Below, in pieces: positions 1-64,000 of a stretch of DNA of 64,000 bases. The notes beneath the pieces were generated by a model. It did not search any database. It was not told where the DNA came from and saw only the letters and a program-made list of their open reading frames with translations. This DNA is from an uncultured Spirochaetota bacterium (lineage in GTDB: Bacteria; Spirochaetota; Spirochaetia; SZUA-6; Fen-1364): the NCBI GenBank assembly GCA_963734545.1, contig CAVTHO010000005.1, positions 288,001 through 352,000 on the forward strand. The letters are read 5' to 3'. Within the stretch, counting starts at the first letter, position 1; every line of letters starts with the position of its first letter. The translations under genes and the position numbers were made by a program.

Positions 1-384
1 CTCGCTTTCCGTATTCATATATGATTCTCGTTGTATTCCGGTCGCACTTGGGATGGTTTCGTTGAAACAGGACTGACAGGCGCAGGAATATCGCGTTCCC
101 GAGGACTGGCGCGCGGAGAGAAGATCTGGCACACGCGGGATTGCATCCGTCACGATGGATACCGCCCAGGGGTGAATCTGGAAGAAGCTCGAGTGGTTGA
201 ATTACTGCCCCATAAAGTAATCCTTTCCCTTCGAATCCATTCTCTTTCCCCCGAATCGACAGGTTGGAAAATTGGCCCAGACTCCCCGCACTCCGCTACG
301 ATGGGAGCGTCGTGAGCCTGTCGTCGGCAGGCTCTGATCACATCTGGATAGCGGGGTGAGACCCGCGCAAAAGGGGGGACTGAC

Positions 385-684
385 ATGGCGAAGAAAATCT
401 ATGTCGGCAACATGAGCTATAACACGAGCGAAGACACGCTGAGGCAGCTCTTCGCCCAGTACGGCGAAGTGGTGTCCGTCAACGTGATCACCGATCGCTA
501 CACGGGGCGCGCGAAGGGCTTCGGCTTTGTCGAGATGGCATCCGACGACGCCGCCCGGGCGGCAATGGGAGCTCTGAACGGAAGAGAAGTCGACGGCCGG
601 CAGCTCAAAGTGAACGAGGCCAATGACAAGCCGCGCGACAGCAACCGCGGCGGTGGCGGCGGCAGCAAGAGCCGCTACTACTAG
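385..684 (+). CDS. RRM (RNP-1) RNA-binding protein with Gly-rich tail
   Basis: RNP2 IYVGNM and RNP1 KGFGFVEM motifs; purine-rich SD upstream. Confidence 0.95.
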   Translation: MAKKIYVGNMSYNTSEDTLRQLFAQYGEVVSVNVITDRYTGRAKGFGFVEMASDDAARAAMGALNGREVDGRQLKVNEANDKPRDSNRGGGGGSKSRYY

Positions 685-700
685 GCGACACTGCAGTCGA

Positions 701-746
701 GGGGAGGCGCCGGCCCGGCCATCTGCCCGGGACGGGCCTCCCTTTT
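701..746 (+). terminator. Intrinsic terminator after the RRM gene
   Basis: GGGAGGC...GCCTCCC stem followed by TTTT. Confidence 0.55.
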
Positions 747-825
747 CGATTCCGCCCCTCTCTCAATTGATTTCGCCCGCGCACGGCCCTTCGGGTCGGC
801 CGCGGTATTTATAGAGGAGGACCTC

Positions 826-1086
826 GTGGGCAGATCGCCATATCAGAGCGAGAAACGGCGCAAGGAGCTCGCGCGGCTGAAGAAACAGGAAGAAAAAAGG
901 CAGCGCCGGTTCAACAAGAAGCATGAGGGTGAATCTCCTGAAGGCCAGGCCGAGGGAACGGCCGCAGATGGCGGGATGGAGGCCGTCGATCACCCCGCTG
1001 AAAGCGCACAAGAGGATTCCCCGTCTGTCGAGCACGCGGTGACCGAAGCTCCGGAGGGAGAGAAGGGAAACGGTACCTCGTCCTGA
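826..1086 (+). CDS. Small hypothetical protein, basic N-terminus and acidic disordered tail
   Basis: GAGGAGG SD before GTG; EKRRKELARLKKQEEKRQRR helix. Confidence 0.65.
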   Translation: MGRSPYQSEKRRKELARLKKQEEKRQRRFNKKHEGESPEGQAEGTAADGGMEAVDHPAESAQEDSPSVEHAVTEAPEGEKGNGTSS

Positions 1087-1116
1087 CGCAGAGGTGACGA
1101 GTGTCACCGCGCCTCG

Positions 1117-2913
1117 TCACGCCCCGCCGGCGCTTTTCCGCTCGATCCTCGCCCAGGTATCCTTCAGGGAGACAGTGCGGTTGAATACCGGCTTCCCTGG
1201 GCTCGAGTCCGGGTCTACGTAGAAATACCCCAGCCTCTCGAATTGAAACCGGTCCCCCGGCACGGCAGTTGCGAGCCCGGGTTCCACGCGCGCGTCCGGC
1301 ACGACCTCGAGTGAGCCGGGATTGATAGTGTCCTTCCAGTCAACCCCCTCCGGCACTTCCTGCGGATATTCGGCGGAAAACAGGTGATCGTACAGGCGCG
1401 CCTCCGCCGCAAGCGCGTGCCGGGCCGATACCCAGTGGATCGTGGCTTTCACCTTGCGGTTGTCCGGCGCATTGCCTCCGCGCGTCAACGGATCGTACGT
1501 GGCGAGTATTTCCTGCACCGCGCCGGTGGAAGGGTCCTTCCTGACCCCGGTGCACGTGATGATGTACGCGTAGCGCAGCCGCACCTGCTGGCCCGGGGAG
1601 AGCCGGTAGTACTTTGGCGGCGGGACCTCGCGAAAATCGTCCTGTTCGATGTAGAGAACGCCGGAGAAGGGGACTTTTCGAGTCCCCGCCGCCGGATCCT
1701 CGGGATTGTTGACCGCTTCCATCTCCTCGACACTGCCCTCGGGCCAATTCTCGATGATGAGCTTCACGGGATGCAGGACGGCCATTGCCCTGCGGCAGCG
1801 CCGGTTGAGATCCTCCCGCAGGCAATGCTCGAGCAATTCTATCTCGGCGGTGCTGTTCGTCTTGGCCATGCCGACCCGGGATACGAAGTCCCGAATGGCC
1901 TCGGGCGTATAGCCCCTCCTGCGGAGCCCCCGGAGGGTCGGCATGCGGGGATCATCCCACCCGCGCACACGGCCCTCCTTCACCAGCTCCAGGAGCCACC
2001 GCTTGCTCAGGACGGTATGGGTGATGTTCAGTCGGGCGAACTCGATCTGCCGGCTGTGGAAGATCCCGATATTCTCCAGGAACCAGTCGTACAGCGGCCT
2101 GTGGATCTCGTACTCCTGGCTGCAGAGGGAGTGGGTGACCCCTTCAATGGAATCGGAGAGGGGATGCTGATAGTCGTACATGGGGTAGATGCACCACGTA
2201 TCACCGGTGCGATGGTGCGTGGCATGGCGGATGCGGTACATGACCGGGTCGCGCATGTGGAGATTGGGATGCGCCATGTCGATCTTGGCCCGCAGGGTGC
2301 GCGCGCTGTCGGCAAACTCTCCTCTCCGCATGCGGCGGAACAGGTCCAGGTTCTCGTCAACGGCCCGGTCACGGTACGGGCTGTTCCTCCCCGGCGGCGT
2401 GACGGTGACAGGGCCCTTGTCCGCCACGTCCGTTCCACGAAACTCGCGGATTTCCTGCTCGCTCAGGTCGCAGACGTAGGCCTTGCCCGCGGTGATGAGC
2501 TTTTCGGCCCACACGTAGAGCTGCTCGAAATAGTCGGAGGCGAAAAACTCACGATCCCCCCAGTCAAAGCCGAGCCACCTCGTGTCGGCCTTGATGGCGT
2601 CCACGTACTCCTGCTCTTCCTTTATGGGGTTGGTATCGTCGAACCTGAAATTGCACGCGCCGTTGAACTCCGCCGCGATCCCGAAGTCCGTGCAGATTGC
2701 CTTGGCATGTCCGATGTGCAGGTATCCGTTGGGCTCGGGCGGCCAGCGCGTCCGCACGTACGAGAAGCGCCCGGTCTCCAGGTCTTTCGCAACGGCCTCG
2801 CGTATGAAGTCGGACGGGGGCGCGCCGAGGCCGGTATCCCCCGCGCCTCCCTCGGCCCCTGATGCAGTGGAAGCCTTTCGAGGGGTCGGGACGCGAGACG
2901 TCGGGTCTGTCAC
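1117..2913 (-). CDS. glnS: Glutaminyl-tRNA synthetase
   Basis: [14 protein letters not shown] (HIGH), [13 protein letters not shown]; GTG at 2913 has an AAGGAG SD. Confidence 0.97.
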
Positions 2914-3001
2914 TTGATGCTCCTTCTCACCGCGCTTCAGAGGCGCGATACGGCCACTGTGATCCAGCGGACGGAAGGGTGTCAAGAGTTCACATGCGCG
3001 C

Positions 3002-3409
3002 TCAGTCCATCAGCCGCTGCTGTCCCTTCAGGGACTGGATGCGGCTGATTTTCTGGGAGCATTCGAGACAGCCGAGGTACGCGCCTGATGGATCGCGAAG
3101 GGCAAAATACTGGATGAGGATTTTCTCGGGCTCCGGTGCGTCTCCCAGCTTCATGTCGATCCAGAACTCGGCGGAGTCGCGTGTCCCTTTCTTCATCTCG
3201 GAAAGGATGGCTTCCACCTTGGCGAGGCTCTTGCCCGGATGACAGGCGCGCACGTCGCGCCCCAGCACATTGTCCGTTCGGCGGAAGACGCGCGTCTCAT
3301 GCCGGTTCCACGCGAGCACCTTGTCGTTTGCGTCGACAATGGAGAACTCCACGGGCAGCGTCTCCAGCAGCGATGCAAGCACGGCGTCAGGCAGCTTTCC
3401 CTTGAACAT
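3002..3409 (-). CDS. Stand-alone PAS-domain protein (PAS_10-like)
   Basis: [12 protein letters not shown]...GRDVRACHP...FWID...YLGCLE pattern. Confidence 0.8.
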
Positions 3410-3564
3410 GAACGACCTCCCTCTGTCAAAAGCGTCGCAAGTGTAGCAGAGGTCCGGGCCCCCATCAAGAACGCGTCATAGGTGCGTGTAGGGCGATGTA
3501 AAGCAAAAGACAATCGGGCCCGCGCGCGGAGACCGCCCTTCGGGCGGTGCTCGCCTGGATCAGG

Positions 3565-4212
3565 TCAGCCCGCCGCAGCGCCAAGGGGCTCAGGGGCTAG
3601 AGGGACGCCCCATGGGTGCGGGTCCTCGTCCGCCCGCCGTTTTCTTCGCGTGGGCACCTTGCGATACAGGAGGATGAATATCCCGTAGACGACCACGGTC
3701 TGCAGGGAGCCGAGGATCGCGATGCTGAGCGAATCCCGCAGCAGTGAAAATCCCGCGATGCTGAGCGCGGAGCCCGTCAGGAGGCCCATGGCATCCGCCA
3801 TCTCGCAGCGCCGGTCGAATGCCGCCCTGTTCGTCCGGTAGCGCACTTCCTTGATCTTCTGCAGGAGATAGACGACCGACGATGAAAAGACTCCGAGGAC
3901 GAACATGGACAAGAGGTAGTACGCCATGAGGTCAACGGCCGCCACCAGCGCCGAGCCGATTGCCGCCACCAACTCGACCAGCATCACCATGGGGAGCACC
4001 GCGTAGAGCTTGTCGAATATCTTCCTGTTGCCCAGGACGGCCCCTATGAGCACGGGGAACGCGGATGACATGAATGAGCCCAGCGCGATGATTCTGCCGT
4101 CCAGGCGCGAAAGTATGACGCTGATGTACAAAGGATTGAGAAAACCGTAGAAAAAGCTGGCGATAAAGCCGCTGAGAACAAACAAGTCCAGAAACGCTGG
4201 TGTTTTTTTCAT
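3565..4212 (-). CDS. Integral membrane protein, about 6 TM segments
   Basis: Multiple hydrophobic segments; GGAGG SD. Confidence 0.7.
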   Translation of the reverse strand: MKKTPAFLDLFVLSGFIASFFYGFLNPLYISVILSRLDGRIIALGSFMSSAFPVLIGAVLGNRKIFDKLYAVLPMVMLVELVAAIGSALVAAVDLMAYYLLSMFVLGVFSSSVVYLLQKIKEVRYRTNRAAFDRRCEMADAMGLLTGSALSIAGFSLLRDSLSIAILGSLQTVVVYGIFILLYRKVPTRRKRRADEDPHPWGVPLAPEPLGAAAG

Positions 4213-4365
4213 TTTCCACCTCCCTTCAGACGGGAATATCCCGCACAGGAGATGGAAGAGACATCTCCTATGCCAGTAAAACCAACCTACTCCCAGGATC
4301 GTCGTTGTGTTCCATGCTCGCTCCTGTCAGCATAAGAAGACGTTGCCCCCCGAAGGGCTGCTCTC

Positions 4366-4394
4366 AATCTACCACCGGAACCGGCGCTTGGCAA
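4366..4394 (-). promoter_or_regulatory. Sigma70-like promoter giving a ~150-nt leader
   Basis: TTGCCA-N17-TAGATT with extended -10 TG. Confidence 0.5.
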
Positions 4395-4450
4395 CCCCCG
4401 GTCACCGTACCTTGCACGGGACGCCGTGCAGTCAGGCGGCATTTGCGCCC

Positions 4451-5155
4451 TCACGGTATCAGCGCAGCGAGCTGGTCCCACCTCAGAATGACCGCGTGCT
4501 CGCCGATGCTGTCGGGGATTGCGGCGCGCGGATTGAACGCGACAGGAAAGATCCCCGCGCTCCGCGCCCCCACGATATCGTAACCCACATTATCGCCTGC
4601 AAACCACGCAGACACCGCCTCCAGCCTAAGCCTGCGCAGCGCGACTTCAAAGATGATCGGATCAGGCTTGCGGATGCCGTAGTCGGCGCTGGAGATCACG
4701 AACTCGAAGTACCGGCGTATCCCGTGCCTCTCCAGCTCTCTTTCCAGCGTACAGCCCGCGAACGAGGAATTGCTTATCACGCCCATGCGGATCCCCCGGG
4801 ACTGAAGCAGGAGAAGAATCTCCCGCACCCCGTCGATCAGGCGCACGTGCAGAGCGGCGCCCCAGAACTCCCATTCGGTCTCCTCCATTGTGCCGCGGAA
4901 TCGGAGGTCCAGTGAATCCCCGATGATGCGCAGGAGCGCTGCCTGGGTGAACTCGAGCGCTGACTGATCTTCACGGGTTTCCAGGGCGGTCATCACGTGG
5001 TTTCCCAGCTCCTGCACCTGTTCCAGGGTGACGCGGTGAGGGTTGTCGCAAGTCTTCAGCACGGCGGCGTTTCCGAGGCTCGGATCAAAGCCTTCGGAGC
5101 TGATAAGGGTTCCCCACAGGTCGAAAAGAACAGCCTCAGGCCGCCGCATGCGCAC
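4451..5155 (-). CDS. HAD-IA family hydrolase
   Basis: [25 protein letters not shown] motifs. Confidence 0.9.
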
Positions 5156-5262
5156 TCATTTCTCCCTCCTCCGGACTTGACTCACTCTTAGTATATCCAT
5201 GCACCGGACCCCGGTCACCTGCGCTTGCCGCGTGTCCGCCCTGCCGCTATGATCGATCTGGC

Positions 5263-6030
5263 ATGGAAGGACAGAAAAAAAACTATCTCATCGATATGGA
5301 CGGAGTTCTCGTGCGCGGGACCCGTATCATTCCCGGTGCGGATGCGTTCATCGGGCGGCTGAAGGAGAGCCATTGCGAGTTTCTCGTGCTGACCAACAAT
5401 CCGCAATACACGCAGAAAGATCTTTCCTACCGTCTCGCCGGTATCGGGCTACAGGTAGAGCCGCGTCGGATATTCACCTCCGCGATGGCCACGGTGAGCT
5501 TCCTGAAATCACAGAAAAGCACCCGGACGGTCTTCGTGGTCGGAGAGAGCGGGCTCACAGAGCCTCTGCACGACGCGGGATTTATCATCACCGACAACGA
5601 GCCTTACTACGTCGTGCTCGGTGAAACGCACGCGTACAACATCCAGCAGATCACCACTGCCATCCGCCTGATCGGGAAAGGCGCGAGGTTCATCGCCACC
5701 AATCCGGATCCGTCCGGGCCGGGGGACGGAGGGATCGTGCCGGCCTGCGGCGCGATGGCGGCGCTCATCGAGAAGGCCACGGGGCTGAGCCCGTTCTTCA
5801 TCGGCAAGCCGAATCCGCTCATGATGCGCACCGCGCTCAACTACCTTGGCGTCCATTCGGAAAGCACGGTCATGATCGGCGACCGGATGGATACGGACAT
5901 GGTGGCAGGGGTGGAAAGCGGAATGGAGACCGTGCTGGTCTTGAGCGGGGTTACGCGGAGGGAAGATGTCAGCCGCTTCCCCTACCAGCCGAACAGGATT
6001 GTCGAGTCAGTGGCCGATATCGATCCGTGA
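5263..6030 (+). CDS. nagD: HAD-IIA (NagD-like) nucleotide phosphatase
   Basis: DMDGVL, TNN, GKPNP, GDRMDTD motifs. Confidence 0.85.
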
Positions 6031-6070
6031 GAGACCGGTCGCAACCCGACGCCCCGGTCAGGCCCGGGGG

Positions 6071-8226
6071 CTACTTGGACGTCCGGTGGAACACGCCGTC
6101 CCAGTCCTTGGGCGGGGGGTCCTTCTTGAATGCCGCCACCCGTCGAGAAAAGTCTCGCTCGGCTCGTCCTTGTAGTCCTTGACGAGTGCGGCGAATCCCT
6201 TCTCTGCGGCATCCCATTTCTGCTTGCGATAGAGTGCCAGGGATGCCTCGAAGAGCTTCTTGATGGCGACAAGCTTTTCCGCGGCGGTCTTGGTCTCCTG
6301 AAGGAGCTCGTAGATCCGCACGGGCTCGTTCTTTCCCTTGACCGTCAGGAGGTCGATCTCTCGACAGACGTAGTTGTCTTTCACCTTGTCATACACCGAC
6401 TCGGTGATCAGGGTCTTGGTGCCGTATTCCTTGTTCGTGCCTTCCAGTCGCGCGGCGAGGTTGACCGTGTCCCCGATGCTCGTGAAGTCCATCCTGTCCT
6501 TGGCGCCCACGCTGCCGAAGACCACGGGCCCTGAATTGATGCCGATCCCGATGGAAATGATATTCTTCTTTGCAAGCTCGGCCAGCTCCTTTTCCTGGGC
6601 CATGGTCTTTCTGATCTCCAGGCTCGCCTTGCAGGCGTTCAATTCCTTCTTGGGGCCTTCGAACATCGCCATGATCTCGTCCCCCACGAACTTGTCCACC
6701 TCGCCGCCGCAATCATGAATGACGGATGACTGCAGCTCGAGGTAGTGGTTGAGCATTTCCACGACCTTGTCGGGGGTCATGCTCTCGCTGATCGTGGTGA
6801 ATCCGCGTATGTCGGTGAACAGGAAAGTGAGATTCCTCCGCTCGGTCATCGGAGTCTCTCTCTCGGCGTGCTTCAGAGTGGAGGCGGATATGTAGGGAAT
6901 GACACCCCGGATTACCGTGGCCATGTTCCCCACCTCATTGGAGAGAAGCTTGATCTCGTCCCGTGTGTTCACCCTGTCCTTGTACTGCAAGAGGTCGGAA
7001 GAAATCCGCAGCTTTCCCTTGATCATGCTGGAAAGAGTCGTGGCGATGCCGTTGACGCTCATCCTCAGGAACAAGATCGGGAAAACGATGGCCCTGCCGA
7101 ACAGGTAGATGAGAAAGATGGACAGGTACATGAAGATGCCGGCAATGACGAAGACCTTCACCTGGGTGCGGAAATACGGCTCGTATATGACGTCGCGCGC
7201 ATAGTCGACCATGATATAGCCGATCGAGACGTTGCTCAGCATGACGGGTGCGAGGAACTCGTAGGTCTCCGTGGAAGGATTATAGCGGCTGGTGATTCCC
7301 GTTAGAGCGGATTCCGGCTGCGCCACGCGCTCATCGATCTTCTTTCTATCCGTGCTCGACCAGATCTGGAAACCGCCTCCCTTGACGTCGCGGCGGTAGT
7401 AGGAGAGCGTGTTGAACCGGAAGGAGGAGTTCAGTCCCAGGGCACCCGTGTTCTTCTTCTCCTCTGCGCCGAAATAGTCGTCCAGTGAAATCCTGTCCGT
7501 CGGATTCGCCTTGACGACGCTCGCCGTCCTGTCCGCGAGCCCTTCGCCGTTCGCATAGACCGCGGAGAGAATCGTGCGGCTGAAGTCACGCAGGAGGGAG
7601 AACGCGAGAATGAAAATGATCGCGATGATGAGCGGCACGAAAGTAAGGAGCATTTTCCGCTGAATACCCCGCCTCTGCAGGGCGGAGAGCACACCCCGCC
7701 CGCCGGCCTCCTCGTCCGTTCTGCGGAACTCGAGGTATTCCAGGTACGTGGAGTCCCGCGTACTCAGCCACATGATGAGCATGACGATGAAATAGCCATT
7801 GTAGCCTATCGAAAGGCCCGCGACAGCGTAGGTGGCCGGCGGGAACGCGGCAAAATAGCTGCCGCTGGCGGCGCGGACCACCAGGTGCATGATGACCAGC
7901 GTGATGACGAACCCCGAGGAGAGAATATTCAGCAGGATCGGCAGCGGCTTCTCGGGATCAGCCAGAAACGGGATCTGTTTTGTCAGGAAGATCGCGGCGA
8001 TTTTCCAGATGCAGATCAACGGTACGAGGTACGAGAAGACGGTGACGAGTATCCACGCGCCCAATTGCGAGGGCGGCGAGCCATAGAGTGTTCCGGCAAG
8101 CTGAAGGGGGTCGAAACTGCCGATGTCTTTGCTGATGAAGGGAAGCACATACCAGAGGATGATGATGACGGAGTAGGCCGCCTCGGTGATATGAAAAGCG
8201 AGTTTCGGCCTCGGGTTCATATTCAT
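6071..8226 (-). CDS. Membrane class III adenylate/guanylate cyclase; frameshift near 6142 in the C-terminal tail
   Basis: FTDIRGFT, DKFVGDEIMA, GDTVNLAARLE; alternate frame continues RVAAFKKDPPPKDWDGVFHRTSK* to 6071. Confidence 0.9.
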
Positions 8227-8248
8227 CGCGTGCTCCTTCGCGTGGGGA

Positions 8249-9508
8249 TTAGTATTGTTCCACGAGCTTCTGCTTGGCGCGCGCCCTGTCCAGATAGTCT
8301 CCCGCCTGCTCGTAGTCGACCTGTACGCCGACGACGGTCTGCAGGAGCTCGATTGCGGTCTTGAAGTCTTCGTCGCGATATGCCTGTACACCGCGGTCAT
8401 ACAGGTCCTTGAGACCCGACACGATCTTCTGGTTCCTGTCGTCGAGCATCTGCTGTTTCGACTGATCGTTCGTCACCTTCCAGAGCGCGTCTATCTTGCG
8501 ATGGGCTGCCACCAGCTCCCCCGCGTCGATCAGCCGGTCGATGTCCTGCAGGTTCGTGTCGAATGACGCCCCTGAATCTGCTTTCGCGCGAAGGTCCGAG
8601 AGCTTCCGCTTGAGGGTGGAGGCCTCCTCCGTCCGGGAGACCGCCAGGGCCGAATCGGTCCTCGCTTCCGCGGTGGCATAGTCTTTCTTGGCATAGAGCG
8701 ACTTTGCCCAGGTGAAGTTCAGATCATAGGCGACCTTCTTCACGATCGTGTCGTAGCTGTTGTCCAGCTTTCGATTCAGGTCGTTCAGGGCGGCAAGCTG
8801 TGTGCGCCCGTCCGCGTAGGTGCCGGCAGCGATGAGCTTCTGGATGGAAGCGGCGCGTCGGGTGACCGACTTCCCGAGCTCATCCTTCGTGCCGGTGAGC
8901 ACGCCCTGGGCGGCAGAGCTCTGCGGATCCACATCCAGGGCCTTGTTTGCGTTCTGGAAAGCCTCGGTGTATTGCTTTTCCCGCACCGTGTCGGTGCTCT
9001 TGTCATCCACCTTGGCCAGCGCGGCCTTGGCCCGGGCAAGATAGATGTCCACCAGTTTCGACCGATCCTTGGACGTATCTCCGAGCAGCTTGCGCACCGT
9101 CGGATCCGTGGGATCCAGACGCGCCGCGGTCTGCAGGGAGACGAAGAGGGCGTAGTTGTCGTCATCCGAGCGCCGGGGCTTGGCAAGGCTGCGGTTGGCA
9201 TCCTTCAGGTTGGCCTGCAGCAGCTTCTTCTTGTAGTTGTCGATCAGCGTGAGGTACTGCTGCGCCTGCACGTTTGTGGGATCGAAACTCAGGGCAATGT
9301 TGAAGTAGTCCTTGATCCTCGGGATCTGGTCGAACTCCTGCCGGCGCACGACATGCAGATCATACTCCTGGATCCCCGCCATCGTGAGGGCCTGGGATTT
9401 GCTGTGATCGTCGAGTTTCTGAACGAGAAAGGAATCCCCCGGGGAAACGGAGGCGCAACCGGCGATTATGACCGGCAGAAGGCAGGATAGGAGAAACAAT
9501 CGCTTCAT
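8249..9508 (-). CDS. TPR-like helical lipoprotein
   Basis: Lipobox IAGC after a signal peptide; helical repeats. Confidence 0.75.
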   Translation of the reverse strand: MKRLFLLSCLLPVIIAGCASVSPGDSFLVQKLDDHSKSQALTMAGIQEYDLHVVRRQEFDQIPRIKDYFNIALSFDPTNVQAQQYLTLIDNYKKKLLQANLKDANRSLAKPRRSDDDNYALFVSLQTAARLDPTDPTVRKLLGDTSKDRSKLVDIYLARAKAALAKVDDKSTDTVREKQYTEAFQNANKALDVDPQSSAAQGVLTGTKDELGKSVTRRAASIQKLIAAGTYADGRTQLAALNDLNRKLDNSYDTIVKKVAYDLNFTWAKSLYAKKDYATAEARTDSALAVSRTEEASTLKRKLSDLRAKADSGASFDTNLQDIDRLIDAGELVAAHRKIDALWKVTNDQSKQQMLDDRNQKIVSGLKDLYDRGVQAYRDEDFKTAIELLQTVVGVQVDYEQAGDYLDRARAKQKLVEQY

Positions 9509-9599
9509 AATGGGCCCCTATTGTAATTGAGTATATCGTGAAGAAGCAGAGCCGACAAGCTAAAATGCGCGCCCTGCACGCAGCGTCAATGTGCCGCCG

Positions 9600-10403
9600 C
9601 TACGACGTGCCTTCGAGCTTTCCCGCACGCTCGGCCGCGATGTAGTTCATGCAGAACTGGTCTTTTCCCGCAAGTGCCTCTGCGGCGAAGATGTGGGCCA
9701 TGAGGTGCTGGTCCAGCGGATCGATGATGGCGGAGTCGAGCCCCCGGGCGATGGCCATGGCCATGAAGACCTGATTCACGAGCCTGCGTCGGGGGAGACC
9801 GTAAGAGACATTCGAAAGGCCGCAGGTCCTGTGCACATCAGGGTGCGCAAGGGAGATCTTTTCCATCAGCCACAACGCTCCCGATCCATATTCGCCATTC
9901 GTGCTCACCGGTCGGATCAGGGGATCGACGAATATGTGGTCGGGAACCACTCCGTCATCTTCCAGGCGTTTGATGAGCCGGTCCGCCACTTCCCAGACCT
10001 TGCCCATGTCGTCCGTCATGCCATTGTCGTCCATGCTCAAGGCAATCACCCGGGTGTGGAATCTCTTCACGAGAGGAATGAGTGTGGCGTAGCGCTCGGA
10101 TTCGGCGGAGATCGAATTGAGCAGGGGCTCCCTGCCGGCGCTCGAGAGCCCGGCCTCCACGGCAGCAGGACGGGGGGAATCGATGGACAGGGGGGCGTCG
10201 GTGACCTCCCGGATCACTGAAATCGACCAGAGGAGCTTTTCCACCTCGTCGTGAGGGAATGCCCCCGCGTTCACGTCGATCCAGTTGGCGCCGGCCTCGA
10301 CCTGCTTTTTCGCCAACCCCTGGATATAGGCGGCGTCCTTTTCCTCGATGGCTTTGCGGATCTGTTTCCGGGTGGAGTTGATGAGCTCTCCGATGATGAG
10401 CAC
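9600..10403 (-). CDS. Methyltetrahydrofolate:corrinoid methyltransferase (AcsE-like, pterin-binding)
   Basis: IIGELINSTRK, IDVNAG, SIDSP, GLSNVSYGLP, GLDSAIIDP. Confidence 0.9.
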   Translation of the reverse strand: MLIIGELINSTRKQIRKAIEEKDAAYIQGLAKKQVEAGANWIDVNAGAFPHDEVEKLLWSISVIREVTDAPLSIDSPRPAAVEAGLSSAGREPLLNSISAESERYATLIPLVKRFHTRVIALSMDDNGMTDDMGKVWEVADRLIKRLEDDGVVPDHIFVDPLIRPVSTNGEYGSGALWLMEKISLAHPDVHRTCGLSNVSYGLPRRRLVNQVFMAMAIARGLDSAIIDPLDQHLMAHIFAAEALAGKDQFCMNYIAAERAGKLEGTS

Positions 10404-10608
10404 GGGGCACCTCTCTGACTCTGAGGGAGTTCTGCCTGGGACTGGCGGCATGATAGGCGGGAACCCGGAGATGGTCAACGAGGGCATAGCGCGCCGATGG
10501 CCGGCGGTGTGTCCCATTGACCACTCCTCGATCTTCTCCTACACTGAGCAGGCATAATCACGTCATAAGATCTCACGGACAACTGTGAGGTTTTCGGGGG
10601 GTCTCGCT

Positions 10609-11772
10609 GTGGAAAACTTCGTCTTTCAGAACGCGACAAAGATCATCTTTGGCAGGGGAACAGAGGTCGAAACGGGCAGGGAATGCGCCCGATTCGGGAA
10701 GAAGGTCCTCCTCCACTACGGCGGCGGCAGCATCAAGAAGTCGGGCCTGTACGACCGCGTCTGCAAATCACTCAAGGAGGCCGGGGTCGCATACGTCGAG
10801 CTGGGAGGCGTCAAGCCCAATCCCCGGCTCAGCCTCGTACAGGAAGGGATCCGTATCTGCCGGGAGGGCAAGATCGAGCTTATTCTCGCTGTGGGCGGAG
10901 GAAGCGTCATCGATTCGGCCAAGGCGATTGCCATCGGCGTTCCCTACACGGGCGACGTGTGGGATTTCTACACAAAGAAAGTCCCCGTGAAGGAGATGCT
11001 TCCCGTCGGGGTGGTGCTCACCATTCCGGCGGCGGGAAGCGAATCGAGCAACGGCTCGGTCATCACGAACGAACAGGGCATGTTCAAGAAGGACGCGGGC
11101 GCGGAGTGCATGCGGCCGAAGTTCGCCGTCATGAATCCCGAGCTCACCTTCACGTTGCCGGCCTACCAGACCGCCTGCGGCGCGGCGGACATCATGGCCC
11201 ACGTCATGGAGAGGTATTTTACCAGGGTTTCAGCGGTGGATTTCACGGACAGGCTCTGCGAGGCGACCCTCAGGACGATCATCGAGAACGTGCCGGTAGC
11301 CCTTGCGCAGCCGGATGACTACGACGCCCGGGCCGAGATCATGTGGGCCAGCACCATCGCGCACAATGACCTGTTGAGCACCGGCCGGGTCGGGGACTGG
11401 GGCTCGCACATGATCGAGCACGAGCTGAGCGGCATCTACGATGTCGCGCACGGCGCGGGACTGGCCGTTGTGTTCCCGGCGTGGATGAAACACGTCTACA
11501 AGAACGACGTAAACCGCTTTGCCCGATTCGCCTCCCGCGTGTGGGGCGTGGAGCCGCGGTTTGACTGGCCGGAGCGGACTGCACTGGAGGGCATCGGCAG
11601 GACGAAGTCTTTCTTCCGTGACATCGGCCTTCCCACGACCCTCTCGGAGCTGGGCGTCAAGGACGACAGAATGGAAGAAATGGCCAGGAAGGCGACGGAG
11701 AGGGGTCCTCTGGGCAATTTCATCAAGCTGGGCGCCCGGGACGTGGTCTCGATCTACCGGCTCGCTCTCTAG
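10609..11772 (+). CDS. Iron-containing alcohol dehydrogenase (BdhA/YqhD family)
   Basis: GGGSVIDSAK, AAGSES, DIMAH, HMIEHELS...HGAGLA. Confidence 0.93.
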   Translation: MENFVFQNATKIIFGRGTEVETGRECARFGKKVLLHYGGGSIKKSGLYDRVCKSLKEAGVAYVELGGVKPNPRLSLVQEGIRICREGKIELILAVGGGSVIDSAKAIAIGVPYTGDVWDFYTKKVPVKEMLPVGVVLTIPAAGSESSNGSVITNEQGMFKKDAGAECMRPKFAVMNPELTFTLPAYQTACGAADIMAHVMERYFTRVSAVDFTDRLCEATLRTIIENVPVALAQPDDYDARAEIMWASTIAHNDLLSTGRVGDWGSHMIEHELSGIYDVAHGAGLAVVFPAWMKHVYKNDVNRFARFASRVWGVEPRFDWPERTALEGIGRTKSFFRDIGLPTTLSELGVKDDRMEEMARKATERGPLGNFIKLGARDVVSIYRLAL

Positions 11773-11810
11773 GGCGAGCCTGCATCGATCGTGTCGGCGC
11801 GTGGAATCAA

Positions 11811-12675
11811 ATGAAAATGCGAGCCCTGGGCCCTGCCCTGTTCGGTCTTCTGCTCCTGCAGGCGTGTACGATCCAGACATTCGCCCTTCGTTCACTGGAT
11901 AACCTTTTCGACAACACGGTCGCATCGTTCATGGAGGAAGGGGATCTTCGGCCTGGCCGAGCAGGGAATTGCCGGCAACCTGAAGCTGCTGGATGGCGTC
12001 GTGAAGAGCGATCCGGAAAACGACAAGTTCCTGCTTCTGGCGTGCCAGGGATATGCCTCCTATGCGCTGGCGTTTGCCGAGAACAGCCCCGAACGCGCGC
12101 TCGCGTTCTACACGCGCGCACGGGCGTATGGCGCCCGCGGGCTGGAAATCCTCGGCGTTCCGCAGAAGGTCTTCACATCCGACGGACCGGCCATGCGCCA
12201 GGCGCTCGCAAGGCTGGATCGGAGCGATGTGCCGCTCGTTTTCTGGACAGCCAGTGCATGGGGGAGCGCCGTGATACTGCAACTGGCGGATCCGGACGCC
12301 ATCGCCGGCCTCCCGAGCATCAACGCGATGATGGAATGGGTGAAAGAGAAAGACCCGACCTACTATTACGGCGGTCCCTACCTGTACTTCGGCATGTACT
12401 ACGGCAGTTTCCCTCCCCTGCTGGGCGGCAGGCCTGACCTGGCAAAGGAGAACTTCGAGCGTGCCATTACCGCGGGCGGCGGCAGGTTCCTGATGACCTA
12501 CGTTTTCTATGCAAAAACCTACGCAGTGGAAACGCAGGATGAGCGCCTGTTCGAGGACCTTCTCAAGCATGTTATCGACGCTTCCGCAGATGTGCTTCCC
12601 GAGCAGCGCCTGGCGAATACCGTGGCAAAGAAGCGGGCGCAGGAAGCGCTGGCCCGCAAGGGCGACTACTTCTGA
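11811..12675 (+). CDS. TRAP transporter TatT component lipoprotein; frameshift near 11948
   Basis: Lipobox LQAC; frames join to give DLGLAEQGIAGNLKLLDG; PPLLGG motif; upstream of dctPQM. Confidence 0.8.
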
Positions 12676-12694
12676 TGAAGAAGCCCGACAGGAG

Positions 12695-13708
12695 ATGCCT
12701 TTGAAACGCTTTTTCCTTCTCATCAGCCTCTCGCTCGTCTTCGTTCTGCACGTTCCCGCCCAGCAGTACACGATCAAGTTCGCCACGCTGGCACCCGAAG
12801 GCAGTACCTGGTTGAAGGTCATGAGAGACTTCGACAAGGCCGTCCGGCAGGACAGCGGCGGACGCCTCGGGTTCAAGTTGTACCCCGGCGGCGTGGCCGG
12901 AGACGAGAAAGACGTCATTCGGAAAATCCGTCTGGGCCAGTACAATGGAGGGGGATTTACCGGTATCGGAATCGGAGAGATAGCGAAGAAAGTCCGCATC
13001 CTGGACGCACCGCTTCTATTCCGAAGCTACGATGAGGTGGACTACATCATCCAGAAATATCAAAAGGATTTTGAGCAGGCCCTGGAGGAGGGGGGGTTCG
13101 TCCTTCTCGGCTGGGCGGAAGTCGGTTTTGTCTATGTCTACTCCGACAGGCTCCTCTCTTCGCTCGAGGATCTGAAAAACGCCAAGGCCTGGATGTGGGA
13201 GGGGGATCCCATTGCGCAGGCCGCATATCACGCCATCGGGGTTTCCCCCGTGCCTCTCTCCGTCACTGACGTCATGAGCTCCCTGCAGACGGGAATGATC
13301 AATGCGGTCTACAGCTCCCCCTACGCTCTCATCGCGCTGCAGTGGTTCACCCGGGTAGGCTTTGCTTCTACCCAGCCTCTCGCGGACGCGCTGGGAGCCG
13401 CAATCGTCTCGAAGAAGCTGTTCGATTCCCTGCCTGACGACCTGAAGACACTGCTTCTGGCCGATGCGCGGAAGTACATCGGTCAGCTGACCCCCTCCAG
13501 CCGCCAGGACAATGCAAAAGCGATCCAGACGCTCAAGGGGAGAGGCATGGTATTCACCCAGCCGACGAAGGACCTCGCGGCGAGATCGGAGGCGCTGGGC
13601 GCGGAAGCACGAAGACTTCTCGTGGGGAAACTGTTCACAAAGGAGTTCCTCGAAGAAGTGGAAGGGGCGCTCGGGAGCTTCCGACAGGACCACGCATCCG
13701 CCCGGTGA
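12695..13708 (+). CDS. dctP: TRAP substrate-binding protein
   Basis: IKFATLAPEGSTW, YPGGVAGDE. Confidence 0.9.
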   Translation: MPLKRFFLLISLSLVFVLHVPAQQYTIKFATLAPEGSTWLKVMRDFDKAVRQDSGGRLGFKLYPGGVAGDEKDVIRKIRLGQYNGGGFTGIGIGEIAKKVRILDAPLLFRSYDEVDYIIQKYQKDFEQALEEGGFVLLGWAEVGFVYVYSDRLLSSLEDLKNAKAWMWEGDPIAQAAYHAIGVSPVPLSVTDVMSSLQTGMINAVYSSPYALIALQWFTRVGFASTQPLADALGAAIVSKKLFDSLPDDLKTLLLADARKYIGQLTPSSRQDNAKAIQTLKGRGMVFTQPTKDLAARSEALGAEARRLLVGKLFTKEFLEEVEGALGSFRQDHASAR

Positions 13709-14211
13709 AAATCATTCGCCAGACAGATCGCGTTTTGACGGCGATCGTGACGGTCATCCTCATCTGCGCCTTCTCTGTCATGCTCGGGCTCGCCTTTCTC
13801 CAGTTGTTCCTCCGGGGCACGCTTCATACGGGGATCGTCTGGGGTGACGTCGCGGCCCGGCAGCTCGTGATCTGGGTCGGTTTTTTCGGGGCGTATCTCG
13901 CCGCTCGTTCCCGCAGGCATTTTCACATCGATGTCCTGACCCGTTTCCTCGGTCCGCGTCTTCGCCTCTGGTTCGACGCATTCTCGGATCTCTTCTCCGC
14001 GCTCATCTGCTTCTTTCTGGTGATTGCGAGCCGGACCTTTGTCGCCGTCGGGCTGGATGCGAGCGCCACCCTGTTCCTCGGTATTCCCCAGACAGCGGCG
14101 GCCGCAATCGTGCCGGCAGGCTTCGGACTCATCGCGGTCCAGTTCCTGCTGAGAACGCTGGAGGGTCTGGCGACGGCGATCCGGGGCGTGCCGCCCGGGA
14201 AGGCCGGCTGA
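13705..14211 (+). CDS. dctQ: TRAP small permease
   Basis: 4 TM segments, HFHIDVL motif, operon position. Confidence 0.9.
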   Translation: MKIIRQTDRVLTAIVTVILICAFSVMLGLAFLQLFLRGTLHTGIVWGDVAARQLVIWVGFFGAYLAARSRRHFHIDVLTRFLGPRLRLWFDAFSDLFSALICFFLVIASRTFVAVGLDASATLFLGIPQTAAAAIVPAGFGLIAVQFLLRTLEGLATAIRGVPPGKAG

Positions 14212-15479
14212 TGACGACGTGGCTCCTGGTCGCTGCCCTCGTCCTGCTGGCCCTCGCGGGCGCCCCCCTTTTTGCGATCATTGCCGCCATCGGCCTCCTC
14301 GCCTTCAGCGCGGTGGGCATAGACCCGGCCGCGCTCATCGCCGAGCTCTACCGTCTCGTCGACTTCCCCGCATTGATCGCTATCCCCCTGTTCACCTTTG
14401 CCGGTTTTGTGCTCGCGGAAAGCCAGGCGCCGCGGCGGCTCATCGCCCTTGCGCAGGCAGTGTTCGGCTGGGTGCCGGGCGGTCTGGGCGTGGTGGCGGT
14501 ATTCGCCACGGCCGTTTTCACCGCCTTTACCGGCGCGTCCGGAGTCACGATCATCGCGCTTGGCGGGCTGCTTTACCCGGCCCTGATCCAGCAGGGCTAT
14601 CCCAAGCGGTTTTCTCTCGGGCTCATGACCACCTCGGGGAGCCTTGGCCTGCTCTTCCCCCCCTCGCTGCCCATCATCCTGTACAGCATCGTGGCCGGTA
14701 TCAGCATCGACAAGCTGTTCGTCGCCGGTCTCGTCCCCGGTATCCTTCTCGTGGTCATCCTCTCGGCATACAGCATCCGCATGGGGATCGTGGCAAATGT
14801 GCCGCGGACGCCCCTGGTCATGAAAGGGGTGTGGCGCGCGCTGAAGGAAGCGGTGTGGGAAGCCCCCCTGCCGCTGATAGTGATCGGCGGGATCTACGGC
14901 GGCCTCTTCACCGCCACCGAGGCGGCAGCCGTGACCGCGGTTTATGTTCTGGTGGTGGAGGTTTTCATCCGCCGCGACATCTCGTTCTTCGGCGGGCTTC
15001 CGAAGGTGATCAAGGAGAGCATGATCCTGGTCGGCGCCATCCTCATCATGCTCGGGGCGGCCATGGGCCTGACCAGCTATATCATCGATCAGCAGATCCC
15101 GATGAAGCTGTTCGCGTTCATCAGCCACTACGTGAGCAGCAAGCTCGTCTTCCTCATCGTTCTGAACCTCTTCATCCTGGTGATGAACATGGTGGAGATA
15201 TTCTCCGCGATCATCATCGTGGTTCCGATCATCGTCCCGGTGGCGCTTCGCTTCGGCGTGGACCCGGTCCACCTTGGCGTCATATTCCTGCTGAATCTCG
15301 AGATCGGCTACATGACCCCGCCGCTCGGTTTGAATCTTTTCCTTTCGAGCATCCGCTTCAACAAACCGCTTTCCGAGGTATACCGGACAGTGCTGCCATT
15401 CTTCGCCCTGCTCCTGGTCGTGCTGCTGGTGATCACGTACTTCCCGCAGCTCAGCCTGGTGCTGACCGGAGGAGGTTGA
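14211..15479 (+). CDS. dctM: TRAP large permease
   Basis: AIPLFTFAG, GLLFPPS, GYMTPPLGLNLF. Confidence 0.93.
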   Translation: MTTWLLVAALVLLALAGAPLFAIIAAIGLLAFSAVGIDPAALIAELYRLVDFPALIAIPLFTFAGFVLAESQAPRRLIALAQAVFGWVPGGLGVVAVFATAVFTAFTGASGVTIIALGGLLYPALIQQGYPKRFSLGLMTTSGSLGLLFPPSLPIILYSIVAGISIDKLFVAGLVPGILLVVILSAYSIRMGIVANVPRTPLVMKGVWRALKEAVWEAPLPLIVIGGIYGGLFTATEAAAVTAVYVLVVEVFIRRDISFFGGLPKVIKESMILVGAILIMLGAAMGLTSYIIDQQIPMKLFAFISHYVSSKLVFLIVLNLFILVMNMVEIFSAIIIVVPIIVPVALRFGVDPVHLGVIFLLNLEIGYMTPPLGLNLFLSSIRFNKPLSEVYRTVLPFFALLLVVLLVITYFPQLSLVLTGGG

Positions 15480-15500
15480 GCGGGGGAAGCGAGGGGGGGG

Positions 15501-16748
15501 TCAGCGCCGGCCGTCGAACGAGTATCCGATCTCCTGGAACTTCGCGCGAAACTCGGTCACTTCGTCACCGACGAACTTCTTCTCCATGAGGCATCGCCTG
15601 AAAAGCTCGGCAATGCGCTCCATCTCCGGCTCCTTCATGCCGACCCGGGTCATCTCCTGCACGCCGAGACGGATCCCGGCAGGGTTGGTCACCCGGTCCA
15701 GGGGCTCGTGGGGGAGAAGATTCATGTTCGCGATGATCCGGTTGTCCTTCAGCGTCAGTGCGGCCGAGGCCCCGCCGCCGAAATCGGACATGTCGATCGC
15801 CACCTGGTGACTCTCGGTGAATCCGAACTGTTCTGCCGCGACCTTGAAGCCGAGGTCGAACAGCTTGCGGGCGAAGTGTTTCGCATTCGCCACGGTCTGC
15901 CGCGCGTACTCCTCGCCGAACTCCATCATCTCGTACGTGGCGAACGTGAGCGCCACGAGTGTTTCCAGGTGGTGATTGGAGGACGAACCCGGGAAAGCTC
16001 CCTTGTCGATCTTGCGCCATTCATCGTCGTCCAGGTTGGAGAGGATCACCCCCCGTTGAGAACCGAAAAAAGTCTTGTGCGTGCTTGCCGTCACGAGGGG
16101 CGCGCCCTCCGCGAGAGGGTCCTGGAACTGGTGACCCGCGATGAGCCCCAGCACGTGGGCCGCGTCATAGATGAGGTGGATTCCCCTCCTCTTGCAGAAA
16201 GGAGCGATCTCCTTCACCGGTTCGGGAAACAGGAAAAGGCTCTTGCCCATGATCATGATTTTGGGCTCCAGTGCCTTCATGAGATCCAGTGTGTGCTCCA
16301 CGTCAATGTGCCAGCCGTCCGCCGTGAGGGGAAAGTTCACTATGTTCTTCGTGTATTTTCCCACGGAGCCCGCCCGGTGGTGGCTGATGTGGCCGCCCCC
16401 CGGCGTGGAGTTGACCATGACCACATCCCCCGGGCGTATGTAGCGGCTGAACACCGCGTCGTTGGCGATTGTCCCGCTGATGGGGCGCACGTCGGTGTGC
16501 CGGCAGCGAAAGAGGCCCTTCATCTGCTGCTTGAGCAGGCTCTCGATTTCGTCGATGATTTCCGTGCCCTGGTAGTAGCGCTCACCGGGATGACCTTCGG
16601 CGTAGCGGTGGGCGAAGTCCGAGCCCATGAGCCCCCGCACGCGGCGGCTGGTCACATTCTCACTGGCAATCAGGTTGAGGCATGTCTCCCGCCAGCTGTT
16701 CTGGTCTCTTACCAGCGCCTCGATGTGAGACGCGTTCCTCTCGTTCAT
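15501..16748 (-). CDS. glyA: Serine hydroxymethyltransferase, archaeal-type
   Basis: LIASEN, YAEGHPGERYY, STHKTF (PLP Lys), FPGSSSNHHL. Confidence 0.93.
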   Translation of the reverse strand: MNERNASHIEALVRDQNSWRETCLNLIASENVTSRRVRGLMGSDFAHRYAEGHPGERYYQGTEIIDEIESLLKQQMKGLFRCRHTDVRPISGTIANDAVFSRYIRPGDVVMVNSTPGGGHISHHRAGSVGKYTKNIVNFPLTADGWHIDVEHTLDLMKALEPKIMIMGKSLFLFPEPVKEIAPFCKRRGIHLIYDAAHVLGLIAGHQFQDPLAEGAPLVTASTHKTFFGSQRGVILSNLDDDEWRKIDKGAFPGSSSNHHLETLVALTFATYEMMEFGEEYARQTVANAKHFARKLFDLGFKVAAEQFGFTESHQVAIDMSDFGGGASAALTLKDNRIIANMNLLPHEPLDRVTNPAGIRLGVQEMTRVGMKEPEMERIAELFRRCLMEKKFVGDEVTEFRAKFQEIGYSFDGRR

Positions 16749-16765
16749 TGCCGTTCCTTTCGATC

Positions 16766-16819
16766 CATCCGCGACCTGCGGGTTTCATCCGCGACCTTGC
16801 GCACCTGCGGGTCTCATCC
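16766..16819. repeat. Short tandem repeat CATCCGCGACC(T)TGCG
   Basis: Two copies plus a partial third upstream of glyA. Confidence 0.6.
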
Positions 16820-16827
16820 TGCACTAC

Positions 16828-17788
16828 TCACAGCGCAGCCAGATATTCGTAGATCCTGTCGTCGACGCCCGGAAGCGATTCATGCGCGAAATCAGGGTAG
16901 ATCACCAGATTCTTCCTGCACGTCATTCTATTATATGCGGCAAACTGGGAAGAGGGAGGGCAGACCTCGTCCATGAGACCGACCGCCATGCACGTGTCCG
17001 CGGTGACCCGGGAGGCGAGGTGCTGCACGTCGACATAGCCCAGGGTCGTGAACACCTCTTTCTCCCGCTCGTGCAGCGGATCGAATGCCCGGAAGTACCA
17101 CGCAAGCTCCTCGTATGCCGCGTACGGCGAGATCCATCTCCCAGACCCTGAGGTAGTCCGAAAGGAAGGGAAAGACGGGAAACGCGCGGCGCACGCGCGG
17201 CTCGAGTGCGGCACATGCGATTGTCAGCCCACCCCCCTGCGAGCCGCCCGTTGCGCCGACCCTGTCCGGGTCCACGTCAGGCATGTCCATGACGATTCGG
17301 GCGAGCTCCGCGGTATCCAGAAAGACGTGGCGGAAGAGCAGGTTGTCCGGTGTATCGTCAAGCCCGCGGATGATGTGCCCGCGAAGCGTTGTGCCCTTCA
17401 CCCCGCCGGTGTCCTCCGAGAGGCCGCCTTGGCCGCGGCAGTCCAGTGCGGCCACGGAAAAGCCCAGGGCCGCCCATTTCAGCTTTTCCGACCACTCTCC
17501 GCTGTTCACCGAATAGCCGTGGAACTGGAGCACAGCGGGATGTTTTCCCCTGGGCCGGGCGGGCCGTACGTACTTTGCGTGAATGCGCGCGCCGCGCACG
17601 CCGGTGAAATACATGTCGAAGCATTCGGCGTAAGGGGCGTTCATGGCGTGGGGAACGAGCTCGACCATGGGGTCGGTGGCGTGCATTTCCGCAAGAGCCC
17701 GGTCCCAGTACGAATCGTGATCGGCCGGTCGGGGATTTCTCCCCGTGTACTGCTTCAACTCGTGAAGAGGCATGTCAATGAGCGGCAC
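16828..17788 (-). CDS. Acetyl xylan esterase / cephalosporin-C deacetylase (CE7); frameshift near 17122
   Basis: RGQ, GGSQGGG, PFLSD; second frame has DEVCPPSSQ and PDFAHE. Confidence 0.88.
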
Positions 17789-17811
17789 GGATAGCCCCTC
17801 TCATTCGTGCA

Positions 17812-19071
17812 TCAATGCTTGAAGCATCTCTGCCCCGTGTAGACCATGGCGACACCGCTCTCGTTGCAGGCTTCGATGGACTCGAAGTCCCTCTCCGACC
17901 CGCCGGGCTGGACTATGGCGGTCACCCCCTCACGAATTCCGGTATCCACGCCGTCGCGAAAAGGAAAAAACCCGTCGGACACCATGCACGAGCCTTCGAT
18001 GCCCCCCTTCTGGCGTGCAACTTCCCGATCAACCTCCTGCCGCGCTTCGGCTTTCTCAAGACCGGTGTACGGGACATGGAAGGTCTCGAATGATATCCGG
18101 TCCGCCAGCTTTCGATAGGCCTTGTCCCGGGCGATTTCCGCAACCCCGACCCTGTCCTGCTCTCCGGTGCCGATCCCCACCGTGGCCCCGTCCTTGACGT
18201 AGATCACCGAGTTGCTCGTGATGCCGGTTTCCACCAGCCAGCCGAAAAGCAGGTCTTCGAGCTCTGCTTCGGTGGGAAGACGCGCAATCCGGTACTCTTT
18301 CCCCTTGTACGAGGCCTGCGCAGGAAGGAAATCCGCCGTGCGAAGGGTCTTCGGCACGAATGGGGTCTGCAGAATGACGCCGCCGTCGATGAGGCTCTTG
18401 AAATCGACATAGGGAGCGCCTACAAACGATCCCAGCCGCGCCATTGCCCCTATGCGCATGACCCGGAGGTTCTTCCACTTCGCAAAGAGCTCCGCGACGC
18501 CGGGCGCAAACTCGGGCGCCACAATCACCTCGGCATAAGTCTCCGCGACGAGCTCGGCCGTCTCCCGATCCACTTCTCGATTCAGGGCAATTGCCCCTCC
18601 AAAGGCGGCCAACCGGTCAGCCATGTGCGCCTTGTGGTAGGCCTCGGCGGGTGTTCCGCCCTTTGCGGCACCGCAGGGATTGTTGTGCTTCACGATGACG
18701 GCAAAAGGGGTATCGTCGAAGTAGCGCAGGATGTTCAGCGCATTGTCCACGTCCGTGATGTTGATCTTCCCCGGATGCTTTCCCGACTGCAGCAATTCCA
18801 CGTCCGACGCAAGGTGCCGGCCCGGCTGCACAGTCATCACGTTGGCAAGTGCGAGGTTGCCGTTCACCAGCCTGTACAGCGCCGCTTCCTGGCCCGGGTT
18901 CTCCCCGTAGCGCAGTCCCTTTTCCTCGCCGGAGATGACCCACGTTGCCTTTTCATAGAAGAGGGTCTGCCGCCCGCTCTCATCGATGAAGCTGATTTCC
19001 ATCCTGTCAGGAAAGTGATCTTCCATCATGCGCTTGTAGGCGCTCTTGAAATCCGGCCCCGGCACGCTCAC
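17812..19071 (-). CDS. purH: AICAR transformylase domain of a split PurH
   Basis: LRYGENPGQ, KHNNPCG, SDGFFPFRDG, QPGGS, QRCFKH. Confidence 0.9.
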   Translation of the reverse strand: MSVPGPDFKSAYKRMMEDHFPDRMEISFIDESGRQTLFYEKATWVISGEEKGLRYGENPGQEAALYRLVNGNLALANVMTVQPGRHLASDVELLQSGKHPGKINITDVDNALNILRYFDDTPFAVIVKHNNPCGAAKGGTPAEAYHKAHMADRLAAFGGAIALNREVDRETAELVAETYAEVIVAPEFAPGVAELFAKWKNLRVMRIGAMARLGSFVGAPYVDFKSLIDGGVILQTPFVPKTLRTADFLPAQASYKGKEYRIARLPTEAELEDLLFGWLVETGITSNSVIYVKDGATVGIGTGEQDRVGVAEIARDKAYRKLADRISFETFHVPYTGLEKAEARQEVDREVARQKGGIEGSCMVSDGFFPFRDGVDTGIREGVTAIVQPGGSERDFESIEACNESGVAMVYTGQRCFKH

Positions 19072-19757
19072 CCCCCTGCCCTGACGTGGTACGGAGCGGA
19101 GACTTCTTCCGGCGGTATGCAGGACAGATATTCGGCGATCGCCGCATCATAGTGGGCGGTCAATAGGAAGGCCTTCCGCGCCAGGCTGAACCGCGTGGCG
19201 AGGCCCAGCGTGCCGCCTGATTCGCTCAGCTCCTTGACGACTCCCGGGTAGTCGGCGGGATCTGTGAGAGCAGCCACACGATGGAAGTTCTTGGCCGCCG
19301 CCCTGACCATGCAGGGCCCGCCGATGTCGATGTTGCCCCGGGCATCTTCCAGAGTCGCGCCGCTCCGCGCGACTGTCTCGGTGAAAGGGTAGAGGTTCGC
19401 AACCACCATGTCGATGGGAACTGCCCCAGCCCGGGTAAGGTCAGCCTGGTGCGCGGGATTGTGCGTCTCTGAGAGAAGCCCGAGATAGATCTTGAAATCG
19501 AGTGTTTTCACGAGCCCGCCCTGCATCTCGGGCTGTCCCGTATAGTCGGAAACCTGCTGCAGCGAGCGTGATGCGGAATCCCCCAGCAGCTTCCCTATGG
19601 CTGCGTGCGAGCCGCCGGTGGAAAGAATGCGGAGGTCGGGATTTGCGGCGAGCAGCCCGCGGAGGAGGATATCGAGACCCGTCTTGTCGAAGACGCTTAC
19701 CAGGACGGTTTTCACCCTCACCCGGTCGTCGATCGTCTCCACTTTGTTGATGGCCAT
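19068..19757 (-). CDS. purH: IMP cyclohydrolase (MGS-like) domain of a split PurH
   Basis: VSVFDKTG, STGGS, GLVKTL, NIDIGGP, AAKN. Confidence 0.9.
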   Translation of the reverse strand: MAINKVETIDDRVRVKTVLVSVFDKTGLDILLRGLLAANPDLRILSTGGSHAAIGKLLGDSASRSLQQVSDYTGQPEMQGGLVKTLDFKIYLGLLSETHNPAHQADLTRAGAVPIDMVVANLYPFTETVARSGATLEDARGNIDIGGPCMVRAAAKNFHRVAALTDPADYPGVVKELSESGGTLGLATRFSLARKAFLLTAHYDAAIAEYLSCIPPEEVSAPYHVRAGG

Positions 19758-19778
19758 CGCGTCCTCCGCGCGGCCATG

Positions 19779-21212
19779 CTATTGACTTTCCCGGGGAGAT
19801 GCAAGACCGGACCGCTGCAGCTCGACGTCGGCAAGCCGGGTCTCGATTGCCTGCGGCAAGCCGCGACCTGCAATCTGCACCAGGTACGTGCGGCCTGCCC
19901 TTTCCATTCCGCCATTCAACCAGGCGATCGCCACGTAGAAGAGCATGCGGGCCTTCAATGCCGAATTGCGCTCTCGGTCGATACGGGCAAGCAGTGCCGT
20001 TCCCGAATTCGTATCCAGGAGGAATCGCGCCACGTCGCGCTGCCACGATTCGCCGGGGACCCGGTCCAGCACCTGTTGGAGGATGCCGGCCGCTTCCCTC
20101 CGGTTTCCCTGCCGGATCCAGCAGAGAGCGGCACACAACGCCAGGGAGTATTCTTCCTCCTGGAACTCATAGGCACGCAGCAACGCTGTGCGCGCCTTTG
20201 CCCATTCCCCCCTGGTCCAATACAGCACGGCGAGTGGAGCATACGCATACCAGTAGCCCGGCTTGAGGCTGACCACGCGCTCCCAGTCGGCGATAGCCCT
20301 GTCCGCGTCGCCTCCATTCGAGAGCGCGCCCGCGCGCAGCGCGTACGCTTCGAACTGGCCGGGTTCGAGCGTGATGGCCGTCGAAAGATCGGCAATCGCC
20401 TCCGGGCGCTGCGCCCGGCGCAGGTAGAGCTTTGCCCGGTCGATGTACGACCAGGGGTAGTCCGGGGCGATCTCGATTGCGCGAGACAGGTCCTGCAGCG
20501 CACCTGGCGCATCGTCCAGGGCCTGCCGCGCCCTGGCCCTGTCGATGTAGGCGAAAGGGTAGTCGGGCTGCACGTGCACGGCCTTGTCGTACAGGGCCTC
20601 GGCGGACTTCCAGTCCTTTGCGCGGGAGAAGACCGCGCCCTTGCCGAGCAACGCGGCAAGGTGGGAAGGCTCACGCGCGAGCGCGCGCTCGAAAAGCCCG
20701 CCTGCCTCTGCATCTTCACCATTTTCCAGGGCCTGCTCCCCGAGGGCTGCCAGCGCGTCCGGGTGTCCATCGTCGATCGCCACCACTTTCCGCAGAAGAG
20801 TTTCCTGCTCTTTCAGGCGGCCCGCCAGGCCGTCAAGCACGGAAAGGTTGTAGAGCGCGTCCGTGTTCCCCGGCTCCACGGCGAGCACGAGCTCGAGCTC
20901 GGAACGGGCATCCTCCAGCCTGCCGGAGATCATGAGGAGACGTGCATGCAGGATGCGGGTTGCCGGGCTCTGCGGCTTTGCTGCCCGCGCGTGCTCGTAG
21001 CTTTCCAGCGCCTCCTCCGGCCGGCCGAGGGCGATTGCCGTGCTCATGCTCTCGAAAGGGAGCTCCTCGCCGGCCGCAGGCGCCTTTTCAACCGTCTCTG
21101 CAGGCTCGCGTGCGGGAGCAAGACATGCAGACAGGCACACACTGAGAATCAGGATGACTGCGCGCAGGGGCCGGATGCTGCGCATGGTGGGCGGGCAGGT
21201 GCTGCGGATCAT
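19779..21212 (-). CDS. Tetratricopeptide-repeat lipoprotein
   Basis: Many TPR units; LSAC lipobox; start uncertain (21212 or 21185). Confidence 0.8.
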   Translation of the reverse strand: MIRSTCPPTMRSIRPLRAVILILSVCLSACLAPAREPAETVEKAPAAGEELPFESMSTAIALGRPEEALESYEHARAAKPQSPATRILHARLLMISGRLEDARSELELVLAVEPGNTDALYNLSVLDGLAGRLKEQETLLRKVVAIDDGHPDALAALGEQALENGEDAEAGGLFERALAREPSHLAALLGKGAVFSRAKDWKSAEALYDKAVHVQPDYPFAYIDRARARQALDDAPGALQDLSRAIEIAPDYPWSYIDRAKLYLRRAQRPEAIADLSTAITLEPGQFEAYALRAGALSNGGDADRAIADWERVVSLKPGYWYAYAPLAVLYWTRGEWAKARTALLRAYEFQEEEYSLALCAALCWIRQGNRREAAGILQQVLDRVPGESWQRDVARFLLDTNSGTALLARIDRERNSALKARMLFYVAIAWLNGGMERAGRTYLVQIAGRGLPQAIETRLADVELQRSGLASPRESQ

Positions 21213-21278
21213 GAGATCCAGGCCGTCATAGCCGACCTCGTTGAATCTTTCAAGTCCCCTTGGTAGAATCCGCCCGCG

Positions 21279-23126
21279 ATGCGGAAAATCCTGACAGCGC
21301 AGCTGCGCATTCCCGCAGTCTACGGGGGAGTCGTGCTCCTCCTTCTCCTCCTGGCGCTTTTCGCGCCCAGCTTTTCTCAAGGCGTCGGAGATGCCCGTGT
21401 TGCCGGCCGCTATGTTCTCTTCCCCCTTTTTCGCCCCCGCGCCCTCCAGAGTCTCACCCTCTCCTGGAACGGAATGGCGCTGCGATTCTCCCGATCGACC
21501 ACCCCTGCACTGGAAGGCTTCGAAACCGGAGATGCGGGAGTCGACATTATCCTTGCGCAGAATGTCCGCCTGCGCGTGATCCCGGGTCATGACCTCAGCG
21601 GATCACTCACGATTTCGCCCGTGGCTTCCTCCGCAGGGGCCGGCGCGGGGCCGCTCGTCATACCGTTCACACTGTCCGTTCCCGCACAGGAGCCGCCGGC
21701 AGGATCTGCCCTTTCGTGGGAGCGCGGCGGCCGCACCTACCTTCTGTCCCTGCCGCCGGGCGCGCGCGTCGACGCCGAATCGCATATTCTGACGCTGCCT
21801 CTCGACTCAAAGGAGATAAGCCTGCGTGTGGCCGGGGCACCGGTCCTTGCCGCGTCGGCGCGCGCGGGGCCGGGGAGAGCAGTTGCGCGGACATCGCAGC
21901 TCCCCGACGAGCAGTCGCTGCCGTCACTTGACCAGGTGCAGGCGGCTGTCGGGCGATATGTCGATGCGGCGTACGGCGGGTGGGCCGGGACGCGCTTTTC
22001 CCCGGAGGACGGGCTCTGGAAGATGCCTGATGGGAGCGCGAGGTTCTCGGATGACATCGGGGTGGGACTCCTTGCGGAGTCCATCTACCGCGGGACCTGG
22101 GACCGGCTCCTGCCTGTCTGGTCGGAGGCGATAGCACGCGAGCAGGATCGCGCCCCGGGCCAGAGGCTCAGCCTGCGCACGAGCCCGTACGCCGGAAACG
22201 TGCGCGACTACGTGCGGGCGCTCCAGTCACGGGCCGCGGCCGATGTCGAGCGCGCGCGCGGACTGCTGGCGAGATCGGATGCCTCGCTCTTCGCGATGAA
22301 CGGGCTCTCCACGCTGCTTGCGGATCACGGAACCCCCGGCCAGCTCCGGGCGGCGCGCACCTTCATGACGGCCGTGAGCGCCGCGCAGCTCGACACAGGC
22401 GCGGCGCTCGGTCTCCTGGACGGGCTCCTCACGTACGCGCAGGAGGCGGGCGCGGGAGCAACTGTGACGGACACCGACGCGGCCAGGGCCGCGCGCGAGC
22501 TTATTGACCGGAGGATCCTCCCTTCGGTGCGCGTCGCTGATGCCGGTCTTTTTCTTGAGTCCGGCACGACTGGCCAGACCGACGTGAGAGACAGCATCCG
22601 CTGCGGATCCCTTCTCCTGCGGGCAGGGACCGCGCTGGACTATTCGCGCGCCGCGGCCTTCGGCCGTGCCCTTCTTGCGGCGTCTCTCGGTCTTGCCGAT
22701 GAGACGGGATCCCTTCCGGGCACGCTCACCCTGTCAGCCGGACGAGTTGCCGCGCGCGCAGGCGTCCTGGCAGCCGAATCAGTGTACGAGCTGCTCCCGC
22801 TGGATCGTTACCTGCCGAGGGAGATTCCCCTCACCCTGCAGCTCGGCCCGGGCGCCTGGATCTGGACATCGGCCCGGATCGTATCCGCCGTGCGCTCGGA
22901 CGTGGAAGCCTCGCTGGTGGTCGCCTATCCCCGCGGTGTCGCCCACTACATGGCAATCCAGGGACTCGGGCCATTCACGCAGATCCGCCTGCATTCCATT
23001 CCCTGGCACAGCGATCCTTCCTATATGAAATACTCGGACGGCTGGGCATACGATACCGGGTCCGAAACGCTCTACCTCAAGCTGACGGGTCGGACCGCCC
23101 AGGAAGAGATCACTATCCGATTCTGA
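21279..23126 (+). CDS. Hypothetical membrane-anchored protein
   Basis: 615-aa ORF with an N-terminal TM segment; promoter TTGAAT-N17-TAGAAT directly upstream. Confidence 0.75.
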   Translation: MRKILTAQLRIPAVYGGVVLLLLLLALFAPSFSQGVGDARVAGRYVLFPLFRPRALQSLTLSWNGMALRFSRSTTPALEGFETGDAGVDIILAQNVRLRVIPGHDLSGSLTISPVASSAGAGAGPLVIPFTLSVPAQEPPAGSALSWERGGRTYLLSLPPGARVDAESHILTLPLDSKEISLRVAGAPVLAASARAGPGRAVARTSQLPDEQSLPSLDQVQAAVGRYVDAAYGGWAGTRFSPEDGLWKMPDGSARFSDDIGVGLLAESIYRGTWDRLLPVWSEAIAREQDRAPGQRLSLRTSPYAGNVRDYVRALQSRAAADVERARGLLARSDASLFAMNGLSTLLADHGTPGQLRAARTFMTAVSAAQLDTGAALGLLDGLLTYAQEAGAGATVTDTDAARAARELIDRRILPSVRVADAGLFLESGTTGQTDVRDSIRCGSLLLRAGTALDYSRAAAFGRALLAASLGLADETGSLPGTLTLSAGRVAARAGVLAAESVYELLPLDRYLPREIPLTLQLGPGAWIWTSARIVSAVRSDVEASLVVAYPRGVAHYMAIQGLGPFTQIRLHSIPWHSDPSYMKYSDGWAYDTGSETLYLKLTGRTAQEEITIRF

Positions 23127-23823
23127 TCCGGGAGGAGTTTCGGCCCAGCTCGCTTTCCAGCTCCCGGTACAAGTCATAAATGGTGCTCTGCAGCTCGCTC
23201 TTCAGCCTTTGCCGTTCCCGGGGGAAAGGCAGGCTCGCGTCGAATCGGATGGGTGCGCCGACCCTGATACCGCGGACCTTTCGATTGACGGCAACAGGAA
23301 GAAACTGGATGGCTTTCCTCGTCTTCTCGTAATAGAGCCTGGCCACATGGATGAATCCGGTGCGGAGCTCGCCGAGGACATCGTTGAATTTCTTCGAGGT
23401 ATCCTCTGCGAATACGAGGATATTCTTCCCCTGCTCCAGCAGTGCGAGGCTGGCGCGCATCGTGCTCCTTATCTTCCTGCTTCTTGCGTACACGGGTATC
23501 GCGCCGATGTCCCGCATGATCGCCACGCATACTCTTCCGATGACCTTTGCGAGATACCTGCTGAGCGGGGGCCGCAGGTGCAGCTCCTGCTCGAGAAACT
23601 CGGTCTGGATCCGGGGAGCAGCTGTCCTTATGTCAGTCACCTCGTGCGCCACCCAGGGGTACAGCTCTATCGGCAGGGAGGTGATGACCGAAACCGGCCC
23701 GAATGAGCCGACGTGGTTGGCGACCATGATGACAGGTTCGTCCCTCAGCAGTTTACTGCTTCCCCGCAGCCGGGAATTGAACAGGAGAAGGCGTACTACC
23801 TTGTAGAAACACCTTGCCACCAT
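23113..23823 (-). CDS. PlsC-like acyltransferase
   Basis: VANH, GAIPVY, ILVFAE motifs (divergent HX4D). Confidence 0.75.
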   Translation of the reverse strand: MVARCFYKVVRLLLFNSRLRGSSKLLRDEPVIMVANHVGSFGPVSVITSLPIELYPWVAHEVTDIRTAAPRIQTEFLEQELHLRPPLSRYLAKVIGRVCVAIMRDIGAIPVYARSRKIRSTMRASLALLEQGKNILVFAEDTSKKFNDVLGELRTGFIHVARLYYEKTRKAIQFLPVAVNRKVRGIRVGAPIRFDASLPFPRERQRLKSELQSTIYDLYRELESELGRNSSRIRIG

Positions 23824-23898
23824 CTGGGTCTACATAGACAACCTATGCAAACAGTAGTCTCCGTCCTGCTGAGCGTCAAGCGATGTGAGAGAGGGAGC

Positions 23899-24879
23899 TC
23901 ATGACGGGAGAGGTGTTTCGGACCGCGGGTCCCGGTCCACCAGGGCGTGAAGAAACAAGGGGATCGTAAAGAAAAGGAGAAGGCCGAGAGAGATCGCGAT
24001 GAGCTTGAAGAGGCCCATGTCCCCCCAGATGTTGCCTGCCGCGACAGCGCCGCCCACGATTCCCACGGCGATAAGTCCGACTGCCTTGAATGCCCTCTGA
24101 CGGATGCGTACGAACAGGGCGGTGGTCACGCCCAGCACCACGCAGAAATACGCCATCGCGGAGTCCCATCGGCTGAATCCTGCTTCCAGGCTCTGGAGCG
24201 CATTCAGGAAGTACCCCGAGGCCTGGGTGACGGTGATGATCCATATGCCCAGGACGGGAAGGGGAAGGAGCATGAGAGAGACGAGGATCCAGTCTCGTCT
24301 GGCAACGGTGACCGCCGTCGAGGCGAGCACCCAGATCGTGACCGTAAAAAGCACGGCGAGCGCGGCAAGCTGCCAGAGGGGAGCGGGCGTGCCGACTCCC
24401 TGCATGAGGAAGGAAACCGTTCGGGTCATGGGATCCACGGACATGTAGCTGGTGATCAGGAGCGGGACCACGGCATAGCCGACCCAGGAGTACAGCCAGT
24501 TCGGCGAGCCGCTTCGCCAGCCGAGCAGCGCGATGATGGAAATGGCGGCGAATGCCGCGCCCAGGAGCAACGGGTACCGCCAGACGTGGGTGGCAAACAG
24601 CGCTGCCACGATCAGGTGCGGTTGACAGCCGATCAGCGCCTCTGTCCAGCTGCCCCCGCTGTACGCTTCGTACATCATACGGGCGATGGAACGCGCATCG
24701 CCGAATGACAGGAGAGCCTCGCGCGTCGCCTCGACCTGGGAGACGCCCTGGTCCTCCAGCTCGCTCAGCTTTTCCTGGAAGTGGGTATGCAGCTCGGAGA
24801 TCACCCGCCGCTCCGTTCGGGGATCGAGGTGGAGATGCGTCCGTACTTGGTCGAGATAGTGACGGACCTCGGTCTGCAT
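23899..24879 (-). CDS. HAAS/permease-prefix domain membrane protein
   Basis: YL...ELHTHFQE...FGDARSIAR N-domain plus ~7 TM segments; follows padR. Confidence 0.75.
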   Translation of the reverse strand: MQTEVRHYLDQVRTHLHLDPRTERRVISELHTHFQEKLSELEDQGVSQVEATREALLSFGDARSIARMMYEAYSGGSWTEALIGCQPHLIVAALFATHVWRYPLLLGAAFAAISIIALLGWRSGSPNWLYSWVGYAVVPLLITSYMSVDPMTRTVSFLMQGVGTPAPLWQLAALAVLFTVTIWVLASTAVTVARRDWILVSLMLLPLPVLGIWIITVTQASGYFLNALQSLEAGFSRWDSAMAYFCVVLGVTTALFVRIRQRAFKAVGLIAVGIVGGAVAAGNIWGDMGLFKLIAISLGLLLFFTIPLFLHALVDRDPRSETPLPS

Positions 24880-24889
24880 CGAGTGCTCC

Positions 24890-25243
24890 CTACAGCTCCA
24901 TTGGTTTCATCACGAGCGCCATGGCGCTCGCAAAGCTCTGCCACATGACCAGCTTCTGCCTGAGGAGCTCGCGCCCCGCTTCCGTCATGGAGTAGTAGCG
25001 CCGCTCCTGCCCGTTGGGCAGCTTCTTCCATTCACCCTGGATCAGGCCGTCGTTCTCCAGCTTGCGAAGGGCAGGGTACACCGTCCCTTCCTTGAAGCGG
25101 AAGTAACCCTTGCTTCTCTCCGCGATTTCCTTGATCAACCGATAGCCGTAGGTCTGGCCCCGCTCGTTGATAAGGAAAAGGAGAAGGGAATCCGTGTTGC
25201 CGCGAAGGAGATCTGGATTGTATTCTCGGGACCCGTCCGCCAT
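24890..25243 (-). CDS. PadR family transcriptional regulator
   Basis: YGYRLIKEI, EGTVYPALRKLE, RRYYSMTEAG. Confidence 0.93.
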   Translation of the reverse strand: MADGSREYNPDLLRGNTDSLLLFLINERGQTYGYRLIKEIAERSKGYFRFKEGTVYPALRKLENDGLIQGEWKKLPNGQERRYYSMTEAGRELLRQKLVMWQSFASAMALVMKPMEL

Positions 25244-25312
25244 ATAACTACCCTTTCCATCCTTTCATGATCCACTTCCTAGACTTGCTTCATGGTAATG
25301 ACGGGCAAACTT

Positions 25313-25328
25313 TGGTGTCAAGACACCA
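25313..25328. promoter_or_regulatory. Palindromic operator candidate over the padR -35
   Basis: TGGTGTC-AA-GACACCA; minus-strand TTGACA-N18-TACCAT. Confidence 0.5.
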
Positions 25329-25366
25329 TAAACGCGGCGCCCTTCGCCATCGCGGCCGCTCCTGGC

Positions 25367-25475
25367 GGCATTCCCTGCCCATGGGCGCCTTCCGTACTTC
25401 CCTGTACCCGGCGCCCTTCGCCATCCAACGCCGCGCCCGACGCGCTCGCGCGTCATTTTGGCGCGGCAGGGCTAC
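25367..25475 (-). repeat. GTAG-hairpin / GGA-loop element, locus 1
   Basis: GTAGCCCT-[hairpin]-GTTGGATG followed by GGGCGCC-GG-GTAC-AGGGAA-GTAC-GGAA-GGCGCCC. Confidence 0.65.
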
Positions 25476-25493
25476 GGGTGTATACTCCGGACT

Positions 25494-25983
25494 GTGAAAG
25501 GCAAGAAAAAGACGGATGCCGGTCGCGCGAAGCTCGAAAAGGAGCTTCGAGAGGCACTGAGTGAAATCGACGAGGAAGGCCTGCTCTTCCTTCTTCGCCA
25601 GGCGCAGGTCCTGATCTACAACGCCACGGGTTGACCGGATCAACCAGGAAGCCACCCGGTTGAAAGCGGGGAAACCGCAGCCAGTCAAAGAAGCGCGGGA
25701 AGCGCCGCTCGGAGTCTCCATCGAGGAATCAGACGACGGCAAGAGCATTTTCCTCACGCTGGGAAAGGCGCGAAAAGTGCTGGCGCCGGCGGAGATGCGT
25801 CAGATCGTCCGAATCTGCTACGCGGCGGAGACGAAAAGCGAGGCGCTGCGCCAGCTTTTCACGGTTCTGGCCCGGGAGCGGAAGGATATTCTGGCAGACG
25901 CAATGATCGGCAATCCCGACAATCCTCTGCTCGTCGCTCTGTTCACCACGGTGCGGAACACCTACCGTCTGAAGGACGCGTAG
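25494..25983 (+). CDS. Hypothetical protein; frameshift near 25630
   Basis: VKGKKK...DEEGLLFLLRQAQVLIYN joins ORF 25660..25983 if one G is removed. Confidence 0.65.
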
Positions 25984-26146
25984 CGCCGTCCGACCCGCGC
26001 GAACGCGTCCCTGACGTACGGCCTTCCGCAGGCTCTCGGCGTTTGCGCGCAAACGCTCCGCCCTATGCATCCATGTGCTCGGCCGAACTCGTCATCCTTG
26101 TCTACGCTTGCAACGGGTCTCGAATCCTTCTATTCTGAAAAACGTC

Positions 26147-26692
26147 GTGGCGCATCCGGACATCGAAGGAAGATACTTCCTCTCTTACGCGCACATCCAC
26201 CTGAGCGTGCGGGCCCTGGCGGGACAGATAATCGCATCAGGGTTCGAGCCGGACCTGATCGTTGCCATAGGGACCGGCGGGTTCATCCCTGCCCGCATCC
26301 TCAAGACATTCATAAAGAAGCCGATCCTCACGGTCGGCATCTCCTACTACGGACCGGACAACAAGCCTGCAACGAGTCCCCACACGATCCAATGGATCGA
26401 TGAGGTGGAACAGAAACTCTCGGGGAAGAGAGTCCTGCTGGTGGACGAGGTGGACGATTCCCGCGTCACGCTGGAGTACTGCCTGCGGGAGTTGCTGCGG
26501 CACCGGCCGGCAGAGATCGCGGTGGCCGTTCTCCACAACAAGAAGAAGGAAAAACGGGGAAAGATCCCTCCGGAGGTCCGCCGCTATTTTGCAGGCGAAG
26601 AGCTCGACGACAAGTGGATCTGCTACCCCTGGGATGCGCTGGACATCACCGCGCATGAAAAAATTTCCAACTCGGGCATGGCCGCGTACTGA
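26147..26692 (+). CDS. Purine phosphoribosyltransferase (hypoxanthine/xanthine type)
   Basis: IGTGGFIPARIL, VLLVDEVDDSRVTL, WICYPW. Confidence 0.88.
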   Translation: MAHPDIEGRYFLSYAHIHLSVRALAGQIIASGFEPDLIVAIGTGGFIPARILKTFIKKPILTVGISYYGPDNKPATSPHTIQWIDEVEQKLSGKRVLLVDEVDDSRVTLEYCLRELLRHRPAEIAVAVLHNKKKEKRGKIPPEVRRYFAGEELDDKWICYPWDALDITAHEKISNSGMAAY

Positions 26693-26701
26693 GAGCCGCC
26701 C

Positions 26702-28495
26702 ATGGGTATGGAAACATTCTGGCTGAAGGACTCGCGAAAACTGGTCGACGTGGCAGTAGGCCGCAAGCCGGCCGACCTTGTCGTGCGTGATGGGGCGTGG
26801 GTGTGTGTGCAGTCCGGTGAGATCGTGCCGCACACGGACATCGCGATTGCCGGTCACCGCATCGCTTACGTGGGACCCGACGCCCGGCACGCGGTCGGCC
26901 CGCAGACCGAAGTGATCGAGGCGAAAGGCCGCTACATGGTCCCCGGACTGCTGGACGGCCACATGCACGTGGAGTCCGGCATGCTGACGGTGACCGAGTT
27001 CGTCCGCGCCGTCATCCCCCATGGCACGACGGGCATGTTCGTGGATCCCCACGAGATCGCCAACGTCCTGGGCCTTCGCGGCGTGCGCCTCATGGTGGAC
27101 GAGGCAGCCCAGCAGCCGATCCATGTCTTTGTCCAGGTGCCCAGCTGTGTTCCTTCCGCGCCCGGATTGGAAACCCCCGGGGCGGTCATCGGGCCGGCGG
27201 AAATCGAGGAAGCGCTCACCTGGCCGGGGATCATCGGCCTCGGAGAGATGATGAACTTTCCCGGAGTGTGCGCCGGCAACGACAAGGTCCACGCGGAGAT
27301 GGCGGCGACCCGTCAGGCGGAAAAGGTGATCGGCGGCCACTACGCGTCCCCGGACCTGGGTCTGCCTTTCCATGGGTATGCGGCGGGAGGGGCGCAGGAC
27401 GACCATGAGGGGACGCGGGTGGAGGACGCGGTTGCCCGCATCCGACAGGGGATGCGCGTGATGCTGCGGTACGGGTCCGCGTGGCACGATGTGGCGGCCC
27501 AATTGCCGGCCATCAACGGTCTTGGTCTCGACACGCGCCACTTCATTCTCTGCACGGATGACTCGCATTCCGAGACCCTTGTGCGCGAAGGTCACATGGA
27601 CCGGGTCCTGCGTCACGCCATCGGGGAGGGGCTCGACCCCCTGGCTGCCGTCCAGATGGCCACGCTCAACACGGCGGAGCACTTCGGTGTCAGCCGGGAC
27701 ATGGGACAGCTTGCCCCGGGGCGCTACGCCGACATTCTCCTGGTGAGTGACCTGCGCGATTTCCGGCCGCAGACGGTCATGGTCCGCGGAAAGGTCGCCG
27801 CGGAAGACGGAAAGCTGTTGACAGACCTGCCCTCGACGACCTACCCGGAATGGGCGATGCATACGATCCACCTTCTGCGTCCCGCGGCGGCGGCGGATTT
27901 CAGGCTGGATGCGCGGATGCGCGGAGAGGAAGTCACGGCGCACGTGATCGGCGTGATAGAAAACCAGGCCCCGACGCGCCACCTCGTGCTGAAGATGCGC
28001 ACGCGGGACGGCCATGTGCCGGCGGACATCGAGCGGGACATCGCAAAGATTGCTGTGCTCGACAGGCACCACGCATCGGGCAGCGTGCGCGTGGGACTCG
28101 TGCAGGGATTCGGCTTCCGCGCCCGGTGCGCGGTTGCCAGCACGGTCGCCCACGATTGCCACCAGATAATCGTCGCGGGTACGGACGAGGAGATGATGGC
28201 GCGGGCCGTCAATGAGCTTGCCGCGTGTGACGGAGGCCAGATCGTCGTGAAGGATGGTGAAGTGATCGGGAAGGTTTCCCTCCCCATCGCGGGGCTGATG
28301 TCCAATCTGCCGGCACCGGGCGTTGCGCAGGCTGCCGGCACCGTGCTCGCAGGATTCAGGGAATGCGGGTGCACGCTGAACAATCCCAACATGCAGCTCA
28401 GCCTCCTGGGACTCGTTGTCATCCCCGAGCTTCGGCTTTCCGATCTGGGATTGATCGACGTGCACGGATTCAACATCATTCGGGTCCTTGATTGA
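26702..28495 (+). CDS. ade: Adenine deaminase
   Basis: DGHMHVES, DPHEIANV, EMMNFPG, DHE, CTDD, AHDCH. Confidence 0.95.
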   Translation: MGMETFWLKDSRKLVDVAVGRKPADLVVRDGAWVCVQSGEIVPHTDIAIAGHRIAYVGPDARHAVGPQTEVIEAKGRYMVPGLLDGHMHVESGMLTVTEFVRAVIPHGTTGMFVDPHEIANVLGLRGVRLMVDEAAQQPIHVFVQVPSCVPSAPGLETPGAVIGPAEIEEALTWPGIIGLGEMMNFPGVCAGNDKVHAEMAATRQAEKVIGGHYASPDLGLPFHGYAAGGAQDDHEGTRVEDAVARIRQGMRVMLRYGSAWHDVAAQLPAINGLGLDTRHFILCTDDSHSETLVREGHMDRVLRHAIGEGLDPLAAVQMATLNTAEHFGVSRDMGQLAPGRYADILLVSDLRDFRPQTVMVRGKVAAEDGKLLTDLPSTTYPEWAMHTIHLLRPAAAADFRLDARMRGEEVTAHVIGVIENQAPTRHLVLKMRTRDGHVPADIERDIAKIAVLDRHHASGSVRVGLVQGFGFRARCAVASTVAHDCHQIIVAGTDEEMMARAVNELAACDGGQIVVKDGEVIGKVSLPIAGLMSNLPAPGVAQAAGTVLAGFRECGCTLNNPNMQLSLLGLVVIPELRLSDLGLIDVHGFNIIRVLD

Positions 28496-29337
28496 CCATC
28501 GCCCTCCTGAGCGATTTCGGCACTCGTGACGTCTTTGTAGGAGTGATGAAAGGCGTCATCACGCAGATTGCGCCCCATGCCCGGCTGATCGACCTGACCC
28601 ACGAAATTCCGCCCGGCGATGTGCGCGCGGCGGCACTCAGGTTGTGGCAGGCAGGTCCGTTCATGCCCCGGGGCACGATATTTCTTGCCGTGGTGGACCA
28701 GGGGGTTGGATCCGAGCGCGCAGCAGTGGCCGTCTCCACGGATCGTTTCACATGTGTGGGCCCTGACAACGGTTTGTTCACTTTCCTGCTCTCTCAGGCA
28801 GGCAGGGCCCGCGCCGTAGAAATCAGATCGGACGCCGCTCAGGCAGAGCGCGGCAGCAGCACCTTTCACGGCAGGGACATATTCGCGCCTGCCGCGGCAC
28901 GCCTTGCGGCTGGAACCCCGCTCACCGAGCTGGGGCCGGCTGTAGGAGAGCTGAAGCGGCTTGCCTATCCCCGGCTGGAGCTGCCCGGAAAAGGTGCAGA
29001 CCCACCGAGTGTCCGCGGGGAAATCCTTCTCTCTGACCACTTCGGGAACCTCATCACGAGCATCGGCGTCCTCCGATACACCCGGGACGCGGTGAGACTG
29101 GAGCCATGGATTCCAGAATGCCCCGGGACTCGCCTCCCGCTGGCCAGGCTGGCCGTGCGCCTGGGGACCAGCACGGACATTCCCTTTGTACGGACGTACA
29201 GCGATGTGCCAAGGGGATCGCCCCTTGCGTACGTGGGAAGCAGTGGGCTCCTCGAGGTCGGTGTGAACGACGGCAGAGCTATCGATCTGTTTCAGACCGC
29301 GACCGGAGCCGAGGTGCTTCTGCACCAGGCAGAGTAG
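28492..29337 (+). CDS. SAM hydroxide adenosyltransferase (DUF62 family)
   Basis: LSDFG, DLTH, GPDNG, STFHGRDIFAP, DHFGNL. Confidence 0.92.
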   Translation: MTIALLSDFGTRDVFVGVMKGVITQIAPHARLIDLTHEIPPGDVRAAALRLWQAGPFMPRGTIFLAVVDQGVGSERAAVAVSTDRFTCVGPDNGLFTFLLSQAGRARAVEIRSDAAQAERGSSTFHGRDIFAPAAARLAAGTPLTELGPAVGELKRLAYPRLELPGKGADPPSVRGEILLSDHFGNLITSIGVLRYTRDAVRLEPWIPECPGTRLPLARLAVRLGTSTDIPFVRTYSDVPRGSPLAYVGSSGLLEVGVNDGRAIDLFQTATGAEVLLHQAE

Positions 29338-29425
29338 CTGGGATAGCCGAGTACCACTGCCGGACTTCTTGACGTCTCCTCTGCTGCTGACTAGGCTTGG
29401 CATTGTATCGCAGAAGGGGGGTGCA

Positions 29426-31330
29426 GTGAAAACTCAAAAGAACCTTCCTTGTGTGTTTTTCGTCATTCTTGTTCCCCTGCTTGTTCTTGGATGCAAGAGC
29501 CTTGCCACGGACGCAGACGGCCGAAACCTGGTTGTCAACCCGGACTTCGAGTCCACGGTCCCCGGCCAAGGGCCGGTCGCGTGGTATACGTGGCAGAAGC
29601 TCGACGGGTCCGCTTTTCGGGTGGTCGATGACCAGAGCCTCGCGCACACCGGAACGAAATGCGTTGCGATAGAGCAGAGCAACGTCGATCAGCGCAACTA
29701 CGCGGTATGGGGGCAGGAAGTTCCGGCCAAGGCCCGCACGACATACAGGTACAGTTTCTGGATCAAGACCGACGATGTCCGGCCGTTGACTCCGTACAAC
29801 GAGGTTTTCCCTTCGTCGGGCGGGACAGTCGGATTCCTCGATTCGAACCGAAAGGAGCTCTCGTCGGAACCGGCATTCCCAGGATCTGCCCGCGTTTTCA
29901 TGACGCACGACTGGCAGAAATTCGAAATCAGCTTTGTCACGCCGAATGAAACCGCATTCGTCAGGATCGGCCTGGCTCTCGGGAACGCGGTCGGTACGGT
30001 CTACTTCGATTCTGTCTCGTTGGGCGTTTCATCCTTCCGGCAAATCCCTTCGCCCCATTGGCTGCGTGATGCGATCATCTATGAATTGGGCCCGTGGGAG
30101 TTTTCGTCATTTAGCGGCAGCAAGGCCTACGCCGGGATCACACGCAAGCTGCCGGAGCTGGAAACCCTTGGCGTGAACCTGTTGTATCTCCTGCCCCTCT
30201 GGGAAGACTCGGGCTGGTACAGGATCACGGATCATTTTACGTTGTTCCGAAAGTATGGCACGGAGCAGGAGCTCAGAGCCCTGGTCGACGAAGCTCATCG
30301 AAGCGGGATGAAAGTGATATTCGACCTCGCGGGGACTGTCGGCGTCCCGCTGGAATCGAGGCTCATACGTGAGCATCCCGAGTGGTTCATTCTCGGCGGC
30401 GACAACACTCGCTACCGCAGCTGGATGGAGCTCTACGGGCTGGATACGAATCACCCCGATGTACAGCAGTATTTCATCGAGTTCGCGAAATACAACGTCG
30501 AACGCTTCGACATCGATGGGTATCGTTGCGACATGCCCATGGTGTCCCCGTACGAAATGTACGAGAGAATAAGGCACGCAATCCAGCAGATCAAGCCTGA
30601 AGCGATCCTGATCGCCGAAGATACCGCCCCTATCGACAACGAGACGGCCTTTGACGCCACATATGATTTTCCCTTCCTGAGTCGGATATCGTCCTTGCTG
30701 TCCGATCCTCATGACGCCGACAAAACCGTTCGGTGGCTGGAGGCGAAAAGAGATTGGTATCCTCCCGGCGCCCTTCACCTGAGGTACCTGGAAAGTCACG
30801 ACCTCACCTACACTATTTCATCGAAATTCGGGTTGGCCGGCTCGCAAGCATTCGCGACTCTTCTTTTCACGATTGACGGGATCCCCATGATCTACAATGG
30901 ACAGGAGGTGGGAAACCGGGAGCCTCAGACCGATTGGTGGAAGCCGCCGATAGACTGGAACGGGAACCCTGACGCTGCACGCTACAGGGAGATGTACACC
31001 ACGCTGACTCACATGCGCGCGCGCTATGCAGCTCTTCGGGAAGGATCGCTGGTTGCTCTTTCCAGCTCCGACGACAGGGTTGCCGCCTTTGCCCGGGTGC
31101 TGCCCGGCGAGCAAACGATCCTGACGGTCATCAATTTCTCGGACTCGACGCTTGATACACGTCTGGATCTCTCTCAGGGAGCGGCAGGGATATCTGGCGG
31201 GCTCGACCTGCTCGACCTGCTCGACAACGCTCGATTCGCGATCACCAACCCTCGGTCTTTTTCCATGACGCTGGAACCCTATCAGTCACGCATCCTTTTG
31301 GTATTGCTGAACGAGCAGAGCACGCAATAG
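29426..31330 (+). CDS. Lipoprotein with a CBM4/9-like domain and GH13 alpha-amylase catalytic domain
   Basis: VLGC lipobox; NLVVNPDFE; DGYRCD, AED, YLESHD, GIPMIYNGQE. Confidence 0.85.
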   Translation: MKTQKNLPCVFFVILVPLLVLGCKSLATDADGRNLVVNPDFESTVPGQGPVAWYTWQKLDGSAFRVVDDQSLAHTGTKCVAIEQSNVDQRNYAVWGQEVPAKARTTYRYSFWIKTDDVRPLTPYNEVFPSSGGTVGFLDSNRKELSSEPAFPGSARVFMTHDWQKFEISFVTPNETAFVRIGLALGNAVGTVYFDSVSLGVSSFRQIPSPHWLRDAIIYELGPWEFSSFSGSKAYAGITRKLPELETLGVNLLYLLPLWEDSGWYRITDHFTLFRKYGTEQELRALVDEAHRSGMKVIFDLAGTVGVPLESRLIREHPEWFILGGDNTRYRSWMELYGLDTNHPDVQQYFIEFAKYNVERFDIDGYRCDMPMVSPYEMYERIRHAIQQIKPEAILIAEDTAPIDNETAFDATYDFPFLSRISSLLSDPHDADKTVRWLEAKRDWYPPGALHLRYLESHDLTYTISSKFGLAGSQAFATLLFTIDGIPMIYNGQEVGNREPQTDWWKPPIDWNGNPDAARYREMYTTLTHMRARYAALREGSLVALSSSDDRVAAFARVLPGEQTILTVINFSDSTLDTRLDLSQGAAGISGGLDLLDLLDNARFAITNPRSFSMTLEPYQSRILLVLLNEQSTQ

Positions 31331-31377
31331 GAAGTGCATCACACCAGGCGTCCATCCAGGGGGAGCTCCCGCCGGGC

Positions 31378-32355
31378 TTAGAGGCCCAGGACGGTGTGAG
31401 GCCTGTAAGGCTCCTCTAGAGTCTTCAGTTGCTCGGCGGTCAGGTTGATGGAAAGGGCATCCACTGCCTGCTCGAGGTGGGGGAGCTTGCTTGCACCCAC
31501 GATCGGCGCCGTGATGTACGGCTTGGAGAGCATCCAGGCGAGCGCCACCTGGGGCATGGTCTTGCCGATTGCCTGCGACACCCCCTTCACGCGATCCACA
31601 ATCGTAAAGTCCTCCGGCTGGTAGTACAGGCGATGCGCGAACTCATCCGACTTGCTGCGGGTGGTGACGCCGCTTTTTTCCTGTGTCCGGTTGCCGGCCA
31701 GGAATCCACGCGCCAGCGGGCTCCAGGGAATGACTCCTATGCCCTGGTCGACGCACAGGGGTATCATCTCCCGCTCTTCTTCCCGGTAGACAAGGTTGTA
31801 GTGATTCTGCATGGACACGAACCGGGTCCAGCCGTGCGCCTCTGCGAGCAGGAGGGCCTTCATGAACTGCCACGCATACATGCTCGATGCCCCGATGTAG
31901 CGGGCCTTGCCGGCGCGCACGACATCGTTCAGCGCCTGCAGCGTCTCTTCGAGAGGGGTGTCGGCGTCCCAGCGATGAATCTGGTAGAGGTCCACATACT
32001 CCACCCCGAGCCTCCGGAGAGAAGCATCGATGGCGTCCATGATGTGCTTCCGCGAAAGCCCGCGCGCATTGGGACCCGGTCCCATGGGATTGAACACCTT
32101 GGTGGCGATGATGACTTCGTCGCGTTTGGCGAAATCCTTCAATGCGCGGCCCGTGACCTCCTCGCTCATCCCCAGCGAGTATATGTCTGCGGTATCAAAG
32201 AAGTTTATGCCCAGCTCGATCGCGCGTTTGAAGAACGGCCGCGCATCCTGTTCGTCAAGGACCCAGTCGCGCCACTTGGACGCGCCGTACGTCATTGTGC
32301 CCAGACATATTCGTGAAACCTTAAGCCCTGTTCTGCCGAGCCGTACATACTCCAA
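31378..32355 (-). CDS. Aldo/keto reductase
   Basis: LGTMTYG, FDTADIY, DLYQIHRWD, WSPLARG. Confidence 0.95.
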   Translation of the reverse strand: MEYVRLGRTGLKVSRICLGTMTYGASKWRDWVLDEQDARPFFKRAIELGINFFDTADIYSLGMSEEVTGRALKDFAKRDEVIIATKVFNPMGPGPNARGLSRKHIMDAIDASLRRLGVEYVDLYQIHRWDADTPLEETLQALNDVVRAGKARYIGASSMYAWQFMKALLLAEAHGWTRFVSMQNHYNLVYREEEREMIPLCVDQGIGVIPWSPLARGFLAGNRTQEKSGVTTRSKSDEFAHRLYYQPEDFTIVDRVKGVSQAIGKTMPQVALAWMLSKPYITAPIVGASKLPHLEQAVDALSINLTAEQLKTLEEPYRPHTVLGL

Positions 32356-32436
32356 TTCGTGCCTCCTGGGACACTGCAAAGCTACAAAAATCAGGCGTGT
32401 CCGTCGATGCCCGAATCCGCCGGGTACGTCGGCGCC

Positions 32437-33435
32437 CTATTCCTTCTCGAAGGGGATCCCCAGCGCGGCAGGCGGGGTGACGTTCAGCGCGCGAAGCGCC
32501 CGGGCTGCCGCTCGCCGGGCCGGAGCGGGCAATCGGGCCAGTGAGCGCTCCACCCACTCGGCATTTCCGATATTGACCAGGAGGAGCGTCAGGATCATCA
32601 GGGGAAATGGCGCCACCTGCAGAACCTGCGACGGAATCCCCGGCAGGGCGGGCTGCAGGACCAGACCCAGCCACTGAAGGAGGGAGAAAAGGTAGGCGCC
32701 GAGAGCGACTCGAAAGGGGCTCCATCCACCGAAGATGGTGATCGCCAGAACGATCCAGCCGATGCCATCCAGCCCTGAAATGGTCCCCTTCCATCCCGCT
32801 TTCACCGACAAGGAGTAGATCGGGCCCGCCAGTCCCGCAATGCTTCCCCCCAGCACGGTATACAGGTAGCGAAGAAGGTTGACATTCGCTCCCCGCACGT
32901 ATGCCGCGGCCGGCCTTTCACCGATGCCGCGCAGCTTGAGACCCGGGCGCGTGCGGAAGATGAATATCCAGGCAACGAGTATCAGGAGAAAGCTGAGGTA
33001 GGTCATGACGTCGTGCCGGAAGAAAAGCGTTCCGACGAAAGGCAGGTCACGCAGCAGAGGCACGGGAATCGTGCTGAGGCGCGGGCCGGTTTCGCCCATG
33101 ATGGGATTGCCGAGGAAGTAGGAGAGATCCCGGCAGAGCAGGGTGAGCACGAACCCGACGGCCACCTGCGACTGTCGGAGGGTGATGCTCGCAAACGCCA
33201 CGACGAGCGCCACGAGACCGCCGATTGCCGCCCCGGCCAGGAAGCCGAGAACGACACTCCGCGTGGCGAGCGCCACGGCAAAGCCGCCCATCGCGCTCAA
33301 CAGTATCGTGCCGTTCATCGACAGGTTGATGATGCCGGCGCGCTCCGAGAAGGTCTCTCCGATGACGCCGAAAAGAAGGGGCGCTGCTGCTGTCAGGACT
33401 CCGGCAAGACCGACAAGAATGAGCTCGCCGTTCAT
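32437..33435 (-). CDS. Nucleoside ABC transporter permease
   Basis: ERAGIINL, PAALGIPF. Confidence 0.9.
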   Translation of the reverse strand: MNGELILVGLAGVLTAAAPLLFGVIGETFSERAGIINLSMNGTILLSAMGGFAVALATRSVVLGFLAGAAIGGLVALVVAFASITLRQSQVAVGFVLTLLCRDLSYFLGNPIMGETGPRLSTIPVPLLRDLPFVGTLFFRHDVMTYLSFLLILVAWIFIFRTRPGLKLRGIGERPAAAYVRGANVNLLRYLYTVLGGSIAGLAGPIYSLSVKAGWKGTISGLDGIGWIVLAITIFGGWSPFRVALGAYLFSLLQWLGLVLQPALPGIPSQVLQVAPFPLMILTLLLVNIGNAEWVERSLARLPAPARRAAARALRALNVTPPAALGIPFEKE

Positions 33436-33436
33436 C

Positions 33437-34480
33437 TCATTGCGCCTTTTTCAACAAGCGCTGCCGCGCTCCCTGCGCGAGCAACACGAACAGGACAAGG
33501 GTCCCCTGCAGGACGCCGGCCAGTGAGGAGTCCAGCTTGAGCACAATGGGAAGCTGGATGCTGCCGACATTCAGCGCGGCAAAGAACAGGGCGACAGGAG
33601 CGGCCAGCGATGCCCTGAAGTTGACCAGCATCGCCACCATGAGGCCGAGGTACCCGTAGCCGCTCGAGATCGAGGGAATCAGCCGGTGGTAGACCGACGT
33701 CACCTGCACCGCGCCGGCCAGCCCCGCGAACACGCCGCAGAGAGCGAAAGAAACCATCATGTACTGCCACGTGGGAACGCCGAGAAGAAATGCCGCGCGG
33801 GGGTTTTTTCCGACTGCTTTCAGCCGCAGGCCGAAGTATGTTCCCTGGATGAGGGAGTAGACAACGATGATGGAGAGAATCGCGACAAGAAGGGCGGACG
33901 GGCTCAGCCGGGACTGCGCCGTCAAGGTGGGCAGCCAGAGAGAATGGTCGAACGGCACGGTGCCTGACATGGACGCGACGCCGGGCCGCTTCCACGGCCC
34001 GAAGATCAACCACAGGTTCAAAGCCGTGGCCACGAAGTTCAGTCCCAGCCCTCCGAAGATCTCGTTCACGCCGCCGAATGTCTTCAGCGCTCCGGCAAGC
34101 ATCGCCCAGAGCGCTCCCCCCATGATCCCGGCAAGAAAGCTTGCCGCGATGATCACGGCCGGATTCATCCCGCTCGCCTGAAGAACGCGCAGCGCCCATG
34201 TCGCGAATATTGCCCCCACGGTGATCTGCCCTTCGATGCCGATGTTCCAGAGCCCGACGGTGAATGTGAGAAGCAGGCCGGCCGTGGCCAGGAGCAGGGG
34301 TACCCAGGAGACGAGCACATTCGCGATCACCTCCCAGGAACCCACGGCGCCGAGAACGATGTTCACGTAGGCGGCAAACGGCGGGGCCTTCGAGGCGAGC
34401 AGGACCAGGGTCGTGAGGAGGAGCGCCAGGAGGATGGCGCCGATCTGGATGAGGGCATGAGAGACGCGCGCTTCAGGCAC
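33437..34480 (-). CDS. Nucleoside ABC transporter permease
   Basis: WNIGIEGQ, GVNEI, AVGKNPRAA. Confidence 0.9.
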   Translation of the reverse strand: MPEARVSHALIQIGAILLALLLTTLVLLASKAPPFAAYVNIVLGAVGSWEVIANVLVSWVPLLLATAGLLLTFTVGLWNIGIEGQITVGAIFATWALRVLQASGMNPAVIIAASFLAGIMGGALWAMLAGALKTFGGVNEIFGGLGLNFVATALNLWLIFGPWKRPGVASMSGTVPFDHSLWLPTLTAQSRLSPSALLVAILSIIVVYSLIQGTYFGLRLKAVGKNPRAAFLLGVPTWQYMMVSFALCGVFAGLAGAVQVTSVYHRLIPSISSGYGYLGLMVAMLVNFRASLAAPVALFFAALNVGSIQLPIVLKLDSSLAGVLQGTLVLFVLLAQGARQRLLKKAQ

Positions 34481-35966
34481 CGGCCGCCTCTTTTCCGAGG
34501 TTTTCCCAGCCTTTTCCACCGATGAGCTCGCCGAGACTTTCCACGGACAGGCTCTCCGCCGGCAGGGGCGGGGAGACATGTCCGGCAAAGAATACGATCA
34601 CCCGATCGCTGTACTGCAGGACCTCGTCGAGATCGGCGGAGATGAAGAGGATCGCGGCACCCTGCGCGCAGCGTTCCCTGAGCTTGCCCCAGATGTAGAT
34701 CGTGGATTCGATGTCCAGGCCGCGGGTCGGGTGCTCCAGAAGTATGAGGGAAAGGGGATCGCGCAGCAGGGCAAGCAGCATGCGCTGCTGGTTGCCGCCG
34801 GAGAGGGATTCCACCGTGTGGGAGGGCGCGCCCTTGATGTTGAATGAGCGGATACGGTCCTCTGCCAGCTCCGCGGCCCTGCGCCGGTCTATGAAAAGGC
34901 CGCGAATGCCTTCGGACAGCATGAAGTGATCGCTCAAGCTCAGGCTGGGAACCAGCCCCTGCTCCAGACGGGCAGCCGGCAGGTAGGCCACGCCCTGTCT
35001 CTTGAAATAGTGGTGTGACCGGCCGGTCGCTTCGCGCCCGGCAAGGGAAATGCACCCGGACACGGGACGGCTCAAGCCGGCGCACGCGGACAAGAGGATC
35101 GATTGACCTGAACCTTCCATGCCCGCCAGACCGATGATTTCTCCGCTGCGGGCCTGGAGCGTCACATCCTTGATCTGCAGGCGCGCCCCTTCGAGGGACA
35201 ACCCGGTCACAGAAAGAACGGCGGCGCCCGGCGCGGTCGAGGGCCGCGCCGAAAACGCGATCTCCCTGCCGAACATCATCTGCACGAGCCTTTTCGTCAC
35301 GTAGGGGGGTTCGGAAATGCCGGTCAACGAGCCCTGGCGCAGCACGGCAACCCGGCTGCAGAGGAACTCGATGTCCTCCAGCTTGTGGGAAACGAAGATG
35401 ATCGTCATTCCCTGCGACGCGAGCTTTTTCAGCGTCGCAAAGAGCTTCTCCTTCTGCGGCTGGCTGATGCCGGTCGTCGGCTCATCCAGGATCAGGACAC
35501 GGGCCCCGCACCAGAGCAGCCGGAGGATCTCGAGCTGTTGACGCTCGCCCACGGTCAGCGTGTCGACGTAGGCGTCGGGGGAAAGTCCGAACTCGAACTG
35601 GGCCGCCAGATCGAGAAACTGGCGCGCCGCCGTCCGCCGATCCGGGAACAGCCCCCCCTTGCGGCCGAGGATGAAATTGTCCAGCAGCTTCATCGGAGGA
35701 AAGTCCAGCGGATCCTGATGCAGCATTCCGATGCCCAGGCTGATCGCGTCCGCCGGTGAATGAATCACGACAGGTGCGCCATCGAGAGCGATAGTGCCGC
35801 TGTCGGGAAGGATGAAACCGGAAAGAACCTTCATGAGAGTGCTCTTACCGGCCCCGTTTTCACCCAGGATTCCCTGGATCGTGGCCGGGGGGATGGTCAT
35901 GGTTATACCCGCATTGGCATGAACCGGGCCGAAGGACTTGTGGATACTTCGCAGCTCGACTTGCAT
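34473..35966 (-). CDS. Nucleoside ABC transporter ATPase (tandem domains)
   Basis: GENGAGKST, LDEPT, LSGGNQQ. Confidence 0.93.
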   Translation of the reverse strand: MQVELRSIHKSFGPVHANAGITMTIPPATIQGILGENGAGKSTLMKVLSGFILPDSGTIALDGAPVVIHSPADAISLGIGMLHQDPLDFPPMKLLDNFILGRKGGLFPDRRTAARQFLDLAAQFEFGLSPDAYVDTLTVGERQQLEILRLLWCGARVLILDEPTTGISQPQKEKLFATLKKLASQGMTIIFVSHKLEDIEFLCSRVAVLRQGSLTGISEPPYVTKRLVQMMFGREIAFSARPSTAPGAAVLSVTGLSLEGARLQIKDVTLQARSGEIIGLAGMEGSGQSILLSACAGLSRPVSGCISLAGREATGRSHHYFKRQGVAYLPAARLEQGLVPSLSLSDHFMLSEGIRGLFIDRRRAAELAEDRIRSFNIKGAPSHTVESLSGGNQQRMLLALLRDPLSLILLEHPTRGLDIESTIYIWGKLRERCAQGAAILFISADLDEVLQYSDRVIVFFAGHVSPPLPAESLSVESLGELIGGKGWENLGKEAAGA

Positions 35967-35982
35967 GATGGGTTCTATAACG

Positions 35983-36010
35983 GAGGGGCGAGACCGAAGC
36001 CTCGCCCCTC
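35983..36010. other. Intercistronic stem-loop after the binding-protein gene
   Basis: GAGGGGCGAG-N8-CTCGCCCCTC perfect 10-bp stem. Confidence 0.6.
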
Positions 36011-36032
36011 AAAGTTGATACGGAGTCTGAAA

Positions 36033-37235
36033 CTACTTGGAGACGCTCTGTCCCACCATGCCCTCGAGGAGCTGGGGCAGGTACCAGATCTGCTGATCCG
36101 TTGCCGTCTGGCCGTTTTTCAGGTACGCGGTGCCGTCCTGCAGGTTCAGCGGGCCCTTCCAGAGGTTCAGGCCCCTGGCGAGCTCGGCGGTGAACTTGTC
36201 CACCGCGGCCGCGGCCGGCCGGGACAACGCGGCGCCCTTGTTGAAACCGACGGCCGACGTGTCGGCGCTGTTGATGTTCGACCAATCCGGGCCGTTCCAT
36301 TCAAAGTGGGAGCGATAGGTGCCTGTCATGGCAGCCTTGACGGTCTTGGCATACGCGGGGCCCCAGTTGAAGTAGGGCACGCCCAGGGCCACGCCGGGGC
36401 CTTCGTCGATTGCGTTGGCGTAGTCGTACGGAATCGCCCATACCTTCTTGCCCTGCCCGGCAAGCTTGACGGCCTCGGTTGTGGCTTCGGTTGTGTCGAT
36501 ACCGGAGACCACCACGTCGTAGCCGCTATTGAAGAAGTCATCCGCGACCTGCGACGGGTCGGACGTCACGCCGGGAATGTTGAACCAGAACCCGATCCAG
36601 GTGACTTTGAAGCTCAGCTTCGACGCGTCTTTCTTCAGGTAGTTCACCCAGGCGTAGCGCGCTCCCAGGTACACCGAGGAAGCGAGGCGCCGGGTCTCCG
36701 CATTGATGAGCGGCCCCAGGTAGCCGATCTTGCCGGTCTGGGTCGTCATGGCGGCGGCCACGCCCGCGATCATCTTGGTAAACTCCATCCTCCCCATGAT
36801 ATTGACCATGTTGGGAAGGGCCTGGTAGTCCTTGCCGTCCTTCCACACCTGGCTGCCCGAGCTCATGATGACGAATATGTCCCCGTGAGCCTGGGCGAAC
36901 TTCACCGCTTCGTCGCTCATGTCGTCAGAGCTGAAGATGACGAGCTTCGCGCCTTTGGCCACGAGGCTCTCGGCAAGCTGTGAAGCGGTCGTGCCCGGGC
37001 GGTCCGCGGGATTGACCTTGTCCAGGTAGATCATCTGCGTACCGGGGACCTTGGCCACGACGTACTGGATCCCGTCATAGTGGGCCTGACTCCAGCCGTG
37101 GTCATTGTAGGGACCGACGAGCAGGAGGCCGATGGTGAGGCTGCTGCCCGCAGCCGGTGGCGCGCTTTGCCCGTAGGCTGTCGCGGCAACGGCAATGGCT
37201 GCCAACAGCAGGAAGAGCCTGCAAAACTTACGCAT
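36033..37235 (-). CDS. BMP family nucleoside-binding protein
   Basis: GPYNDHGWSQAH, TGKIGY, FNWGP. Confidence 0.92.
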   Translation of the reverse strand: MRKFCRLFLLLAAIAVAATAYGQSAPPAAGSSLTIGLLLVGPYNDHGWSQAHYDGIQYVVAKVPGTQMIYLDKVNPADRPGTTASQLAESLVAKGAKLVIFSSDDMSDEAVKFAQAHGDIFVIMSSGSQVWKDGKDYQALPNMVNIMGRMEFTKMIAGVAAAMTTQTGKIGYLGPLINAETRRLASSVYLGARYAWVNYLKKDASKLSFKVTWIGFWFNIPGVTSDPSQVADDFFNSGYDVVVSGIDTTEATTEAVKLAGQGKKVWAIPYDYANAIDEGPGVALGVPYFNWGPAYAKTVKAAMTGTYRSHFEWNGPDWSNINSADTSAVGFNKGAALSRPAAAAVDKFTAELARGLNLWKGPLNLQDGTAYLKNGQTATDQQIWYLPQLLEGMVGQSVSK

Positions 37236-37353
37236 TTTCCTTCTCCTTTGCCGGGTCGTGCTCTCTATGAAGCACGGCATATGTATGGGATCGAACGAGA
37301 GTATACAATACGGGTACAGGCCCCCGCAAGCTCGCTGCCGGGACAGGAACCTC

Positions 37354-38628
37354 CTAGGGACGGACCCTCTTCCTGTCACGCGGGAAGAGCGTGGCCTCCT
37401 TGACGCTTGCCAGGCCCAGGATCTTCTGCGTCAGCCGCTCCATTCCGATGGCAAAGCCCCCATGCGGCGGACAACCGTACTTGAATATGGAGAGGTAGTC
37501 GGAGAGTCCGACCGGATCCAGCCCGAACGCTTTTGCGCTTTCCACGAGCATCTCGTATTGGTTGATCCGCATGCCCCCGGACGTGACCTCCAGGCCGCGA
37601 AAGAGCAGGTCGAATGCGCGGGTCTTGTTGTTCTCCGCCGGGTATGTATAGAAAGGCCGGGACTTGCGCGGATAGGCGTACACAAAGGCCGCCTCGATTC
37701 CTTTTTCTTTCAGGGCCCATTCGCAGAGAGAGCGTTCGGCCTCTGGCGTTATCTCATAGACCTTTTTTCCCATCTCCCGGGAGACGATCTCACGAGCCTC
37801 GTCATGGGAGACACGCGGGATTGCGGCGCACAGCGCGGGATCCGGAACCGCGGCATGCCATGCATCCAGGTCCCGCTGGTTTGATTCCCTGATGCCGCGG
37901 AAAATGGCGGCAAGGATCCTGGTTTCAAGGTCCATGAGCTCCTGCTCGCTCTCGATGAAAGCCATTTCCACGTCCAGGGAAACGAACTCGTTGATGTGCC
38001 GCGGTGTGTCGTGCTTTTCCGCCCTGTAGGCAGGACCGATTTCGAATACGCGCTCCATGCCCGAAGCGATCATGACCTGCTTGTACAGCTGCGGCGACTG
38101 CGTCAGGTAGACCTTCGTATCGAAGTATTCCACTGAAAACAGGCCCGTGCCCCCTTCGGTACCCGTTCCTATCAGCTTGGAGGTCTTTATCTCGCTGAAC
38201 CCCTCGCTGCGCAGGTGCGCGGCGAAGCAGCGCAGCAGGGTCGACTGGATCCGGAAGATCGAAAGGATGGCCGGGTTGCGCACCGAGATCATCCTGTTGT
38301 CCAGAATGGCCTCGAGGTTCGTCTTGCCGGGGTCCTGGTTCACGGGAAAGGGAAGGTCGGCGGCGGCAGCGGAGATGACCTCCAGTGTCCTCACCCGAAC
38401 CTCGAAGCCACCGGGGGCTTTCTCATTGGCCGCGGCGCTGCCCTCGACACGGATGACCGACTCGAGGGTCACTTCGGGCCGGGCGTCGAACACCAGTTGT
38501 GCGCTCCCGCTTCGATCACGCAGCAGCACGAACGATACCCCGCCCAGGTCCCTGATCCTGTGCACCCACCCGTACAGGGTGACTTCCGCGCCGACCTTTG
38601 AGGCGAGCTCAGAGACAAGCGTCCGCAT
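37354..38628 (-). CDS. aspS: Non-discriminating aspartyl-tRNA synthetase (short archaeal/Deinococcus-Thermus type)
   Basis: LTQSPQLYKQ, RAEKHDTPRH, PPHGGFAIGMER, FPRD; no GAD insert; follows gatCAB. Confidence 0.9.
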   Translation of the reverse strand: MRTLVSELASKVGAEVTLYGWVHRIRDLGGVSFVLLRDRSGSAQLVFDARPEVTLESVIRVEGSAAANEKAPGGFEVRVRTLEVISAAAADLPFPVNQDPGKTNLEAILDNRMISVRNPAILSIFRIQSTLLRCFAAHLRSEGFSEIKTSKLIGTGTEGGTGLFSVEYFDTKVYLTQSPQLYKQVMIASGMERVFEIGPAYRAEKHDTPRHINEFVSLDVEMAFIESEQELMDLETRILAAIFRGIRESNQRDLDAWHAAVPDPALCAAIPRVSHDEAREIVSREMGKKVYEITPEAERSLCEWALKEKGIEAAFVYAYPRKSRPFYTYPAENNKTRAFDLLFRGLEVTSGGMRINQYEMLVESAKAFGLDPVGLSDYLSIFKYGCPPHGGFAIGMERLTQKILGLASVKEATLFPRDRKRVRP

Positions 38629-41022
38629 TGCCCACCTCCATTCCTGCAAGCAGCTCTTCCTCGGTCTCGGAAAATGCAGAGCACATCACGAGCCGGGTCC
38701 AGGCGGACTCGGTCGTGAGCGAGCCCATCGGGATTGCCCCCTCGCGCCACAACTCGTGGGAGGTCACATAGCGGGAGAAATCGACGATTCCTTCCTGCTG
38801 GGACGTGCAGAAAAAGTGAACCCCCTTCTCCCGGGCGGCGAGGAGCGCCTTGCGCAGCGAATAGGGGGAATCGCGAAGATTGGCGGTCCCTGTGTCATAG
38901 AGCTCCAGCACGAAGTTCTTCACTCCCCGGTCCATGAGCTCGATGAGATGGTCGCCCCGCATTCCCGGGTAGACGCGCAGCATCAACGTGGAGTTGATGG
39001 CCGTCTCGAAACGGGCCTTCAGCTTCTCCCTGTCACCGGAGAGGGGCAGATCGTCGAACAGCGGTGTGCCGGCGTGGCAGGGCTTGGTCATGTTCCAATT
39101 CCTGAATCCGTCGGCCGCCATGCGCTCGAACTTGAGATTGACCGGGGAAAGAACCTTTCCGCCGAAAACCACGTACACGCCCGGCTCCCTCTCCGCGGCG
39201 GTGCGAATAGCCATGCGCAGCGTCGCAATGGCGTCGCTGCCCGGCTTCCCGCCGGCTGGAGGGAGGCGGCAAGAACGATCGGGACCAGCGGGCGGGGGAA
39301 GAGCCAGAACACGAGTGATGCGGTGTATGCCAGGGTGTCGGTTCCATGGGTCACTACGATTCCCGATGCCCTTCCCCCGCGGAGGCGCTCGTCGATTCCC
39401 GCGGCCAGGCGGGCCCAGTCTTCCGGCGTGATCTCCTCGCTCAGGATCCTTCCGACCTCTCCCTCCTCGAAAGCGATCGTGCGGCTGAATCCGCCCTCCG
39501 CCTCCACGAGGCGCATGATCTCGGAAGGATCGCCCGCCACCACGTCGCCCTGCTCGGTTTCCCTGGCCGCGATGGCGCCGCCGAGAGAGAGGATCTGGAT
39601 GACGGAAACAGCGAGTTTCTGCTTCACGAGCGCCTGGACAAGGGCCGGATCGGCCCTGCCGGAAGTCTCGCGCATCATCTCACCGATCAGGTACGTCGTG
39701 GGCCGATGATCGCCCGCCTTGATGGCGGCAACGGCCGCCGTGTTGGCCTGCAGGACCTTCTCGAGGTATGCGCCCAGCTCCGCCGGGTCAGTGATCTGCT
39801 CCCAGCCTTTTTCCTTGATGATCGTGCGAGGGTCCTTGTTCTCCGCAAAGACCATCTCCAGAACGGACTTGGCAATCTTTCCGTGTATGCGCTTTGCCGC
39901 GAGGAGAGAGAGCAGCTCGGCGAACCTGCCCGGCGTCAGCGGGCTCGCCGCCAGCGTCACGGAAGCGCGATTGAGATGCTTCTTCACGTCGGAGGCCAGC
40001 CAGAGAGCGGCGCTCTTCGCGTCCGCGCCGAGACGCACGGTTTCCTCGAAATAGTCGGCTGTGGACTTCTCGTCGCAAAGGAAGTCCGCCTGCTCTTCGC
40101 TCAGGCCGAAGGAATCGATGAACCTGCGCGTGCGGGCCTCGGGAAGCTCCACCAGGGATTCCTCGACGTGACGGAGGAACTCCTGGTCCGGCGCAAAGGG
40201 AGGCAGGTCAGGCTCGGGAAAATAGCGGTAGTCCGAAGAGCTCTCCTTGGTGCGCATGCTCTCGGTGACGTCCCGGTTCTCGTTCCACAGCCGCGTTTCG
40301 GTGGTCACGCTGCCGCCCCGTTCGAGGATCTCGGTCTGGCGTTCGATCTCGTACGAGATGGCCTTGCGCACGAATTTGAACGAGTTGAGGTTCTTGACCT
40401 CGACCTTGCTCCCCAGGCCGCGGCCCTCGAGGTTCACGGAGACATTGGCGTCACAGCGCAGCGAGCCTTCCTCCATGTTTCCGTCGCACACCCCCAGGTA
40501 CCGCACCAGCCGGCGCAGGTGCTGAAGAAATACCTCTGCCTCTTCGCCGACCTCCAGGTCCGGCTGCGTGACGATTTCAAGGAGCGGCGTGCCCGCCCTG
40601 TTGAAATCGAGCAGCGTGATCTCACCTGCGTGGATCATCTTCCCCGCGTCCTCCTCGAGATGGACCTCGCGGATGCGGACGCGCTTCTTCCGCTTGCGCA
40701 GCTCGATCTCCACCCAGCCGTCGGTGCCCAGAGGCGAGCGGAATTGCGAGATCTGGTAGTTCTTGGGAAGATCGGGATAGAAGTAGTTCTTTCGCTCGAA
40801 CATGGTGGACGCACTGAGCGTGCAGTTCAGCGCCCGCGCCACGAGATACCCCATGCCGATGGCGTTCGCGTTCAGCGCGGGGAGCACCCCGGGGTAGCCC
40901 AGGCAGACGGGGCACACATTGCTGTTGGGCTCGTCACCGAAAGCCGCCTTGCACCCGCAGAAGACCTTGGTGCGTGTCAGAAGCTGCGTATGGACCTCGA
41001 GGCCGAGGAACGATGCGTACAC
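38609..41022 (-). CDS. gatB: GatB fused to a C-terminal asparaginase/GatD-like domain; frameshift near 39246
   Basis: GLEVHTQL, RKNYFYPDLPK, HLEEDAGK, DYRYFPEPD, then in frame SLGGAIA...HGTDT; second frame continues KPGSDA... Confidence 0.9.
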
Positions 41023-41024
41023 CG

Positions 41025-42408
41025 CTACCTCCAGTCCGCCGGGAACCCAGGCGCATCTGGCGAGGGGAACACTTTTTCGAGTTTGCGGCACGCGGCGAAC
41101 AGGCGGCCTTCGGCAAAGGCAGGCGCGAGGAACTGCATGCCGATGGGGAGCCCGTTTTCGAGGCCCGCGGGAAATGAAAGCGCGGGAAGCCCGGCAAGAT
41201 TCGCCGCGCAGGTGAATATGTCGGCGAGCTTCTGCGAGAACGGGTCGGCCTCGGCGCTCCCGCGCGTGAAGGGGGGCACCGGATAGACGGGCATCAACAC
41301 GAGGTCGACACCGGCGAATGCCTTCTCGAAGTCGCCCCTGATAGCGGTGCGGATCTTCTGGGCGCGCAGGTAGTATTCCTCCTGGAAGCCCGAACGCAGG
41401 ACATAGGTGCCGAGCAGAATGCGGAGCTTCACCTCGTCCCCGAAGCCCTCTGTCCGTGAAGCGATGCTCATGGCCTCGGGGTTGTCGGCGCGCGCCGTGC
41501 GGTGGCCGTACCGCACGCCGTCGAACCGCGCCAGGTTGGCGCTCGCCTCGGCCGTAGCGATGACGTAGTAGGAGGAAACCACGTGATCCAGAGTCGGGAA
41601 CGACACTTCTTCGAGGTCGTGCCCGAGGTCCCTGAGCATACCTCGGGTACGCGCAAAGGTCTTTTTCACGTCAGGGTGCAGGGGGACGTCGGCTACTTCA
41701 CGCGGCACACCGATACGCAGGCGGCCGGTCTTCTCTGCGGCCGGTTGCCACGGCAGGGAAGAATGATCCATGGGATCCTGTCCGCGCATGATCTCAAAGA
41801 CCGCCTCCGTCATGTCGACGGTCTTGGCCATCACGCCGATCACCTCGAGGGAGGACGCGTAGGCCACCAGACCGAACCGCGAGACAGATCCCCAGGTCGG
41901 TTTCAGCCCGTAGACGCCGCAGAAGGAGGCTGGCTGGCGTACCGATCCACCGGTATCGCTCCCGAGGCCGAATGCCACCATGCCGCCGGCAACCGCTGCC
42001 GCAGTGCCTCCACTGGACCCGCCGGGAACGCGCGTGGGGTCCCAGGGATTCCTTGTTTCCATCAAAGCCGAATTCTCGGTCGAGGAGCCCATGCCGAACT
42101 CGTCCAGGTTTGTCTTGCCCGCTACGACGGCACCTGCCTGCTGGAGCCGCCGTACCGCCGTGGCGGTGTAGGGGGAGACGAAATCTTTGAGCATGCGGGA
42201 AGCCGCACGTGAGGCGGAAGGAGCGGACGGCAATGTTGTCCTTTACGGCGAATGGAACGCCCGCGAGGGGTCCATTCGGCGACGTTTCGACCGCGCCGAG
42301 CGCGGGGTCGATCTGAAGAAAACAGCCGAGGTCTCTCTGGCGGGCGTTGGCAAAGGCCATCCACCTTTCCCGGGGCCCTTCGGATGTCGCTGTGCCATGC
42401 CAGTCCAT
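41025..42408 (-). CDS. gatA: Amidotransferase subunit A; frameshift near 42201
   Basis: AVKDNI, GKTNLDEFGMG, PGGSSGG, GSDTGGSVRQPA. Confidence 0.92.
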
Positions 42409-42448
42409 TGCACCTCCGCCCGTCTGAAGGGCGATTTCTCGAGTTTTC

Positions 42449-42727
42449 CTACAGTACGTTCGGGATGACGATGAAGCGCTCTTCGCGTTCGGGAGCGTTC
42501 CCGAGGAGCGTATCCGAGTTCGAGGGATCGATGCCCACATCCTGACGGAGCCTGTTTTCCCTCAGCAGGGCGTGCGTGGTAGGCGCCAGGCCCGCCACAT
42601 CGATCTCCTTCATGTGTGAGAAGTACGCCAGCATCTGCTCCACGGCCACGCGCAGCCGCTCCCGCTCCTCCTCGGAAAGGTTCAGGCGGGCCATGCGGGC
42701 TGTCTCGGTGAGCTCACCAGCGTCCAT
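42449..42727 (-). CDS. gatC: Amidotransferase subunit C
   Basis: TARMARLNL, PTTH, LRQD, NAP...FIVIPNVL. Confidence 0.9.
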   Translation of the reverse strand: MDAGELTETARMARLNLSEEERERLRVAVEQMLAYFSHMKEIDVAGLAPTTHALLRENRLRQDVGIDPSNSDTLLGNAPEREERFIVIPNVL

Positions 42728-43019
42728 GTCGGTAGTTAACCCGGCCCCCCCTGCCGTGTCAAGGAGAGCGGCGGGCTCTGGTGACCAAAAGCAGGGCAGC
42801 GGAGGGAGCCGGACCATCTCCTGAGCCAATTTGCTTGACGAATGCCGCACGGAGTCCGTACATTTGAGTTTGGAGATTTGCGCTTCCGAACAGTGAAAAT
42901 GTCGAATCGAGACCTCCCGAGCCGCGCCGGAGATACTCTTTCACGTCCGAATTTGAAAATTGCGTTTGACGGCACGCGAGGGCATGTTACAATACGGTGC
43001 AAAATAGCGAGGAACGTGA

Positions 43020-44441
43020 GTGGTTAAGAAGGACTTTCCAAAAATACATTTTTACGATCAGGATCTTGTATCCCTCTACGATGAAACATGGAACCTCATC
43101 AAGGACTTTTGGAAAAAGGGAACATCGGCCAACGGATTCCACAGCAGGTTCTTCAGCCACCCTGACAGCACGCGCATCAATCAGTTCGACGCGTGTTTTT
43201 CCTCGTTTTTCCTCGTCTATTCGAACCGCATCTATCCCGTGATGTCCGCGCTCGACAATTTCTACTCCAAGCAGGAGGAATCAGGGGCAATCCGCGGCGA
43301 GTACCGCGCCTCGGACGGCAAACCCATTCATCCCCGGGAGAATCCCAAGGGTGTTCTCCCCCCGCTCTTTGCATGGGCGGAGTTCAACATCTACCACAAG
43401 CTCGGCGTCAAAAAGCGTATCCGTGAAGTCCTGCCGGTGCTGGAGAAGTACTTCCGGTGGATCGAGACGACCTTCAAGGCTGAAAACGGGCTCTACTCGG
43501 TGCCGCTTGCGGCAACCATGATGGAAAACTCGCCTCGTGAAGACATGCGGTACCCCATCGACTTCAATTCGCAGATGGCGCTCGCCGCGTTCTACATGTC
43601 GGAGCTGGCCGACATCATCAACGACAAGGAAACCAACTACGCCTACAAGAAGGCGTACTTCTCCCTGAAAACCAAGATCAATTCCCTCATGTGGGACGAA
43701 AGAGACGCGTTCTACTACGACCTGGACGCGTCGGAGAAGCGCCTCAAGGTGAAGACCATCGCCTCGTTCTGGCCCCTCATCGCTGAGATCCCCAACGAAG
43801 CCAGGGGGGAATGGTTGATCGAGCACCTGGTGGACCCGCATGAGTTCGGCATTGAGAACCCCTTCCCCACGCTGGCAGTCAAGGACAAGCGCTTCGATGC
43901 CCAGGGCTCCGGCTATCGAGGCTCGGTGTACCCCCCGTTCAATTACATGGTGATCAAGGGATTGGAAAAGTACAAGCGCCACGACCTCGCCCGCGAGTTC
44001 GCCATCCGGCATCTCTATCACGTGCTGGACGGGTTGTATACGAGCAACGGCAAGAAGGGCTCCCTGTACGAGGCGTATGCGCCTCACACGGAAGGCCCGG
44101 CAAAATGGCCGGGCAAGAAAGGCTTTCCGCGGACAATGTTCGTGCCGTATACGGCGCTCACCACCGTCTCGCTGATGCTGGAAAACATCATTGGCTTGAA
44201 CATCTCCCTGCCTCGAAAAACGGTCGATTGGACCATACCGACCCTTGAGGCCATGGGCATCGGGGACCTCGCCCTGAAGCGAAACCTTATCTCTATCCTC
44301 AGTGCAAAGAGCAGTCGGGGCTGGGAGGTCCACCTGGAAAGCGAAAAACTCTACTACCTGACCATCGACCTGTTCGGCGCACGGAGCAAGACCCTGCCCA
44401 TCCCCTCGGGAAAATGCTCCATCCTGGTGGACAAGCTGTAG
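43020..44441 (+). CDS. GH63/MGH1-like (alpha/alpha)6 glycoside hydrolase
   Basis: PPLFAWAE, MENSPR, MWDERDAFYYD, YRGSVYPPFNY. Confidence 0.8.
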   Translation: MVKKDFPKIHFYDQDLVSLYDETWNLIKDFWKKGTSANGFHSRFFSHPDSTRINQFDACFSSFFLVYSNRIYPVMSALDNFYSKQEESGAIRGEYRASDGKPIHPRENPKGVLPPLFAWAEFNIYHKLGVKKRIREVLPVLEKYFRWIETTFKAENGLYSVPLAATMMENSPREDMRYPIDFNSQMALAAFYMSELADIINDKETNYAYKKAYFSLKTKINSLMWDERDAFYYDLDASEKRLKVKTIASFWPLIAEIPNEARGEWLIEHLVDPHEFGIENPFPTLAVKDKRFDAQGSGYRGSVYPPFNYMVIKGLEKYKRHDLAREFAIRHLYHVLDGLYTSNGKKGSLYEAYAPHTEGPAKWPGKKGFPRTMFVPYTALTTVSLMLENIIGLNISLPRKTVDWTIPTLEAMGIGDLALKRNLISILSAKSSRGWEVHLESEKLYYLTIDLFGARSKTLPIPSGKCSILVDKL

Positions 44442-44545
44442 CCCTTCTGCGGTACTCCGCAGAGTTGGATGGCGAGGTCGGCCGAGGCCAGGGATGGCCG
44501 AAAGGCCGACTGTAGCCCTTCCGCGGTACCCCGCGGAGTTGGATG
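44438..44545 (+). repeat. GTAG-hairpin / GGA-loop element, locus 2
   Basis: Two 34-bp GTAGCCCTTCYGCGGTACYCCGCRGAGTTGGATG units flanking GTCGGCC-GA-GGCC-AGGGAT-GGCC-GAAA-GGCCGAC. Confidence 0.75.
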
Positions 44546-44623
44546 CGTGGCGCGCCAAAGGCGCGCGGAGGGCGGCAGGCGGCTGCGTAGCAGACGCCGA
44601 GAGCCGCGAAGGCGGCCGAGGTC

Positions 44624-45212
44624 CTAATACACGCTTCTACCCTTGAAGGAGCGGGCAAGCGTCTGCTTGTCGGCAAACTCCAGGTCCCCTCCCACAGGCA
44701 GACCGAACGCGATGCGCGACACTTTCACCTCCGCGTCCTTCAGAGCCTTGAGCAGATACAACGCCGTGGTCTCTCCCTCCACGGTCGGGTTTGTGGCGAG
44801 AATCACCTCGCGCACACCCCCCCTGTGGACCCGTTCCAGGAGAGAAGAGATGCGCAGGTTCTCCGGACCTATCCCGTCGATGGGAGAGATGGCACCCATG
44901 AGAACGTGGTACAGCCCCCGATGCTCATGGATGGATTCGATGGTCAGGACGTCCCGCGGCTCCTCCACGACGCAAATGCAGGAGGGATCGCGCTGGGGAT
45001 CGGTGCACATGCTGCACGGGTCAATATCCGTGTACGTTCCGCACACGCTGCAATTGCGGATTGTCCGGCGAAGCTGCGCAAGATCCTCTCGCCAGGGTGC
45101 GCGCGAGGGTCTCGTCGGCGCGCAGGAGAAAGTAGGCGATCCGGGATGCGCTCTTCTTGCCGAGACCCGGCAGCCGTGCGAGGTTGCCTATCAACCTCTC
45201 CAGTACATTCAT
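44624..45212 (-). CDS. recR: Recombination mediator RecR; frameshift near 45089
   Basis: LPGLGKKSA, C4 zinc finger, EVILATNPTVEGE. Confidence 0.93.
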
Positions 45213-45214
45213 GC

Positions 45215-45538
45215 CTAGAATCCGAGGAATCCAGGTGGAAGGCCGAGCATTCCCGTTGCCTGGGACACCTCGTCGCGTATCTTTTCCTTCAGCCGGTCCA
45301 TTGCATCGGTGACCGCTGCCAGCACAAGGTCCTGCAGCATCGGAATGTCGCGCGGGTCCACCGCCTCCGGCGCAATTGTGATCTTCTCCACCTGCATCTG
45401 GCCGTTCATGTCCACGGTCACCATGCCGCCGCCGGCGGAGCCGGTGACATGGACGCTCTTCAGCTTCTCCTGGATCTCGCCCACCCGGGACTGCAGCCCC
45501 TGGAGCTGTTTGAACATGTCAAACGGACTGGTCGCCAT
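45215..45538 (-). CDS. ebfC: YbaB/EbfC nucleoid-associated protein
   Basis: GSAGGGMVTV, LQDLVLAA; lies between dnaX and recR. Confidence 0.92.
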   Translation of the reverse strand: MATSPFDMFKQLQGLQSRVGEIQEKLKSVHVTGSAGGGMVTVDMNGQMQVEKITIAPEAVDPRDIPMLQDLVLAAVTDAMDRLKEKIRDEVSQATGMLGLPPGFLGF

Positions 45539-47069
45539 GGCCTTCACCTTTCACAACCTCGCCGCGGAACACCTTGCGGAGCAGCTCCACCCTCTGATCC
45601 ACCTCGACCGGTTCTGTCTTGATCTCATGGAAGGCAAGCCTGATCCGGGCCGGCCGGGAGAGAAGGGCTGCAAACCGGGCGGCGAGCATGTCCTTGTCTT
45701 TCAGAACTACTTCCCCCTGGAATCTTTCCTTGGCGGAGAAGCTCAGCACAAGCTCCTCCCCCTCGAGCGCGGCGTCACTCACCTTGTCGAGGGCCGACGC
45801 GAGGGCGGGTTTTTCCCTGCGCAGCGTCTCGACGATCTTTTTCAACGCCTGCCCGGGATCAACCGCGGTCTCCTCGCTGCCCGTCCGGGCCTGAACGCTC
45901 GGCGCCGCGGTCTTGCCCCCGGAAACCGCGAGGAGCTCTCCCCGCATTTCGCGCAGCGCGGCCCGTACCTCGTCAGGGCCGATCATCCGGTCAAGCTGCG
46001 CGAGCCGAGAGAGCAGCAGCTCGAGCTCGAAACGCTGGTTCAGGGAGAATCGTATGTTCCTGTACAGGGCAAGCAGGAGCTCGATGGTCTTCTCGATCTG
46101 CTCCGCGCTCAGGGACTCCCGCACTTCCCCATCGAAATCCTCCGCCGCGTAGCCCAGCAGGGTGTCCCTCGTGATCCCGCTTTTCAGGAACAGGAGATTG
46201 CGGAAGTATTCGGCCAGATTGGCGACGAACTGCTCGATGGAGACTCCGCTCGCCAGGATGGAGTCCATGCGCTCCAGCACCTTGCCCGCACCCCCCGTCC
46301 GCAGGAGCCGGGCAAACTCATTCAGCTCGTCGATGCCCAGGACCCCCAGCTTTTCACGGATCCGCTCGAAGGTGATCGCGCCCTCCGAGAAGGACACGAC
46401 CTGGTCCAGGAGCGTATAAGCGTCGCGCAGCGAGCCGGTGGCTTCCTTGGCAATCCATATCAGCGCGCGCTCCTCCGCATCAACGCCCAGCTCCTTCGAA
46501 GCCTCGCGCAGCTTCTCCTTGATTTCGCCCGTGGAGATCAGCCTGAAGTTGTACTGCTGGCAGCGGGAGCGGATCGTGGCCGGTACCTTGTGCACCTCGG
46601 TCGTGGCAAAGATGAACACGATGTACGGAGGCGGCTCCTCGATCGTCTTCAGCAGCGCGTTGAATGCGCTGTTGGAAAGCATGTGGACTTCATCGATGAT
46701 GTACACCTTGAAACGGCCCGCATTGGGGGCGAAGAGCACTTCGTCACGGATCTCCCGGACGTCGTTCACACTCGTATTGGAAGCGCCGTCTATCTCGATG
46801 ACGTCCAGCGAGGATCCGCGCGCGATTTCACGGCAGCTCGCGCAGACGCCGCAGGGAACGTCGGTCGGCCCCTTTTCGCAATTGAGCGCGCGGGCCAGGA
46901 TGCGGGCCACCGAGGTCTTGCCCACGCCGCGCGGGCCCGCGAACAGGTACGCGTGCGCGATGCGTCCCTGCCGGAGCGAGCTGGAGAGAGTTGCAGCGAC
47001 AAACTCCTGGCCGACCAGCTCCGCGAAGCTTTGAGGACGTTTTCTCGTGGCAGTTACTTCGTATGACAT
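45519..47069 (-). CDS. dnaX: DNA polymerase III gamma/tau
   Basis: RKRPQSF, GPRGVGKT, DEVHMLS, SRC. Confidence 0.95.
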   Translation of the reverse strand: MSYEVTATRKRPQSFAELVGQEFVAATLSSSLRQGRIAHAYLFAGPRGVGKTSVARILARALNCEKGPTDVPCGVCASCREIARGSSLDVIEIDGASNTSVNDVREIRDEVLFAPNAGRFKVYIIDEVHMLSNSAFNALLKTIEEPPPYIVFIFATTEVHKVPATIRSRCQQYNFRLISTGEIKEKLREASKELGVDAEERALIWIAKEATGSLRDAYTLLDQVVSFSEGAITFERIREKLGVLGIDELNEFARLLRTGGAGKVLERMDSILASGVSIEQFVANLAEYFRNLLFLKSGITRDTLLGYAAEDFDGEVRESLSAEQIEKTIELLLALYRNIRFSLNQRFELELLLSRLAQLDRMIGPDEVRAALREMRGELLAVSGGKTAAPSVQARTGSEETAVDPGQALKKIVETLRREKPALASALDKVSDAALEGEELVLSFSAKERFQGEVVLKDKDMLAARFAALLSRPARIRLAFHEIKTEPVEVDQRVELLRKVFRGEVVKGEGHGDQSV

Positions 47070-47141
47070 ACGCGGCAGCCTCCGGGCCGCAGGGAGGACG
47101 GGGACCGGGGCCGGCGCGACGCCGCCCGGTTCCCGAATAAG

Positions 47142-47272
47142 CAACCCCCTCGGCTCCGTTCAAGCCGATTACGGCTCATGAACACGCTGCTTACCGCTGC
47201 TCCCTTCCGGGTCTGACGGGGTTGGGCAGCAGCTCATAGCGTATGACCTGAACATCAACGCCAAAGGGGTTG
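47142..47272 (-). ncRNA. ffs: Signal recognition particle RNA (4.5S-type)
   Basis: CAGACCCGGAAGGGAGCAGC domain IV; CAACCCC/GGGGTTG terminal stem; upstream of dnaX. Confidence 0.88.
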
Positions 47273-47274
47273 TA

Positions 47275-47361
47275 CGGAGAGAGTGGGATTCGAACCCACG
47301 GTACCCTTACGAGTACACACGCCTTCCAAGCGTGCACCTTCGGCCACTCGGTCATCTCTCC
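47275..47361 (-). tRNA. tRNA-Ser(GGA)
   Basis: CACGC-TT-GGA-AG-GCGTG arm, long variable arm, GTTCGAATC; CCA not encoded. Confidence 0.95.
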
Positions 47362-47415
47362 CTGCGCACCCGCCATCAACCCCGGCCCACTGCAGAATCA
47401 GTATGAAAGAACTCG

Positions 47416-47502
47416 CGGAGAGAGTGGGATTCGAACCCACGGAGCCGCAAGCGGCTCAACGGTTTTCGAGACCGCCCGATTCGACCGCTCTCGCATCTCT
47501 CC
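47416..47502 (-). tRNA. tRNA-Ser(CGA)
   Basis: GCGGT-CT-CGA-AA-ACCGT arm, long variable arm. Confidence 0.95.
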
Positions 47503-47592
47503 CAGAAGTCGACCAGGAAAATGCCGCCGCCCCGGGTCGCCGGAAGCGACCAAGGAGCAACAAGGAGCGGCCGCACATCACCGGGTCTTTTT

Positions 47593-47666
47593 CGTGCCCA
47601 AGAGGATTCGAACCTCCGGCCTTTGGATCCGCAATCCAATGCTCTATCCAGCTGAGCTATGGGCAC
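47593..47666 (-). tRNA. tRNA-Arg(GCG)
   Basis: TTGGA-TT-GCG-GA-TCCAA arm, short variable loop. Confidence 0.93.
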
Positions 47667-47731
47667 ACGAGCCGTCGCGCTTTCTCGCGATTTCCCCTGC
47701 CGCTTCCCGCAGCACCCTTGTCTGCGGGCTC

Positions 47732-47959
<228 letters not shown>

Positions 47960-48054
47960 ATTTCCAGCATCCGCTTCACGCACTTTCTCGCCTTGAAAGT
48001 ATCTTCCTCACCTTTCCGCTTGCGAGTGTGACCATGGGGCGCGGGAAACGTGAC

Positions 48055-48142
48055 CGGAGAGGGAGGGATTCGAACCCCCGGAACCGCGAAGCGGCTCAAC
48101 GGTTTTCAAGACCGCCTCCTTCGACCACTCGGACACCTCTCC
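48055..48142 (-). tRNA. tRNA-Ser(TGA)
   Basis: GCGGT-CT-TGA-AA-ACCGT arm, long variable arm. Confidence 0.95.
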
Positions 48143-48223
48143 CGAGCATAAGGAAATGCGCCGGCCGAAATCGTGCAGGCTCGCACGCGACCGCGCAGAA
48201 CTCACGCTCTTCCGGCATTCTTC

Positions 48224-48252
48224 ACTATACTGACTGGCCTGTGCTTTGTCAA
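48224..48252 (-). promoter_or_regulatory. Sigma70 promoter of the tRNA-ffs cluster
   Basis: TTGACA-N17-TATAGT. Confidence 0.75.
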
Positions 48253-48285
48253 CAAAACGGGGCCGTTGGCCGCGGCGCCGGGCGG

Positions 48286-49149
48286 TCAGGCGAGCGTTTC
48301 CAGCAGCCTTTCCAGATCTTCCGCAGAGAAATAGGATATCTCGATCCGGCCTTTTGCCGTGGTACCGCGGACTTCCACCTTGGTGCCGAGCTTCTCGATG
48401 AGCTTCTGTTCGATTTCGTGCAGCTCCGGTACCTTGCGCGCGGCCGCGGACGTTCCCGCGCGTCCGGTTTTCACCGCTCCTCTCTTGCCTTTGTTCAGTG
48501 AGGCAGCCATGTCCTCCGCCTCCCGCACGGAGATCCCCGACTCCACGACGCGCCGCAGGAGGATCTGCTGGTCAGAGGGATTCACCAGCATCAGGAGGGC
48601 CCGTGCATGACCGGCGGTGATGCTCCCGCGCGTGAGGGCATCCTGCGCTTCGGCGGGCAGCTTGAGGAGGCGCAGCGTGTTCGTGACCGTCGATCGATCC
48701 TTGCCGACCTTCTGCGCAATCTGTTCCTGACTCAGATTGGCCATTTCCATCAGCCGCCGAAAGGCAAGAGCCTGCTCGATCGGAGTCAGGTCTTCCCGCT
48801 GCACGTTCTCGATGAGCGCGATCTCGAGCTTTTCCTGTGCGCTGAACTGCCGCACGATCACGGGGATTTTTTCCAGCCCGGCGAGCTTCGCGGCCCGCAC
48901 GCGCCTTTCCCCGGCGATGATGAGGTACCCGCCTTCCTCGTCCGCCTCGGCAAGGATGGGCTGCAGCACGCCCTTTTCCAGGATCGAGTCGGCGAGCTCG
49001 CGCAGCGATGCGTCGTCGAACTCCTGACGCGGCTGCTGGGGATTGGGCTTGAGCAGGGAAAGATGCACCTCGGCCACCGAGGAAAGATCCGTCTTCCCTT
49101 CATCGCCCAACAAGGCATCGATGCCCTTGCCCAGGGCTTTCTTAGACAT
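48286..49149 (-). CDS. parB: Chromosome partitioning protein ParB
   Basis: KALGKG, PNPQQPR, GERRVRA, ENVQREDL, HTH with RSTVTN, GHARAL. Confidence 0.95.
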   Translation of the reverse strand: MSKKALGKGIDALLGDEGKTDLSSVAEVHLSLLKPNPQQPRQEFDDASLRELADSILEKGVLQPILAEADEEGGYLIIAGERRVRAAKLAGLEKIPVIVRQFSAQEKLEIALIENVQREDLTPIEQALAFRRLMEMANLSQEQIAQKVGKDRSTVTNTLRLLKLPAEAQDALTRGSITAGHARALLMLVNPSDQQILLRRVVESGISVREAEDMAASLNKGKRGAVKTGRAGTSAAARKVPELHEIEQKLIEKLGTKVEVRGTTAKGRIEISYFSAEDLERLLETLA

Positions 49150-49897
49150 TGAGAAGGACCTCCTCCGCCAGCTTCTGGTAGCTGCGGGCACCGATGCATT
49201 CGGGATCATACTGATTGATCGGTTTGGCGAAAGACGGGGCTTCGCTGAGACGCACATTGCGGGGGATGATCGTGCGGAACACTTTTTCCTTGAAGTAGCC
49301 GGTGACTTCCTGGACGATATCGTGCGCAAGACGTGTCCGCACATCGTACATCGTGAAAAGGATGCCGCCTATCTTCAACTCAGTATTCAGTGCCTTCTGC
49401 ACGCGGTTCACGGTCTTGAGGAGAAGGCTGAGACCCTCGAGGGCGAAGTACTCGCACTGCAGGGGAATGATGACGAAATCCGCCGCGACAAGGCCGTTGA
49501 GGGTGAGCAGACCGAGAGAAGGCGGGCAATCGATGAAGATATAGTCGAACCTCTCCGTCAGGGGGGCAAGGGAGCGCTTGAGGAAATACTCCCTGTCCTT
49601 TTCGTTTACCAGCTCCACCGTGGCGCCCGTGAGATCTATGCTCGAGGGGATGATCGAGAGATTGGCAACCGAGCATTGCTGGATGGCGGCATCCGAGGGG
49701 ATCCTGCCCATGATGACCTCGTAGATTCCCTGCTGGTCCTTCTTCGCGCCCACCGCGCTGGTGGTATTGCTCTGAGGATCGAAATCCACCAGGAGCACCC
49801 GTTTGCCTGCTTCAGCGAGATAGGCTCCGAGGTTGACCGCCGTCGTCGTCTTGCCGACCCCTCCCTTCTGATTCGCGAATACGATGATCTTCCCCAT
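49142..49897 (-). CDS. parA: Chromosome partitioning ATPase ParA/Soj
   Basis: NQKGGVGKTT, DCPPSLG, PRNVRLSEAPS. Confidence 0.95.
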   Translation of the reverse strand: MGKIIVFANQKGGVGKTTTAVNLGAYLAEAGKRVLLVDFDPQSNTTSAVGAKKDQQGIYEVIMGRIPSDAAIQQCSVANLSIIPSSIDLTGATVELVNEKDREYFLKRSLAPLTERFDYIFIDCPPSLGLLTLNGLVAADFVIIPLQCEYFALEGLSLLLKTVNRVQKALNTELKIGGILFTMYDVRTRLAHDIVQEVTGYFKEKVFRTIIPRNVRLSEAPSFAKPINQYDPECIGARSYQKLAEEVLLNV

Positions 49898-50084
49898 CCA
49901 AAGAGGAATACCGTATTTCCCCCCTGCTGACAATAGAAGGTGACCGACGTATACGAAACATTTGTGATGCCTTTTCATGCTGTCCGTCGAAATAATCCGG
50001 AAAGTGCTTGCGCGCACGGCGGACATACAGTATACCAATTGCCGTTCGACATCAGGGCAAAGGCATCCTTGGGAGGGGAATCTC

Positions 50085-52208
50085 GTGTTCGTATCCATCA
50101 AAAAGCGTAATGGTACTGTTGTCCTTTTCAACCCGGACAAGATCACACGGGCAATCACGAGGGCAGGCGAGGCAACAGCTGAATTCGATGAGGCCGTCGC
50201 CCAGAAGCTCATGCTCAGGGTTCTCAACCTCGCGCAACAGGCCCTTCCGGGAGAGGTTCCGTCAGTCGAGCAGATCCAGGACATCGTGGAAGAGGTCCTC
50301 ATCTCCTCCCAGTACAAGCGCACGGCCAAGGCCTACATCATCTATCGGGACCAGCATGCCCGGATCAGGGAGATCGTTTCCCGGGCGGACGTGGACCTCA
50401 TCGACAGGTATCTCGAGCGGTCCGACTGGCAGGTCAACGAAAACTCCAACATGGCCTACTCGCTCCAGGGTCTGAACAACTACGTGTCATCCGAGATCAG
50501 CAAGGTCTACTGGCTGAACAAGATCTACCCGCCCGAGATCCGTCTCGCTCACTCGGAAGGGGACTTCCATATTCACGATCTGGGGATCCTCTCCGTGTAC
50601 TGCGTGGGCTGGGATCTCGAAGATCTGCTCATGCAGGGATTCAAAGGGGCTGCGGGCAAGGTGGAGAGCAAGCCTGCCCGGCACCTGCGAAGCGCGCTCG
50701 GCCAGGTTGTGAACTTTTTCTATACCCTTCAGGGCGAGGCGGCCGGAGCCCAGGCATTCTCCCATTTCGACACGCTGCTCGCCCCTTTCGTCCGCTTCGA
50801 CGGCCTGGATTTCGACGAGGTGAAGCAGGCGCTTCAGGAGTTCGTCTTCAACATCAACGTCCCGACCCGCGTGGGGTTCCAGACGCCGTTCACCAACATC
50901 ACCATGGACCTCAGGGTGCCCGCCATGTTCCGCGACAGGCCGGTGATCGCCGGCGGGGAATACAGGGACGAAACCTACGGCGAGTTCCAGGCGGAGATGG
51001 CGGTCTTCAACCACGCCTTTCTCGAGGTGCTGGCGGAGGGTGATGCAAAGGGGCGGGTATTCACCTTCCCGATCCCCACGTACAACATCACGAAAGACTT
51101 CGATTGGGACGATCCCACCCTCGACGTGCTCTGGCGCGTCACCTCCCGCTACGGAATCCCCTATTTTTCGAATTTCGTGAACTCCGACATGTCCCCAGAG
51201 GACACCCGCTCGATGTGCTGCAGGCTGCGGCTGGACCTGCGCGGCCTGGAGGGTCACAGGGGACTGGAAAAGCGGGGAGGCGGTCTGTTCGGAGCCAACC
51301 CCCTCACTGGATCAATCGGCGTGGTGACGATCAACATGCCGCGGCTCGGCTATGTTTCGGCCGACGAAGGCGAGTTTCTCCAGAGGCTGGAAGAGTTGAT
51401 GGACCTGGCCCGGTCCGCGCTTGAGATCAAACGAAAGATGCTGGAGATGTTCATCGAGAAGAACCTCTATCCTTATACCAAGCACTATCTGCGAGGGGTG
51501 CGCGAGCGCTTCGGTCAGTATTGGAAAAACCACTTCTCGACGATCGGGCTTGTCGGCTTGAACGAGGCATGTGTGAACCTTCTGGGAACGAATGTCGGAA
51601 CCGAGACAGGGCAGCTCTTCGCGCTGCGCGTTCTGGATTTCATGCGCGAGAAGCTGATCGCATTCCAGGAGCAGACAGGAAACAACTACAACCTCGAGGC
51701 CACTCCTGCCGAGGGAACGGCGTATCGTCTTGCGAGGATCGACGCGGAAAAGTTCCCGGGTATCCAGTCCGGCAGCGCCCCGTGGGAACCGGGAACGGAG
51801 GGAGAGCCCGCGCGATTTCCTTTCTACACCAACTCATCTCAGCTCCCCGTGCAGTATTCAGACGACATTTTCGAGGTGCTCGACCTCCAGGACGAGCTGC
51901 AGACCAAGTACACCGGTGGTACCGTGGTGCACTTGTTCGTGGGAGAGGAGATCACGAATCCTCAGAACGTGAAGAAGCTCGTCAAGCTGATCTGCGAACG
52001 CTACCATCTTCCCTATTTCACCGTGACACCCACTTTCAGCATCTGCTCCACCCACGGGTACCTCTCGGGGAAACAGGAAACGTGCCCCCACTGCGGCGCC
52101 GCATCGGAGGTCTACTCGCGCGTGGTCGGCTACCTGCGCCCGGTGAATCAATGGAACGAGGGCAAAGTGGAAGAGTTCAAGGAACGGAAGACCTTCAAGC
52201 TGGCCTGA
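50085..52208 (+). CDS. nrdD: Anaerobic (class III) ribonucleoside-triphosphate reductase with ATP cone
   Basis: IKKRNG cone, SMCCRL, EATPAE, two CxxH/CxxC zinc pairs, glycyl-radical RVVGYL. Confidence 0.93.
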   Translation: MFVSIKKRNGTVVLFNPDKITRAITRAGEATAEFDEAVAQKLMLRVLNLAQQALPGEVPSVEQIQDIVEEVLISSQYKRTAKAYIIYRDQHARIREIVSRADVDLIDRYLERSDWQVNENSNMAYSLQGLNNYVSSEISKVYWLNKIYPPEIRLAHSEGDFHIHDLGILSVYCVGWDLEDLLMQGFKGAAGKVESKPARHLRSALGQVVNFFYTLQGEAAGAQAFSHFDTLLAPFVRFDGLDFDEVKQALQEFVFNINVPTRVGFQTPFTNITMDLRVPAMFRDRPVIAGGEYRDETYGEFQAEMAVFNHAFLEVLAEGDAKGRVFTFPIPTYNITKDFDWDDPTLDVLWRVTSRYGIPYFSNFVNSDMSPEDTRSMCCRLRLDLRGLEGHRGLEKRGGGLFGANPLTGSIGVVTINMPRLGYVSADEGEFLQRLEELMDLARSALEIKRKMLEMFIEKNLYPYTKHYLRGVRERFGQYWKNHFSTIGLVGLNEACVNLLGTNVGTETGQLFALRVLDFMREKLIAFQEQTGNNYNLEATPAEGTAYRLARIDAEKFPGIQSGSAPWEPGTEGEPARFPFYTNSSQLPVQYSDDIFEVLDLQDELQTKYTGGTVVHLFVGEEITNPQNVKKLVKLICERYHLPYFTVTPTFSICSTHGYLSGKQETCPHCGAASEVYSRVVGYLRPVNQWNEGKVEEFKERKTFKLA

Positions 52209-52230
52209 GCCTGCTCGCAGAGGCATTCAC

Positions 52231-52926
52231 GTGGTGATCGGCGGATTTCAGAAATTCTCCCTGGCTGATTTCCCGGGAAAGATCTCCGCAATCGTCTTCA
52301 CCCGGGGCTGCAATTTCAGGTGCCCGTATTGTCACAATCCCGAGCTCGTGGATCCAGCGCGCTACGCCGCAGAAATACCGCAGGAAGAAGTCCTGCGCTT
52401 TCTCGGCTCACGCACCCGCCAGCTTCAGGGGGTAGTTCTTACGGGTGGAGAGCCTACTCTGCACGATGACCTTCCGTCGTTCCTCGAGAAGATTCGACGG
52501 CTCGGATTCGCCGTCAAGCTCGACACCAACGGCAGCAATCCGGAGCTGCTGCAGCGAATCGTCCGGGATTCTCTTGTCGACTATGTGGCCATGGACATCA
52601 AGGCGCCCCTTGATGCCTATCCGCGTGTCGCGGGGGTCGCGGTAAACCTGGAAAACATTGAACGGAGCGTGCGCCTGGTGATCGGGTCAGGGCTCCCTCA
52701 CGAGTTCCGCACGACTTACGAGAGATCCCTGCTCTCGACCGAGGACATGGGGGCCATCGCCGAGCTGGTGCAGGGGTGCGCCCACTATGTCGTGCAGGGC
52801 TTCCGCCCGTCCAGGACTCTCGACCCGGCCATGCGCGCCCGTGCCAGGCCCGACCGCGCAAGCCTCCAGGAGATCCGCAAGCTCATGGAGACGAGCCGGG
52901 CTCTCTGTGCTCGTCAGGTAGGATGA
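52231..52926 (+). CDS. nrdG: Anaerobic RNR activating enzyme (radical SAM)
   Basis: CNFRCPYC, TGGEPT, KLDTNG. Confidence 0.92.
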   Translation: MVIGGFQKFSLADFPGKISAIVFTRGCNFRCPYCHNPELVDPARYAAEIPQEEVLRFLGSRTRQLQGVVLTGGEPTLHDDLPSFLEKIRRLGFAVKLDTNGSNPELLQRIVRDSLVDYVAMDIKAPLDAYPRVAGVAVNLENIERSVRLVIGSGLPHEFRTTYERSLLSTEDMGAIAELVQGCAHYVVQGFRPSRTLDPAMRARARPDRASLQEIRKLMETSRALCARQVG

Positions 52927-52936
52927 CGCAGCCCCT

Positions 52937-54455
52937 TCAACCAAGGACGACCTGCTCCGCGGTACAGATCACGTTGTAGAGATCTGCCGCGGTTGCCGCG
53001 TCCTCCAGCCGGCCCTCCAGAAAATCGCTTTCGAAAATCCCGGCGATGTGAGAGAGAAGAATCTGGTGGATCCGGGGCGTGTCTGCCGGTGTGAGGAGAA
53101 TGAACAGGAGATTGATGTCCTCTCCAGGAACCGGCGACGGGAGCGGGGTCTTCATGCGCGCCACGATCACCATGGGGCTCACGAGGCGGGAAAGACGGGC
53201 ATGAGGGATCGCAAGGCGCCTGCCCACGTAGCTGCTGCCGAGCCTCTCGCGTTCAGCGACAGACATGATGATCGCGTCCCTCGACACGGGAAGGTCCGAA
53301 ACCTTGATGCGCTGAAGGGCATTGCGGGTCGCGGAAAGGATGCTGGTTCCTTCGATATTCAGAAGCGTATGCTCAGGGCTCAACAAGTCCGAGAGACGGA
53401 CCGGCGGCTCCGTGGGATACTCCTCCTCTATCGTGCCGATCACCTCTTCCACCGCATCTTCCAGGGTGATAATGCCGGTCCAGCGTCCGTCTTCGGCAAA
53501 CACGAGCGCCATGTGACACGCCTTTCGCTGCATCTCGGAAAGCCGCTGTTCCAGCGGGTCTTGTTCCTTGAATTGGAGACAGGGTCGGAGAAAAGCCCGC
53601 AGCTCGCTGCTGTCCTTTCCCGCGCGCTCGGCGAGAAAGAGGTCCTTGATATGCACATACCCGAGCGGCTTCTCGGGATCCTCGCCTATCAGCGGGTAGC
53701 GAGAGAACCGATATTCCGCAACCACGCTGTCATTCTCCGATCTGGACGCCCCCAGGCGGAGGCATCTGACCAGTCGTCGTGCCCGCATCGCATTTCGCAC
53801 GCTCAAGGTCCCCATGTCGAGAACGTTTTCTATGTGAAGGAGGCGCCGAAACGAGAGCATGCCGCTCGACTGGGACTCGTCGAGTATGATCCTGATCTCC
53901 TGCTCGGAGTGGATGCCGTGCCCGGTGACCGGCGGCAGGCGGAAAATGCGGAGAATTCCATTGACAGTGCTGTTGAGCAGCCAGATGGGAGCAATGAAGA
54001 TGTATCGGAAAACCACCATCGGAAACGCTGTGAACAGGGCGGCCTTCTCGGTCCTTCGAATTGCGACAGATTTCGGTACGAGCTCTCCAATCACGATATG
54101 CAGGAACGACACGAGCAGGTAGGCGACCGCAACGGCGATTCCGTGGGCCGTGACTGTCGTAGCTATTCCAGTAATGCCGATCCGTTTTACGACAGGGAAC
54201 AGGAGCTCGGCAAAAGCGGGCTCACCCACAAAGCCCAATCCGATGCTCGCCAGCGTGATACCCACCTGGCACACGGAAAGGTACTCATCCAGGTGGGCCT
54301 GGATCCGCTCCATCGTTTTGCGCTTTCCGGTTGCCCGCTGAGGCGAGAGCCTCGATCTGGGTTGGCCTTGCCTTGACGGCTGCGAACTCGGCAAGCACGA
54401 AGAACGCATTGAGAAGAATGAGCAACAAGGCGAGCAGGAGATAGAGCGCCATCAT
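52937..54455 (-). CDS. CNNM/CBS (hemolysin/CorB-like) protein fused to a PTS EIIA domain; frameshift near 54320
   Basis: NAFFVLAEFA, QVGIT, GELVPKS, FSRYP, TLEDAVEEVIG, then ERERLGSS...AIPH. Confidence 0.85.
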
Positions 54456-54633
54456 TGGATCAGCCGGGAGACCTCCTGATCACCAGAGTAGATCGCAGCG
54501 CGCAGGTTGTGAATGGGGCCAGGGAAGCATCGCAGGATAGACTGGCGGTTTTCCTGCGCCATGGTCAACAGCTTGTCTGGGTCAGAGAACACGAGCAAGA
54601 GCCGCCACACCTCAGACGCAGGCCCACGCCCGA

Positions 54634-54664
54634 GTTTCACGTGGAACTTGACGGTGAAACAACT
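54634..54664. repeat. 31-bp direct repeat, copy 1, containing parS
   Basis: GTTTCACGTGGAACTTGACGGTGAAACAACT; first 14 nt match the parS core. Confidence 0.8.
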
Positions 54665-54727
54665 GCTCGGTTTTCCCGGCCTATCGCGCCGAGCAAATGG
54701 CGAGCGTACAGGGAAGGCTTACCGATG

Positions 54728-54758
54728 GTTTCACGTGGAACTTGACGGTGAAACAACT
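54728..54758. repeat. 31-bp direct repeat, copy 2, containing parS
   Basis: Identical to copy 1, 94-bp period. Confidence 0.8.
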
Positions 54759-54770
54759 CGCTTGTAGACT
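54742..54770 (+). promoter_or_regulatory. Sigma70-like promoter of the LAGLIDADG-like gene, embedded in repeat copy 2
   Basis: TTGACG-N17-TAGACT, 12 nt before the ATG. Confidence 0.6.
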
Positions 54771-54782
54771 GGCGAAAGCACC

Positions 54783-55106
54783 ATGAATGACTTCGAAGAA
54801 GGCTTTCTTCTGGGCGTTCTGGTCGGCGAAGGCCACTTCGGCGGCGATGGCCGCCAGCCCCAGGTGACCCTGCGCATGCACGTACGACACGAAGAGCTCT
54901 TCCACTGGCTTGCTGCAAGCGTACCCGGCTCAAAGCTGTACGGCCCGTACCATCACGGAGGCAGGGACTACTATCAGTGGATGGTCCGAGGCAAGGCGCT
55001 GCGCGAGGAGTTACTGCCGCTCCTCACGCGTCACATGAATGAAGTAGACGCACATGTCCGAGAGCGGATAATGATCATGATAGACAGGTACAAACTCAAA
55101 GAGTAG
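54783..55106 (+). CDS. Single-motif LAGLIDADG-like protein (107 aa)
   Basis: [12 protein letters not shown] helix followed by beta-strand-like segments ([21 protein letters not shown]). Confidence 0.7.
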
Positions 55107-55109
55107 GGC

Positions 55110-57616
55110 TTATTCTTCTTCCACGGGCCGTTGGATTCCTGCCCCAACCCGGCCTCCTCCGTCTCTGCTGGCTGTCCTGCCGCGGGCTGCTCATCCTTCA
55201 CCACCCGCGCGACACCCACCACGACATCGGGCTTCGTGATATTCACGATGTGCACGCCCATCGCGGCCTTTCCGAGTGTTGCGACCTCGGCAAGCCTGAG
55301 CTTCAGCGTGTTCCCCTGCGAAGTGATGCACACCAGATCGTCCTTGTCGCTCACGGAGAGAACGCCGACGACCTCGCCGGTCTTCTCAGAGGTCTTGTAG
55401 CAGATCTGGCCGCGTGTTCCTCTGCCGTGAGCCGAGAAATTGTCATACTCGGTTCGTTTGCCGAATCCGAACTCGCTCACCAGGAGCAGTTGTTCACCCT
55501 TTTGAATCGACGTCACACCCGCCAATTCGTCCTTGTCGGAAAGCCTGATCCCCTGAACGCCGTGTGAAGATCTTCCCATGGCGCGCACCGCCTTCTCGTG
55601 GAAACGAAGCGCAATGCCCTTCCGGGTGACCAGCACGACTTCCACCCGCCCCGTGGTGAGCAGAGCGGTGACCAGGCTGTCTCCCGGGTCCAGCTTGATG
55701 GCCACGATTCCCCGGGTCTTCGCGTTGGCGAAATCGGAAATCTTCACCTTCTTCACGACGCCCTGCCGGGTAGCCATGAGCACGAACTTGTCGTCGGTAA
55801 AATTGCGCTGGCTGACAACGGCGGTGATCTCTTCCTCGCTGCCAAGGGAGAGCAGCACCTTGATGCTCTGGCCCTTCGCCTGTCTGCTGCTTTCAGGGAT
55901 TTCGTGCACTTTGACCCAGTACGCTTTGCCCTGGTTCGTGATGAACAGCACGTAGTCGTGCGTGGAAGCGATGAAGAACTGCTCGACGAAATCGTCCTCT
56001 TTCAGTACGGCGGACGACGAGCCTTTGCCGCCCCTCCCCTGCCGCCTGTAGGCAGTGACGGGAATACGCTTGATGTAGCCGCGGTTGGAAATGAGGATGA
56101 CCATGTCCTCTTCGGTGATCAGGTCCTCGACATTGATCTGCTCGGCCTCTTCTTCCACGATCTCCGTCCGTCTCTCGTCCCCGAACTTCTTCGAAATCTC
56201 GGCAGTCTCCTCTTTCACGACGCCAAGAATCTTCGATTCACTGGACAGGAGGTCTTTCAAATGCTCGATGAGGGCGAGCACCTCGTTCAGCTCCTCGACG
56301 ATCTTCTGCACTTCCAGGCTGGTCAGGCGCTGCAGACGCATGTCCAGAATGGCCTGCGCCTGCTTCTCCGAAAAGGCGAATCGCGCCATGAGATTCACCC
56401 GCGCGGACTCGACGTTTTCCGACTTCTTGATGATGGCGATCACTTCGTCGATGTTTTCGAGGGCGATCTTCAGCCCTTCCAGTATGTGGGCGCGCTCCTC
56501 CGCCTTCGTGAGGTCGAACCTGGTTCTGCGGGTGACCACTTCCTTGCGGTGCGCGATGAAGTGCTCGAGCATTTGCTTCAGGGAGAGCGTCTGCGGAAGC
56601 CCGTTGACGAGCGCCAGGCTGATGACACCAAAGGCGGTCTGAAGCTGCGTATGCGCAAAGAGCTGGTTCAGGATGACCTTGGGTGCGACGCCTTTTCTCA
56701 GATCGATGACGATCCGCATGCCGCGCCTGTCCGATTCGTCGTTCAGGTCGACGATCCCGTCGATCTTCTTCTCTTTCACCAGATCGGCGATACGCACGAT
56801 CAAGGCTGATTTGTTCACCTGGTAGGGTATCTCGGTGACGATGATCGAGTCCTTCCCCGAGCTCCCGCTTTCCACCGATACCCTTGCTCTGACAATGATC
56901 TTGCCCCTGCCGGTCAGATAGGCATCCCGGATTCCTTTTCTGCCCAGGATGATCCCTCCCGTGGGAAAGTCAGGCCCTCGCACCGCCTTCATGAGCTCTT
57001 CGGGAGCTGCCTGGGGATTGTCGATCAGAATTGCGACGGCGGAGCAGATCTCCGTCAGGTTTTGTGGCGGAATGTTGGTGGCCATGCCGACGGCGATTCC
57101 GCTGGATCCATTGGCAAGAAGAAACGGAAAAGCCGCGGGCAGGACGAGGGGCTCTTCCTGGGATCCATCGTAGTTGGGCCCGAAATCCACCGTTTCCTTG
57201 TTGATGTCCCGCAGCATCTCCTCCGCGATGCGGTTCATCCGCGCCTCGGTGTATCGCACGGCAGCGGGCGGATCGCCGTCAATGGAGCCGAAGTTGCCCT
57301 GGCCGTCGACCACCGGGTAGCGCATGTTGAAATCCTGGGCCAGGCGGACCAGGGAATCGTAGATGGCCATGTCGCCATGGGGATGGTATTTTCCAAGGAC
57401 GTCCCCGGTAATCCTCGCGCACTTCTTGTAGGGCCTGTCGGCGTGCAGCCCCATCTCGTTCATGCCGAAGAGGATCCGCCGATGAACGGGCTTCAATCCG
57501 TCACGGACGTCCGGAAGGGCGCGCGACACGATGACCGACATCGCATAGTTGAGATAAGAGGTCTTGACCTCATCTTCGATCGCCATTGAAATGGTGCGGG
57601 ATTTCACGTCAGACAC
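55110..57616 (-). CDS. gyrA: DNA gyrase subunit A; probable indel near 55125, likely true end GPVEEE*
   Basis: [22 protein letters not shown], GyrA box QGRGGKG. Confidence 0.97.
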
Positions 57617-57637
57617 GATTCGGTCTCCCTCTCAGGA

Positions 57638-60078
<2,441 letters not shown>

Positions 60079-60104
60079 ACTGGCGATAAGAAGGGGAAAA
60101 TCCC

Positions 60105-61472
60105 ATGGAGACGGGCAAGCGTAGCTACGAGGCCTTCTGGAAACAGGCCGCAAAAGAGGTTGCTCAGAACATTTCCGAGCAGGAGTTCGCCACCTGGTTC
60201 CGCGGGATCGAGTACGCGGGCAGCGGGGACTCCCAAATCACCCTTTCCGTCCCCTCGTCATTTGTGAAAGACCAGTTTTCGCAGAGATATCTCACGCAGG
60301 TGGAGGAGAAGCTGGCAGAACTTGCTGGTCACGAGCTCACTGTGAAGTTTTCCATACAGAAAAAGACCACGGGCCGCGCAGGCCACGAAGAAATCTCGAA
60401 AGGCCAGAAAGCAGAGGACGCGGGAACCCGCAAACGCCAGCACCCTCAGCTTAACAAGGAGTACACATTCGAGAGATTCATAATCGGGGAATCCAACTCT
60501 TTTGCGGCAAATGCCGCGCTCGCCATCTCCAGGAACCCCGGAACCGGCTACAATCCCTGCCTCATTTACGGCGGGGTCGGCCTTGGAAAGACACACCTCG
60601 TTCAGGCCATCGGCAATTCGGTCTACCGCGAGTTTCCGGATCTGAAAGTGGCCTATGTGACCGTGGAGACCTTTGCCAACGAGTTCATCCTTTCGATCCA
60701 AAAGAAGACCGGGCACCAGTTCAAGAACAAGTACCGGCTGGTGGACGTCCTTCTGATCGACGACATCCAGTTTCTTGAAGGCAAGGAAGGGACCCAGGAG
60801 GAGCTGTTCCACACCTTCAACGCGCTCTACGACGCCAACAAGCAGATGGTCTTCACGTCGGATCGGCCGGTATCAGAAATCCGCAGCCTCTCCGACAGGC
60901 TGCGCAGCCGGTTCGAAAGAGGCCTGAACGTCGACCTGCAGCCGCCCAACTACGAGACACGTATCGCCATCCTCAACCGGAAGGTCGAGGAGAAGAAGGT
61001 GAAGATACTCGACGAGGTCGTCGAGTTGATCTGCCGCAATATCAACACGAACGTAAGAGACCTCGAGAAAGCTCTCACCAAGCTCATAGCCTACGCGGAG
61101 CTGGTCAACAAACACATCACGCTGGATATCGCGCGGCAACAGCTCAAGGACTTTTTCGCGCAGCCCAGCCAGAAGAGCATCACCATCGAGCTGATCCAGA
61201 AGATCGTTTCCGACTATTTCGGACTGTCCTACAAAGACCTGCGCGGAAAACGCAGGACCAAGGCAGTGGCATTCCCGCGGCAGGTGGCAATGTACCTCTC
61301 CCGGGAGCTCACCGAGTATTCGACCACAGAGGTCGGCGCGGAGTTCGGGGGCAGGGACCATACGACGGTCATGCACGCCCGGCAGAAGATAGAGGACAGA
61401 ATGAAGCTGGACCCGAATCTCGAACCCACGCTCCAGGGGCTGGTCAAGAGAATCAAGGAAAACAATGCATAA
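60105..61472 (+). CDS. dnaA: Chromosomal replication initiator DnaA
   Basis: GGVGLGKTHL, LIDDIQF, RLRSRF, GGRDHTTV. Confidence 0.98.
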   Translation: METGKRSYEAFWKQAAKEVAQNISEQEFATWFRGIEYAGSGDSQITLSVPSSFVKDQFSQRYLTQVEEKLAELAGHELTVKFSIQKKTTGRAGHEEISKGQKAEDAGTRKRQHPQLNKEYTFERFIIGESNSFAANAALAISRNPGTGYNPCLIYGGVGLGKTHLVQAIGNSVYREFPDLKVAYVTVETFANEFILSIQKKTGHQFKNKYRLVDVLLIDDIQFLEGKEGTQEELFHTFNALYDANKQMVFTSDRPVSEIRSLSDRLRSRFERGLNVDLQPPNYETRIAILNRKVEEKKVKILDEVVELICRNINTNVRDLEKALTKLIAYAELVNKHITLDIARQQLKDFFAQPSQKSITIELIQKIVSDYFGLSYKDLRGKRRTKAVAFPRQVAMYLSRELTEYSTTEVGAEFGGRDHTTVMHARQKIEDRMKLDPNLEPTLQGLVKRIKENNA

Positions 61473-61730
61473 TGCCTGGGGACACCCTGTGCATAGCCGA
61501 CACCAAATGACCCCTTTGTCTGAGGACTGCTCTGTTGACAGGAAGGCTGTCATTGTGCGAAATCGCGATGAGGGAAAGAAAAGAATGGCGCATGTGGGCA
61601 ACCTGGGGAAAAGCGGACGCGGTTGTGCCGGAAGACATCTCGTTCACCAGACAGGAATTGGGCTGCTTATCCACAAGTCACCGGTGCCTACCGGTACTAC
61701 CGGTATTCTAGAATTCATTAAAAGCTAGGA
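61473..61730. promoter_or_regulatory. oriC part 2: dnaA-dnaN spacer with a DnaA box and putative unwinding element
   Basis: Perfect TTATCCACA at 61667-61675, then GC tract, CTA-containing repeats and an AT-rich end. Confidence 0.7.
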
Positions 61731-61746
61731 TAAGAAGGAGACGAAT

Positions 61747-62853
61747 ATGAAATTCACCTGCTCGCGTGACGACCTTCTCAAGGAGATTTCGATAGCACAG
61801 GAGGTCATATCCTCCAAGAACTCCCTTTCAGTTCTCTCCAACGTCCTGCTGACAGCCGGAAAGGGTGCCGTGAAGCTCCAGGCCACGGACCTCAAGGTCG
61901 GATTCGAAACGAGCCTTCCCGTGGATGTCGTGCAGGAGGGAACGACGACGGCCTTCTGTGACAAGTTGTTGAATATCCTGAGGTCTCTCCCGGAAGGAGA
62001 GGTGGAACTGGAGCAGGCTGATCCGACCATGCTCCGTATTCGACCGCTTTCGAAGAAAGTCGATTTCCAGCTTCGCTGCATTCCTTCAGACAAGTACCCC
62101 GAGCTTGCGCGCGCTTCCGAGAATATGTATTTCGACTTTCCCCAGAAAGACTTCATCGAAATGGTGTCCAAGACCCTGTTTGCGGTCTCGGATGACGAGA
62201 CCCGATATTTCATGAACGGGATATTCCTGGAAAAACGGGATGACAACCTGATCATGGTTGCCACGGATGGCCGGCGCCTCTCCTATATCTCCCGTCGCAT
62301 TCCGGTGCGCATGGAGAATCTGAAAGGTGTCATCCTGCCCCCGAAGATCCTCACGATCGTGAGAAAGCTCTCCTCGGGAGAGGGTTCGCTTTCACTCGCC
62401 CTGACGGATAAGAACGTTTTTGTCCGCATGGGAGCCACACATCTCTCCTCGAATCTCATCGACGGTCAGTTCCCCGACTACCGAAGGGTCATTCCCGACG
62501 CCCAGAAGTACAGGGCATTCGTGGAAAAGAAGGCGCTCGAAGACGCCCTGCGCCGCGTGTCCCTGCTCGTGGAGCAGAAGTCACGCAAGGTTGTGTTCTC
62601 CCTTGCGGACGGGGCTCTCACTGTCTTTTCCAAGGAGAGCGAGCTGGGCGTTGCGACGGAAGAGCTTCCCTGCGAGTACGAGGGGCCCGAGATGTCCTTC
62701 GCCGTGAACTGCCTGTACATGAGCGAGCCGCTGCGCGAGCTGGCAGTGGAGAAGGTTCTCCTGGAGTTCAGCGACGTGAACAAGGCCATCACCCTCAAGC
62801 CCGTTCCGGAGGACGGTTATACGAACGTCATCATGCCCATGCAGCTGGATTGA
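61747..62853 (+). CDS. dnaN: DNA polymerase III beta clamp
   Basis: ATDL, DETRYFMNG, ATDGRRL, GQFPDYRRVIP, IMPM. Confidence 0.97.
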   Translation: MKFTCSRDDLLKEISIAQEVISSKNSLSVLSNVLLTAGKGAVKLQATDLKVGFETSLPVDVVQEGTTTAFCDKLLNILRSLPEGEVELEQADPTMLRIRPLSKKVDFQLRCIPSDKYPELARASENMYFDFPQKDFIEMVSKTLFAVSDDETRYFMNGIFLEKRDDNLIMVATDGRRLSYISRRIPVRMENLKGVILPPKILTIVRKLSSGEGSLSLALTDKNVFVRMGATHLSSNLIDGQFPDYRRVIPDAQKYRAFVEKKALEDALRRVSLLVEQKSRKVVFSLADGALTVFSKESELGVATEELPCEYEGPEMSFAVNCLYMSEPLRELAVEKVLLEFSDVNKAITLKPVPEDGYTNVIMPMQLD

Positions 62854-63935
62854 TGGGCTTTGAGAGGCTGAGGTTCTATAATTTTCGCAATCTGAGAGAT
62901 CGAGAGCTCGACTGCCGGTCGCGGGAGATCTTCCTCGTCGGGGAAAACGGCCAGGGCAAGACCAACTTGCTGGAAGCGGTACACCTGCTTTCGCTTGGCT
63001 CGTCATTTCGGGAGAAACGGGAGTCCGCATTTGTGCGTGACCCTTCGTCAGCCACTGGTCTGCATGGCCGGGTGACGAGCCCCGAGCGGGGAGAAAAGAC
63101 CCTGTCGCTTCGCTTGTCTCCCGGGCACAAGAAAGAGTTCAGGGTCAACGACAAAGCGCTCGCCGAGCGCCGGGACCTCCTTTCGGAGGTCCTTTGCATT
63201 GCGTTTGTCCAGCAGGATATGGATTTCGTGACGGGGGCTCCCGAAGACAGGCGGAGGTTTTTCGACCAGACACTGGTGCTTTCTGACCTCTCGTTCCTGG
63301 ACTCCCTCCGCGACTACCGGCGCGTGCTCAGAGCGCGGAACCTCTGCCTCAAGGAAGACAGGGAGGATCTCCTTGACGTCTATGATGCGCAGCTCTCCGG
63401 CCTGGGCCTTTCCCTGCAGGCCAGGCGGGCCGGGCTCGTCGCGGAGTTCAATGGCGTGTTTTCGCCCCTCTTCCGCGAGATAACGGGCAGCGAAGAGGGC
63501 CTGCAAATCCGCTATCGGCCTTCCTGGGGCGGGCTCGGCAATGTGGATGACGTCATGGCCCACCTTGCCGCCCAAAGGACCCGTGATCGTCTGCTGGCGG
63601 CCACAACTTCGGGTCCTCACCGGGATGCCTGCTCCTATATTCAGGCGGGAAAGGACTACACGCATCTCGCCTCCACGGGGCAGCTTCGGCTCTGTGCCCT
63701 GGTGCTCCGTGTTGCCCAGGCCCGATTCCTGGCAGACAGGACCGGCCGCAAGCCGATCCTGCTGCTGGACGATGTGCTCCTCGAGCTCGATCCCGTCCGG
63801 AAAAGGGAGTTCATTGCCCGGTTCCCCCCCTATGAACAAGCCTTCTTCACTTTCCTGCCCGACGAAAGCTGGCAGTCTTTCAGGACACCCGATACCCTGG
63901 TGCTCACGGTCGCAAATGGAGATTTTCTGCCGTGA
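62853..63935 (+). CDS. recF: DNA replication and repair protein RecF
   Basis: NFRN, GENGQGKTN, GPHRD, STGQ, LLDDVLLELD. Confidence 0.95.
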   Translation: MGFERLRFYNFRNLRDRELDCRSREIFLVGENGQGKTNLLEAVHLLSLGSSFREKRESAFVRDPSSATGLHGRVTSPERGEKTLSLRLSPGHKKEFRVNDKALAERRDLLSEVLCIAFVQQDMDFVTGAPEDRRRFFDQTLVLSDLSFLDSLRDYRRVLRARNLCLKEDREDLLDVYDAQLSGLGLSLQARRAGLVAEFNGVFSPLFREITGSEEGLQIRYRPSWGGLGNVDDVMAHLAAQRTRDRLLAATTSGPHRDACSYIQAGKDYTHLASTGQLRLCALVLRVAQARFLADRTGRKPILLLDDVLLELDPVRKREFIARFPPYEQAFFTFLPDESWQSFRTPDTLVLTVANGDFLP

Positions 63936-64000
63936 AGAAAGTCGGCGAAATACTCAAAGACTTCCTCCGGGAGAAGGGCTGGCTGGCGGGAAATCCGTAC
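63932..64000 (+). CDS. 5' fragment of a probable DUF721/DciA family protein
   Basis: GTG overlapping the recF stop, MKKVGEILKDF; identity inferred from position only. Confidence 0.45.
   Translation, partial: MKKVGEILKDFLREKGWLAGNPY

Follow-up and report, generated by a model that had tools for sequence, protein, structure and literature searches.

The window analysed here, a stretch of 64,000 nucleotides from an uncultured Spirochaetota bacterium, carries a gene in which GatB and an asparaginase fold are genuinely fused. We judge it somewhat better than even, with a probability of roughly 0.55, that its operon, gatC-gatA-gatB'-aspS, makes Asn-tRNAAsn by the indirect route, and that the added domain is a non-catalytic pseudoenzyme which binds an amino acid and/or dimerises. 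A module of this kind, rather than a second ammonia source, is the most likely identity of the domain. The features of the locus are as follows.

38609..41022, minus strand: gatB::asparaginase-like fusion gene, about 804 codons if read through, with one base missing here
39616..41022, minus strand: canonical GatB core, with cradle, helical, and YqeY tail domains (Pfam)
38609..39615 including the stop codon, minus strand: asparaginase-like domain, both lobes, Ala at the nucleophile position (1WLS alignment, model)
39241..39250, minus strand: frame-break site, one base missing within GCGGGAAGCC (minus strand; three-frame translation)
41025..42400 (upper end approximate), minus strand: gatA, the amidase subunit; one extra base breaks the frame near 42201
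42449..42727 (start approximate), minus strand: gatC (Pfam GatC over residues 58-128 of a 133-aa ORF)
37354..38628, minus strand: aspS, archaeal-type non-discriminating AspRS (Pfam tRNA-synt_2 and OB fold; NCBIfam)
43020..44441, plus strand: MGH1-like glycoside hydrolase, a divergent neighbour (homologues are Pfam MGH1-like_GH)

A preliminary description of this DNA had proposed that a complete GatB runs in frame into an asparaginase-like domain, and the Pfam domains on both minus-strand ORFs bear this out. ORF 39088..41091(-) matches GatB_N (377.8 bits), GatB_Yqey (140.9 bits), and the first 117 of the 193 positions of Asparaginase (78.9 bits), while ORF 38609..39214(-), in another frame, matches Asparaginase_C (43.1 bits). 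The motifs from which the domain had been recognized (ILSLGGAIA, SEEITPEDW, VTHGTDTLAYTAS, GSDA, VYVVFGG, YPGM, and GTAN) are all present. The fusion gene likely starts at a GTG at 41022, 2 bases past the gatA stop. Only 3-4 residues link the YqeY tail to the asparaginase-like domain; in the full-length model, the last YqeY helix spans residues 459-470 and the domain opens with a strand at 474-480. The suggested search for GatB homologues of about 800 aa with such a domain was productive: among the matches listed, 98 of 120 homologues are 740-830 aa long, and one of them, P0002, is an intact 804-aa protein that is 96% identical over the queried part.

The fusion architecture occurs widely across Spirochaetota (at least 575 relatives in species genomes), and its GatB portion differs between types. 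P0002 scores 608.6 bits against the NCBIfam GatB model NF004012 (cut-off 338) and 548.1 bits against TIGR00133 (cut-off 314.8). H11, H121, E123-E124, E149, D191, and E208 show no variation in any of 24 type 1 loci, nor do the GatB Cys motifs vary within type 1; H11, E123/E124, and E149 (P0002 numbering) are also present in the window. By motif position, these last residues were equated with His15, Glu157, and Glu184, which form part of the metal site of M. thermautotrophicus GatE (PMC2330236). Type 2, found in Treponema-like genomes, is a "retired" GatB paralogue: its metal site is replaced (H11R in 49/49, E149R in 47/49) and gatA, gatC, and aspS are gone, with the YqeY and asparaginase-like domains still well conserved. 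In most loci of types 1 and 2, the MGH1-like glycoside hydrolase adjoins the fusion, and it serves as a conserved synteny anchor. A metagenome scan with patterns based on the GatB core returned ordinary GatB at 78 of 80 loci; the remaining two, L132 and L135, are fusions, both of type 1. The next-best proteins among 1.84 billion representatives are stand-alone and mostly about 320-390 aa long, and those of P0156-P0199 with an N-terminus present all carry the GGT Thr motif, mostly as TGGT. Purifying selection acts on the asparaginase-like domain with nearly the strength seen for the GatB core (dN/dS 0.13-0.21 and 0.10-0.16, respectively).

The deposited frame is interrupted at 39241..39250. The protein of a relative, L051, aligns to frame -2 over 41025-39247 and to frame -1 over 39250-38612; past the break the frame is open and conserved to its normal stop, with 81.7% identity to L051 over 213 aa. 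The one-base slip noticed earlier is therefore present in the sequence, but it is most likely not biological, as near-identical contigs, P0002, and locus L132 are all intact. L132 shares 90.6% DNA identity with the window over 7.1 kb and differs from it by an extra C at 39250 and by the absence of the A at 42201. A check of the indel in reads had been proposed. Three short-read contigs span the site, from metagenome runs X2, X3, and X4, and each of them has one base more than the window, at 39247 or at 39250; these contigs represent related populations with 90-99% identity to the window. The upstream gatA, described previously as intact, is likewise split over two frames near 42201, here by one additional base: its Pfam Amidase match (405.7 bits) begins only at profile position 67, the N-terminal piece (PFAVKDNIAV...) sits in a different frame, the X2 and X4 contigs omit one base at 42202, and gatA is intact in relatives.

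To judge from these alignments, the break in the fusion gene most likely arose during assembly and does not belong to the organism itself. It is quite improbable that the break is real and that the asparaginase-like domain, with gatA, is decaying into pseudogenes. Such decay could be tolerated, since the genome has both AsnRS and GlnRS and GatCAB would be unneeded for decoding; the deposited sequence does contain the break, and the best read run shares 0.44 of the sampled words. However, the gatB and gatA breaks are each single-base differences from near-identical intact sequences, the downstream frame after each is still open and conserved up to the normal stop, and splits of the same type occur in other genes of the assembly (10 contigs, 89% complete), namely the bacterial aspS, an amidase on C8, and a short asparaginase. 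Split copies also occur in two close relatives from long contigs, L053 and L126. Single-base indels that split genes in this assembly call for caution in annotation. Both breaks lie within one 10-mer, GCGGGAAGCC, which we considered and rejected as a systematic error motif: in a crude test, a frame-switch signature accompanied 4 of its 85 genome copies, against 4.0% of 5000 random sites, and because there is no enrichment the sharing is treated as coincidence. Programmed frameshifting was rejected as well, given that relatives encode the junction in a single frame with one more base and that gatA carries an unrelated break of opposite sign.

The neighbours of the fusion gene point to a role in asparagine synthesis on tRNA. 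Its partner genes gatA and gatC lie directly upstream, the latter, as had been proposed, identified by a Pfam GatC match of 56.6 bits. The downstream aspS, which probably starts at an ATG some 20 nt ahead of the gatB' stop, was correctly taken for a non-discriminating enzyme: it scores 508.3 bits against NF003483, aspartate--tRNA(Asn) ligase (cut-off 353), and 402.8 bits against TIGR00458 (cut-off 368.4). AsnRS, GlnRS, and a bacterial AspRS were found elsewhere in the genome. A PF02934 search of the whole 89%-complete assembly recovered the fused gene as the sole GatB/GatE-type gene and found no GatE partner. The tRNA-Asn(GTT) on contig 4 begins with U1-A72 and the tRNA-Asp with G1-C72 (ARAGORN; pairs read by eye). 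Bacterial GatCAB recognises the U1-A72 pair of tRNAAsn (PMC2330236, PMC4206432), and Thermus and Deinococcus use an AspRS2/GatCAB layout for Asn synthesis (PMC4206432). Because AsnRS, GlnRS, a bacterial AspRS, and a U1-A72 tRNAAsn are all present, gatC-gatA-gatB'-aspS(ND) looks like a tRNA-dependent asparagine route of the Thermus/Deinococcus type. An AsnB-like gene (430.8 bits) is present as well, so the GatCAB route is possibly not the only source of Asn.

The domain itself is predicted to adopt the full two-lobe asparaginase fold. An AlphaFold model of the L051 domain, which is 82% identical to that of the window, has a pLDDT of 90.4 and a pTM of 0.91, and VIA aligned it to the T. kodakarensis asparaginase 5OT0_A with Z 33.2 and an rmsd of 2.4 over 309 residues. 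For the full-length model the pTM is 0.54, which leaves undefined where the domain sits with respect to the GatB body. Scores against family models are low: 120.3 bits for TIGR00519 asnASE_I (cut-off 260.5), 111.6 bits for TIGR02153 gatD_arch (cut-off 324), and 111.3 bits for NF003217 (cut-off 310), with the GatD models matching only over about model positions 52-220. An origin specifically from GatD was considered and set aside, as sequence and structure scores to GatD and to archaeal type I asparaginases fall within a few units of each other.

Alignment to the P. horikoshii asparaginase 1WLS (E 1.5e-33) places Ala opposite Thr11 and Asp opposite Tyr21, consistent with the earlier observation that the first catalytic Thr is missing. 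The substitution is conserved, a point that the preliminary description had left to be checked: among 98 close full-length homologues the nucleophile position is A92/S3/T1/R1/V1, and Ala stands in 23/23 residues read among 24 type 1 genomic loci. On the domain tree, all 23 type 1 rows carry Ala and Thr or Ser is confined to derived type 2 subclades, a distribution from which we infer that Ala is ancestral to the fused family. In the same 98 homologues the counts are D54/E40 where asparaginases have the loop Tyr and K79/R19 for the Lys; HGTDT and Ser-Glu are each found in 98/98, and an invariant Thr-rich loop, ELYDTGTA, stands in place of the usual Gly-rich loop. Without the nucleophile Thr and the loop Tyr, the domain would not be a working asparaginase or glutaminase of known kind. 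Loss of the Thr need not abolish binding, however, since the structure matches include two Thr-to-Ala mutants, 7C8X and 5DNC, that hold Asn (to judge from their titles).

Types 1 and 2 retain the Thr-Asp of the second triad without exception and mostly keep the Lys, a pattern compatible with residual or altered chemistry. Many of the retained residues are also fold-wide asparaginase motifs, and structure alone may explain their conservation. By analogy with E. coli AnsB structures, we take Ser-Glu and Asp to be contacts to the substrate backbone.

One functional alternative makes the domain an active amidohydrolase that works by a non-canonical mechanism, in which, for instance, water could be activated by the kept Thr-Asp-Lys triad or a nucleophile supplied by the invariant DTGT loop of the partner subunit. 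It would then be a second source of ammonia, derived from Asn or Gln, and the complex a true GatCAB/GatDE hybrid. GatD, an asparaginase homologue, does serve the GatB paralogue GatE (PMC2330236), and the complete, confidently modelled fold, the universal HGTDT, the Lys in 79 of the 98 homologues, and the new Thr-rich loop would all suit such an enzyme. Even so, the alternative is very unlikely, as the nucleophile Thr and loop Tyr are gone throughout type 1 and the Lys is Arg in 19/98. In a third clade, group 3 (n=14), the nucleophile position is Ala in 14/14, the second Thr is Leu in 14/14, and the Lys survives in only 1/14; the remainder is kept (S528, E529, D562, N629, E707, D710, T713, S741, and Q742). 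One group 3 source, that of the partial protein P0142, is named "Candidatus Wallbacteria bacterium". GatA and GatC, moreover, are retained in all 26 type 1 loci. The hybrid suggested in the preliminary description fares poorly on two further counts, for the domain scores below both the type I asparaginase and the GatD cut-offs, and it is attached to the YqeY tail, distant in sequence from the cradle that uses ammonia. The dead domain favoured in the same description agrees better with a conserved, ancestral Ala, with a third clade that lacks the second Thr, and with the retention of GatA and GatC.

A non-catalytic module could operate as follows. The archaeal-type non-discriminating AspRS would load Asp onto tRNAAsn, and GatCAB would then phosphorylate and amidate the Asp-charged tRNAAsn, with GatA supplying the ammonia. 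GatB' is an ordinary, catalytically complete GatB whose tRNA-binding YqeY tail leads into the asparaginase fold. That fold lost its nucleophile Thr, replaced by Ala, and its loop Tyr before the fused family diversified, and it kept both the residues that in asparaginases hold the alpha-amino-acid part of the substrate (Ser-Glu and Asp-Thr) and the loops that form the cross-dimer pocket. Such a pseudoenzyme module may dimerise and/or bind an amino acid in free form, with Asn or Asp the most plausible ligands, and through its rigid link to the YqeY tail may tune the handling of tRNAAsn or the assembly of a two-fold transamidosome with dimeric AspRS. The roles proposed earlier, an Asn/Asp sensor or an oligomerisation scaffold, are both plausible within this framework.

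The sensor can be put more specifically, as a tentative proposal that we regard as possible but doubtful: a dimer pocket that closes on free Asn (or Asp) would shift the YqeY tail via the rigid 3-residue link and switch the capture of tRNAAsn by GatCAB, and type 2 would be an amino-acid-responsive tRNA-binding protein. If so, cells with two routes (AsnRS and ND-AspRS/GatCAB) would run the costly tRNA-dependent one only when free Asn is scarce, and type 2, with arginines in the GatB metal site, would have kept tail and sensor for a function unrelated to amidation. A different and unlikely reading is that the domain handles tRNA or aminoacyl-tRNA and not a free amino acid, either by extending the tRNA-binding surface of YqeY or by holding or shielding the acylated 3' end, so that the Asp- or Asn-acylated end is guarded during hand-over between AspRS, GatB, and EF-Tu. 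The linker of just 3-4 residues would fit this, as would type 2, in which YqeY and the domain persist, with the metal site replaced and the partner genes gone, as if the two formed a functional unit. Against it, no asparaginase-fold protein is known to bind RNA, and the conserved pocket residues of asparaginases suit a free alpha-amino acid whose carboxylate is unblocked, unlike that of an aminoacyl ester.

We found no papers on a GatB-asparaginase fusion in the open literature, the scope of our search. For Brachyspira GatB, one paper mentions a 1-aa indel (PMC3726837). Databases label the fusion proteins only as "GatB" or "asparaginase domain-containing protein". GatCAB is a core and much-studied enzyme of translation, and an accessory domain of the asparaginase kind is, within that literature, without a description that we could find. 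A pseudo-asparaginase on a tRNA-binding tail would offer a testable handle on the regulation or assembly of tRNA-dependent Asn synthesis in bacteria that possess the direct route as well, and on the reuse of an enzyme fold as a pseudoenzyme. The family also forms a natural series, made up of type 1, the "retired" type 2, and the doubly dead group 3, that shows which residues matter for function.

Compared with known systems, the fusion protein shares with bacterial GatB the full core, the gatC-gatA-gatB order, and the metal-site and Cys motifs. An ordinary GatB ends after the YqeY tail (at about 475-500 aa), whereas the fusion adds a 335-residue asparaginase-fold domain. Archaeal GatD (1ZQ1, 2D6F) is likewise an asparaginase fold that serves a GatB-family kinase/amidase, and it matches the domain with Z 30.7-31.1 and an rmsd of 2.6 over 306-307 residues. 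GatD is a homodimer that bridges two GatE subunits and has a Thr nucleophile and a Thr-Lys-Asp triad (PMC2330236), which sets a precedent for a dimerising role of the fused domain. GatD, however, is a subunit of its own, has an additional domain at its N-terminus, and makes ammonia with its Thr nucleophile; the fused domain is C-terminal on GatB, lacks the Thr, and occurs alongside GatA and GatC with no GatE. The best sequence and structure matches of the domain are the Thermococcales type I L-asparaginases (1WLS, 4Q0M, 5OT0; Z 32-33, rmsd 2.4-2.6, about 310 residues), with which it has in common the two-lobe fold and the aligned HGTDT, Ser, and Lys positions. From 1WLS to the domain, Thr11 becomes Ala, Tyr21 becomes Asp, and EGYGVGG becomes ELYDTGTA; unlike these enzymes, moreover, the domain is not free-standing and falls below the asnASE_I cut-off. 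Finally, Thermus thermophilus and Deinococcus radiodurans have the same inventory of AsnRS, GlnRS, bacterial AspRS, archaeal-type ND-AspRS (AspRS2), and GatCAB. Their GatB proteins are presumably unfused; here, by contrast, GatB carries the asparaginase fold, and the genome has the AsnB-like gene in addition.

The fusion of GatB to an asparaginase-like domain is a real and widespread architecture. A search with the asparaginase-like part alone against 5.8 billion proteins returned 221 matches from 5718 candidates. Both the GatB YqeY and the asparaginase Pfam domains are present in each of the 120 matches listed, 98 of which are 740–830 aa long, the roughly 800-aa homologues that the preliminary description had proposed to look for; the few listed matches with a named source come from Spirochaetia and are annotated as GatB. 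Of 401 genomes sampled from the phylum, 17 matched at E <= 1e-20, 13 with fusions and four with stand-alone asparaginases. The fusions belong to the window's own genome and 12 others of the same class (8 of 50 in family f2, 2 of 4 in f9 and 2 of 2 in f11), and the stand-alone proteins all fall in family f19, at 27–31% identity; families f20 (0 of 75) and f25 (0 of 38) gave no match in this sample at that threshold. When one genome was scanned for each species, at least 600 pattern matches emerged and at least 575 confirmed relatives, the best 80 of which come from Spirochaetota, including Treponema, Gracilinema caldarium, Alkalispirochaeta and Spirochaetaceae, apart from two stand-alone asparaginases (Acetomicrobium and Thermococcus) and one contig of an "Alphaproteobacteria" MAG with the same operon. 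On that contig (L126, from an "uncultured Alphaproteobacteria" MAG) the operon is of spirochaete type, the fusion gene is split and the AspRS shares 82% identity with that of the window where the two align; the contig probably stems from a long-read assembly and was binned wrongly. Databases already list the fusion as GatB or as "asparaginase domain-containing protein", and no paper on it was found in the open full-text literature. What is newly contributed here is a contig check of the frame break, the pathway context, a rooted history, a TGGT-bearing stand-alone outgroup, and a further group (group 3) in which the second catalytic Thr is also lost.

The fused gene, gatB', and its neighbours in the window are the following:

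38609..41022, minus strand: gatB', spread over the next two reading frames
39088..41091, minus strand: ORF listed at 667 aa, with Pfam matches to GatB_N (377.8 bits), GatB_Yqey (140.9 bits) and part of Asparaginase (78.9 bits)
38609..39214, minus strand, different frame: ORF with the remainder of the Asparaginase domain and Asparaginase_C (Pfam, 43.1 bits)
41025-42400, minus strand: gatA, 5' of gatB' (Pfam Amidase, 405.7 bits)
5' of gatA: gatC (Pfam, 56.6 bits)
3' of gatB': archaeal-type aspS (NCBIfam equivalog aspartate--tRNA(Asn) ligase, 508.3 bits vs a cut-off of 353)
43020-44441, plus strand: MGH1-like glycoside hydrolase, divergent neighbour of the gatB' operon

The Pfam Asparaginase match on the longer ORF covers profile positions 1–117 of 193 and begins four residues after GatB_Yqey. 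The likely start of gatB' is the GTG at 41022, which lies two bases past the gatA stop. Three-frame translation recovers every domain motif quoted in the preliminary description, one frame reading ...PIVLAASLQPAG and the next GKPGSDAIATLRMAIR...; the frame changes inside GCGGGAAGCC at 39241–39250. The gatA gene had been called intact, which must be corrected: the first profile position covered by its Pfam Amidase match is 67, and its N-terminal part (...GPLAGVPFAVKDNIAV...) is out of frame with the remainder, the change lying near 42201 with one extra base.

The one-base slip in gatB' is present in the deposited sequence. P0002, an intact homologue of 804 aa that is 96% identical over the queried part and whose numbering is used below for the GatB residues, gives an uninterrupted reading (...SLQPAGKPGSDAIATL...) across the break. 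When contigs of four wetland-metagenome runs (X1–X4) were aligned to 38400–42900, the extra base at the break was found in all three bridging contigs (X2 at 39247, X3 and X4 at 39250), while the X1 contig stops at 39250 and does not span the break; both contigs covering 42202 (X2 and X4) have one base fewer there. These frame-restoring contigs represent related populations, the best run sharing 0.44 of sampled words with the window. L132, a 132-kb metagenome contig with 90.6% DNA identity to the window over 7.1 kb (98% for the neighbouring glycoside hydrolase protein and 95% for AspRS), carries an intact fusion gene that differs from the window's operon by one additional C at 39250 and one A fewer at 42201. 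The gatC–gatA spacer (42434–42436) is four bases shorter in the window than in L132, and related contigs differ there by one or three bases. The window's assembly (10 contigs, 5.14 Mb, 89% complete) contains similar splits in other genes examined, namely a bacterial aspS (C6:225252-225256), an amidase (C8:842884-842897) and a short asparaginase on C5, and these fit frequent single-base indel errors. The last of these (L002:1368-1892, at about 244 kb of C5) encodes about 170 aa, the N-lobe only, with ITGGTF and HGTDT. Both breaks fall in one 10-mer, GCGGGAAGCC, at 39241–39250 and on the opposite strand at 42196–42205; across its 85 genomic copies the 10-mer showed no enrichment as an error hotspot in a crude frame-switch test (4 of 85, vs 4.0% of random sites). 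Taken together, these observations indicate that the gatB' break most likely arose during assembly. Real pseudogenisation in the window's own strain is improbable; 3' of the break the frame is open and conserved through the usual stop, with 81.7% identity to the related locus L051 over 213 residues.

The closest solved structure to the domain by sequence is the P. horikoshii asparaginase 1WLS (E 1.5e-33), with GatD 1ZQ1 at 1.4e-21. In the alignment to 1WLS, Ala stands against Thr11 and Asp against Tyr21, and the Ser, HGTDT and Lys positions match up.

Residues at active-site positions in 98 full-length homologues
Nucleophile Thr position: Ala 92, Ser 3, Thr 1, Arg 1, Val 1
Loop Tyr position: Asp 54, Glu 40, four others
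HGTDT: 98 of 98 at each position
Ser-Glu-Glu: 98, 98 and 96
Lys position: Lys 79, Arg 19

Three invariant motifs, ELYDTGTA, CTSQQEG and DGFRNWN, are new to the fused family and diagnostic of it. With HGTDT kept in all 98, a cryptic amidase might be considered, and we regard it as quite improbable; the replacement of Lys by Arg in one-fifth of the family is difficult to reconcile with catalysis. The domain of L051 (82% identical to that of P0002) is predicted by AlphaFold to adopt a complete two-lobe asparaginase fold (pLDDT 90.4, pTM 0.91). Its top structural matches by Foldseek and VIA-align are Thermococcales asparaginases (Z 33.2, rmsd 2.4 over 309 residues), with GatD narrowly second (Z 31.1 and 30.7). 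The matches include solved Thr-to-Ala mutants that, by the titles of their entries, have Asn bound (7C8X and 5DNC); a substrate may therefore still bind once the Thr is gone. By curated scores, the domain is classified neither as a type I asparaginase (120.3 vs a cut-off of 260.5) nor as GatD (111.6 vs 324).

Sorted by gene neighbourhood, the best 80 loci include 26 of type 1 (plus the window) and 49 of type 2. Type 1 loci have the order gatC-gatA-gatB'-aspS, with the MGH1-like glycoside hydrolase divergent upstream. Their GatB core is canonical (H11, four Cys, H121, E123-E124, E149, D191 and E208 are invariant in 24 of 24 full-length sequences), and all 23 residues read at their nucleophile position are Ala, with one gap; the Thr-to-Ala change first read in the window is conserved in these loci. 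Type 2 loci, mostly Treponema-like, share this hydrolase neighbour, with ppx and ppk after it, and gatC, gatA and aspS are absent from these 49 loci. Their GatB part shows a conserved remodelling (H11R, H121R, D191N and E208K in 49 of 49, E149R in 47 of 49), and the nucleophile position is Ala in 33, Thr in seven, Ser in seven, Gly in one and Val in one, so that Thr or Ser occurs in 14 of 49. The type 2 members (L042-L045, L048-L050 and L059-L125) retain the asparaginase-like domain. Of four type 2 genomes tested, three encode a separate ordinary GatB elsewhere, and the fourth has 16 kb withheld; in two of them a further aspS-like match of archaeal type is located about 0.7 kb from the ordinary GatB. 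The type 2 fusion can thus be seen as a "retired" form. D562Y and K631H co-occur in the same eight type 2 sequences, a pattern such as would be expected of an interacting pair. In about 21 of 26 type 1 loci and 40 of the 49 of type 2 the hydrolase adjoins the fusion, and most others lack upstream DNA; its homologues occur in L046, L047 and L051-L125. It is a stable synteny anchor, and a functional link to the fusion is not obvious.

In a maximum-likelihood domain tree (IQ-TREE quick search, 66 rows), rooted via a long branch on the two stand-alone asparaginases, type 2 is a single clade (SH-aLRT 84) inside a paraphyletic type 1. Thr or Ser at the nucleophile position is confined to derived type 2 subclades, which implies that Ala is ancestral to the fused family. 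When 1.84 billion representatives were searched by profile (8794 matches at E <= 1e-3, 118 at E <= 1e-30), the fused family ranked first, down to about 193 bits, and below it, at <= 178 bits, are mostly stand-alone proteins of about 320–390 aa. Wherever the N-terminus is present, the stand-alone P0156-P0199 all have Thr in the GGT motif, mostly as TGGT; the boundary drawn by the fusion and that drawn by loss of the Thr therefore coincide. The same search recovered group 3, 14 proteins of about 800 aa with canonical GatB residues (P0141, P0142, P0150, P0153, P0154 and P0270-P0278), the only named source being "Candidatus Wallbacteria bacterium" for one partial member. The nucleophile is Ala and the second catalytic Thr is Leu in 14 of 14, and the Lys is retained in one of 14; S528, E529, D562, N629, E707, D710, T713, S741 and Q742 are kept. 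By its residue pattern, group 3 shows that the conserved function is independent of all three classic catalytic residues. Among three intact type 1 genes, dN/dS (Nei–Gojobori) is 0.13–0.21 for the domain vs 0.10–0.16 for the GatB core, estimates that are rough because dS is near 1.

These results show that the GatB is canonical, that a strongly conserved asparaginase fold lacking its nucleophile is covalently attached to it, and that GatA and GatC are kept beside it in the operon context of an ND-AspRS. We infer that the domain is a pseudoenzyme, and place at roughly 0.55 the probability that it is a non-catalytic binding or scaffolding module. Kept substrate-contact positions, kept neighbour-pocket loops and the precedent of the GatD homodimer suggest a pocket that may still bind an amino acid and a putative retained dimer. 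Equivalents of Ser58/Gln59 and Asp90 of E. coli asparaginase II, which we take to be the contacts to the substrate alpha-amino and alpha-carboxylate groups, are kept in the domain, and the loops that feed the neighbouring subunit's pocket are retained. In the full-length model (pLDDT 80.7, pTM 0.54) residue 470 closes the last YqeY helix and residue 474 opens the domain's first strand; the two are predicted to be joined almost rigidly, with the position relative to the rest of GatB undefined in the model. A dimerising Asn-/Asp-binding module on this tRNA-binding tail could fit the two-fold symmetric AspRS within a transamidosome; alternatively, the domain may gate the indirect route according to the free Asn pool. 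Handling of tRNA or aminoacyl-tRNA by the domain itself, for which attachment to that tail might speak, is unlikely, and a binding or scaffolding module is the reading we prefer.

The physiological setting of such a module can be read from the gene inventory. The genome encodes AsnRS (478 bits, above cut-off), GlnRS (675 bits, inside the window at about 1150–2757, minus strand), a bacterial-type AspRS (599 bits) and an AsnB-like gene (430.8 bits), with AsnRS, the bacterial AspRS and the AsnB-like gene among C3:371707-372978, C6:223727-225476 and C8:110457-111740. Of the other fusion-bearing genomes tested, AsnRS is above cut-off in five of five and GlnRS in four of five. Since AsnRS and GlnRS are present, GatCAB is not required for decoding. 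The fused gene is the sole GatB/GatE-type gene of this 89% complete assembly. Its tRNAAsn has U1-A72 and its tRNAAsp G1-C72; the U1-A72 pair of tRNAAsn is what bacterial GatCAB recognises, according to PMC2330236 and PMC4206432. Thermus thermophilus and Deinococcus radiodurans, as described in PMC4206432, have AsnRS and GlnRS and yet form asparagine on tRNAAsn through an additional AspRS of archaeal type together with GatCAB, and the gene inventory of this asparagine-synthesis module matches that of the window's genome. GatD, according to PMC2330236, is a homodimer that bridges two GatE. The GatB–asparaginase fusion is a variation on a known system rather than a new kind of system.
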